DNA of 64,000 nucleotides from positions 52,762,001 through 52,826,000 of the forward strand of contig OZ024743.1 of the NCBI GenBank assembly GCA_964016885.1, given 5' to 3'. Positions within the stretch are counted from its first letter, which is position 1. Each line of letters starts with the position of its first letter. Shown in pieces: positions 1-64,000 of the stretch. The stretch is from Eledone cirrhosa (Eukaryota). Made by a program: the position numbers and the translations under genes. Below the pieces are notes generated by a model that worked only from the letters and a program-made list of their open reading frames with translations, was not told the DNA's origin and made no database searches.

Positions 1-425
1 ACTTATACATAAATACTAAGACGTCACACATAAAGATAGACTTATACATAAACACTAAGCCGTCACACACAAAGATAGACTTATACATAAACACTAAACC
101 GTCACACATAAAGATAGACTTATACATAAATACTAAGACGTCACACATAAAGATAGACTTATACATAAACACTAAGACGTCACACATAAAGATAGACTTA
201 TACATAAACACTAAGGCGTCACACATAAAGATAGACTTATACATAAACACTAAGACGTCACACATAAAGATAGACTTATACATAAATACTAAGATGTCAC
301 ACATAAAGATAGACTTATACATACATACTAAGACGTCACACACAAAGATAGACTTATACATAAACACTAAGCCGTCACACATAAAGATAGACTTATACAT
401 AAACACTAAGCCGTCACACATAAAA
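1..425. repeat. 39-bp minisatellite, ~11 copies, runs off the window start
   Basis: Unit ACTTATACATAAAYACTAAGACGTCACACATAAAGATAG in tandem. Confidence 0.95.
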
Positions 426-516
426 ATATCTTACCTTCTCCAATAAAATATATTATGCATTTTTGCGAAATCCAGAGACTTTTAATAATGACTTTAGGTC
501 TTTCATAGTCACTCAG

Positions 517-1379
<863 letters not shown>

Positions 1380-1471
1380 TTAGTTAAGCAAAACAAGACC
1401 ACAAATTTCACAAGGAAGACATTATTTAAAGATTGTCAACATAGTTGTAGTTTAATGTAAGGAATGTAAGG

Positions 1472-1586
1472 AATAATAATTGTTTATACTTTAGGCACAA
1501 TGCCAGCAAGTACTCAGTGCATTACTGGTACTTTATTTTATCGACCCCGTAATGATGAAAAGCAAAGTCAACCTCGGCGGGATTTG
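1472..1586 (-). mobile_element. tRNA-type SINE, 5'-truncated copy
   Basis: Reverse complement of CAAATCCCGCCGAGGTTGACTTTGC..TTCATC..TACGGGGTCGATAAAATAAAGTACCAGT and the TGTGCCTAAAGTA..AACAATTATT tail. GTAAGGAATAATAAT occurs on both flanks. Confidence 0.85.
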
Positions 1587-1616
1587 TAAGGAATAATAAT
1601 AATACTAATAATGTCC

Positions 1617-1735
1617 GTTTACAATTGTTTCGCTACTCCATATAATGTTTCTGGATCAAATGATTATAGATCATTATTGATCTGGGCCAGATGAAGATAA
1701 TTAACTTAGGTAAAAATGGAGCAGCTCATCGGAAC
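1617..1735 (-). ncRNA. Type I HHR with long stem II and U4C core variant
   Basis: Minus: GTT-CCGATGA-GCTGCTCCA...TGGAGTAGC-GAAA-CAATTG-TA-AAC. 9-bp stem II and palindromic stem III. Confidence 0.65.
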
Positions 1736-1852
1736 TTCAAAAGAGATAATGAAAATATTGATAAGGAATATAAATTGGCTTCTAACTAATTCACCAATCT
1801 CTTCTCCTCTCCTATCTCCATCTCTCTCTTTAAGATTGGTTTACTCTTGAAC

Positions 1853-1950
<98 letters not shown>

Positions 1951-2035
1951 ACCTTCACCAGGATTTGTTTTGTCAGATGTCTTTAACCAATTGATACCAG
2001 ACATTATTTGGTCAGTAGTTCATGCGTGTGTGTAA

Positions 2036-2141
<106 letters not shown>

Positions 2142-2509
2142 TGGGGAATTGGTTGACCAAATGCTTTGTTTAATTGTTATATTTATTTTTAAGAAAAATG
2201 TATTTTTTCTGTTAGACTTCAGGCATTTTTTGAAAGCACAGCATTGGCCCCTAAAATACTAAAGTGGGCCCTGCAATGCTACCGTGGGCCCCCTGGGTAC
2301 CACTTGCCATTGGGCAACCTGGTAACCTGGCCAATCCACCACTGTATATATGTATATATATATATATATATATTTATTCTTCTTGTTATATCTGTATTTT
2401 TGACCGTTGGTCAGTCAATAAATTAACTATGGAGATATAAAAGATACTGAAGCGAAAACCAACCAAACAGTGAGTGTATTATTACAACAATATGACCCTC
2501 CCCAAGTAT

Positions 2510-2598
<89 letters not shown>

Positions 2599-2655
2599 TC
2601 CAACCAGAATGGTTGCATTTTTTCTGGGTATCTCAATATTTATTTATAAAACTAA

Positions 2656-2732
<77 letters not shown>

Positions 2733-2733
2733 G

Positions 2734-2829
<96 letters not shown>

Positions 2830-2837
2830 ATTAATTA

Positions 2838-3035
2838 TTTATTAAAATAACAGATTAAAGTTTAAGCAAAGAATCGCTGCTTTCACGCTTAACGGGATCT
2901 TCTGAAACTAAAAAAGTCAATCTGTGAACGCAGAAGTAAATGTTTCAAAAAACGTTGCAACCGAAGGAAGACAGGAAGACGATACTTTGGTTCGTGGAAA
3001 CGTTCCCTGGCAAAGAACGAAAAAAAACGAAGATA
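2838..3035 (-). mobile_element. Dispersed repeat family F (also 51100-51232, 63289-63485) with variant HHR at 2859-2909
   Basis: Three similar copies. Minus: AGTTT-CAGAAGA-TCCC..G(G/C)GT-GAAA-GCA...TGC-TT-AAACT. Confidence 0.7.
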
Positions 3036-3239
3036 ATACGTCATTATTTGGTGCAGTGAAAACAATTACACGCGAAGACAAAACCACGTTTATGGTATAA
3101 ATGAAGTTGTAGATTAAAATTCTATTTAGGAAACCGAATGAATCTCGGCTTCAGAGTTAAGTATAAAGTAAATAAAATACAGAGGTAATTGAAATTAAAT
3201 ATATACATACACACATCCATATACGTACATACACAAGCA

Positions 3240-3314
<75 letters not shown>

Positions 3315-3335
3315 GTGTAGTGTTCAGTGTTCGCA

Positions 3336-3410
3336 TTTGCTGACTGAGGATCCTGTGACCTGATATTTCACATATAAGAGGCGAAACGAAGCGAGATTCG
3401 TATCAGCAAA
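3336..3410 (+). ncRNA. Type I hammerhead ribozyme
   Basis: TTTGCTGA-CTGAGGA-TCCT...AGGC-GAAA-CGAA gcgaga TTCG-TA-TCAGCAAA. Perfect 8-bp stem I, GUA cleavage triplet. Confidence 0.9.
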
Positions 3411-3591
3411 ATATAGTTATAAGGTTTGTGATTTAAAACTCTAATCCAGAGATTTGATTCTGAATTAGTTTTTTTCTATTTAATTGCTAGCCTGTAGATA
3501 TTGTTCTCTATACAGTAACGGTAAAATCACTTGTAATAATTCTTTACACACATCTCACTGTGTAACACACTTCTCTTTGTGTAATATATAT

Positions 3592-4414
<823 letters not shown>

Positions 4415-4418
<4 letters not shown>

Positions 4419-4710
4419 CTTATAACTATATTTATATCGTCTACGTAACGAGAGTACATGATGAGGTCTATGGAGCTCTCATTAAGGAGATCTTTAAGTC
4501 TCCTTTCCCACCATACCATAAAAAGGTTGGCAACATCACCAGCTATGCTGACGCCAATGGCTGCTCCCTCAATTTGGGTGTAGATCTTCTCGTTGAACTT
4601 GAATATGTGGCCCTTTAGGGTAGTTTTGATACTAGCCCCTATTGCATGTGCGACCATTTTTCTTACCTGATCATTGTTTTTGGAGGTCTGTATAGCTTTG
4701 TACTCTCGTT
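4415..4710 (-). pseudogene. Penelope-like RT core fragment (inverted 5' part of the 4713-5850 element)
   Basis: HIFKFNEKIYTQIEGAAIGVSIAGDVANLFM...YSRYVDDINIVIRT contains PLE RT motifs. Confidence 0.85.
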
Positions 4711-4712
4711 AC

Positions 4713-5850
4713 GAGACGATATCAATATCGTTATAAGAACACCCCCACTAGAGAGCACTAACAAGTTTGATTTAGAACGTAGCACAATGGAAAGCATCCA
4801 GCAGATAGCTAATTCCATACACCAGAGTATAACTGTAACTATCGACTACCCTTCCAAACACCCTAACAATAGACTACCTGTATTAGACACGGAACTCTGG
4901 ATTAACACTATAGACGAGAGAGCCCAAATTCTCCACTCACACTATGCTAAACCCATGGCCTCCAAATACCTGATACTCAAAAACTCAGCAATGTCCAGTA
5001 GTGCTAAGTTTAATATTCTGATCGCAGATTTGGTACGAGTGATGAAGAATGTGTCCCGCATGTGCGACCCAACAGAAATGGAAAGACACATCCAACACTT
5101 CATCAACCGCATGCAGTTCTCTGGCTACAACCAAAGAGACAGAGTCAGAGTATACGAAGGAGCCATGGAGAAGTATAAGACCCTCATAGAACTGGACATG
5201 AAAGGAATTTGCCCATTATACAGGAGCAAATCATGGAATAGCTTAGATAGGGCTAGACATAAGATAGGGAAAGCCACCTCATGGTACGACAACCAGAGAT
5301 ACCAGAGTGTCATGTTTGTGGACGTTACCCCTAGAGGGAAATTAGCTAACCAGTGTAGAAAGGCCCTGAGAAAGACCCACTTAAAGATTAAGGTGGTAGA
5401 AAAGCCAGGAACCACCATAAAATCCCTGATCAGCAAAACCTACCCTTTTAAGAAAACCCACTGTACTAATAGGAAATGTATCATATGTAAGGTAAACCCC
5501 CGGATAAACTGTAAAACTAGAAACGTAGTCTATAGCATAAGATGTACAGAGGGTACTTGCAGAAACATGACTACAACATACATAGGCGAGACAGCTCGTA
5601 GCATAGGTGAAAGGATAGACCAACACTGGGGGAACTAAAAGGACGAAAAAACGGGTCAATACTATACGAACATGCCAGACAACAACACGACGGTAACATA
5701 GGCAACATAGAAATTAGAATAATATCTAAACATAGAAATGACCCAGCAGATAGGCAAATCAGAGAGGCCAGTGAAATAGAACTTAGAAGGCCAAGACTAA
5801 ACAGAAAGAATGAATGGAATAACAAAAACACCCAAACAAACAACACTGAC
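4713..5850 (+). pseudogene. Penelope-like element: RT C-terminal half/thumb and GIY-YIG endonuclease, frameshifted near 5630
   Basis: DDINIVIRT...LPVLD...HYAKPM...CxxxxCxxC...C, VVYSIRC...YIGETARSIGERI. Next frame continues YEHARQQH...RQIREASEI...LNRKNEW. Confidence 0.9.
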
Positions 5851-6005
5851 CTATATATATATATATATATATATATTGTATACCACAACTCAGTATGCAG
5901 ATTGGAGCACTCGACGAAGTGCGCAGGTTGGTTTGGTTACTCCGGAGTAATGTAAAATAAAATAAAATAAATAAGTCAAATGTTTAAAATTTGGCTTCGT
6001 TTATT

Positions 6006-6044
6006 ACTGCTATATATATTTCGGTGACAGCCATCTTTGGCAGT
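6006..6044 (-). ncRNA. Degenerate minimal HHR remnant
   Basis: Minus: ACTGC-CAAAGA-TGG..CC-GAAA-TATATA-TA-GCAGT. Core box broken. Confidence 0.4.
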
Positions 6045-6157
6045 CCGAAATAGTGTGGTAGAGACGAGTACACATGTTGTTGAGGTGTTTAACTTTGTCA
6101 ATACTCTGGTATGCCCAGTTCCTGGTTGGGTTGTTATTTCACTGAGGAACTGGGATC

Positions 6158-6294
<137 letters not shown>

Positions 6295-6551
6295 TGTGTG
6301 TGTGTGTGTGTGTGTGTGTTGAAGCTTCCGTTGAAAAAGTCAGAGGAATGAAGAGTGTTCTATGTAAGTTACAGAGCTAGATATTTAATGTATAATAAAC
6401 AATACAATATAATTTACACACATCCCCTTACTATATTTGTTTATTTTTATTTTTTATACATTTGTTGTATTATTACTTTTATTTATTTTTTGCCCGTTAA
6501 ACTTTTAGCCTTTCTTTATGAGATTTTTCAAATATTTCACTATGTTTTAAA

Positions 6552-6625
6552 TTGCCTTGTCTGACGAACGAATGCGGACGTTTATTGTATTCGTCTTATT
6601 CGGGAAACCTCTGGTAATGAGGTAA
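6552..6625 (+). ncRNA. Type I hammerhead ribozyme
   Basis: TTGCCTTGT-CTGACGA-ACGAAT...ATTCGG-GAAA-CCTCTGG-TA-ATGAGGTAA. Confidence 0.8.
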
Positions 6626-6907
6626 ATATATTGTATTGTTTATTATACATTAAATATATATATATATGTATATAGTGAAATAAAATAACAAGGACGATTG
6701 GTTACTTCACTATAATACATCCTGTCTAGCTCTACATCTCGACACTGAAGTGAACCTAGACATCGAGTGCTCATCCGGGTGAACCTACAGTAACTCCAAG
6801 TTACACTCCCTGGATATATATATATATATATATATATTGTTATACTTTGGGAGGGTCATGTTGCCACGATTTCAGATAAAGAATCTTGCTAAACAAATTC
6901 AGAAACG

Positions 6908-6953
<46 letters not shown>

Positions 6954-7188
6954 GACTGACGCTTAAACAATTAAGTTAAAAATGTACATCCACATATGTA
7001 TACTGAAATACTAGTATGCATATGAATACACACACGTGTACATATGTAGATGTACCGAGTTTTTCACTGGACACTTTACTGTGAGTGTTCAGCTATTCTG
7101 TATGTAAACACACAGACAAACCGGTTTTTAGAGTCATACTGGTTTTCGAGGAAACACCTTTCCTCTATTCTCCAGAAAGCCAGACAGG

Positions 7189-7233
7189 AATATTGGACTA
7201 GTTTCGATGTTGCTACATCTCATCAGCAATATT
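7189..7233 (-). ncRNA. Type I HHR (family A, inverted copy)
   Basis: Minus: AATATTG-CTGATGA-GATGT agca ACATC-GAAA-CTAG-TC-CAATATT. Confidence 0.93.
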
Positions 7234-7625
7234 TACCTATCCTCCGGCCTTTCTAGAGAATCGTAAAAGCACATATCGTTATATGCTTTTTCTATGAAAA
7301 TTAGTAGTGGGCAGACTAATTTGCATAGAGCGTGAGTACGAAAACCAGTATGACTCTAAAAACCGGTTTGTCTGTGTGTTTACATACAGAATAGCTGAAC
7401 ACTCACAGTAAAGTGTCCAGTGAAAAACTCGGTACATCTACATATGTACACGTGTGTGTATTCATATGCATACTAGTATTTCAGTATACATATGTGGATG
7501 TACATTTTTAACTTAATTGTTTAAGCGTCAGTCATACAAAAGTGAGTTACAAACGAAGCGAAATTTAATTTCGTTTCGTTATTTGTTTTTATCGTCTCCG
7601 CTGAACCGGTACGTACTCACGCTCT

Positions 7626-7633
7626 ATGCAAAT
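7626..7633 (+). promoter_or_regulatory. Octamer ATGCAAAT in each family A unit (also 8091-8098, 8555-8562, minus 7319-7326)
   Basis: Exact POU-factor octamer 100 nt upstream of the HHR core. Conserved in family B. Function is inferred. Confidence 0.5.
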
Positions 7634-7718
7634 TAGTCTGCCCACTACTAATTTTCATAGAAAAAGCATATAACGATATGTGCTTTTACGATTCTCTAGA
7701 AAGGCCGGAGGATAGGTA

Positions 7719-7763
7719 AATATTGCTGATGAGATGTAACAACATCGAAACTAATCCAATATT
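7719..7763 (+). ncRNA. Type I HHR (family A copy 1; stem III CTAG changed to CTAA)
   Basis: AATATTG-CTGATGA-GATGT aaca ACATC-GAAA-CTAA-TC-CAATATT. Confidence 0.88.
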
Positions 7764-8183
7764 CCTGTCTGGCTTTCTGGTGAATAGAGGAAAGGTGTTT
7801 CCTCGAAAACCAGTATGACTCTAAAAACCGGTTTGTCTGTGTGTTTACATACAGAATAGCTGAACACTCACAGTAAAGTGTCCAGTGAAAAACTCGGTAC
7901 ATCTACATATGTACACGTGTGTGTATTCATATGCATACTAGTATTTCAGTATACATATGTGGATGTACATTTTTAACTTAATTGTTTAAGCGTCAGTCAT
8001 ACAAAAGTGAGTTACAAACGAAGCGAAATTTAATTTCGTTTCGTTATTTGTTTTTATCGTCTCCGCTGAACCGGTACGTACTCACGCTCTATGCAAATTA
8101 GTCTGCCCACTACTAATTTTCATAGAAAAAGCATATAACGATATGTGCTTTTACGATTCTCTAGAAAGGCCGGAGGATAGGTA

Positions 8184-8228
8184 AATATTGCTGATGAGAT
8201 GTAACAACATCGAAACTAGTCCAATATT
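8184..8228 (+). ncRNA. Type I HHR (family A copy 2), predicted cleavage after GUC at 8221
   Basis: AATATTG-CTGATGA-GATGT aaca ACATC-GAAA-CTAG-TC-CAATATT. Confidence 0.95.
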
Positions 8229-8647
8229 CCTGTCTGGCTTTCTGGTGAATAGAGGAAAGGTGTTTCCTCGAAAACCAGTATGACTCTAAAAACCGGTTTG
8301 TCTGTGTGTTTACATACAGAATAGCTGAACACTCACAGTAAAGTGTCCAGTGAAAAACTCGGTACATCTACATATGTACACGTGTGTGTATTCATATGCA
8401 TACTAGTATTTCAGTATACATATGTGGATGTACATTTTTAACTTAATTGTTTAAGCGTCAGTCATACAAAAGTGAGTTACAAACGAAGCGAAATTTAATT
8501 TCGTTCGTTATTTGTTTTTATCGTCTCCGCTGAACCGGTACGTACTCACGCTCTATGCAAATTAGTCTGCCCACTACTAATTTTCATAGAAAAAGCATAT
8601 AACGATATGTGCTTTTACGATTCTCTAGAAAGGCCGGAGGATAGGTA

Positions 8648-8692
8648 AATATTGCTGATGAGATGTAACAACATCGAAACTAGTCCAATATT
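8648..8692 (+). ncRNA. Type I HHR (family A copy 3), predicted cleavage after 8685
   Basis: Identical to copy 2. Confidence 0.95.
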
Positions 8693-9199
8693 CCTGTCTG
8701 GCTTTCTGGTGAATAGAGGAAAGGTGTTTCCTCGAAAACCAGTATGACTCTAAAAACCGGTTTGTCTGTGTGTTTACATACAGAATAGCTGAACACTCAC
8801 AGTAAAGTGTCCAGTGAAAAACTCGGTACATCTACATATGTACACGTGTGTGTATTCATATGCATACTAGTATTTCAGTATACATATGTGGATGTACATT
8901 TTTAACTTAATTGTTTAAGCGTCAGTCATACAAAAGTGAGTTACAAACGAAGCGAAATTTAATTTCGTTTCGTTATTTGTATATATATATGCATGTATGT
9001 ATATACCTTGGCAGTTTTCCTATCAATCATGTAAGCCGACCAAGTAAATAAACTAATGTGAAGGAGTTTTGCAGAAATACTGTTTGAGTATATTTGTTGT
9101 GAAGAGGTAATGTTTATATCTAAATGTTAGTGTTTCACTTAAACAGTTGTTAATACCTTGTAGTGTTTGTAATATCAACATTTTCACAGACATATATAA

Positions 9200-9424
9200 A
9201 GGCACACACATACACACACACACACACATACACATACACACACACACACAAATACACACAGACACACACACACACATACACACACACAGAGACACACACA
9301 GACACATACACACACACACACATACACATACACACACACACATACACACACACACAGACACACACAGACACATATACACACGCACATACACACACAGACA
9401 CATACACGCACACACACACACACA
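9200..9424. repeat. (CA)n compound microsatellite; similar tracts at 20036-20545, 30030-30300, 30392-30900, 45410-45520, 61128-61306
   Basis: Direct inspection. Confidence 0.95.
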
Positions 9425-10069
9425 AGGTAGGGTATAAAGTGGAAGAAAACATTCCTTGGACATGTCGCAGAGTATAACTTATTTGTTCTATGTTGGTTCA
9501 CTACGTCGTTACTCAGTGACATATCTTCATGTCAACTTAATGGTATAAGCCCGATGAAGTGCTGTGGGGAAGCCAGCATGTAGGACCCCATTTGCTCACC
9601 ATACGGATTAATAGGCAAAGTTATAAACTATTCTCTCTCTCTCTATATATATAAGCAATGAGCTATATGGTTTGTTGAGTATCTTCGTTACTCAGTTATA
9701 AACACACAATTCAATTGATGTTGCCTCATTTCACTAACCTGGAAATGAGTACCAGCTGTATTCTGAGTTGAGCTCTGCAATGGACTGGCGAGTCTTTCCT
9801 CTCCATCACTTAACGTCCATGAAACCAGGATAAGCTCAAAGTTTCGTCCAACCCATGCAAGTATGGAAAAATGGGCGTAAAACGATAACTCTAACTTCCC
9901 CAGCTGATGTATTTATGTATGTATCCGTAACTCTTGGTGGAGTGGTACATGCCGTAGTTACATACTGCGTGTCTTGAACATCTTAAACCTGGTGGAGCCC
10001 ATCCCCTTTTCCAGTTTGGACACGGCCCTAAAGAAGGAGAGAGGGCATTATAGAGAGGAAGTGAGGAAG

Positions 10070-10285
10070 AATCGACCCTGGTATTGGACTGATATATTAT
10101 CGATATTGAAAGTATGAAAGGCAAAGTTAACCTCCGCGGGATTTGAACACTCAGAATGCTAGAACGCATATCGCAAAGCGTTCTATACGACGTTGTATAC
10201 AGCGTTCTATACAACGTTGTATACAGCGTTCTATACGACGTTCTATACAACGTTCTATACGACTCTACCAATGACTCTACCAATT
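10070..10285 (-). mobile_element. Diverged SINE copy with a short tandem expansion (CGTTSTATACRA-type) in the tRNA-like head
   Basis: GAAAGGCAAAGTTAACCTCCGCGGGATTTGAAC matches the family core. Confidence 0.65.
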
Positions 10286-10562
10286 AGTCGTCGATCTCAT
10301 ATGATAGAAATAAATTAAATTAATCACAATTAAGACCGTGTCGATGTGAAAAGTGGAAAGGAAATGGTTTCGAGGTGAATGGAAATGTGATTAATTCTGT
10401 AAAATTAATAAATATTATAAAAATATAACTCTACTCTTGGAAGTATTGAGTACTTTATTTCATATATGTAAGCTTTAAGAAAGAGAAAAAAAATCAAAGA
10501 AAAAACGAGAACTTGAAATAGAAAGATTTATGACACATTTACACACAAGAACAACTACAACG

Positions 10563-10780
10563 ATAATAATAATTGTTTTACTTTAGGCACAAGGCCAGCA
10601 ATTTTGGGGAGGGGGAAAGTCGATTAAATCAACCCCAGTGCATTACTGGTACTTTATTTTATCGACCCCGTAACGATGAAATGCAAAACTAACTTCGGTG
10701 GGATATGAACTCAGAACGTTAAGAGCCATAACTCTATGCCGCAAAGTGTCTGACGCTCTACTGATACTGGCAAACCATCA
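10563..10780 (-). mobile_element. tRNA-type SINE copy
   Basis: Family core and tail present in reverse complement. Confidence 0.85.
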
Positions 10781-10897
10781 ATAATAATAATTTTATTTCA
10801 CACGATAGTTGCAGATGAAGTGTTAGTATTGTTTAGTAGTGGATGCCCTCCTTAGTTACATTATAGCATTGTATGGACAATGATCAACTTAAGTACT

Positions 10898-10930
<33 letters not shown>

Positions 10931-11447
10931 GCTGAACATGTACATATGCACAAATGTATATACAAACAAACAGACACGCATACACACTCACACGCTATTG
11001 CACAAACTCACACAAACACTCATATATAATAGATACATACATACACATGAATGCATACATGTAGATATGTAAAAGGTGCACACACGTGCTCAAATGGACC
11101 TCCCAACACACACATGTATATATGTACAAATGTGCATACACATGTACACATGAATGTGAACAACCGTATACACGCGCATGCACGCGTGACGAAGGGAAAA
11201 TACAAACACAGATGAACAAACACAAACTCGTTCAATTGCATAGACTAACGTCTGCTGTTGCTGAAACGCCATATTGTGTCATAGCCACGTGAGTGTGAAC
11301 AACCAATGAAAACGTTTACTTTGCTCTGCTCTGCACACTTCTCTATACAATGACCACTGTCTTACACTATGTAGATTAATTTATATATATAAACATATAC
11401 ACTTATAGACATATGCATTTACATTATATTATATTATATTATATTAC

Positions 11448-11522
<75 letters not shown>

Positions 11523-11600
11523 GGTGTCCCCCAAAAATGTATACGCAATTTGATTACCTGTACAGGCAATATTTATTAGAAAGCTGCTGAAGTGTGTGTG

Positions 11601-11633
<33 letters not shown>

Positions 11634-11719
11634 GTATGTATATATATATATATATATTAGAAAGTGATGTTTTTTTTACGAATCGAAAAATAACCGAGGT
11701 GTCCTACACGAGTGAAAGT

Positions 11720-11916
11720 ATAAAGAAAAAAAGTTGAAATCGAAAATGCAACTGGAGTCTTATTTTTACATCAGATGTGAGAAAAACCACAGACCCTCCA
11801 TCTCAACTCTACTTTTGAAAAGCAGAAGAACTGAGAAACCGGTAAAGGAACCAAATAAATATATATATTTTTTTAAAAATAAGACTCCAGTTGCATTTTC
11901 GATTTCATCTTTTTTT

Positions 11917-11921
<5 letters not shown>
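11720..11921 (+). mobile_element. Short element: ~48-bp inverted arms around an HHR with U3-A8 core (11812-11847)
   Basis: Arms 11720-11768 and 11874-11921. CTT-TTGAAAA-GCAG aagaa CTGA-GAAA-CCGG-TA-AAG. Confidence 0.65.
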
Positions 11922-11976
<55 letters not shown>

Positions 11977-12239
11977 ATAGATATATATATGTATATATAG
12001 AGAGAGAGAGAGAGTGAGAGAGAGAGTAGTATAATATCCGTAAAAAATGGTGAGACGTATAGTAAAGAATATTTAATTTACTAATTACTTGATTACAACA
12101 TTTTATGTAAATATGTTTGAATACTCGAGTTTTCCTTGACTTTCTCCCTCCATTACGACCATCGCCATATTTCATTTAACATTCATTTAAATCAATTGTA
12201 ATAATTTTCTTTAATCCTTATCAAACATATATTTATTAT

Positions 12240-12604
12240 TAGCAGTATCGGTAGAGGGTCGGACGCCATGCTTTGCAGCATAGTTACGTCCCTTTACGAT
12301 CTGAGTTCAAATCCCGCCGAGGTTGACTTTGCCTTTCATCCTTACGGGGTCGATAAAATAAAGTACCAGTAATGCACTGGGTAATTGCTGGCCTTGTGCC
12401 TAAAGTAGAAACAATTATTAGCAGTATCGGTAGAGGGTCGGACGCCATGTTTTGCAGCAAATGGTTACGGCCCTTTATGGTCCGAGTTGAAATCCCGCCG
12501 AGGTTAACTTTGCCTTTCATCCTTACGGGGTCGATAAAACCAAGTACCAGTAATACACTGGCATAATTGCTGGCCTTGTGCCAAAAGTAGAAACAATTAT
12601 ATTA
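12240..12604 (+). mobile_element. Tandem dimer of the tRNA-type SINE
   Basis: Two ~180-bp copies with an A-box-like GGTAGAGGGTCGG, B-box GAGTTCAAATCC, core CCTTTCATCCTTACGGGGTCGATAAA and an ATT tail. Confidence 0.9.
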
Positions 12605-12834
12605 CGATGATTTGTTGTACCTACTGTTACCTTTTCTCCTCCAAACCAAAAGAGCTGTGATTATACATATACCATTTGGAGGATACTTTGCCCACACCTC
12701 AAATGTCTAGCTGTAGCTATTTAACTTCATACTGCTTACTATCAGTGTGTGTCTGTGAAACACCAGGCCTAGCACAAAGGAACCAAACGCCCACTGTCAC
12801 TGTCCGTCTTTCCCAGATCTCCACATCTCTCACT

Positions 12835-13050
12835 ATTATGAGCAAATGGGGGCCCACATGCTGGCCACCCCGCAGCCCCGGCGGAGAGAATAGGGAAGGC
12901 GTTTTCCCGGAAGATGGTGAAAGAGACGCGCTTGACGAGCCATTCCAGTTCCCAAGGCTCACACATGCGGGTAACCAACTCTGTGCCGATGATGGTGAGC
13001 AGGGAGGTGGCCTTAGGGCCAATGACATCAGAAGTCTCCCCTATGTACTC
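12835..13050 (-). pseudogene. C-terminal restriction-like endonuclease (RLE) remnant of a CRE-type non-LTR retrotransposon
   Basis: ETSDVIGPKATSLL...EPWELEWLVKRVSFTIFRENAFPIL, homologous to 31586-31870. Confidence 0.65.
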
Positions 13051-13152
13051 GTATCTGTCTATTTTCCGACTGCTATTGGGATTCACGCTTTGTTGTTGTT
13101 GTTATTGCTCTTGTCTGAAGATAAAAGATCAAAGGTAATAAATAGATAGCTA

Positions 13153-13558
13153 TAGGTAGACAGGAATACAGGGAGATAAGTAGGTAGATAAACAGCTAGG
13201 TAGACAGGAATATAGGGAGATAAGTAGGTAGATAAACAGCTAGGTAGACAGGAATACAGGGAGATAAGTAGGTAGATAAACAGCTAGGTAGACAGGAATA
13301 CAGGGAGATAAGTAGGTAGATAAACAGCTAGGTAGACAGGAATACAGGGAGATAAGTAGGTAGATAAACAGCTAGGTAGACAGGAATACAGGGAGATAAG
13401 TAGGTAGATAAACAGCTAGGTAGACAGGAATACAGGGAGATAAGTAGGTAGATAAACAGCTAGGTAGACAGGAATACAGGGAGATAAGTAGGTAGATAAA
13501 CAGCTAGGTAGACAGGAATACAGGGAGATAAGTAGGTAGATAAACAGCTAGGTAGACA
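13153..13558. repeat. 44-bp minisatellite, ~9 copies
   Basis: Unit CAGCTAGGTAGACAGGAATACAGGGAGATAAGTAGGTAGATAAA. Confidence 0.95.
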
Positions 13559-13594
13559 GACTGATCTGACTTTTATTGTCCGAAAAATAACATT

Positions 13595-13930
13595 GGACAC
13601 CATACTGTGCAGCATAGAGTTACAGCCCTTTACTGTCTGAGTTCAAATCCCACAGAGTTTAGCTTTGCCTTTCATCCTTACGTAGTCGATAAAATAAAGT
13701 ACCAGTAATGCACTGGGTATTTGCTGGCCTTGTGCCTAAAGTAGAAACAATTATTATTATTATTGGCAAGGACGGTGGATTGGCAGTATCGGTAGAAGGT
13801 CGGACAACATGCTTTGCAGCATAGAGTTACGGCCCTTTATGGTCTGAGTTCAAATCCCGCCGAGGTTAACTGCCTTTCATCTCTACAGGGTCGATAAAAT
13901 AGAGTTCCTGTAATACACTGGGATTATTAT
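13595..13930 (+). mobile_element. Second tandem SINE dimer
   Basis: Two family cores separated by (ATT)n. Confidence 0.85.
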
Positions 13931-13937
13931 TATAATC

Positions 13938-14611
13938 GTTGTTGGTGGTGTTGTTGTTGGTGGTGTTGGTGGTGGTGATGTTGTTGGTGTTGGTGTTGTT
14001 GGTGTTGGTGTTGTTGGGGGTGTTGGTGTTGTTGGTGTTGTTGGTGTTGTTAGTGGTGTTGTTGGTGATGTTGTTGGTGTTGTTGGTGATGTTGTTGTTG
14101 GTGGTTTTGGTGATGTTGTTAGTGGTGTTGTTGGTGATGTTGTTGGTGATGTTGTTGGTGATGTTGTTGGTGATGTTGTTGGTGTTGTTGGTGTTGTTGT
14201 TGTTGTTGGTGGTGGTGTTGTTGGTGTTGTTGTTGGTGTTGTTGTTGGTGGTGTTGGTGATGTTGTTAGTGGTGTTGTTGGTGATGTTGTTGGTGATGTT
14301 GTTGGTGATGTTGTTGGTGATGTTGTTGGTGGTGTTGTTGTTGGTGTTGTTAGTGGTGTTGTTGGTGGTGTTGTTGGTGTTGGTGTTGTTGTTGGTGGTG
14401 TTGTTGGTGTTGTTGTTGGGGATGTTGTTGGTGATGTTGTTGGTGTTGTTGTTGGTGGTGTTGTTGTTGGTGTTGTTAGTGGTGTTGTTGGTGTTGGTGT
14501 TGTTGTTGGTGGTGTTGTTGGTGTTGGTGTTGTTGTTGGTGGTGTTGTTGGTGTTGTTGTTGGGGATGTTGTTGTTGGTGGTGTTGTTGGTGTTGTTGTT
14601 GGTGGTGTTGG

Positions 14612-14675
<64 letters not shown>

Positions 14676-14692
14676 GGTGGTGGTAGTGTTGT
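13938..14692. repeat. (GTT/GGT/GAT)n degenerate triplet repeat
   Basis: Direct inspection. Confidence 0.95.
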
Positions 14693-14814
14693 TTACAACA
14701 CAACAAATGATAATAATAATAATAAATGGGTTAATCCGAATTTTTCCGTAAAAAAGTAACACAACATTAAAAATAACCCTAATGCAACCCAGTATTATAT
14801 ATATATATATATAT

Positions 14815-15713
14815 TAATTGTGTATGGTTGATGGTATATTTAGTCAGTTTCTACACGCTGTCGAAATGTTGGATAAATACTCTATTGGGGCCACCGCGAA
14901 GAGGCCGCTTTCGGTTATTTGTCGGAAATTTCTTCATAAGAGCCTTTATTCTTATAGCTTGGTCTAATTGATTTTTTATATGGTTAATTATGCTAATTGG
15001 GAGAGGAAATGGTATATATTTTATCTAATAATTCTAAGGACATGATTTATGATATATTGCTCTGATTATTTAGTTTATTAATTCTTCATAGAGCTACAAC
15101 GTGACCGGTTGCAACATATATATCTATGACTTTATGTTTATGTATATGTAAACCTTTATATTTAATAATCTCCCGATAGGTTGAGATACAATTGGGTGAT
15201 ATTAGGCTGCGCTTTTTAGCAACAAGCCTACCTGCCGTAAGCAACTCATCACATTCTTTCTAACTTGACCACTGCAACGTCACGATTCTTAGCCATTTTT
15301 TAATCTATTTTTGGCGCGATCACTTTGGAAAACTAAATGTCTAATTTTGAATTTGTCTCCTGATGAATCCGATACTCCAGACATATCCTATTAATTGGAC
15401 GTCTAAAAATACGGATGAAACCATGGTAGAGATATAATTACGGTATGTACACATTTCTTCTAAGTTTGAATTTGCACCTAATTGTGTATGGTTGATGGTA
15501 TATTTAGTCAGTTTCTACACGCTGTCGAAATGTTGGATAAATACTCTATTGGGGCCACCGCGAAGAGGCCGCTTTCGGTTATTTGTCGGAAATTTCTTCA
15601 TAAGAGCCTTTATTCTTATAGCTTGGTCTAATTGATTTTTTATATGGTTAATTATGCTAATTGGGAGAGGAAATGGTATATATTTTATCTAATAATTCTA
15701 AGGACATGATTTA

Positions 15714-15720
<7 letters not shown>
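14815..15720 (+). mobile_element. Retrozyme/pLTR-like element, family C: 664-bp unit with ~240-bp direct terminal redundancy
   Basis: TAATTGTGTATGGTTGATGG... starts at both 14815 and 15479. Internal HHR. (TA)n flanks. Confidence 0.85.
15354..15434 (+). ncRNA. Type I HHR (family C), predicted cleavage after GUA at 15428
   Basis: TGTCTC-CTGATGA-ATCCG...CGGAT-GAAA-CCATGG-TA-GAGATA. Confidence 0.88.
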
Positions 15721-15763
<43 letters not shown>

Positions 15764-15769
15764 TATATA

Positions 15770-18700
15770 GTGAAAAATGGAACGGGAACAAAACAGAGAG
15801 GCAGTAAGAACAAAGGTTTATTAGTTTCACGCTCTTGAGAGTGGGGAGGGGGGACGTTTCAAGCATAAGCCCTTCTTCAGGCGAAAAGTGGGTGGGAAGA
15901 GAGTTCCGAGGGTGTGTAGGGGAGTGGAAGAGAGACATTTAGAAAAGGGGGGGAGAGGTGGAAGGGGTACAAATAAAAATAAAAATAAAAATAAATAAAC
16001 ATGAAGATAAACAAGTGGTGGAAGGATCTGGGGCGTATAGGGGTGGTGGCGGGTGGAGTGGGGAGAGGTAGGCGAGGTGTCCGAGCGGGGAGGACTGAAG
16101 GTGGTGTATGTGTGTAGGTGTACGTGTGTGTGTGAGAGTTGGGGGAAGAACGAGGTTCCATGTTCAGGAAAAGGTGTGTGTGGGGTGGGGTGTAGGTCGG
16201 CGTGTGTGTGCGTGTGGATGGGGAGGGGTCAGAGGGGTGGGGGAGGAGGGGGGGGGACGATTCCGGAGGCTGAGTGTGTATATATGTGGGGGTACGCACG
16301 TGTGTGTGGTGTTTATACGTTTTGTGGATGTAGGTGGCGTTGTTCGAAAAAAATGTTTGTGAGTGTATGTCCGTGGGTAAGTTCCTAAGGTAGTTCCGTA
16401 GAGGGTGTGAAGAGCTGCCGGATATTTTCCATGTGGTGGAGTAGATAGTGGGAACGATGGCCAATGGTGTGTAATCCGTGGTTGTGGTAATCGGAAGAGG
16501 GGAGATGTGGGGTGCGCGCGCAACAGGAAGTGCTCAGAGGGTCAAGGCAGGAGGAGGGTAGAGGAGTGACAGGTGGAGAGGACTGTGTGTCTGTGTGTGC
16601 GGAGAAGTGGTCAGAGGGTCAAGGCATAGCAGAGGTAGAGGAGAATGGCAGGTGGAGAAAGTTAGTGTGTCAGTGTGTGCGGAGGTGCGGGGTACAGGGG
16701 AGAGGATGGGTAGGTGTGAAAGGTGGAGTGGGGAGGGGGTCATGTGGGGGGATGGGGTGTGTATTGGTAGAGGTGTTAGTGGGATGTATGTGTGTGTGTG
16801 AAGGGGCGTGGGTGGAGCGGGGAGAGGGAGAGAAAAGGTGTGGAGGGAGTGTAGTGTACTGGTGCGTGTGTGCGTGTTTGGATGAGTGTGTGTGTGGTGA
16901 AGGGGGTGTTAGTGGATGTTAGTATACTGGTGGTGGGGAAAGGGTTGAATGCGGGTGTGTTAGTGGGGGTCAGTGGTGGTAGGGTGTGTAGAGTGGGTGG
17001 TGTAAGTGGGTGTGGTGGGTGTGTGTGTGTTCGTGTGCGTGGAGTCGGGGGGATGTTACTATTGTTAGTTGTGGGGTGGGCCAAGGGGTTAAGTGGTGAA
17101 AAGGAGGAGTGTGTTAGTGGTGTTAATGGGGGATATGTGTGTGTGGGGGGAGGGGACAGGGCGGTCGAAGGCTAAAGGAATAGGCGTGGGGAGTTCAGGC
17201 GGTAGGGGAGTGTGGGTCTGTAGGGTGAAGATGGTGCGTTGTTCGACCCTGAGGCGGGTGGCGGGTGTTCCGTGGCATTGGAGTAGGCCACAGACTGTGA
17301 GGTGGTGCGCGGAATGTCCAGGAGAGCCAAAGTGGCGGGCGATAGGGGAACTCCCGCCGAGACGAATATCCCGGAGGTGTTCGGTGAAACGGTCAGCCAG
17401 GCGCCGCCCAGTCTGTCCGATGTAGGTTGCGCTGCATTCCGTGCAACGAAGTCCATAGACTAGGTTGGAGGAGGTGCAGCGGAAAGCGTGCCGGATAGAG
17501 AGAGAGAGGCCGTTGGGACCCTGGAAGGTGGTGGTGTTGGTGATCTGGGGGCAGGTGTTACAACGAGGCCTGGAACAGGGAAGGGAACTGGGGGGGGGAG
17601 AGTGTGGTTTGGGGGGTAGTGAGCAGCGGACGAGGAGGGTGCGGAGATTACGTGCGCGTTTGAAGGAGGGGAGTGGTGGGGATGGAAACATGTGGGAGGT
17701 GGAGGGGTTGGACTGGAGGTGTCGGAAGAGGCAGAAAATGGTGCGGTGGAGGGGTAGGGTGGAGGGTGGTAGGTGATGAGGAAGGGGAGACGGTGGGTGG
17801 GTGTGCGGTGGCGTGGGGTGAACGTGGTGGAGCGGTGGACAGCACGGGCGCGAGTGAGGGCGGTGTGGACGAGAGAGAGGGGGGGGGTAACCTCTGCGGA
17901 TGAAATAGCTGACTAGGGAAAGGGCCTGGGACTCAAAGTCAGCATCTCGGCTGCAGAGGGGTTGGGAGTAGGGAATAGAGTGTTTAGTGTATGTGGGGTG
18001 GGAAGAGGTGAAGTCGAGGTAGGAGTGGGAGTCGGTGGGTTTGAAGAAGGCGGAGGTGACGAGGGAGTGGTGGGAGGGGTCGATGGCGACGGAGATGTCT
18101 AAGAAGTGGACGTGGGTGGTGGAGATAGAGGTGGTGAAGTGGACGGGTGGGGGGGGGGGGGAGCAGAAGAAGGAGAGAAAGGAGTCGAGCTGTTCTCGGG
18201 TGAGGGTCGTGGCTCCGATACAGTCGTCGATGTAACGACCGTACAGTTCGGCCGTGGGGCCAGTGTACTGGGCAAAGATTTGGGCCTCAACAAGGCCAAC
18301 GAAAAGGTTGGCATAGTTTGGGCCCATTCTTGTGCCCATGGCTACTCCGTGACCTGTTGGTAAAACTCATCCGAGAAGGAGAAGCAGTTGAGGGTGAGGA
18401 CCAGCTCGGCGAGGCGAAGGAGTGTGGGGTGGAAGGGATGGGGGAGGGGCAAAGGTCGAGGTAGTGCTTGAGGGCACGTAGGCCGTCGGCGTGGGGAATG
18501 ACAGTATAAAGCGACTTGATATCTAGGGTGAAGAGGAAGGGCTGTGGGCCGGGTGGGAAGGTGAAGGAGTTGAATAGGCGAAGGACGTGGTTGGTGTCGG
18601 AGATGTGGGAGGGGAGGGTGGTGACGAGGGGGGCGAGGATGGAGTCAAGAAAGGCGGAGATGAGTTCGGTGGGGCTGTTGCAAGCGGAGACGATGGGGCG

Positions 18701-19232
18701 GTCGGGGTTGTCGGGTTTGTGGAGTTTGGGGAGGAAGTAGATAGTGGGGTGCGGGGGTTGCGGACGATGAGGTGGGAAGCGGGGGAGGGAGGAGGGAAGA
18801 GGAGACAAGGTGTTGGATGGTGGAGGAAACTTGTTGTTGGTAGAGGGGTGTGGGGTCGGAGGGTAGAGGGCGGTAGAAGAGGGGGTTACGGAGCTGCCTG
18901 AGGGCTTCAGCCGTGTAGAGGTCAGCGCGCCACACCCTCACGGCGCCTCCCTTGTCCGCCGGTTTGATGACGATGTCATCTCGGCTACGGAGGCAGCGGA
19001 GAGAGAGGAGTTCACCCCGTGAGATGTTATGCCGTTTGGACCGGTGGCGGAAGTCGAAGCGATTTACTGCGCTACGGAAGGCGTCGACGAACGCGTCCAG
19101 GGTGCTAAATTGCCCTGGGGCCGGCGTCAAAGACGATGGTCGTCGGCCCAGGGCGAGAAACGGGTCTGGGGCGTTCGGAACCGATGGCGTTTGATGAAAA
19201 TGTGCCTGTAGCTTAGTGCGATAGGAAAAGAA
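15770..19232 (-). mobile_element. Near-complete, frameshifted, GC-rich Penelope-like element with long 3' region
   Basis: Consecutive frames: IVIKPADKGGAV, YFLPKLHKPDNP.RPIVS, LDIKSLYTVIPH, MGTRMGPNYANLF, RYIDD, FLDI, KPTDSHSYL, C..PRCNTC, LVYGLRC...YIGQTGRRLADRFTEH (GIY-YIG). 3' HHR-like motif then AATAAA near 15816-15821. Confidence 0.93.
15853..15888 (-). ncRNA. Minimal HHR-like motif in the PLE 3' terminus
   Basis: Minus: CTGAAGA-AGGGCTTATGCTT-GAAAC-GTC. Stem I is poorly paired. Confidence 0.55.
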
Positions 19233-19425
19233 TCAAGACCCCGACGACAGAGTACAAGCCGTTTCGATGGCTCTATTTCTGGAGTGTCCAGAAATAGCCG
19301 TCGAAACGTCTTGAGCTCTGCCGTCGGGGTCTTGACTATTTTTTATTACCCACTCTACTACCCAAAGTATCGAGTACTCTGGTGCGTTATGGTCCACCTG
19401 CTTCCTTACCACACTTCCTTCGCTA
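19233..19425 (+). mobile_element. PLE terminal-repeat-like sequence with hairpin (arms 19233-19283 and 19287-19335)
   Basis: Same family flanks the RT fragment at 53915-54318. Confidence 0.7.
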
Positions 19426-19469
19426 CAGCTCGTAGTATATGAAATATAATAAAGGAACACTGGCGAGAA

Positions 19470-19930
19470 GTTAAGGAGGAGAGAAGCTCATCAGTGACCA
19501 GCACGCCAAATTAGAACACGAGGGTTCAGTAGATAACATAGAAATAAAGATCCTATCCACACATAGAACTGAGGCAACATTCAGACAAATTACGGAGGCC
19601 ACACACATAATAGAAGATAGACCTAGCCTGAACAGAAACCTCGAGTTGAATACTATCAGCCTGCAACCGAACTGAAGACAGAGTAGGGGAAAATCACAAA
19701 CAGTGAAAATACAAGCTCCCATACACACATAAAACGCACATAGACATGACAAACATAAAGACACACACAGGCGAAGGCGCAGGCGCATGCGCAGACAGAA
19801 ATTACGGAAAACGTACCACAAAACAAAAGACAAGATGAAGCAACAGTTTAAGACCCGAAAGAAGGCACAAAAGAAAACAGATTGTCATTGAGGAGGTTAC
19901 AGAATGTGTGACGAAAGAACTTTGACGAAC
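19470..19930 (+). pseudogene. PLE 3' remnant: GIY-YIG C-terminus and degenerate HHR (19882-19928)
   Basis: HAKLEHEGSVDNIEIKILSTHR...FRQITEATHI...LNRNLE resembles 5660-5820. TTGTCA-TTGAGGA-GGTTAC..GTGAC-GAAA-GAAC-TT-TGACGA. Confidence 0.7.
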
Positions 19931-20191
19931 TAACGAATAACTAGTAATAAAAATAAAGTGAAAAAGTAAAAGTCATATGAGGCGCGTATTTCTTTTTATT
20001 GGGCAATACTAACATGACCATCCCCAAATATAATAACACACAGACACACACACACACACACAGACTCACAGACACACAGGCACACACACAGACTCACAGA
20101 CACACAGGCACACACACAGACACACACACACAGAGACACACACACACACACAGACACACACAGACACACACAGACACACACAGACACACAG

Positions 20192-20223
<32 letters not shown>

Positions 20224-20382
20224 ACACAGACACACAGACACACAGACACACGCACACATACAGACACACACACAAACACACACACACACACGTACACACA
20301 CAGACACACAGACACACATACATACACACATAGACACACACACACATACACACACATACACAGACACACATACACACACATA

Positions 20383-20421
<39 letters not shown>

Positions 20422-21127
20422 ATACACACACACAGACAGACACACACAGACACACACTGACACACACACACACACACGCACACGCACACACACACAGACA
20501 CACATAGACACACACAGACACACACACATAGACACACACACACATAACATCCTTCTCAGTAAATCATTATGCTGACACATACCCGGCTCAATATTTATCA
20601 ATATTATCCTTGCCCTCTGTGTAGCCATAGTTTTGATATATGGGAGATTAAACAGATTAATCTGCTCTCTCTTGGTATTTCTTATACGGGAGACGTTCTG
20701 TGGGTCTCAGTTTGTCGTTGGAACTCTTCTTTTTAAGGCTCAGCTTGAATATTCCCTTATCTGTCGAAAATATTAGATTTTTAGAATATCGTTTTTTTTT
20801 CCCATTCCATTTTGGTTCTTAAAATATCACCAGTCATCTATTCCTTCATATTCTCCGATTCAGCCTACGTTCGAAACATTTGTAACAGTTGGAACCCTGA
20901 CAACGAAGTTCTTATCATTGTTGGGAGTTCGCCTTATCCAAGTGATGCCAGCGAGACTGGTTATTCCAGCGCCTTAGTCTCGCTAACACCCGTAATGATG
21001 TTGTGAATGTATTAGCTTGCCTAAAAGATTATTAGAGAGAAGCTGCCGTACTCCTGTTGTGGCGTGTGATGGAGTATGAGTATCTTTTACCCAACGTTTT
21101 TCTTTTTTATTATTTCTTCCTCCCTTA

Positions 21128-21640
21128 AGGCACTTGATTGGCAGTATCGGTAGAGGGTGGGACGTCATGCTTTGCAGCATAGAGTTACGGCCCTATACGG
21201 ACTGGGTTAAAATCTCGCTGAGGTTAGCTTTGCCTTTAATCCTTACAGGGTCGATAAAATAAAGTACCAGTCACACACTGGGGTTGATTTAGTCGACTTT
21301 CCTCTCCTCTAAAATTACTGGCCTTGTGCCTAAATCATAAACCATTATTTCTTTCTCCCGTTTTATTCTTTCTTTAGTACTATACATATATGAAAATATA
21401 ATTATTATATATATATATATTACTGATTAATTATTGGTTATTGATATATCTCTTAATATTATTTACAGCAGTATCGGTAGAGGGTTGGACGCCATGCTTT
21501 CCAGCATAGTTACGTCCCTTTGCGGTCTGAGTTCGAATCCCGCCAAGGTTAACTTTCATCCTTACGGGGGTCGATAAAATAAAGTACCAGTAATGAACTG
21601 GGTTAATTGCTGGCCTTGTGCCAAAAGTAGAGACAATTAT
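21128..21640 (+). mobile_element. Two SINE copies (21128-21350, 21467-21640)
   Basis: Family head, core and tail. Further copies at ~23440-23560 (-), 44346-44535 (+) and 52120-52287 (-). Confidence 0.85.
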
Positions 21641-23829
21641 TTACAATATTCTTCATAATTGTGTGGGACGGTGGGAGTCTTTATTTATATTATTTCTTGA
21701 TGGGGCTTGTATTTGGCAGAGTTGAAATCGAATTCTATATAAAGAAAATGGATTATTTTTCAGTAAATTTTAAGACAGAAGAAAATTTGTCTCCGCGTCT
21801 GTGTTTACGTTTACTTATGTTCCGTAACTTATCGATTTGACGAGATAGAGATCGATAAGATGAGAACAAGACTAGAAAAATATGCACTAGGGTCGATCAA
21901 CTAAAGTCCTTGAATGTGGGGCCTTATAGCCGCAGTAAAATGACTGAAAACCAGTAAAAGAAATAAAAAAATAAGAGAGAATATGGTTAGTGCTAATGAG
22001 TTTAGTGTGTCAGGGTTTGGTTAGCAAACATTACAGCCATTACTTACTGATGTGTGTTAGTCACAAGTGACAACTTCCTATGTTGTTTTACATTTTTCTT
22101 TCTTTAAACTATGAATAAACAAACAAGAAAAATAAATAATTTTTTCTGGAACGAGGTTGATGATGTAAGACAACAACGCTCTAACTTCTGTTGCCACTGC
22201 TGCTGCTGTTGTTGTTGTTGTTACTGCTGTTGCTACAAATGGCAGACGTACACTAAGGTTGTTAACATCTACCGAGATTCTTGAGTAGGAAGTATGGGTG
22301 GTTGTCTTTCATAGAACCACTTCTGACCATAAGTTTCAACTTCTTGACACAATAAACTACAAACAACACGAAACTGGTTTACTTCACCTCGTCACGAACT
22401 TTACACTCAACAACTCACTTCACCTCGTTACAAGCTTCACTCAGTCCAAACCTTACACTAAACAACTTACTTCACCTCGTCACAAGCTGTACCCAGGCTC
22501 AAACTTTCATATTCTTCTCTTGACAACAAAATTTAAATCTAAATCTTCCAACATAATTTTATATAAGGAACATAATTACTATCTTAGCAATGAAATAATT
22601 GATAATTTAAGTAAATCCCTCAACATTTTTCATTAATTAATGTATTTCATTAGAAATATACTCTATTTCGATTAAGTAAGAAGTTCGAGGGATTTGGTAA
22701 GATTATTAATTATTTAATTGCTTAGATAGTAATTTAGCATATAGTTCTTATATAAAATTAAGTTGGAAGATTTTAATATATATAAGAACCTTTTAAAATG
22801 GCTGTTTTTGGTTCAGAACCAGAGTCAGTTTTAACTTGGTTGGTAACAAATGACAGTTGAAAATGTGCTGAAACTATCTTGCCCTTTTATTCCTTCTATA
22901 TGGGCTCTGACACTTATCTATTCATTTAAACCAAGTAGCTCGGTCATTTTGTATGTCATTATCGCCAAAAGTGAATGTTCTGGAATATTATTAATATTTA
23001 AATATCTCGCTTGGTTAATACACTTGTCTACATTTATCGATTGAAGTTGTTGTTAATTCAAGCAGCTTGGATGTCATACTATTGACGAAACTCCTCAAAA
23101 ACTTGTTGTTAGTGTATAGTAGGTACTTTAACATCACTTAAATTGATTTCATTAAATGCCATCTGACTCGTTGCCTTCTGAACTTGAGCACAACATTTCC
23201 CTGTCTTCTATTTTTCACATTTAACAACTATAGTGGTTTATTTCATTTCTTCATGTACACTATGTACTAAGTGTATTATTTCAGTTCCGCAGTACACATG
23301 ATAGTTCAAACTAAGCTGAAGTTTTGTACTTCAGAATGTGTGTGTGTGAGAGAGGGGGGGGGGGGTGAGAACGAGAAAGGGTGAGAGAGGAGGGGGATAG
23401 CGAGAACGAGAGAGAGAGAGAGAGAGAGGAAGAATAGGCCCAAATACTTGACTGGTGTTTTAATCGACATCGAATGGATGAAAGGTAAAGTTGACTTCTG
23501 CGGGATTAGAACCAAAAGTCAGAACGATCACCGCGAATCGTTCTAACGATTCTGCCAATTCTCTGTTATGTATTAAAAAATACAAATAGCGAATTGTGAC
23601 TCAAAATTTCTGGTGCTGGGTTCGATTCCACTATACGACATTTTTGGGTAGGTGTGCCAACCATATCCTAGGGTCAACCCAAGCGTTGTGAGGGGAAATT
23701 GGGTTGACATAAACTGTGTGGAAGTCCGCCAGATTGATTGTACACGTACCTGATTGAGGGCTTTAATTCATCACCCAAACTCCTGTCCTTGAGTCGCTTT
23801 ATCATAGTCTCTTCTGTTTCAAACACACA

Positions 23830-25735
23830 AACTCATGCGATACATCATAGAGAGGGTAGGGTGTAAACCTGGCTTCGGTGGGGCTCTGATCAATTTAGAT
23901 CAGTCTAAGGCATTTAATAGGGTCAACGATCAATACTTGGAATGGCTACCTATCAGAGCCATTCCAAATCATGCGTTCCACCTGTCAGGGATGCCCTCTC
24001 TCCTCCATTCTGTATGTACTGACTCTCGAGCTGTTACTGCGGAAGTTGGAGCTGTTGCAGGGCATTCCGATCGAACCAGGACTGCGGAAAGAAGAGTCGG
24101 CCTATGCCGACGACATAACCGTAATGGTGTCGAAAACCTCGGAAATCGGGGTAATCGGCAACCTATTACAGGAATACGAAACGTTGACAGGAGCAAGACT
24201 AAACCCAAACAAGTAGGTCGGTTTCCAACTCGGCACATGGAGAGGCAAACCCATGTCTTCCGACAGTGTCGTTGGACGCTGGACGGAAGGACCGGTGAAA
24301 TTACTCGGGGTCTGGTTTGGTCCAGACCTCCAGGTTGAAAAGAACTGGAACGAAGTCACGGCGAAGGTGTTTGCACTCACCCAGAAGCGGGTTGAGTGCA
24401 AACTCTCCTTGAAAGGTCGAGCGGAGGTGGCAAACACTTACATAGCGTCCATCATCTACTACCGCTTGACAATCGTGCCTTGCTCCCGCGAATACCTTAC
24501 CAAAATGGAACGCCTACTCTTCAAGTTCCTCTGGAAGAAACAGGCTCCATTGGTGAGGAGATCCATCTGCTGTCAACACCCTTCTAACGGAGGGATGGGC
24601 ATGCCGTGGCTGCTGATGCGCAAACATGCGCTGAGGTTACGCCATCTATAGGTATTCCTGACCGGTGAACCGGTGTGGCTGTCGTTTGTGAGACAAGCTC
24701 TTCCACAACTCGTCTCACTAACAGAGCTGCAGTCCTGGGTCAAGCAAAGACCGAAAATGGGTGCCTGGCACCTCGAGTGCCTACAGGCGCTCACAACCCT
24801 CTACCAAGCGGAAACGGCAATCAGCGGAGACTCCACTTCGACATTCTATAGGGGATTAGTGTAGCATAAGTGTGACGACGTTCTCGGGGAAACTCTAGGC
24901 ATCGAGGAGGACGAATTGACCAGTCTGTTCGGGAGGACTTTCCGTCCAGGGCCTATGGATAACTTCCAGAGGTCTCTGGCCTGGCAGTGCTACCGAGGAG
25001 TTCTACCGGTTCGAGACAAAATCTACAGGCACGGACGCCCTGGCAGAGATTCTGCCAAAAGGACCTGTCCAAGATGCGAGCAGGACATCGAAACCGTTCT
25101 GCACGCAATTGTTCAGTGCCCAGGTGCGACCGACCTGTGGAATTATGTCGAACAGCATACTGTCACGTGTGGGACGCATCCAGTTGTCAGCCGAGTCCAT
25201 CGTGAGGATCACCCCGCCGCCTTCATTTAAGAACGAAGGAGAGGCGGTTTTCCTCTGTCTGGTGGCTATGGCGAAAGAGGTAATATGGTGGACGAGGTTA
25301 AAAGGACTGAGGGCAAACACCTTTTTCTCCGGACAACAACTTATCCCCTTCTTTAAGTACCACTTCAGAAGGAAGGAGAGAGTGGAGAGAAAGGTGCTAC
25401 ACCCCAGTAAATTTGCTTAAAGGTGGGTGAATGTGGCGAAAATGGGCCGAGTGAATGGGCCTTCTCTGTATATGAACCTGTAGGTTGAGGAAGATAAACA
25501 GAGGGAAGACGGGAACATCTACAAAACGTGTTCCTGGTGTTGAGGGTTGTTCTACCCACGGGGTGTAAAACAACCCTGCAGTAACGTTCCCCCCTATTGG
25601 GGATTTCAATTGTTATTTTATTATATATAGTTTATTGTTATTTATTAATGTTAAAGTTATTTTTATGTAAAAACCCCGCCGCTACGTCTTGTAATGTCCC
25701 ATTTTTGTACGCCCCTGTGGCAAATAAAGAAAGAT
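23830..25735 (+). pseudogene. 5'-truncated Tx1/L1-clade LINE ORF2 with 3' UTR
   Basis: LDQSKAFNRV, QGCPLS, AYADD, LLGVWF, LSLKGRAEVAN, GGMGMP, CPRC..ETVLHAIVQC. Stops and frameshifts. Ends at AATAAA followed by (CTAT/CTAC)n. Confidence 0.9.
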
Positions 25736-25787
25736 ATCTATCTACCTATCTATCTACCAACCTATCTACCAACCTATCTACCAACCT

Positions 25788-28258
25788 CGAGGGAGCCAAA
25801 GCTGTTAGCTGGGCCCGCGTGACGGAAGCGAAAAATGGCAACAAGTCCACGATTCGGTCTTTGAAGGACCAAGACGGACGCGTGATACGTGAGCTGAAGC
25901 AGATGTGCGCGGCCTTTCAGCGGAACTTTGCTCAACTGTTCGGACAGGGCGGCGCGCCGAGAGGGGCTATGGATTTCGGTCCATACCTCGACGGCCTACT
26001 GCGACTCTCGGACAGCGAGGCGAAGTTCTGCGAAAGGCCGATTTCGGCTGCTGAGAGGACGCACTGAGCCAATGCGGCAAACGCAAATCTCCAGGTCTCG
26101 ACGGTCTACCCTACGAATTTTACGTAGCATTGCCGGACTTGTTCTCCGGTCTCCTGGAAGCGGTCTACTGCCATACGGCCATAACTCTTCTCAACACAGA
26201 TTTTTGCCAGGGTGTTGGCAAAGAGGCTGGCGCTTGTCGTCGAAAACCTGGAGGGAGAAGTGCAGACATGCGCAATCCCGACAAGATCCATACAGGACAA
26301 CCTCCACCTCATGCGATACATAATAGAGAGGGTAGGGGTGTAAACCCGGCTTCGGTGGGGCCCTGATCAACTTGGATCAGTCTAAGGCTTTCGATAGGGT
26401 TGACCATCGTTACCTGCATGCGGTGCTCGAGGCTGCAGGCTTCGGACCCATGTTCAGGGGCTGGATTGCTTGAAAGCACAGCAGCAACATCTGCTCAAGG
26501 GTCAAGGTTAACGGCTACCTCTCGGAGCCGTTCCATATCATGCGATCCATCCGACAGGGATGCCATCTCTTCTCCCTTCTGTACGTACTGACTCTCGAGC
26601 CACTACTGCGGGGGTTGGAGCTATTGCAGGGTATCCCTTTGGAACCAGGACTGCGAAAAGCGGCGTCGGCCTATGCCGACGATGTGACAGTAATGGTGTC
26701 GAGTACCTCGTAAATCGGGGAGGTCGGCACCTTACTGAAGGAATACGAAAGGTTCACAGGACGCTGAACCGGGACAAATCCGTCTGTTTGCAACTCGGAA
26801 ATTGGAGAGACAAACCGATGCCTTCCGATGGCGTCGTCGGACGCTGGACGGAAGGACTGGTAAAGCTGCTCGGGGTCTGGTTTGGTCCGGACCTCCAGGT
26901 GGAGAAGAACTGGAACGAGGTCACGGCCAAGGTGTTTGCGCTCACCCAGAAGTGGGCCGAGTGCAAACTATCCTTGAAATTCGAGCGGAGGTGGAGAACA
27001 CTTTTATAGCGTCTATCATCTACTACCGTTTGACCGTCGTGCCTTGTCCAGCCAAAATGCTCACCAAAATGGAGCGCGCGCTCTTCCAATTCCTTTGGAA
27101 GAAAAGGACTCCTTTGGTGAGAAGATCCTTCTGCTGCCAACACCCTTCAAATGGAGTGCTGGGGATGCCGTGGCTGACGATGCACAAACACGCGCTCAGG
27201 CTGCGGCACCTCCACGTATTCCTCACCGGACAACAGGTGTGGGCCCCGTTCGTGAGGCGAGCATTCCCACGACTCGTCTCGCTGACCGAGCTGCAGTCCT
27301 GGGTCAAGCAAAGACCGAGGAAAATGGGCGACTGGCACATCTAATGTGCTCAGGCGCTCACAGCTCTCTGGCAGGCGGACCCGGCGATCAGTGGAGACTC
27401 CACTTCGTCATTCTATAGAGGGTTGGTTCGCAGCAAGTGCGACGACGCGCTCGGAGAAACTCTAGGCGTAGAGGAAGACGAACTGGCCAGTCTGTTCGGT
27501 AGAACCTTCCGCCCGGGACCGATGGACAACTTCCAAATGTCCCTGGCCTAGAAGTGCTACAGACACGGGCGCCCGGGCAGGGACCCTTCGAAAAAGATCT
27601 GTCCGAGATGCGTGCGCGACGAGAAAAACCGTCGCGCACGCATTTGTACACTGCCCGGGCGTTACTGACCTGTGGGGCTATGTAGAACGACTATTGTCGC
27701 GGGTGGGACCAATCCAGTTGACCACCGAGTCCATTGTCATGATCAAACCGCCACCCTCCTTCAAAAACGAAGGAGAGGCAGTTTTCCTATGTGTTATGGC
27801 TATGGTGAAAGAGGTTATATGGTGGACGAGATTAAAAGGGCTGAGGTCAGACACCTTTCTCTCCGGCGAACAACTGATTCGTTTTTTAAATATCATTTTG
27901 GAAGAAGAATCAGGACGGAGAGAGAGGTGCTGCACCCCAGAAAATTTTATAAAAGGTGGGTGAATGGGGCAAAGATGACCCGAGTAATTGGGCCTTCTCT
28001 CTATATAAGCCTGTAGGTTGAGGAAAAAGAGAAAGAGAGGAGGGGAGTACTTACTCTTGGTGCTCCCGGAGATGAGGGTTGTACATTTTTTCGGGGTGTG
28101 TACAACCCCTGTGTAACGACCCCCCTCCCCCCCTGTTGAGGATTTAAATTGTTATTTGTTATTTTATTAATAGTTTTATTTTCATATACCTGTATGTAAA
28201 CTCCCCATTTGTATTTGTCCCCTTCTATTGTGCCCTCGTGGCAATAAATAGAAATTTG
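25788..28258 (+). pseudogene. Second, longer Tx1/L1-clade LINE fragment of a related subfamily
   Basis: [34 protein letters not shown] and CPRC-type zinc knuckle. 3' UTR similar to copy 1. Ends AATAAA followed by (CTAC)n. Confidence 0.9.
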
Positions 28259-28635
28259 TCTACCAACGTACCTACCTACCTACCTACCAACCTACCAACC
28301 TACCTACCTACTTACCTACCTACCAACCTATCTATCTATCTATTTACCTAAGTCTCTCTCTGACTCCCATTCTTTCTCTCTTTCTCCCTCTCACTCACAC
28401 AGCCACTCTCTAATGTTCGTAACGGGTCCTCAAATGTATGATTGGTTTAATTAATCCTAGGATTAAAGTAACTTATACTACGCCCCATATATATAATGCA
28501 TAGATGCATATATATATATATATATATATATAATGCATAGATGTGTATATATGTATGCATTACACGTTTACACACGTGGGTGAGTATTCATTCCACCCAC
28601 TCATACACTGACCTATTAATTTATTTATTTAATTT

Positions 28636-28673
<38 letters not shown>

Positions 28674-28725
28674 TATATATGTATATATATATGTGTGTGT
28701 ATATATATATATATATAAATATTTG

Positions 28726-28790
<65 letters not shown>

Positions 28791-28796
<6 letters not shown>

Positions 28797-29400
28797 GGAA
28801 TAGAATGAAACGAAATTTCTCATTCTTAGTACGGCAGTTACGGCATTATAATAAATGTTCGGTAAACCGATACGTGCATATATATATATGTGTGTGCATG
28901 TATGTATATATATAAATATTACTGTACGTCTGTATACATATATCTATGTACGTATACATACACACATACTTACATTTAAGTGCCGTACTAAGAGTGAGAA
29001 ATGAAATTTCGTTTCATTCTATTCAATTTATCGTTTTCGGTGTGCCCGGCCGACTAAACTCACTCGATATGCAAATTAGGCTGCTCAGCCGTTAATATAC
29101 ATAAGGAAAGTATATACTTTCAGACGTTCAACCATCTGGCAGGAAGGTATACGATGCTGACGATAGCTAATATGCTTGAAACTAGTACATCGTTCCTGTG
29201 TCAGTATTGAACAAAAAGGTGACGTGGTTGCCTAAACACTGTACGGCGTAATTCGGGCTGTTTGTTTGTTTACAAACAAACCGAGCATTATAATAAATGT
29301 TCGGTAAACCGATACGTACATATATATATGTGTGCATGTATGTATATATATACATACAACTGTACGTCTGTATACATATATGTATGTACATACATACATA

Positions 29401-29402
<2 letters not shown>
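28791..29402 (+). mobile_element. Retrozyme-like family B: ~1.3 units of ~442 bp with short 5' inverted piece (28791-28836)
   Basis: GCATTATAATAAATGTTCGG at 28843 and 29285. Octamer 29069-29076. (TA)n flanks. Confidence 0.88.
29151..29193 (+). ncRNA. Type I HHR (family B), predicted cleavage after GUA at 29187
   Basis: ACGATG-CTGACGA-TAGC taatat GCTT-GAAA-CTAG-TA-CATCGT. Confidence 0.92.
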
Positions 29403-29462
<60 letters not shown>

Positions 29463-29590
29463 AAAGTTCTATTTAAAATTGTTGGGATACAACAAGTAAA
29501 TATTTTTATAACTGATATAAAGCACTCGACAAGTATTTGGAGTAGATATACGATATTAATAAATGGAAACTATATTTATAAAACCATATT

Positions 29591-29655
29591 TATTTCATTA
29601 TACATATTTCAGGGATACCAAATTAAATTATGGTATGCCTTCATCAGACAAAATA
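29591..29655 (-). ncRNA. Type I HHR (family G)
   Basis: Minus: TATTTTGT-CTGATGA-AGGCATACC...GGTATCCCT-GAAA-TATGTA-TA-ATGAAATA. Confidence 0.82.
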
Positions 29656-31585
29656 CAATATATAACAGTTTTACAAATAAGCTTTGACGTACCCTATTAA
29701 AATGCAACCATTGTTTTTGGAAGTCATCCGGATAGTGAATTGTTTATATAACTTTAATAAGTTATGAAAAAGTCGGAGAGAAAGAAAAAGACCGAGAGAA
29801 AGAAAAACGTGGAGAAATATCGGAGAGAGAGAGAGATGCATGGAGAAAAAAAAGAAAGAGATAAGTAAAGACAGGAGGAAAGGAAGACAGAAGAAAAAAG
29901 GAAGACATAAGAAAAACAGAGGAAAGCAACAGAGAGATATTAAGTCAACAGACAGATAGAATCTGTTGTCCTAATATCTTTTCTGGAACTTTTGTTGTCT
30001 CGTGTCACAACATTGTGGTGTAAATACCAAACACAGACATACACACACACACATATATATATATACATTCACACATACACATATGTACAGACACACAAAT
30101 AAGCGCACGCGCACACACACACACACACACATACACACGCGCGCGCACATACACACAAACACACACATACACACAGACAGACACACAAACACACACAGAC
30201 AGACAGACAGACACACACACACACACACAGACACACATATATACACAGACACACACCTACCACACACAGACACACACAGACACACAACCACACACACATA
30301 TTGGTGTTAAGAGCCAATCTAATCTGGAATGTTCTTTACTGGAATTACCACAGTTTCAATGGCAGAGATAGTCTTACAGAAACATAATTAATACACACAC
30401 ACACATATACAGACACACACACACAGACACACACACATATACAGACACACACATATACACACACACACACACAGAGACAGACACACACACATATACAGAC
30501 ACACAGACACACAGACACACAGACACACAGACACACACAGACACACAGACAGACACAGACACGCATACACATACAGACAGACACACACACAGACACAGGC
30601 TCACATACACACAGACACATACAGACACAGACACACACACACACAGAGACACACACACACACACACACAGACACACAGACACACAGACACACAGACACAC
30701 ACACACACACACACAGGAACACACAGACACACACACACACAGACACACACAGACACAGACACTCAGACACACAGACACAGGCACACATACACACACACAC
30801 ACACAAATACACACACACACAGGCACACACACAGAGACACAAATACACACACACACATAGACACACACACACATACATACATATATATATATATACACAC
30901 ACTCACTCACTCTCACGTACACATGCTCATACAACCTCACACACCTCCCTCTCACCCACACTCCTTCCCACCTTTTCCATTCTACCACCTCTTTCTCCCA
31001 CCCCATCTCTGCCGCTCTCCTTATCATCTCTCTCTCTCTCTTCGTCCTTCACTCCCCCCTCCTCCTCCTCCTCTTCTTCTTCTTCCTCGTCCTATTTCCC
31101 CCCTCCCCGACCTATTCTCATTTCTTACCACCCCGTCTTCCCCCGTCTCCCACCCGTCTCCCACCCCCCTCTCTCTCTGCCCTTCTCACTCACTCCAATG
31201 ATCACACAGGTTCGATATCCAATCAATCAGTCGCTATTTTCCCTGGATTTTTCTTTCACTTTTTCTTTTCTTTCCTTTCTCCATTTCTATCCAATGTTCC
31301 AACACAAATAAACATAAAATCAATTTTCCATGAAACAAACCACAAATCAAACAACAGGAAGGCACCAGGACGTTTTAAGATTTCAAAATTCAGTTTAAAG
31401 TATTTAAAATTTAAAGTATCTAATTTGACGAGTGTTAAACTTAAAAATAAAAATAAAAATTAAACAAATGTAAAAATTAAAGAAATGTAAAAATGAAACA
31501 ATCTCACAGTAGTTGCCTGTGGAAATATGACATATATATATATATATATAGAATCATTAGAACATCTGGCTGATAAAATGACAAG

Positions 31586-31997
31586 TCAGTCAATCATATT
31601 GGTGGCCTCCCCACTCGTGGACAGAATGGAGAAGGCGTTTCCCCGGAGGACGGCAAGGGAGACGCTCTGGAAAAGCCATTCCAACTCGCGAGGCTCACAC
31701 CTGCGGCTGGCCAGCTCAGCGCCTATGGTGGTGAGTAGGGAGATAGCCCAAGGACCGAGGACACCAGAAGTCTCCACTGCCAATGGTACAACCGCAAACC
31801 TGTCGGAGAGTGACCGGTATTTGAAGAGTTTGGCCTCCTCAGCCCGACGTGCAGCAGAACCTGGGTTAGTCGCATCTCCCTTACCATCCTCCGGAGAAAC
31901 GCCTTCTCCGTCCTGTCCGCCGGGGCTGTGGAGAGGCCATGACGTGGGACCCCATTTGCTCACCATACGGGTTAATAGGCAAAGTTATAAACTATTG
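31586..31997. pseudogene. Two CRE-type RLE C-terminal remnants joined head-to-head near 31870
   Basis: Minus: AARRAEEAKLFKYRSL...VPLAVETSGVLG...LFQSVSLAVLRGNAFSIL. Plus: RISLTILRRNAFSVL followed by a 3' UTR also seen at 9580-9632. Confidence 0.75.
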
Positions 31998-32056
31998 TAA
32001 ATAAACCTATTTAATTGTTAACTAAAAAAACAAAACTACATGTTTACAGAAGATCA

Positions 32057-32826
32057 GAAACAGCTAAAGCTCATGATATAAACAGCTAAAGCTCTAGATA
32101 TAAACAGCTAAAGCTCATCATATAAACAGCTAAAGCTCATGATATAAACAGCTAAAGCTCTAGATATAAACAGCTAAAGCTCATGATATAAACAGCTAAA
32201 GCTCATGATATAAACAGCTAAAGCTCATGATATAAACAGCTAAAGCTCTAGATATAAACAGCTAAAGCTCATGATATAAACAGCTAAAGCTCTAGATATA
32301 AACAGCTAAAGCTCATGATATAAACAGCTAAAGCTCATGATTAAACAGCTAAAGCTCATCATATAAACAGCTAAAGCTCATGATATAAACAGCTAAAGCT
32401 CTAGATATAAACAGCTAAAGCTCATGATATAAACAGCTAAAGCTCATGATATAAACAGCTAAATCTCTAGATATAAACAGCTAAAGCTCATGATATAAAC
32501 AGCTAAAGCTCATCATATAAACAGCTAAAGCTCATCATATAAACAGCTAAAGCTCATCATATAAACAGCTAAAGCTCATGATTAAACAGCTAAAGCTCAT
32601 CATATAAACAGCTAAAGCTCATCATATAAACAGCTAAAGCTCATGATTAAACAGCTAAAGCTCATCATATAAACAGCTAAAGCTCATCATATAAACAGCT
32701 AAAGCTCATCATATAAACAGCTAAAGCTCATGATATAAACAGCTAAAGCTCATGATTAAACAGCTAAAGCTCATCATATAAACAGCTAAAGCTCATGATA
32801 TAAACAGCTAAAGCTCTAGATATAAA
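32057..32826. repeat. 21-22-bp minisatellite, ~35 copies
   Basis: Unit AAACAGCTAAAGCTCATGATAT with CATCAT and CTAGAT variants. Confidence 0.95.
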
Positions 32827-32954
32827 AAAAAAATATTGTTTTCTGTTTTCAAGGAACCCAATAAGAAACAGGAATGTCTGATAGTTATGAAGAAAACTGA
32901 GAAAAGAAAAACAACTTAAATTGTGTAAAGGATAAAATCTAAGCCAATGTTATA

Positions 32955-33139
32955 CAGTCAAATTCCGTTATAACGAAATTAACGGGGTATAAAAAAATTC
33001 GTTGTAACGAAAAATTCTTTATAACGTGATCGACCGAAACAAATAGAGCGTTTGTTTGTTATTACCTCGAAGATTGAAAACATTTCGTTATACTGAAAAA
33101 TTCGTTATAATGGTATTCGTTATAACGGAATTTTACCTG
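32955..33139. mobile_element. Tc1/mariner-pogo-type MITE
   Basis: TA-CAGTCAAATTCCGTTATAACGAA ... TTCGTTATAACGGAATTTTACCTG-TA gives TIRs and a TA target duplication. Confidence 0.8.
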
Positions 33140-33409
33140 TACAAACTACCAACGAGATCACTAGAATGAGACTCCGCATACACAGTCTACTGACAGTTCA
33201 CTTCAGTTATTATTTAGAGACATTTCGCCTAGTCCACTTTTAGTAAGGTGGGGGTGTTCAGGGTTTTGCCCTACAACAGCTAATAATTGGCCTATAGAAT
33301 ACCCTGAGAAAACATTGCCAAAAAACTCCAGCATGGCCGGTACAAAAGAAAAACTAACAAAGTGGAGATTATCAAAGAAAATTGGATTGGCCTAGAAACG
33401 CAGAGACTC

Positions 33410-34400
33410 CATGTATGTGTGTGTATGTGTTTTTATGTGCGTGTATGCATGTGTGTGTGTGTATGTTTTCTGTGTGTTTGCATATGTTTTCTGTGTGTTT
33501 GCATATGTTTTCTGTGTGTGTGTGTATCTGTTTTCTGTGTCTGTGTATATCTGTTTTCTTTGTGTGTGTGTATCTGTTTTCTCTGTGTGTGTATCTGTTT
33601 TCTCTGTGTATATCTGTTTTCTCTGTGTGTGTGCACCTGTTTTCTCTGTGTGTGTATCTGTTTTCTCTGTGTGTGTGGATCTGTTTTTCTGTGTGTATGT
33701 GTGTATCTGTTTTCTCAGTGTGTGTGTATCTGTTTTCTCGGTGTGTGTGCATCTGCTTTATCTGTGGGTGTGTATCTGTTTTCTCTGTGTGTGTGCATCT
33801 GTTTTCTGTGTGTGTGTGCATCTGTTTTCTGTGTGTGCATCTGTTTTCTCTGTGTGTGTGCATCTGTTTTCTCTGTGTGTGCATCTGTTTTCTCTGTGTG
33901 TGTGTGTGTATCTGTTTTCTCTGTGTGTGCATCTGTTTTCTCTGTGTGTGTGCATTTGTTTTCTCTGTGTGTGTATCAGTTTTCTCTGTATGTGTATATC
34001 TGTTTTCCCTGTGTGTGTGCATCTGTTTTCTCTCTGTGTGTGTATCTGTTTTCTCTGTGTGTGTGCATCTGTTTTCTCTGTGTGTGTGTATCTGTTTTCT
34101 CTGTGTGTGTGCATCTGTTTTCTCTGTATGTGTGTATTTGTTTTCTCTCTGTGTGTGTATCTGTTTCTCTGTGTGTGTGCATCTGTTTCTCTGTGTGTGT
34201 GCATCTGTTTTCTCTGTGTGTGTGCATCTGTTTCTCTGTGTGTGTGCATCTGTTTCTCTGTGTGTGTGCATCTGTTTCTCTGTGTGTGTGCATCTGTTTT
34301 TCTGAGTGTGTGCATCTGTTTCTCTGTGTGTGTGCATCTGTTTCTCTGTGTGTGTGCATCTGTTTCTCTGTGTGTGTGCATCTGTTTCTCTGTGTGTGTG
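33410..34400. repeat. (CATCTGTTTTCTC(TG)n) ~20-24-bp minisatellite; second block at 35505-36237
   Basis: Direct inspection. Confidence 0.95.
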
Positions 34401-34482
34401 TTGTAATAGTGTGAAACATTCAAATGGTAAATATTACATTACGTTTTCGGGAAGGGTGAGGCTAAATCCATCGAAAATAGGA

Positions 34483-42660
<8,178 letters not shown>

Positions 42661-43020
42661 TTATTTATTGATAGTCGTGTAGTTGTTAGTGTTTATATTT
42701 CGCACAGGTAATCCTTGATCATGCAAACCTATTATAAAAAGCATTTCCGCCGTGACATCATGTCTCTGGTTGCTATTTCTAGCAAATCAAATGTTCACGT
42801 AAAAGTATCTGTTGCTATATAATCGCAGGTCAGCCTTGATCAAGCAAAGCTACGACAAACAGCTTCCCAGATGTGATTCGGGGAAAGCGTATCTTGAAAT
42901 ACATTCTGAGATAGGATTTGTACTTGCCTGGAAAGTGACTTAATCCGAGACTGTGCTGAATGGTTAGCAATTACATAGTGGAAGAGTAATTTCACCCTTA
43001 ACAACTTCGTGGGAGTACAT

Positions 43021-44133
43021 TTACAAGTTATCTCCTTCAGAATACAACCCTTGGGAAATGACACAGCCGTTCCAACGTTTTTCCATTGATTGTAGCAGTA
43101 CTGGAAGTCATTTTCTGTGCGAGACCTTTCAACTTCGATTTCAACTTAGAAATTACACGGAGCTAGATCTGTGCTATAAGGAGGATGTCGAAGAGTGGGA
43201 ATGTTTTTCTTGGAAGAAATTCTCTAATTGAAAATGCTGTGTGAGCAGGCGCATTACTGTGGTGCAGTATCCAATCTCCTGCAATGTCCTTTCGGACGCA
43301 CTGGACCCATTTTCGAAGTCGTTCCGAGACATCTTTGTAGAAGGGGTGATTAACTGTCTATCCTGGGGGTAAAACTCCTTTCTGGACGATTATCGAAAAA
43401 AATGATAATCATCTTTTTCACCATGGATTTACTCATGTTTGCCGTTTTGTCTATGGATCGTACTCGAAAACTCATGATTCATCTCCTGTGATTACTTTAA
43501 CCAAGAAATTTGGTTCGATTTCGAAACTTTCTAGGAAATCCTGACAAATTTCCAGCCGGTTCACCTTTTGCTTTATAGACAAATTTTACACAAATTTTTC
43601 GTATGAGCAAATAGTCTGTTAAAATTCTGTGAGCTGCATTATTATCCAAGACCGTTTCTTTTACAATTATCTTAACACTTCATCAGTGATCTTTCACTAT
43701 CACCGCTCACACCACTTCCACATTTTGGTTCAATTGTTGACGAAATTGGTCTTACAGACCGTAGTTCGCGTTCAACATTTTCTTGGCCCTCTTTGAAAGC
43801 CTAGTGTCACTTAAAAACCTCACTTCTCGATAGAGTGGCATCTCCATAAGCTTGTGTTAAAGAATTAAATGTTTTGGTGATAGATTTGTTGAGTTTTACA
43901 CCAAATTAGATCGCGTATTGTTCGATATTTCCATGCATCGCAGGCGTAACAGGATATAAACACGTCTGTACAGAAACATCAATAATTCAGGATTGGCTCA
44001 ATAGATTATGTTGAAACAAGTATGTACGTGTAGCCAAGGACATAACCAACACGCCTACATACCTCAATGGGGAGCTGCGTTACCATCTTGTACATAGGAA
44101 AATCAATACTCTTACTTTTGAGATTCACCTCGT
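43021..44133 (-). pseudogene. Degraded mariner transposase (about 43938 to 43021) with upstream TIR
   Basis: QAYGDATLSRSEVF HTH-like N-terminus, VITGDES*VFEYDP*TKRQ, WILHHSNAPAH, HPPYSTDLAP, EGDNL*. TA-CGAGGTG... TIR-like end near 44132. Confidence 0.85.
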
Positions 44134-44529
44134 ATGATTATATATATATATTGAAGGTAAACTATCAGAACGTTGATTAAATTAAAATTCTTAGAAAATG
44201 TAGAAATCTCAAATAACTGTAAACTGACAATTAATTTAAATAACTTAGAAAATCAGGTAAACACTCTATAGACGGAAAGAAGTGGCCAGTCGAAAAGTCC
44301 AACTCTGCACCTCTCTTATGTACGGATTTCATTATATATATATAAAGGCGGTGGATTGGCAGTATCGGTAGAGGGTCGGATGCCATGCTTTCCGGCATAG
44401 TTACGTCCCTTAACGATCTGAGTTCAAATCCCACCGAGGTTGACTTTGCCTTTCATCTTACGGGGTCGATAAAATAAAGTACCAGTAATGCACTGGGTAA
44501 TTGCTGGCCTTGTGCCAAAAAGTAGAAAC

Positions 44530-44560
<31 letters not shown>

Positions 44561-44676
44561 ATGAACTTTATACTTTATATATATATATATATAGGAGGTG
44601 AGTTTTATTGTAGTACAATAAAGCAATGCAGATATCGGATAAGTAGCACTCTACAGTTTGTAGGACTGGAGTATAA

Positions 44677-44958
44677 ATAATATAAGATCAAAAGATGGTT
44701 AAAAGAGTTCCATGTATTTTATTATGCGCATTTCAAAAACAAATATCATCATGCGATGACATTTGCGTTTTCGTCAGATATAATAGGGAGACATGATATG
44801 AAGGTTAAAAAACTGCACTAATCACAAGTGTTTTTTAACCTTCATATCATGTCTCCCTATTTTATCTGACGAAAATGCAAATGTCATCGCATGATGATAT
44901 TTGTTTTTGAAATGCGCATAATAAAATACATGGAACTCTTTTAACCGTCTTTTGATCT

Positions 44959-44966
<8 letters not shown>
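44677..44966. repeat. Inverted repeat (~136-bp arms) carrying an intact HHR on each strand
   Basis: Plus 44858-44928: TATTTTAT-CTGACGA-AAATGCAAATGTCATC gcat GATGATATTTGTTTTT-GAAA-TGCGCA-TA-ATAAAATA. Mirror copy on minus at 44715-44785. Confidence 0.9.
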
Positions 44967-45018
<52 letters not shown>

Positions 45019-45269
45019 GTAGAACACTGGAAGGTAATATCCGTAGTGGTAGAGCACTCAGTCCATGGGACGAGTTAGGTAGAAGTAGTAACACAACAGT
45101 TTCATCTTATGGGGATCTTCAGCTCGGACCAGTAAAACAATGAGTTATTTAATTTGTTGATTATTCAACAAAGTGAATTTATAACAGATTAGAAGCACTC
45201 AACAAAATTATTCTGGAGTATAATATCAATAATATTAATAAATGGAAACTATCTTTATAAAACCATATT

Positions 45270-45330
45270 TATTTTATTATATATATTTCAAGGGCACCAG
45301 TATTTTGGTAAGCTCTCATCAGATAAAATA
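45270..45330 (-). ncRNA. Type I HHR (family G copy 2)
   Basis: Minus: TATTTTAT-CTGATGA-GAGCTTACCA...TGGTGCCCTT-GAAA-TATATA-TA-ATAAAATA. Flank is similar to 29520-29600. Confidence 0.82.
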
Positions 45331-45434
45331 TAATATTTCGTTTAAAGATAGTGACATATCGACATATGAACTTAATGTTATGAGTTCAATGCATATATAT
45401 ATATTGATATAGACACACACACACACACACACAT

Positions 45435-45573
<139 letters not shown>

Positions 45574-45583
45574 CACACACACG

Positions 45584-45619
<36 letters not shown>

Positions 45620-46149
45620 AATATACATATTTGTGTATGCATGCCTGTGTGTACTTTCATGCGTATTCGTCTGTTTATAATTATACATGTGTACATGTGT
45701 CTATAAAAGTGCGTGTGTTTATGACTGTGTGCGTGTATGTGTGTGTGTGTGTGTGTATGTGAAAGAGAGAGAGAGTGTGTGTGTATATGTGAAAGAGAGA
45801 GAGAGAGTGTGTGTGCGTGTGTATGTGTGTGTGAGAGAGAGAGAGAGGATAAGATAACTATTTTAACAGGAGGAAGGAGATAATGTTTGGCAACCTAAGC
45901 TGGTTGTGTTGGAGTAAAACATCTTGTAACTCCTTCTGATAGCCGGAAGCTGACAGGAAATGAACAATTGAGTGAGTTGAATCATGGGATAACATGATAG
46001 CATGATAGGTCTTGATGTAAACTGATGAACTGCTTGGACTTCCGATTGTTGAGGAGAGAATTAGGAATTTGATTGAAGCAGACGACAAGCGAGATATAGT
46101 CAGAATGACGTACCATTGTTAATATAATCATGTATGTAATGGCGGGGCG

Positions 46150-49100
46150 TGTGCTGGTGGTATGTGGGGGGGTGTACTATATGGTGGTGTATGGTGGTGG
46201 TATGTGGTGGTGTGTACTATATGGTGGTGTATGGGGGTGTATGGTGGTGTATGGTGGTATATAGTGGTATATGGTGGTGTATGGTGGTATATGGTGGTGT
46301 ATGGTGGTATATGGTGGTATATGGTGGTATATGGTGGTATATGGTGGTGTATGGTGGTATATGGTGGTATATGGTGGTATATGGTGGTGTATGGTGGCAT
46401 ATGATGGTATGTGGTGGTGTATGGTGGTATATGGTGGTGTATGGTGGTATATGGTGGTATATGGTGGTATATGGTGGTATATGGTGGTGTATGGTGGTAT
46501 ATGGTGGTATATGGTGGTATATGGTGGTGTATGGTGGTGTATGGTGGTGAATGGTGGTGGTATGTAGTGGTGTGTACTATATGGTGGTGTATGGTGGTGT
46601 ATGGAAGTGTATGGTGGTATATGGCGGTGTATGGTGGTATATGATGGTATATGGTAGTATATGGTAGTGTATGGTGGTATATGGTGATATATGGTGGTGT
46701 ATAGTGGTGTATGGTGGTATATGGTGGTGTATGGTGGTATATGGTGGTATATGGTGGTGTATGGTGGTGTATGGTGATGTATGGTGGTGTATGGTGGTAT
46801 ATAGTGGTATGTGGTGGTGTATGGTGGTGGTATATGGTGGTGGTATATGGTAGTGTATGGTGGTGTGTGGTGGTATATGGTGATGTATGGTGGTATATAG
46901 TGGTATGTGGTGGTGTATGGTGGTGGTATATGGTGGTGTATGGTGGTGTGTGGTGGTATATGGTGGTATATGGTGGTGTATGGTGGTGTATAGTGGTATA
47001 TGTTGGTATATGGTGGTATATGGTGGTATATGGTGGTATATGGTGGTGTGTGGTGGTATATGGTGATGTATGGTGGTATATAGTGGTATGTGGTGGTGTA
47101 TGGTGGTGGTATATGGTGGTGTATGGTGGTGTGTGGTGGTATATGGTGGTATATGGTGGTGTATGGTGGTGTATAGTGGTATATGTTGGTATATGGTGGT
47201 ATATGGTGGTATATGGTGGTATATGGTGGTATATGGGTGTGTATGGTGTTGGTATATGGTGGCGTATAGTGTTATATAGTGGTGTATGGTGGTATATGGT
47301 GGCGTATGGTGGTGTATGGTGGTATATGGTGGAATATGGTGGTATATGGTGGTGTATGGTTGTGTATGGTGGTGGTATATGGTGGTATATGGTATATGGT
47401 ATATGGTATATGGTATATGGTGGTGTATGGTGTTATATGTTGGTGTATGGTGGTATATGATGGTATATGGTGGTGGTATATGGTGGTATGTGGTGATGTA
47501 TGGTGGTATATGGTGGTGTATGGTGGTGTGTGGTGGTGGTATATGGTGGTGGTATATGGTGGTGTATGGTGGTATATAGTGTATATGGTGGTGTATGGTG
47601 ATGTATGGTGATGACATATGGTGGTATATGGTGGTATATGGTGGTGTAAGGTGGTATATGGCGGTATATGGTGGTGTATGGTGGTGGTATATGGTGGTAT
47701 ATGGTGGTATATGGTGGTGTATGGTGGTATATGGTGGTATATGGTGGTATATGGTGGTGGTATATGGTGGTGGTATATGGCGGTATATGTTGGTATATCG
47801 TGGTATATGTTGGTGTATGGTGGTATATGGTGGTATATGGTGGTGGCATATGATGGTATGTGATGGTGTATGGTGGTATATGGTGGTATATGGTGGTATA
47901 TGGTGGTATATGATGGTGTATGGTGGTATATGGTGGTGGTATATGGTGGTATATGGTGGTGTATGGTGGTGGTATATGGTGGTATGTGGTGGTGTATGTT
48001 GGTATATGGTGGTATATGGCGGTATATGGTGGTATATTGTGGTAGTATATGGTGGTATATGGTGGTATATGGTGGTATATGGTCGTGTATGGTGGTGTAT
48101 GGTGGCATATGTTGGTGTATGGTGGTGTATGGTGGTATATGGTGGTGTATGTTGGTGGCATATGATGGTATGTGGTGGTGTATGGTGGTATATGGTGGTG
48201 TATGGTGGTATATGGTGGTATATGGTGGTATATGGTGGTATATGGTGGTGTATGGTGGTATATGGTGGTATATGGTGGTATATGGTGGTGTATGGTGGTG
48301 TATGGTGGTGAATGGTGGTGGTATGTAGTGGTGTGTACTATATGGTGGTGTATGGTGGTGTATGGTGGTGTATGGAAGTGTATGGTGGTATATGGCGGTG
48401 TATGGTGGTATATGATGGTATATGGTAGTATATGGTAGTGTATGGTGGTATATGGTGGTATATGGTGGTGTATAGTGGTGTATGGTGGTATATGGTGGTG
48501 TATGGTGGTATATGGTGGTATATGGTGGTGTATGGTGGTGTATGGTGATGTATGGTGGTGTATGGTGGTATATAGTGGTATGTGGTGGTGCATGGTGGTG
48601 GTATATGGTGGTGGTATATGGTAGTGTATGGTGGTGTGTGGTGGTATATGGTGATGTATGGTGGTATATAGTGGTATGTGGTGGTGTATGGTGGTGGTAT
48701 ATGGTGGTGTATGGTGGTGTGTGGTGGTATATGGTGGTTTATGTTGGTATATGGTGGTGTATAGTGGTATATGTTGGTATATGGTGGTATATGGTGGTAT
48801 ATGGTGGTATATGGGTGTGTATGGTGTTGGTATATGGTGGCGTATAGTGTTATATATTGGTGTATGGTGGTATATGGTGGTGTATGGTGGTGTATGGTGG
48901 TATATGGTGGAATATGGTGGTATATGGTGGTGTATGGTTGTGTATGGTGGTGGTATATGGTGGTATATAGTATATGGTATATGGTATATGGTGGTGTATG
49001 GTGTTATATGTTGGTGTATGGTGGTATATGATGGTATATGGTGGTGGTATATGGTGGTATGTGGTGATGTATGGTGGTATATGGTGGTGTATGGTGGTGT

Positions 49101-51100
49101 GTGGTGGTGGTATATGGTGGTGGTATATGGTGGTGTATGGTGGTATATAGTGTATATGGTGGTGTATGGTGATGTATGGTGATGACATATGGTGGTATAT
49201 GGTGGTATATGGTGGTGTAAGGTGGTATATGGAGGTATATGGTGGTGTATGGTGGTGGTATATGGTGGTATATGGTGGTATATGGTGGTGTATGGTGGTA
49301 TATGGTGGTATATGGTGGTATATGGTGGTGGTATATGGTGGTGGTATATGGCGGTATATGTTGGTATATCGTGGTATATGTTGGTGTATGGTGGTATATG
49401 GTGGTATATGGTGGTGGCATATGATGGTATGTGATGGTGTATGGTGGTATATGGTGGTATATGGTGGTATATGGTGGTATATGATGGTGTATGGTGGTAT
49501 ATGGTGGTGTATGGTGGTGGTATATGGTGGTATGTGGTGGTGTATGTTGGTATATGGTGGTATATGGCGGTATATGGTGGTATATGGTGGTAGTATATGG
49601 TGGTATATGGTGGTATATGGTGGTATATGGTCGTGTATGGTGGTGTATGGTGGCATATGTTGGTGTATGGTGGTGTATGGTGGTATAAGGTGGTGTATGT
49701 TGGTGGCATATGATGGTATGTGGTGGTGTATGGTGGTATATGGTGGTATATGGTGGTATATGGTGGTATATGATGGTGTATGGTGGTATATGGTGGTATA
49801 TGGTGGTGTATGGTGGTGGTATATGGTGGTATGTGGTGGTGTATGGTGGTATATGGTGGTATATGGCGGTATATGGTGGTATATGGTGGTAGTATATGGT
49901 GGTATATGGTGGTATATGGTGGTATATGGTTGTGTATGGGGGTGTATGGTGGTGTATGGTGGTGTATGGTGGTGTATAGTGGTATATGTTGGTATATGAT
50001 GGTATATGGTGGTGTAAGGTGGTGGTTTATGGTGATCTATGGTGGTATATCGTGGTGTATGGTTGTGTATGGTGGTGTATCGTGATGTATGGTGGTGTAT
50101 CGTGGTGTATCGTGGTGCATGGTAGTGTGTGGTGGTATATGGTGGTGGTATATGGTGGTATATGGTGGTATATGGTGATATATGGTGGTATATGTTGGTA
50201 TATGATGGTATATGGTGGCGTATGGTGGTATATGGTTGTATATGGTATTATATGGTGGTGTATGGTGGTATATGGTGGTATTATATGGTGGTATATGGTT
50301 GTATATGGTATTATATGGTGGTGTATGGTGGAATATGGTGGTATTATATGGTGGTATATGGTGTTGTATGGTGGTGTATGGTAGTGGTATATGGTGGTAT
50401 ATGGTATATGGTGGTATATGGTTGTGTATGGTGGTATATGGTGGTGGTATATGGTGGTATGTGGTGGTGTATGGTGGTATATGGTGGTGTATGGTGGTAT
50501 ATGGTGTATATGGTGGTGTATGGTGGTATATGGTGGTGTATGGTGGTGTATGGTTGTGTATGGTGGTATATGGTGGTATATGGTGGTATATGGTGTTGTT
50601 TGGTGGTGTATGGTGGTGTATGGTGGTATATGGTGTTGTTTGGTGGTGTATGGTGGTGTATGGTGGTGGTATATGGTGGTATATGGTATATGGTGGTATA
50701 TGGTGGTGTATGGTGTTATATGGTGGTGTATGTTGGTGTATGGTGGTATATGGTGGTATATGGTGGTGGTATATGGTGGTATGTGGTGGTGTATGGTGGT
50801 ATATGGTGTATATGGTGGTGTATGATGGTGTATGGTGGTATATGGTGGTGTATTGTGGTGTATGGTTGTGTATGGTGGTATATGGTGGTGTATGGTGGTA
50901 TATGGTGGTGTATGGTGGTGTATGTTGGTGTATGGTGGTGTATGTTGGTGTATGGTGGTATATGGTGGTATATGGTGGTGGTATATGGTGGTATGTGGTG
51001 GTGTATGGTGGTATATGGTGGTGTATGGTGGTATATGGTGGTATATGGTGGTATATGGTGGTATATGGTGGTGTATGGTGGTGTATGGTGGTGGTATATG
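46150..51100. repeat. ~5-kb 10-bp satellite (TATGGTGGTR)n with kb-scale internal duplication
   Basis: Rare variants recur, e.g. GAATGGTGGTGGTATGTAGTGG at ~46549 and ~48310, GATGACATATG at ~47610 and ~49181. Confidence 0.95.
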
Positions 51101-51229
51101 ATTAATGTTTAAGCAAAGAATCGCTGCTTTCACCCTTAACGGGATCTTCTGAAACTAACAAAGTCAATCTGTGAATGCAGAAGTGAATATTTCAAAAAAC
51201 GTTGCAACCGGAGGAAGACAGGAAGACGA

Positions 51230-51276
<47 letters not shown>

Positions 51277-52046
51277 CCTGATTGATGCTGGAATGAAAAG
51301 GCGGTGTGTAGTGGTGTTGATTCGGTCGTTGTGTGTACTCACTTGTGGATTGCTCAGTTGTGTTGTCATTGTTGTGTAGAATGTAGGCAAAAGAAGAATG
51401 GTGTGCCTGATACAGTGTTCATTATGATGACGATGATGAATCTTTAGGTAAATGATTCACCCTAATCACATGGGAAATGAAATATATCGACCTCAATAAC
51501 ACAAAGCCGCCATATTACTGATTTATTAAATATAACTTTCCTCGAAGTTATACGACAATACACGAAGAACAAATAAACACAAATGAATTGCGTGATTTTG
51601 CATAAGGTATGATGTGTTTGCTTGCAAAAGTATTATTAAAATGTATTTACGAAACTTCTGTTGAAGCGATGAATTTCGCTGGCCTGGCAGCGAGAGAGGG
51701 AGAAAGAGAGGGGTGGGGCAAAGAGAGAAAGAGAGAGGGAGCCAAAGAAAGAGAAACCGAAATGGGTCGGTGTGTGGGACAGTTGACCACTACATCTTAG
51801 CTGGTCGGAACTCTGAAACTGTCTCGATTGACTGAGAGCAACTCGGGCCCATGAAATAGTTATCGCAAAAACTCTCTAGTTGGCCAGTTTCTCCAGACAT
51901 ATTGGAGACTAAAAGCCGATTCACAATGGAAACTTATCTATGAGACCACCAACGTCAACTTCATGGTGGCCGCTTGATAGTGTTAAAGAAATTCTATTGT
52001 GGAAAGTATCAAATTACTGCTACACACATGTACACACAGAAACGCA

Positions 52047-52079
<33 letters not shown>

Positions 52080-53042
52080 TCATACATACATATATATATA
52101 TATATAGATATACATATATAATTCTTTCTACTTTTGGCACAAGGCCAGCAATTATCCCAGTGTATTACCGGTACTTTATTTTATCGACCCCGTAAGGATG
52201 AAAGGCAAAATTAACCTCGGCGGGATTTGAACTCAGATCATAAAGTGGCATAACTCTATGCTGTAAAGCATGGTGTCCGACCCTCTACCGATACTGCCAA
52301 TCTACCGGTGATCGGATATGACCGAAAAATCTTCGATCGTTTTCCCACTTACTCGATGTTTGAGTTAAGCTACTATCTCTAAGATACCAACCCAGATAAA
52401 AACAGTGTACCCTAATACGTTAAATAGTGAAAAGAACGATTTCGTGTGGGTAGAGAATTAAATTCCCTCTTCCCCGACTAATTAATTAGTTTCCACTACC
52501 CCACCTGTTGGCCACAGTCCATATGGAGCTGGCGTTCACAGAAAGTCAGGTAATGTTATTAAGTATCACGTAATTCGAGTAAGAGTAGCTTCATCAGCGA
52601 GGAAAATTAGACTCTTCGGAGCAGGTTAGTGCCTACTGTCTTATTTTGAGATCGCCATTACAGCAGTAATCTCCACTCTCAGTGTCATGTGACAATGATG
52701 TGGAGGTAATCAGGCACCTACTATTTCAAAGACAACGCTGGCATTTATTTCAAAATGAACAAAGAAAAATTGTACCAAGAGGTACTCGACCAGGGCTTCT
52801 AGATAGAAAACAAAGATAAAAATTGCAAGCAATTAATAAAATTGAACTATAATAAACACAGTAAAAAGTCCAACTCACAATTTGGATGCGGATTATCCCT
52901 TGGAGTTTAAATATTAATACTGAAGTCATCAGATATGACCGAAAATTTACCTTACGTACATTGCTTGTACGCATACAAACATACATATATATGTACAAAA
53001 AACCATGTAGGTAAGCCGAATGTTCGGACTTTGAAGTGCCGA

Positions 53043-53083
<41 letters not shown>

Positions 53084-53086
<3 letters not shown>

Positions 53087-53890
53087 TAACAGCAGTACCC
53101 AGCGTTGCCTGGGTAGGTAAAATAATATCTGCTTTGATGAAAAGGTGTTGATCTTAGCGACTGCTTCTCGATGACATCTATGGCCACACACAGGCCATGC
53201 GGGGGAGGGTGGTGATGACCTTTATCACTGAGAAACGCGGGTGACTGACGAAGGGGCATGCTGGGGGAAGGAGTTTCGAATTTGAACGAAATCGGTTGAA
53301 AAATGTGGGAGCTAGAGCCGAAAAGGCGGAAATTTGAGCGAAAAGGTGGTATTTTCGAATATTTAAGCGGCTGCCACGCCGTTCCTGAACAAAAAAAATC
53401 CAAAATATAAAGCCACTTTAAGACGTGAAATAATCAGATCTAGCGTAGTGTAAAATTTGAACAAAGTACGTTGATTAATGTGGGAGCTAAAGCCGAAAAA
53501 GTGGAAATTTGAGTCTAAAAGTAGTATTTTTGAATATTTAAGCGGCTGCCACGCCGTCCCTGAACAGCAAATGCAAGATATAAAGCTATTACAGGATGTG
53601 CAATGATAAATTCTATTTTGCTTTAAAATTTGGATGAAATCAGTGGCAAAATGTGGGAGCTAGAGGCAAAAATCTTATTTTTCGATACCTAAAAAAAGTG
53701 ACCTCCTATCGATTTTTATCTGCAGAATAACCACGGAATAAAAAAAAAACGATACGGAGATATATAGAAAACACTCCCCGATGACTAATCTATGAGCCTG
53801 TAAAGTTTCATGAAAATCGGTCGGAAGATGTAGGCCCCTATAGGTAATACACAGACACACACACACATACTTAAATTTTATATATATACA
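53084..53890 (+). mobile_element. Non-autonomous Helitron/Helentron-like (DINE-1/HINE-type) element with ~174-bp internal repeats
   Basis: Starts ACTAACAGCAGTACCCAGCGTTGCCTGGGTA (subterminal hairpin). AAATTTG..AAT(C/A)..AATGTGGGAGCTA repeated about 3 times. Ends AAAGTTTCATGAAAATCGG..(CA)n..TTTTATATA. Confidence 0.6.
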
Positions 53891-53914
53891 GATATATATA
53901 TATGTATATATATA

Positions 53915-54314
53915 ACGAAGGAAATGTGGTAAGGAACCAGGTGGACCATAACTCGCCAGAGTACTCGATACTTTGGGTAGTAGAGTGGATAATAGGAAAA
54001 GAGTCAGAACCCCGACGACAGAGCTCAAGCCGTTTCGACAGCTATTTCTGGACCTCTTTTTTGTCGTTAGGTTTCCTGTATGGGTAGTACAGATCATTTT
54101 CGAGGTTGATTGTAACGTCCATGAAATTGACTCGGGCTAGGGACGTCTGTAGGGTGATTTTGAAACCCCAATCCCGGAAGAAGTTGATTAGGTGTTTAAG
54201 GACCCGGTCCGTACTACTGGGGTTGTACCCTTTGAGGGCAAGGAGCCCATCGTCTCGGTCCAGAAATAGCTGCCGAAACGGCTTTAGCTCTGCCGTCGGA
54301 GTTCTGACTATTTT

Positions 54315-54318
<4 letters not shown>
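53915..54318 (-). mobile_element. PLE RT fragment (RDDGL type) between inverted copies of the 19233 repeat family
   Basis: RDDGLLAL...[40 protein letters not shown], with GGTCCAGAAATAGC... inverted on either side. Confidence 0.8.
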
Positions 54319-54406
<88 letters not shown>

Positions 54407-54408
54407 CA

Positions 54409-54615
<207 letters not shown>

Positions 54616-54936
54616 CAGTATATATATATAAGTATAGATGACGATGTGCTCAAACGCACATATGCTGACACAATAGGGTGAAAAGCCTTAAAAGACAGAA
54701 AAAGAAGTTACCATTGGCCGCTATGAGGAATAGACGTTTTAACTATTAAGCTAAGGGGTCATGACAATTTTTTTGCCGTCTTTTTAACTACATAGGGCGG
54801 TGCCGCAGCATGGCCTCAGCCGGATTGCTGCAACAGGTAGAAAAATAAAAGCGATAACTGGACAACAGTTTTCAGATGTCAGGCATGTAAACAAACATTG
54901 TACGTAAGTCGAATTTTCGGGGTTTAAGCGATGAGA

Positions 54937-54978
<42 letters not shown>

Positions 54979-55019
54979 ACAGGGAGAAAGAGACATTTAT
55001 TAGGAAGAAAAATATATTT

Positions 55020-55967
55020 TTTTCCTTTTTTGTTTCTTTCTCTCTTTTTTCTGGGTTAGAAAATGATTAAAACGAAATGTTTTACTTTGTGTGAAGTGTT
55101 AAGGTTTTAGTTGATTTATTTATTATTTAACAATGGCATTTATTATCTATTTATATATTTAATAATTGTCTATTACCGGTTTCAGCATTTCTATGCATTA
55201 TCAAATGATAGTGAAATGTATTAGTGTGGTGTCGCACATGTTAAAGAGAAGGTGCAGAAAGAATAATGTTATTTACAAACAAGGTTTATGAAGTGAAAAG
55301 AAAAAAGAAAAAAGAAAAAGAAAAAAGAAAAAAGAAAAAAGAAAAAAGAAAAAAAAGAAAAAGGAAAAAAGAAAAAAGAAAAAAGAAAAAAGAAAAAAGA
55401 AAAAAGAAAAAAGAAAAAAGAGAAAAGAAAAAAGAAAAAAGAAAAAAGAAAAAAGAAAAAAGAAAAAAGAAAAAAGAAAGAAGAAAAAAGAAAAAAGAAA
55501 AAAGAAAAAAGATAAAAGAAAAAAGAAAAAAGAAAAAAGAAAAAAGAATAAAAACGGACATAATGTAGAGCATAAAAAGTCAATGTGGAAGAAAAAATAA
55601 TGTTAGTTACAGATCAAAATGTGTTAATATAGCAAGAGTGCTTAGTTGATCCATGATTCCATGATGGAGGCAAATGGTGAACTGAGGTTTGATATGATTT
55701 CCCTTTTTAGAGAGTTAATATGCAGGGGGAAGCAATTCTTGCTGGATGATATTTAATTTATTTAAGAAAAAGGATTAGGTAGGGTGTGAGGGAGGTAACT
55801 CTTGTAAATGTCTGATTGTTTGTTGCAGTTTTAGATTAGTCCGATTTTTAGAGCATTAAGTAAAGGTTGGAATTTGTTAATGAAATATGTTTACTTATTG
55901 GTACGTTGGATGAAAGTAGCGTTGTCTATGAATTTGTAAATGGGGAAAATGTTAAAGTTTGGATGTG
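55020..55967 (-). mobile_element. PLE 3' remnant: GIY-YIG tail, (GAAAAAA)n expansion (55298-55547) and U3-A8 HHR-like motif (55170-55211)
   Basis: Minus: FNIFPIYKF...R..*TYFINKFQPLLN. TTGATAA-TGCAT agaa ATGCT-GAAA-CCGG-TA. Confidence 0.6.
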
Positions 55968-55972
55968 TATAT

Positions 55973-56003
<31 letters not shown>

Positions 56004-56030
56004 CATATATATATATATATGTATATATAA

Positions 56031-57611
56031 TTAATACAATAACAGAGATAGTTTAAAGCTAAACTCTGACTGGTAACCATCTCACTCAACAAACATTAGG
56101 TTATATTTAAATATAAACCCAATTTAAGTGTTTGGGGTGCTAACAATATGTATAATGTGGAAAAACCAGTTGTATTATTTTATGAGATATAATTAAAGTT
56201 AAAGTATATCTCTCTTTCCAAACAATTGTTTCATTATAAGTTTTCTACAAGTTTGGGAGAATGTTTCCAGTTTATGTAGAAGCCTAATATATATTCAAGT
56301 AAGAATATATTTAGGTGGGCACTTATAATTCATCAGTGGAAGCCCATTAAACATTGATATAAGAAAACAATTTCTTACCGCTGTCAAAAATCATGTCCGT
56401 AAAGTTACTTTCTCTCTCACCTCGAATGACTGCCAAATTTGAAATTCCAGCAGTTTTTGACTGAGGAAGTATCATAGCGACACGAAGCGGGAAGGGGAGA
56501 CAACCCACGAAATGAGGAAAAAAAATGATATACACGCGGGTTAATTAGTTTTTTTGAAAACATTATCAATCCAACATGTTTAAGAACTCAATTGAAAATA
56601 AAAAAATAAATATATGCTTGTATAAATTACACACGCATATAGATATTTTCTTAGGCTAAATCAGAAGTTGTACCCGAATAAGAACCGCTTCTCATAATCG
56701 CAGTAAATGCAGAAAGTTATGCTATAAAGGGCAAATGGGAATATAATTCTCCGGCCGAATTATTAAGAGTAAAATATAAAACACACGCGGGTTAATTAGT
56801 TATTTCAAAACCAATATTAATTCCTCGTGTAAAGAACTCAATTAATAAAATAAAATAAATACATATATGCATGTAATTATATACGTAGGCATATATATAA
56901 ATATTTTCCTTGGCTAAAAAATAGAGAAGTTACAACCAAAAAAAGCCACAATATTTCACAACAGTAATAAATACGGAAAGTCAAATTCATAAGGTACCTG
57001 GAAATAAACACCTCTGGCCAATCAAGAGTAAATATTTAATACAATAACAGAGATAGTTTAAAGCTAAACTCTGACTGGTAACCATCTCACTCAACAAACA
57101 TTAGGTTATATTAAAATATAAACCCAATTTAAGTGTTTGGGGTGCTAACAATATGTATAATGTGGAAAAACCAGTTGTATTATTTTATGAGATATAATTA
57201 AAGTTAAAGTATATCTCTCTTTCCAAACAATTGTTTCATTATAAGTTTTCTACAAGTTTGGGAGAATGTTTCCAGTTTATGTAGAAGCCTAATATATATT
57301 CAAGTAAGAATATATTTAGGTGGGCACTTATAATTCATCAGCGGAAGCCCATTAAACATTGATATAAGAAAACAATTTCTTACCGCTGTCAAAAATCATG
57401 TCCGTAAAGTTACTCTCTCTCTCACCTCGAATGACCGCCAAATTTGAAATTCCAGCAGTTTTTGACTGAGGAAGTATCATAGCAACACGAAGCGGGAAGG
57501 GGAGACAACCCACGAAATGAGGAAAAAAAATAATATACACGCGGGTTAATTAGTGTTTTTGAAAACATTATCAATCCAACATGTTTAAGAACTCAATTGA
57601 AAATAAAAAAA

Positions 57612-57615
<4 letters not shown>
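56031..57615 (-). mobile_element. Retrozyme-like family E: ~1.6 tandem copies of a 1005-bp unit
   Basis: TTAATACAATAACAGAG at 56031 and 57036. One HHR per unit. Two diverged ~250-bp subrepeats starting ACACGCGGGTTAATTAGT (56532, 56783). (TA)n flanks. Confidence 0.85.
56216..56341 (-). ncRNA. Type I HHR with branched ~100-nt stem II (family E); second copy 57221-57346
   Basis: Minus: TTCCA-CTGATGA-ATTATAAG...CTTATAAT-GAAA-CAATTG-TT-TGGAA. Copy 2 has TTCCG, changing A-U to a G-U wobble. Confidence 0.85.
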
Positions 57616-57650
<35 letters not shown>

Positions 57651-57676
57651 AAAGAATAGAGGTGTAACACACAAGT

Positions 57677-58201
57677 TATATATTGGTAAACGGAATAGAA
57701 AATGCTGACAAATTGTTCACAGTTGAAAAATGGTTTAATTAGGAATAAAAGAGGATTAGTGATTGTATGGGTTAGTATTCAGTTGTGGTTTTAAGTTTTT
57801 AAGTTTTTACCGGTTGCGCATTTCTAAATGCTTTTCAAAAATAATTTTGAGATAGAGTGTCCGTGCTGTTTGCTCTGATCTGATTAGTTTGGGGAATTCT
57901 ACCTGTTTTTATGTTAAAAAGTGGCTCCAGCGTTACTTTGCAACACAAAAATAACGCTGGAGCCACTTTTTTAACATAAAAACAGGTAGAATTCCCCAAA
58001 CTAATCAGATCAGAGCAAACAGCACGGACACTCTATCTCAAAATTATTTTTGAAAAGCATTTAGAAATGCGCAACCGGTAAAAACTTAAAAACTTAAAAC
58101 CACAACTGAATACTAACCCATACAATCACTAATACTCTTTTATTCCTAATTAAACCATTTTTCAACTGTGAACAATTTGTCAGCATTTTCTATTCCGTTT
58201 A

Positions 58202-58209
<8 letters not shown>
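57677..58209. repeat. Near-perfect inverted repeat, ~258-bp arms, 16-bp spacer, degenerate HHR in each arm
   Basis: Arms 57677-57935 and 57952-58209. TTT-TTGAAAA-GCATT taga AATGC-GCAA-CCGG-TA-AAA at 58047-58083. Confidence 0.9.
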
Positions 58210-58281
<72 letters not shown>

Positions 58282-58419
58282 AGTGAGTACGACGTTATGT
58301 CACACGCAGTTTCCGTTTACTGAATTCCACTCACAAAGCATTGGTCCATAAGCATGCTTAAATGACTACAAAATAAAAGAGTATTCTTCATTTTCAAAGA
58401 TGTTGACCAATATAATAAC

Positions 58420-58455
<36 letters not shown>

Positions 58456-58495
58456 AATTCATGTTATCTTCTTATAAGGTGGTACATGTTTGACT

Positions 58496-58564
<69 letters not shown>

Positions 58565-58583
58565 GTATATGTATATGTATATA

Positions 58584-58717
<134 letters not shown>

Positions 58718-58730
58718 CATATATATATAC

Positions 58731-58869
<139 letters not shown>

Positions 58870-59078
58870 GAGAGAGGGGGGTCACCAGAAGTAAGGGGTG
58901 GGTGACTGAGGAAACTGAAATTAAGTTCTTGTGAGGAAAGAAAGGATGATAGAAAGATATAAATAAACTACTTGAAAAGAAAACATGAATCACAGTAGTG
59001 ACTTTGATGGAGTTTTGATACTAAATCCCCCGACACCTTGTGTACAATCATATGATATATCTCGTTTTAAAATATCTA

Positions 59079-59481
59079 TTTAACCCTTTTATACCAAACT
59101 GCATGAAACCACATCTCGTTCCACAATACAAAGCTGTGTATCTTAAAACTATTTAAAGTGTTTATATTTTTCTAAAAATACTTCCCTCATAAATTTATCT
59201 AAGAACCTTTGTTATGTTATATTCCAAAGATCAACCAGCCTGAAGTCACACTTGTTTATACAATACCAAGCTGTGTATTTTAAAGAACATTTTAAAGTGC
59301 TTATATTTATCTAAAAATATTCCCATAATAAATTAATATAAGAAGATTTATGTTCCAAAACCAGCTTAATAATGAAAAGGTTAGTTGTATTATTAAATTC
59401 CTCCAAATTCTTGACTATTTTCAAAATTATTTGGAAATTATAGAGTGTGTGTCATTAGAAATATGGTAACGAGAGGATTAA
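59079..59481. mobile_element. Possible degraded TTAA-type MITE with duplicated right end
   Basis: TTAACCCTTTTATACC ... GGTAACGAGAGGATTAA. The right end recurs near 59577 and 59725. Confidence 0.4.
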
Positions 59482-60034
59482 TTGAAAGTCTTCCATCACA
59501 GTTTTATGTTAGACTCCTTTCTTACTTGATTATTGAAACACTGTCTAACATTAGAAATATGGTTTCGAAAGGATTAAAAACCTTCCATTTTAGTTTTATG
59601 AAAGACCTCCTTTTTTAAGTTGTTCTAAACACCAGTTTAACAATGAGAACATGAGTTATAAATATTAAATTCCTTCAAACTTTTATTTTTTGTATTTTAT
59701 TAGAATTATGGTAACGAAAGCTTTAAGCATTAAAACTGCGGACAGAGACACTAATAGTAGCACACGCCGTTATATCGTGATCACTAAATATTATTGAAAA
59801 AACAAAACAAAACAAAAAAAGAACAGAAAAAAACAGTATGATAATTGCTGCTGTTGTTTAACCCTAAGTCAATCGTCACAGTTGGTTGGTTTAATAACCG
59901 GATGGTTGTTTATTTATTGTCAAAGATCTTTCGTCACACATTCTGTGACCTCCGCAGTGGCTACATTGTTATTTTGTGTCTCTTCTTTGTATTATCCTAC
60001 ACCATCTTGTGGTTGTTTGTTGTTGTTGTTGTTA

Positions 60035-60215
60035 GAATGTCTCAGGAAAGAAACACTGGACAGATTTTACTGGCAAAACTAGCTGGCAGGAGACACAGGG
60101 GTAGACCGCGAGCAAGATGGCTGGGTGATATCCATGAACGTAGCTGGTCTTCCTTGGGATATCTAGCCGGACCAGTTGGAGACAGTTGCTTCTGACACAA
60201 CCCTCTCAGGAAGAG
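60035..60215 (+). pseudogene. RTE-type LINE 3' end remnant
   Basis: QILLAKLAGRRHRGRPRARWLGDI motif, followed by (GAA)n. Confidence 0.55.
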
Positions 60216-60216
60216 G

Positions 60217-60401
60217 AAGAAGAAGAAGAAGAAGAAGAAGAAGAAGAAGAAGAAGAAGAAGAAGAAGAAGAAGAAGAAGAAGAAGAAGAAGAAGAAGAAG
60301 AAGAAGAAGAAGAAGAAGAAGAAGAAGAAGAAGAAGAAGAAGAAGAAGAAGAAGAAGAAGAAGAAGAAGAAGAAGAAGAAGAAGAAGAAGAAGAAGAAGA
60401 A
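60217..60401. repeat. (GAA)n pure triplet repeat, ~61 copies
   Basis: Direct inspection. Confidence 0.97.
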
Positions 60402-61138
60402 AGTAACAGTCCAGAGCTGTTATAAATTTCTTTCCTTCCAGTAATCACACCCTGAATGTTCGGCTGGACCAAAGGGGGGAGGGTCACACGGGTAGTAAAA
60501 CCCTCAGAGGAAGTATGGCGATACTACCAAGTCATACTCGATTGTTGTAGTAGTAGAATTATATATACATGTGTTGCTTCAGACATCCTTATTTTTCTAC
60601 CTCCTCCTTACAATATAACCCCCACAGACCCACCAATCTAACCACCCCACCTCTCTCTCACATAGTCTCTCTCACACACACACACTCTCTCTCTCTCTCA
60701 CACACATCTCTCTCTCTATATATATATATATATATGTTTGTATATATGGAGAGAGAGGTGTGTGTGTGTGTGTGTCAGTCACATTGTCAGGTTCTGTTAT
60801 GTATTAAACCACCCACCCTACAACCACCCGTACCCAACAACCAACATACTAGATACCCCGACACCATTCTTACACCCCACCACCACCACCACCACCACCA
60901 CTATCAACACACCCATCTCCATACCCCTAAAATCTCTCAGCAATCCACCCACGCATCTATCAACACATCAGTAAGGAAGAAAAGAAAAAAGGGGTTGTTT
61001 GGTATTGGAGGTGTTAATTGATAATAAAAAGGTTGGCATGGGGTGAAATTGATGTGGGAGGGAGGGAGGAAATAGGGAAGTAAGGATCTCAAGGATTGTA
61101 AACTGGGGTAGCAAGTGTCTGAAGACGACACACACACA

Positions 61139-61310
<172 letters not shown>

Positions 61311-61944
61311 GTCACATACATGTAGACATAACTTTCAGTTTTAACCAGCGACCTTCTGTTGTGTCTGAAACCTACCATTACATATAAACACTCGTACATA
61401 AATATGTTTGTATGTCGGTCTTATGTTAGGGCCTGAGCTTATTTAGAGAGGCTGGTGTGGTGTGGTGTGTGTTGTGGTGTGTGTTGTGGTGTGTGCGTGT
61501 GTCTGGTGTGTGTGGTGTGTGGTGTGTGGTGTGTGTGTGGTGTGTGTGGTGTGTGTGTGCCTGTGTGCCTGTGTGCCTGTGTGTGTGTGTGTGTGTGTGT
61601 GTGCCTGTGTGCCTGTGTGTGGTGTGTGTGTGTGTGCCTGTGTGTGTGTGTGTGTGTGCCTGTGTGCCTGTGAGCCTGTGTGCCTGTGTGTGTGTGTGTG
61701 TGTGTGTAAATACTAGAAGCCGAGGAGGAGAATTACTTTGAGAGTGTAAGCAATTGAAAGATGTTTGCCAGGCAAAACATTGAGTGATTTAGAAAGAGTT
61801 GAGGACAAAGGAGGTGGAAGATGGTGGTGATGGGGGGCATAGTGGGGATGGGGGTGGAACTGTTGTTGGGCAGGGTATGGAATGGTGAAAGGAAGAGAAG
61901 GATGGAAGTGAAGAAAAGATGGAAAAAAGGGAAGGAAGAGTAAA

Positions 61945-62105
61945 CGGTGGATGGAAGTGACGGATGGACGAAAGGGTGGATGGAAGTGACGGATGGATGA
62001 AAGGGTGGATGGAAGTGATGGAAGAGTGAAAGGGTGGATGGAAGTGATGGAAGGGTGAAAGGGTGGATGGAAGTGCTGGAAGGGTGAAAGGGTGGATGGA
62101 AGTGA
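61945..62105. repeat. 21-25-bp minisatellite AAAGGGTGGATGGAAGTGATGG
   Basis: About 6 copies. Confidence 0.85.
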
Positions 62106-62569
62106 AAGATGGAAACAAAAATATAACATGGCGGGAGACGAAAAAAAAACGAAAAGAAAAAAGAAATAATAATTTTTAAAAAGTCAAAAGCATCAATAAA
62201 AAGCAACATTATTAACTTTTATAACTTTGAGTGCGTGTTTATATTATCATATAATAGACATCACACCACCCGGTCTGTTTTTACCTTTTCTACACCTCAG
62301 TGTCCTTCTTTATCTACATGTTGAACCACAATCCTTATTCTCTTCTATTTTACTATTTCTCTCCTTTAGTTAAGCCCTTGTACTCTCTATATTTGTGTAA
62401 TTTGTCTAAAGGTATAACTTGTCTCTGTTTTGTTATGTGCCTGGACATGGAATGAATGGTATCGACCTTAACCCACCAAAACCGTAGAGATCTGTCTGTC
62501 TTTCTGTTGTTTTTTCCATTGTCTTTATCCGGTGCGCTCCCTATTTTGAATTTATATATAATTAGTTGA

Positions 62570-63000
62570 TTCAGTCTGTATGTGTGTACATAGGTCTAAA
62601 TTAACGTCTAGGGGGTTAATATTGTTGAGGTTGGTGGATATAGTAATTGTTAAGCCTAGGCTGTTGAAGGTAGTAATCAGTTTTTTTCTAAATGTGTTGA
62701 GGTCATGGCCACTTTTATGACTGGATAGTGCCAGACTGTCATCACGATATAGGTCTTATGGAAGTCAGGGAATTTCTTATGTAGTGTATCTAAGATAAAA
62801 AAGTCCACCAAATCACATATATCATCACTGTCAAATGATCCCATCGGGACATCAAATAGGTCGTTGTTAGTGGATTTCTTTCTCCAGGGGTCGTCTTTAT
62901 TAAAGAGGAGGGTTTTTCTGCTGTGGGATATTACTAATTGATCTAACTCATCTATATTGGTCAAATTGCTAGCGAATTCAAGGCTTTTCAAGTAAAATCC
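62570..63000 (-). pseudogene. PLE RT fragment (MGSFD / YRDD type)
   Basis: RKTLLFNKDDPWRKK...FDVPMGSFD..ICDLV. Shifted frame: LYRDDSLAL...FNSLGLTITISTNLNNINPLDVNLDL. Confidence 0.8.
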
Positions 63001-63202
63001 TGGATATCGAAGGGTAAAAGTCAACTATATCAAAGTGTTATTCAGTGAATATCTGGTGGTACCTATATGAGCACTCGATGTACAGACAGAATGTATATGA
63101 TAAAAAACAAAACATGTTCTTATTGTGTATCGTCCTGCTACGCGAGTATTGCGTATACACAATAAAACATAAATACAAATAAACGAAACTTCACCATTTT
63201 GC

Positions 63203-63288
<86 letters not shown>

Positions 63289-63293
<5 letters not shown>

Positions 63294-63485
63294 TAAAATA
63301 ACAGATTAAAGTTTAAGCAAAGAATCGATGCTTTCACCCTTAACGGGATCTTCTGAAACTAAAAAAGTCAATCTGCGAATGCAGAATTAAATATTTCAAA
63401 AAACGTTGCAACCGGAGGAAGACAGGGAGACGATACTTTGGTTCGTGGAAACGTTCCCCGGCAAAGAACGGGAAAAAACGAAAAA
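63289..63485 (-). mobile_element. Family F copy with variant HHR (63310-63360)
   Basis: Minus: AGTTT-CAGAAGA-TCCC gttaa GGGT-GAAA-GCA tcgattctt TGC-TT-AAACT. Confidence 0.7.
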
Positions 63486-63488
63486 AAG

Positions 63489-64000
63489 CCGTACGGCTTA
63501 ATTCGATGTTTGTTTACAAACACACCGAGCATTATAATAAATGTTCGGTGAATCCATACGTACATATATATATGTGTGCATGTATGTATATATATATATA
63601 TATACATACTACTATACGTCTGTATACATATATGTATGTACGTATATATACTTATATTTAAGTAACAGCCGTACTAAGAGTGAGAAATGAAATTTCGTTT
63701 CATTTTTTCCGTTTATCGTTTTCGGGGCGCCCGGCCGATTAACTCACTCGATATGCAAATTAGGCTGCTCAGCCGTTAATATGCATAAGGAAAGTATATA
63801 CTTTCAGACGTTCAATCATCTGGCAGGAAGGTATACGTTGCTGACGATAGCTAATAAGCTTGAAATTAGTACAGCGTTCCTTTGTCAGTGTTGAACAAAT
63901 GAGCAACGATGGTTGCTAGACACTGTACGGCTTAATTCGGGATGTTTGTTTACAAACACACCGAGCATTATAATAAATGTTCGGTGAATCCATACGTACA
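63489..64000 (+). mobile_element. Family B array (436-bp period), continues beyond the window; HHR 63835-63877, octamer 63753-63760
   Basis: CCGAGCATTA at 63525 and 63961. ACGTTG-CTGACGA-TAGC taataa GCTT-GAAA-TTAG-TA-CAGCGT. Confidence 0.9.

Follow-up and report, generated by a model that had tools for sequence, protein, structure and literature searches.

The hammerhead repeats of families A and B in the window (the whole stretch of 64,000 nucleotides analysed here) carry, upstream of the ribozyme, a conserved block that is best read as the proximal promoter element of the host's RNA polymerase III (pol III) class of snRNA-type genes, and not as a distal octamer enhancer. Together with a TATA-like box, this block likely makes each unit self-promoted, and we lean towards the prediction that the units are read by pol III. 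The proximal-element reading follows from the host genes themselves: the block lies at -77 to -79 of U6, U6atac and RNase MRP genes, where it is accompanied by a TATA box, whereas U1, U2, U4 and U5 have another element. The original prediction was that the units may contain an snRNA-type promoter of their own, and the match with U6, U6atac and MRP provides strong comparative support for this idea, although the architecture that had been envisaged for it, an octamer with a separate PSE, did not hold up.

Hammerhead repeats in the window

The repeats of families A and B are distributed in the window as follows:

7339..8980, forward strand: tandem array of family A, 3.5 units of 465 nt that are 99% alike (Tandem Repeats Finder)
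6951..7340, reverse strand: inverted, 5'-truncated family A copy, head-to-head with the array (blastn to the unit)
7174-7244, reverse strand: hammerhead of the inverted family A copy, which also has its own block (7316-7327, reverse strand)
7708..7778, 8173-8243 and 8637-8707, forward strand: type I hammerheads of family A
7726, 8191 and 8655: family A cores CTGATGAG, each followed by GAAAC and a very short stem III, with stem I closing the fold
after 7756, 8221 and 8685, forward strand: predicted cleavage sites of the family A hammerheads
~28960-29330, and ~63560 to the end of the window: family B copies, with core CTGACGA

In every A and B unit, the predicted ribozyme has a conserved core (CTGAYGA...GAAAC...GTH) and a closing stem I, and six pairs in hammerhead stems I and II covary in a compensatory manner in a 12-copy A/B alignment. 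Copy 1 of the family A hammerhead shows a G to A change at 7754. Rfam searches at gathering scores yielded no match in the window; at E values of up to 1, the family A hammerheads were the only matches, and families B and C had none. Rfam model Hammerhead_HH9 scores 29.4-34.2 bits against the family A hammerheads, under its gathering score of 52. The longest ATG-initiated open reading frame over a trimer of the repeat is 64-112 aa.

A block conserved between families A and B

The block and its 12-nt heart, hereafter the 12-mer, are located as follows:

7612..7650, 8077-8115 and 8541-8579, forward strand: block ACTCAC-N4-TATGCAAATTAG-N-CTGC-N-CA of family A
7625..7636, 8090-8101 and 8554-8565, forward strand: 12-mer TATGCAAATTAG of family A, putative proximal promoter element
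29068..29079, forward strand: 12-mer of family B unit 1, with core CTGACGA at 29157 and predicted cleavage after 29187
63752..63763, forward strand: 12-mer of family B unit 2, with core at 63841
14989..15000 and 15653-15664, forward strand: family C variant TATGCTAATTGG, unsupported as part of the system

The 12-mer has six exact matches in the window, five on the forward strand (7625, 8090, 8554, 29068 and 63752) and one on the reverse strand (7316-7327), and all six are located inside hammerhead repeats of family A or B. An octamer block common to A and B copies had been described at five sites, and the exact 12-mer is indeed present at each of them; the sixth match, which belongs to the inverted A copy, was missing from that description. 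The distances given from octamer to core (CTGAYGA) were likewise correct, namely 100 nt in A (7626 to 7726) and 88 nt in B (29069 to 29157). When up to two mismatches are allowed, the window contains 22 matches to the 12-mer, against 9.40 +/- 3.33 expected, a number that none of 100 shuffles reached.

In a nine-copy alignment, 180 of the 371 columns that can be compared between families A and B are invariant, including all those of ACTCAC, the 12-mer and CTGC. The 12-mer is the longest invariant run shared by the two families, followed by AATTTCGTTT (10 nt), TTATCGT (7 nt) and ACTCAC (6 nt). As the block pattern itself had served to retrieve four of the nine aligned copies, a second sample of 53 independent copies was drawn, this time anchored on the hammerhead alone. 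The exact 12-mer is in place in 35 of these copies and carries one substitution in three others, while the remaining 15 are truncated or rearranged before reaching it.

Variation along the unit was evaluated in the 31 hammerhead-anchored B copies that span the block, which were selected without reference to it. The block ties as the least variable 12-nt stretch, with a mean minor-base fraction of 0.005, as compared with 0.038 for offsets 12-41, 0.012 for the TATA-like box, 0.079 for offsets 50-69 and 0.124 for offsets 70-99 (the latter including the 5' half of the ribozyme). The octamer is thus more conserved than its flanks across these copies (0.005 versus 0.038-0.124), and the stretch running from the block to the TATA-like box is the least variable part of the unit.

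A variant of the block had also been attributed to family C. This variant, TATGCTAATTGG, is present at ~14989, but its membership in the promoter system is unsupported. We rejected family C as a third member, with a TATA-like run that comes after 23 nt instead of ~48, a T4 run directly after that and a core located 371 nt downstream. In addition, TATGCTAATTGG is a match with two mismatches, a class that is expected by chance.

The block in host snRNA-type genes

The U6, U1, U2, 7SK, RNase MRP, U6atac, RNase P, U5 and U4 genes were located in the host genome with Rfam models, and their upstream regions were read. The block is found before the following genes:

U6 on contig C5 (locus L031): TATGCAAATGAG, first T at -77
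U6 on contig C9 (locus L032): TATGCAAATTAG, first T at -78
U6, tandem array on contig C19: TATGCTAATTAG, first T at -79
U6atac, best copy: TATGGAAATTAG, first T at -78
RNase MRP, single gene: TATGCAAATGAG, first T at -78

The repeat block is identical to the U6 element of L032 (12 of 12 positions) and differs at a single position (11 of 12) from those of U6 at L031, the U6 array, U6atac and MRP. In all five host genes, a TATA box begins 47-49 nt downstream of the first T of the 12-mer and the annotated +1 is located 77-79 nt after that T, and host genes with the block end in runs of T5 to T10. On the other hand, no block was found in the own upstream regions of U1, U2, U5 or U4 (12, 12, 10 and 10 loci, respectively, 44 in all), which instead have motifs of the AATCAGTG type between -55 and -59; the sole 12-mer match in the loci of these genes is a retrozyme A copy located ~1.3 kb upstream of U1 in locus L061. 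A degenerate 12-mer, searched on both strands of the 229,610 bases of snRNA loci, gave 22 matches: 20 before copies of U6, U6atac or MRP, one ahead of a U6-like copy, one in a retrozyme copy, and none elsewhere. The original prediction came with a proposed comparison to the upstream regions of host U1, U2 and U6 genes, in search of a shared PSE: U6 does share the block, but U1 and U2 have a different element.

These results give a first outline of the snRNA promoter grammar of the host, with two classes of proximal elements and a shared distal motif. The distal motif, TTACCTCCCTTGA, is common to U1, U2, U6 and RNase P at ~-260 to -290, and is a better candidate for the host distal element than the block. 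RNase P and a weak 7SK match show an AATCAGT-type motif without the block, which is therefore not a mark of every pol III gene of this class. In Schistosoma japonicum, a proximal element, GTGCGAATGAGTTATTGAATG, has been predicted at -71 to -51 of the U6 promoter, by likeness and not by dissection (PMC5460494); it resembles the host TGCAAATGAG.

The host genes also bear on an alternative in which the block would be an octamer bound by Oct/POU factors and would enhance transcription of the arrays by pol II, as in newt satellite 2, the proximal element being elsewhere in the unit. Such a reading would account for the presence of the canonical ATGCAAAT within the block, and PMC2220036 and PMC6765202 report that newt satellite 2 is driven by an snRNA-type pol II promoter. 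Moreover, pol II would not stop at T-runs, so that both multimeric transcripts and circles could readily arise. However, the block is absent from the 44 U1, U2, U4 and U5 loci (bar the retrozyme copy mentioned above) and occupies a proximal position in U6, U6atac and MRP; the match exceeds the octamer and spans the full 12-mer of the host pol III class genes; and both the host pol II proximal motif and the shared distal motif are missing from the units. A distal enhancer of the POU/Oct type, as first proposed, is at odds with a block that is found at a proximal site before pol III class genes, with a TATA box next to it, and we consider transcription by pol II from such an octamer to be unlikely.

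Putative promoter signals and predicted transcription of the units

Downstream of the block, the units contain the following signals:

7667..7674, 8132-8139 and 8596-8603, forward strand: TATA-like box CATATAAC of family A, offsets 42-49 from the start of the block
29110-29117: TATA-like box GTATATAC of family B unit 1
63794-63801: TATA-like box of family B unit 2
7696..7704, 8161-8169 and 8625-8633, forward strand: predicted transcription start zone of family A, offsets 71-79, derived from host geometry
29139-29147: predicted start zone of family B unit 1
7970-7974, forward strand: second T5 run of family A
8051..8055, forward strand: T5 run, candidate pol III terminator, ~39 nt before the next block

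Families A and B have in common an AAAG-N-ATATA stretch after the block, in which the ATATA core is invariant and the box reads CATATAAC in A and GTATATAC in B. The box starts 43-44 nt after the start of the block, versus 47-49 nt in the five host genes, so that the spacing in the repeat is 4-5 nt short, or about half a helical turn. Host geometry would place the transcription start at offset 77-79 when counted from the block, or near offset 71 when counted from the end of the TATA-like box. The start zone thus predicted is a purine-rich stretch located directly before the hammerhead fold.

At the other end of the unit, all subfamilies have a cluster of T4 to T7 runs, located 34-57 nt ahead of the next block (T4, T7 and T4 in one B unit, T5 in A). 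In family B and in one A subfamily, the body of ~350 nt contains no run of at least four Ts, a lack that is only weakly unusual (P of about 0.07-0.10, and up to 0.35, in shuffles). In the family A units of the window, T5 runs are located at offsets 345 (an extra run) and 426, ahead of the second hammerhead. Family B insertions end 7 nt beyond the T7 run, suggesting that some templates read through it.

The order of the unit is therefore block, TATA-like box, predicted start zone, hammerhead, body and T-runs, which, as far as sequence can tell, is the layout of an external pol III gene. Under the mechanism that we propose, the block and the TATA-like box would constitute an external promoter of the pol III type. 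The host factor of the U6-type element would bind the block in the repeat too and would recruit pol III rather than pol II. Transcription would start ~70-80 nt downstream of the block, just before the hammerhead, which would then remove the leader. Insertion as partial tandems would keep the upstream promoter heritable, as the promoter of one unit would drive the next unit.

Type 3 pol III promoters (U6, 7SK, H1 and MRP) consist of a proximal element and a TATA box at a fixed distance, with a start ~22-30 nt after TATA and an oligo-T terminator. The repeat appears to have the proximal element, TATA-like box and oligo-T runs in the same order. It differs in the TATA-like box, which is 4-5 nt closer than in host genes, in the absence of the host distal motif and in its location inside a mobile repeat, where the promoter would itself be transcribed from the preceding unit. 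The first two differences count against the promoter reading. The same is true of the T5 runs, at which pol III would be expected to stop, which is hard to square with unit-length circles cut at two ribozymes, and of the AATCAGT-type motif of RNase P and the weak 7SK match; the block is, besides, also one arm of a predicted RNA hairpin.

Other signals were searched for in the units. The host distal motif TTACCTCCCTTGA has no match on either strand of four representative units, and the pol II class proximal motif AATCAGTG is absent from repeat units. Family A contains GTCAGTCAT ~97 nt before the block, which was considered as a pol II class motif and judged to be a chance match: it is not conserved in B, and it should lie on the other side of the block. 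The near-copy of the block that is present on the opposite strand (TATGAAAATTAG) has no TATA-like box at the corresponding distance, as judged by reading the sequence.

The break points of truncated copies provide a weak hint on the location of the start. Block positions 4 and 5 lack their G and C in 2,349 family B copies and in 375 family A copies. Fifty family B breaks were mapped from 60 regions, and 14 of them fall at offsets 69-79, against ~5.2 expected. Similarly, nine of 24 family A breaks fall at offsets 76-83, against ~3.3 expected (among the matches listed, offsets 64-122 only). Breaks are genuinely enriched near the predicted start, but not only there, and this enrichment is ambiguous as evidence for a start site. 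We give it little weight because the cluster falls on the 5' edge of the extended stem I of the hammerhead, because offsets 20-22 and 86-91 are hot spots as well, and because the cluster is mostly carried by inverted junctions.

RNA structure around the block

A second alternative is that the block is kept for a reason that operates at the RNA level, for example as a hairpin arm that would serve as a site for a Penelope-like reverse transcriptase or in RNA stability, in which case its likeness to a promoter would be coincidental. The hairpin in question is the following:

7625..7659, forward strand: predicted block hairpin, with the 12-mer as 5' arm and ACTAATTTTCATA as 3' arm

In both the minimum-energy and the consensus folds, the 12-mer is predicted to pair with TAAT..CATA located 10-20 nt downstream. 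The fold computed for a 465-nt RNA (a slice that starts 6 nt before the cleavage site) has a minimum free energy of -152.7 kcal/mol, with z = -8.97 versus shuffles, and a second hairpin, directly downstream of the first, is kept even though its sequence differs between A and B. However, no compensatory change is found in the pairs of the block hairpin, as compared with six in the hammerhead stems in the same alignment. The paired positions of the block hairpin never vary, which in itself says nothing for or against the structure. In addition, the middle of the 3' arm varies (TTT, ATA and ATG) while the block is unchanged, and the CTGC that follows the block is conserved despite being in a loop in A and in a stem in B. 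These two observations suggest that the block is held by more than pairing. Finally, outside promoters and retrozymes, ~459 kb of strand sequence yielded no background match to the degenerate 12-mer, which makes a match at 12 of 12 positions improbable by chance. An explanation at the RNA level thus appears quite improbable to us; pairing and promoter constraints may both act on the block together.

It is more improbable still that the block is a relic, a piece of a U6 or MRP-type promoter acquired by an A/B ancestor, which would persist inactive in young copies: identity within families says little in its disfavour since copies are mostly young and nearly identical, and the TATA spacing is off by 4-5 nt, but the 12-mer, the TATA-like core and the spacing between them have been kept between families that are invariant in only 180 of 371 columns, and the B subfamilies show less variation from block to TATA-like box than in the 5' half of the ribozyme.

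Comparison with other hammerhead repeats

The newt promoter reportedly combines a distal octamer with a separate proximal element. Newt satellite 2 (Coats, Zhang and Epstein 1994) is a hammerhead satellite with an snRNA-type pol II promoter, according to PMC2220036 and PMC6765202. Like the repeats described here, it consists of tandem units of a few hundred nucleotides with a type I hammerhead and an internal promoter made of snRNA elements that include an octamer (a promoter that is predicted in our case). In the present repeats, by contrast, the octamer-bearing 12-mer itself corresponds to the host element at -78 and is followed by a TATA-like box, and the pol II class motif is absent.

Sm-alpha and Sj-alpha elements of Schistosoma reportedly have a tRNA-like internal promoter. 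In these SINE-like hammerhead repeats (Ferbeyre et al. 1998), the ribozyme comes after a pol III promoter and the copies have to be in tandem, as described in PMC6765202. The A and B repeats resemble them in the succession of promoter and hammerhead, in the proposed use of pol III, in the transcription of a unit from the one upstream and in being non-autonomous retroelements. They differ in that their predicted signals are external and of the U6 type, and ARAGORN found no tRNA-like gene in the family A region (6900-9100).

As a more tentative extension, which we regard as possible but doubtful, animal retrozymes may be to Penelope-like elements what SINEs are to LINEs, with an external promoter copied from the host's own pol III promoter of the U6/MRP type; such an upstream promoter, which would normally not be inherited, would be kept via partial tandems. 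Papers on retrozymes emphasise that these are expressed at unusually high levels in all tissues. If their promoter were taken from the housekeeping genes U6 and MRP, this would account for such levels and would link retrozymes to the pol III strategy of SINEs. If the SINE-like reading is true, it would explain the abundance of retrozyme RNA in every tissue, and the retrozymes of each species would be predicted to mimic the proximal element of their own U6 genes. Word searches for the retrozyme promoter in the literature returned "promoter" in PMC7229834 only as T7 promoter, and bioRxiv 10.64898/2026.07.22.740005 does not contain the word. A literature search, judged by titles and the opening lines of abstracts, brought up no account of a pol III promoter of hammerhead retrozymes.

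Genome-wide abundance and insertion signatures

We searched the host genome (3.0 Gb in 1,796 contigs) for ACTCAC-N4-TATGCAAATTAG-N-CTGC and found 22,038 exact matches, while the reversed control had none. An 18-base pattern over the 3' half of the hammerhead gave 18,452 matches. Most genomic copies are young and nearly identical, and further head-to-tail arrays of the repeat exist elsewhere in the genome, besides the 3.5-unit array of the window.

As seen above in the hammerhead-anchored sample (15 of the 53 copies truncated or rearranged), 5' truncation before the 12-mer is frequent, and the 5' junctions that were mapped are mostly inverted joins. At the other end, (TA)n or other TA-rich DNA adjoins all 21 element 3' ends examined, which read ..TTA. 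We had considered these ends as evidence for termination, but abandoned the idea: abutment on TA is consistent with insertion targeted to microsatellites and with reverse transcription that initiates internally, as it does for Penelope-like elements, so that the 21 ends are uninformative on the 3' end of the RNA. Penelope-like elements are described as frequently truncated at the 5' end, as having an inverted 5' copy next to them and as inserting into (TA)n (PMC8557442 and PMC11167929), and the A and B repeats show the same truncation, inverted 5' copy and (TA)n insertion.

It is argued in bioRxiv 10.64898/2026.07.22.740005 that the pLTRs of Penelope-like elements gave rise to animal retrozymes. 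The present repeats resemble both metazoan non-LTR retrozymes (Cervera and de la Pena 2020, PMC7229834) and pLTRs (PMC8557442, PMC11167929, bioRxiv 10.64898/2026.07.22.740005) in their tandem units, type I hammerhead, highly paired RNA, very high copy number and absence of a long open reading frame. Contigs of 495 and 496 nt (465 + 30) were found in two other organisms, and either a closed unit or a tandem would fit them. The unit described here is 465-484 nt long, as compared with the range of ~170-400 nt given for retrozymes and pLTRs.

Host proximal promoter elements

Judging from the sequences compared (L031-L083 and L214-L233, host snRNA-type gene regions outside the window), the host's proximal promoter elements apparently fall into two classes, distributed as follows:

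class 1, AATCAGTG-type, -55 to -59: U1, U2, U4 and U5
class 1, AATCAGTG-type, about -63 to -67: RNase P and 7SK (a weak hit for 7SK)
class 2, TATGCAAATKAG, -77 to -79: U6, U6atac and MRP

TATA-like boxes are present near -30 with either class, and a shared upstream motif, TTACCTCCCTTGA, is found at about -260 to -290. Among the 16 fetched copies of the tandem U6 array (contig C19), six (L037, L038 and L040-L043) carry an insertion of ~192 nt between the promoter and the U6 coding region, with the -78 block displaced to -271. This insertion resembles the tRNA-like SINE repeated at window positions 12235-12600.

Hammerhead repeat units and their insertion

In the first hammerhead of the family A array, an A replaces the G of GAAACTAGTC at window position 7754 (reading TAATC), which weakens its two-pair stem III. 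The G is kept at the matching position in the remaining hammerhead copies, as well as in the contigs of other runs. Two other organisms provide one contig each, 495 or 496 nt long (runs X4 and X5, aligned to window 7560-8500) and 97% alike to the window, in which the conserved block preceding the ribozyme core takes the variant form TATGCAAATTGG. Their length corresponds to the 465-nt unit plus 30 nt, as expected for a self-closed unit or a tandem.

Inverted head-to-head repeat pairs are very common and have variable junctions, and they occur at many of the places matched by pattern genome-wide. The window contains such a pair:

6951-7340 with 7339-8980: inverted head-to-head pair

All element 3' ends examined adjoin (TA)n or other TA-rich DNA. 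Inverted pairs and a TA-rich 3' flank are the marks by which insertions of Penelope-like elements have been described.

Other features of the window

Outside families A and B, the window contains further hammerhead-like cores (CTGANGA...GAAA) with possible stems, one pair of which has ATGCAAAT within its putative stem II region:

15360 (+): hammerhead-like core motif
1009 (-): hammerhead-like core motif
29647 (-): hammerhead-like core motif
45322 (-): hammerhead-like core motif
44866 (+) / 44777 (-): hammerhead-like core motifs

Two very long simple repeats are also present, the first enclosing a homopolymer run:

36246-41743: (TGG)n, ~5.5 kb
38213-38474: run of 262 G
46178-51092: 10-nt repeat TATATGGTGG, ~4.9 kb

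Follow-up and report, generated by a model that had tools for sequence, protein, structure and literature searches.

A non-coding 1005-bp repeat of Eledone cirrhosa carries in each unit a type I hammerhead whose stem II is enlarged to a branched domain. We consider it probable that the repeat is a protein-free, high-copy element of the animal retrozyme type, likely copied by the enzyme of a PLE, and that its branched hammerhead likely cleaves itself in vivo. With respect to the published work that we found, the covarying branched stem II and what appears to be a genomic trace of cleavage are new. The window, i.e. the whole stretch of DNA analysed, comprises 64,000 nucleotides. What the initial annotation of the window had observed was confirmed, and its interpretation was partly supported.

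Layout of the insertion

The insertion consists of one full unit and, upstream of it, a 5'-truncated part of 576 bp (1.57 units), and does not form a long array. As initially annotated, the hammerheads are spaced by exactly 1005 bp on the minus strand, with CUGAUGA cores at 57335-57341 and 56330-56336. The segments 56031-56606 and 57036-57611 are 98.8% identical, with 7 differences. No coding frame was found in the 1005-bp unit, the longest stop-free frame being 65 codons in sense and 41 codons in antisense direction. The features are as follows.

56031..57611, minus strand: whole insertion, 1.57 head-to-tail units of a non-coding repeat
56031..57035, minus strand: full 1005-bp unit
57036..57611, minus strand: upstream unit lacking its 5' part, 98.8% identity with the 3' portion of the full unit
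57221..57351, minus strand: upstream hammerhead; predicted cut (GUU) between 57226 and 57225
56216..56346, minus strand: downstream hammerhead; core 56330-56336, GAAA and stem III 56221-56232, predicted cut 56221/56220
56233..56329, minus strand: stem II domain of 97 nt with 8-9-bp base, GCCCA linker and hairpins A and B; covariation
56283-56315, minus strand: hairpin A of the stem II domain
56243-56281, minus strand: hairpin B of the stem II domain
56316..56346, minus strand: candidate pseudoknot UGGGC (56342-56346) / GCCCA (56316-56320)
56221..57225, minus strand: predicted cut-to-cut monomer, 1005 nt, 30% G+C
56031..56220, minus strand: structured 3' domain of 190 nt, closing helix ending at the fixed 3' end of the insertion
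56520..57032, minus strand: old internal duplication of approx. 255 bp (56771-57032 vs 56520-56773, 69%)
55968..56030, no strand: (TA)n tract at the 3' end, target
57616..57646, no strand: (TA)n tract at the 5' end

Folded as a circle, the predicted monomer reached -227.5 kcal/mol, compared with -189.7 ± 9.2 kcal/mol for 12 shuffles.

Adjoining the 5' end of the insertion is a near-perfect palindrome of 521 bp with a tail of approx. 40 bp (window 57645-58204). It is a member of a different repeat family, which is young and has one end fixed within (TA)n (995 candidates, the best 40 at 98%), and in the part shared by seven of its loci neither a hammerhead core nor a coding frame was seen. Window 6955-8977 has a classic PLE layout with 465-bp tandem units, short hammerheads (Rfam HH9, below the gathering score) and an inverted 386-bp piece. 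Further hammerhead motifs with stem II inserts of 26-50 nt are located at 14815-15715, 29470-29661, 44866-44920 and 45146-45336; one pair among them, 664 bp apart, has 237 identical bases in common. Remnants of broken PLE coding sequence, of two types or more, are present at 4619-5638, 17089-19232 and 53279-54316.

Fold and covariation of the branched hammerhead

The motif reads, in order, a 5-bp stem I, CUGAUGA, 97 nt, GAAA, the palindromic CAAUUG of stem III, GUU and again stem I. Both copies show the type I order of CUGANGA, GAAA and NUH with three stems, and two consecutive hammerheads with complete cores are present at one locus. The 97 nt between CUGAUGA and GAAA agree with the branched insertion of approx. 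100 nt and the two hairpins that had been annotated. The 8-bp stem II base given there holds for the majority of the family, in which U.U stands at the core-proximal pair, but not for the two copies of the window, where a locus-private A extends the base to 9 bp.

The 156-nt ribozyme region folded better than shuffled sequences (z -3.15, 1 of 200 shuffles as good). Its minimum-energy fold was not the hammerhead fold; in the two copies of the window the latter lay above it by 1.5 and 2.5 kcal/mol, respectively. When 56031-57620 was compared with Rfam at E<=10, no hammerhead was among the 12 weak matches, in line with the earlier remark that the long stem II could escape standard models; short hammerheads elsewhere in the window were scored by Rfam.

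For the covariation analysis, 141 motifs of the lineage were reduced to 20 cluster representatives, two of these with internal deletions were removed, and the window copy was added, giving 19 rows. In these rows 89.6% of the cells pair, and 12 of the 46 pairs change on both sides, namely one in stem I, three in the stem II base, four in hairpin A, two in hairpin B and two in the stem III palindrome. Cells changed on both sides numbered 44 compared with 19.4 after shuffling (none of 500 shuffles was as high), and slid controls gave 2-4 both-side-changing pairs and in one control 5; as the 19 rows are related, such counts can be inflated and are not probabilities. RNAalifold alone did not predict stem I and the stem II base, and both were counted as named structure instead. 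Counts of core conservation were not used as evidence, because the search pattern required the core. We propose that the extra hairpins of stem II form a conserved scaffold.

Stem III stays palindromic through CAATTG, CGATCG and CGGCCG, which fits the dimer model for PLE hammerheads as given in the accessible text of PMC4209133. At the core-proximal pair of stem II, 137 distinct motifs had U.U in 90, A-U in 22 and G-C in 21 cases; cleavage is possible with U.U at the stem II base according to the available parts of PMC7229834 and PMC3088659. A GGGC just 5' of stem I and a GCCC in the junction are near-invariant and could pair in 18-19 of the 19 rows, among which no compensatory change was found. 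This short pseudoknot, a candidate only, may supply the contact between stem I and stem II.

Copies in the genome, 3' domain and origin of the unit size

Copies were searched in the whole genome (3.0 Gb). A first look gave 2,915 candidates, and the 40 of them that were scored had 95-99% identity over the matched length. A 27-base motif of the 3' end had 1,485 exact matches genome-wide, a lower bound for the family that does not fit the single-copy local duplication considered in the initial annotation; for the wider lineage, a motif of the common 3' domain had 6,025 exact matches. The repeat family is dispersed, young and mobile. Relatives occur in other organisms (24 of 30 bins in X5).

The 3' end was identical in all 30 best loci. 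For the 5' ends, the first 100 matches of the 3' motif on contig C1 were taken, which correspond to 88 loci and, after five repeats of a place were dropped, to 83 insertions. In 77 of them (TA)n was found at most 30 nt from the 3' end, and four of the other six run on into a unit start. Their 5' ends are variable and scattered along the unit, and most copies are single truncated units or partial dimers, not long arrays. The features of PLE-type insertion, i.e. a fixed 3' end, 5' truncation, partial tandems and a microsatellite target, were all found, in agreement with what PMC8557442 describes for PLEs. Uncommon extras were an inverted 5' segment in L128 and a 70-nt extension in L081; inverted pieces were also seen at C2:399521465 and C2:206519226.

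Between the cut and the 3' end, 190 nt form a multi-helix domain, in which 10 of 50 pairs change on both sides among 16 rows of the lineage. This domain is likely the start signal for copying. A fold that ends at the fixed 3' end matches the internal initiation at an RNA structure reported for the anole PLE in the accessible text of PMC11167929.

Sister families have units of 729-743 bp, 699-714 bp (763 matches) and 759-767 bp (442 matches). In one array, L073/L171, units of two sister families are joined head to tail with spacings of 701 and 714 bp. The old internal duplication of approx. 250 bp, already recognised in the initial annotation, spans unit positions 4-265 and 263-516 (69% identical), and it is absent from the 729-743-bp sister units. 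The 743-bp sister unit can be aligned twice, with positions 259-1005 of the 1005-bp unit at 82% and with positions 4-268 at 78%, so the 1005-bp unit corresponds to a sister unit of approx. 740 bp plus the duplication of approx. 255 bp. With this origin, the earlier view that the size is much beyond that of metazoan retrozymes was overstated. In the part available, Li, Clavereau and Pollet 2026 (10.64898/2026.07.22.740005) report consensus units between 51 and 972 bp long, with a mean of 650 in ray-finned fish, from a tandem search limited to units of at most 1000 bp, which places 1005 bp at the edge of the known range.

5' ends of the copies at the predicted cut

Unit positions 815 and 816 flank the predicted cut. 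Among the 83 insertions, 16 have their 5' end at 816-835 (+1 to +20), none at 796-815 and three at 836-855, while the flanking density would give 1.9 at +1 to +20 (Poisson P about 2e-10; the positions were read manually). Of the 83 ends, 15 fall on the first AT patch after the cut, compared with 0-3 at 14 other patches. Exact patterns searched genome-wide, which differ slightly in subfamily cover, gave 118 junctions at the AT patch of the cut, four at a longer patch 74 nt upstream and five at a patch 29 nt downstream. In 57 further loci of the lineage (56 distinct), 10-12 ends were judged by eye to lie at +1 to +20 and four at -13 to -22. Eleven genome matches, ten of which were inspected, begin precisely at the cut, with the stem I strand included, compared with one match in the control. 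The majority of the ends are not at the cut itself but 6-19 nt beyond it. We do not claim single-base precision, as 13 loci carry T's or ATTGTT before the cut; none of the eight inspected had kept the G of GUU, and four listed ones had.

We concluded that the pile-up of 5' ends after the cut likely reflects cleavage in vivo. In the simplest reading, the enzyme would run off the end of a cut RNA and the copy would anneal to the target at the nearest AT patch. Against cleavage it can be said that GUU and U.U are weak variants and that stem III has only 2 bp as a monomer. Two reports count against it as well: in the accessible parts, Li et al. 2026 (10.64898/2026.07.22.740005) observed in-vitro cleavage in one of nine predicted retrozymes, and the anole PLE (PMC11167929) could insert in vitro without cleavage and had no RNA reads ending at the cleavage site.

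The element could instead be a non-autonomous PLE derivative with a non-cutting hammerhead and uncut read-through templates, in which case the pile-up would stem from stalling of the RT at the folded ribozyme, from a transcription start or from AT/GA microhomology. The weak triplet and weak closing pair and the available anole PLE data (PMC11167929) would agree with this, and so would the position of the ends mostly 3' of stem I, the hairpin that begins just after the cut and the existence of ends at -1 to -6. We nevertheless regard it as improbable. No end in the family sample is found at the base of the stronger stem II (796-815), the longer AT patch gives four junctions compared with 118, the 11 matches starting at the cut contain the stem I strand, and the variants common within a locus, described below, need a homogenising step.

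Tandem units and the form of the template

Units of the same locus share non-majority variants at 4.6 per kb, compared with 0.42 per kb across loci (29 of the 30 best loci, one overlap being dropped). For 34 head-to-tail pairs the divergence within the pair was below the median to other copies in 30 cases, equal in three and above in one, and six pairs of a subfamily that is 5-7% away differed within the pair by only 0.8-1.9%. The junction at the cut site had no indels in 115 copies. Regular re-homogenisation without scars would be expected of a ligated monomer circle, with gene conversion as the alternative, and the private variants common to the units of one locus point to a circular step. 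It counts against the circle model that the own partner unit was closest or tied in only 17 of the 34 pairs. Among 15 multi-unit insertions, four end at the cut when it is reached for the second time. A closed circle by itself would not yield such ends, which suggest linear RNAs cut only at the upstream ribozyme. Circular and linear templates likely both exist.

End-to-end template jumps are unlikely as the main route, with no scars in 115 copies, and a fixed two-unit master is unlikely as well, since only 5 of 191 differences between upstream and downstream units recur. In L111 the segments 827-1005 and 834-1005 are followed by a full unit, and copying seems to have been restarted at the 3' end after the cut region.

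We judge it very unlikely that the tandem units arose by DNA duplication or gene conversion after insertion, with no circular RNA step. Such a process would account for L009, in which two units differ at 1 of 991 sites and the adjoining third differs at 29 of 854, and local amplification is favoured in the accessible text of Li et al. 2026 (10.64898/2026.07.22.740005). However, the 5' truncation of the upstream units falls at many different positions and the 3' end is constant, which is a mark of reverse transcription, and the ends at the cut would be left without explanation.

Coding PLEs with long-armed hammerheads

The long stem II is not special to the 1005-bp family. The genome pattern CUGAUGA, 75-105 nt, GAAACAATTGT had 3,862 matches and none in the reversed control. 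By this loose pattern the long-armed CAATTG hammerheads fall into many families, some of them behind coding PLE frames. Among the first 30 pattern loci, five (L034, L036, L039, L048 and L059) lie 400-800 nt behind endonuclease-type frames; four of the five have a CxCx5C linker and a CxxC motif, and L048 has the linker. In the accessible text of Craig et al. 2021 (PMC8557442), CxCx5C/CxxC motifs characterise the Hydra clade, which targets (TA)n. An assignment of the long-armed coding elements to Neptune was rejected, as the motifs fit Hydra, and Pfam gave no name to their endonuclease. In single-sequence folds the arms of the coding Hydra-type elements look largely unbranched, and their hammerheads reached at most 22 bits with the ribozyme model R1.

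A hammerhead at 1617-1735 (window 1605-1745, minus strand) had initially been likened to the present one. It indeed combines a long stem II with CAATTG, but the core of the window copy is CCGAUGA, and the motif gave no match with model R1, so it is not homologous. It belongs to the L048 family, in which the core is intact elsewhere (G000:C1:75480962; in L048 the motif follows a Hydra-type endonuclease frame).

No coding partner sharing sequence with the unit was found in the coding loci examined. No copy of the family or lineage was seen to run into a PLE reading frame among the few hundred read of more than 6,000, and an RT plus GIY-YIG frame between the repeats was not found in the sample of copies. 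In the copies read, the element is not the terminal repeat of a coding element. The possibility that the unit is the pLTR of an autonomous PLE and the copies its truncated forms, raised in the initial annotation, draws on the Hydra-type coding elements of the E. cirrhosa genome that end in long-armed CAATTG hammerheads, but it can hardly be maintained: dimers join unit end to unit start with no frame between, and only five of 182 locus-strands with the lineage 3' domain have an endonuclease motif upstream (two being one place), these five, like three in a further sample, being set off by (TA)n or lying in families with their own ends.

Two candidates for the partner were rejected. In L197 a sister copy is preceded by a Hydra-type endonuclease frame, but 30 loci of the L197 family have their own 3' end, and within the family only L197's own place matches the unit. 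The L059 family has its own long-armed hammerhead at the end (10 of 30 loci, strict pattern) and no unit match in the loci examined. Judging from the target and the ribozyme design, our best guess is that the partner would be a Hydra-type PLE.

L255-L284 represent an abundant PLE family with Hydra-type motifs. In its 3' region of approx. 450 nt a pattern search did not find a canonical CUGANGA...GAAA hammerhead, although Hydra elements are reportedly never without one. At L040:1-837 the end of a non-LTR element frame (zf-RVT match) is located approx. 660 nt upstream of a long-armed hammerhead, which is likely a nested insertion.

Proposed model

In the features that can be tested on DNA, the element appears to act like an animal retrozyme or a non-autonomous PLE. 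We propose that a locus with more than one unit would be transcribed and that two hammerheads, paired via their palindromic stem III, would cleave behind GUU, which would release a 1005-nt monomer as well as cut linear pieces. Part of the monomer would be ligated into a circle. A PLE protein, most likely of the Hydra type, would then nick (TA)n DNA, and copying would start at the base of the 190-nt 3' domain. On a circle or an uncut RNA the enzyme would run on, resulting in partial tandems like 56031..57611, while on a cut RNA it would run off at the end, resulting in a copy that begins just after the cut.

Only tentatively do we go further and suggest a lineage of more than 6,000 protein-free PLE passengers, in which the three-way junction of stem II would dock on stem I by the pseudoknot and the genome would record the action of the ribozyme, cut RNAs leading to dead-end 190-bp copies and ligated circles to multi-unit sources. 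If true, the docked junction and the distinction between cut and circle copies would provide a direct genomic read-out of hammerhead action in the PLE life cycle.

The role of the hammerhead in endonuclease-bearing PLEs is stated as unclear in the available part of Craig et al. 2021 (PMC8557442), and the one PLE that has been reconstituted worked without cleavage (PMC11167929). Here roughly a fifth of the insertions start shortly downstream of the predicted cut, so that this role can be tested in DNA alone and the RNA ends to be sought are named. Published descriptors, in the parts accessible, use a core spacer of 7-17 nt (PMC8557442) and a tandem period of at most 1000 bp (10.64898/2026.07.22.740005). 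Together with Rfam they would miss such a ribozyme and unit, and animal hammerhead counts are therefore likely low.

Comparison with known systems

We came across neither a natural hammerhead with a branched stem II nor 5' ends located at the cut in the open-access literature searched, and the accessible parts of PMC8490949 and PMC6765202 contain nothing on a long stem II. With the animal non-LTR retrozymes, as far as they are described in the available text of PMC7229834 and 10.64898/2026.07.22.740005, the element shares non-coding tandem units, one type I hammerhead per unit, a low G+C content and co-occurrence with PLEs; the axolotl HHR_Amex2 also has U.U at the stem II base (PMC7229834). 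Their units are typically approx. 300 bp, the longest 972 bp, with a stem II of 4 bp, whereas here the unit is 1005 bp and stem II is branched with 97 nt. The present element occurs mostly as single truncated copies or partial dimers, not as long arrays.

The minimal hammerheads of PLEs (Cervera and de la Pena 2014, PMC4209133, accessible part) are alike in being type I, with a stem I of 4-5 bp, a stem II of 7-8 bp and a palindromic stem III that suggests activity as a dimer. Here, in contrast, stem II has a two-hairpin junction and a candidate pseudoknot, and most of the lineage has U.U or A-U in place of the G10.1-C11.1 pair. Pseudoknotted natural hammerheads (Perreault et al. 2011, PMC3088659) likewise have base pairing between the peripheries of stem I and stem II and tolerate U10.1-U11.1, but their stem II is short and no branched stem II is described in the text available.

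Hydra-clade PLEs, in the accessible part of PMC8557442, resemble the element in their (TA)n targets, partial tandems, occasional inverted 5' pieces and a canonical hammerhead near the 3' end. The coding elements found here with CxCx5C/CxxC/CxH carry stem II arms of 82-90 nt and CAATTG, while the 1005-bp family lacks a reading frame and matches none of the coding elements examined in sequence, and we infer the partnership. The anole Poseidon PLE PAc (Frangieh et al. 2024, PMC11167929, in the part available) is similar in that copying starts at a fixed internal RNA structure and that the targets are AT-rich; no trace of its cut was seen in RNA reads, and the cut was not required in vitro, whereas in E. 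cirrhosa the genomic 5' ends pile up after the predicted cut.
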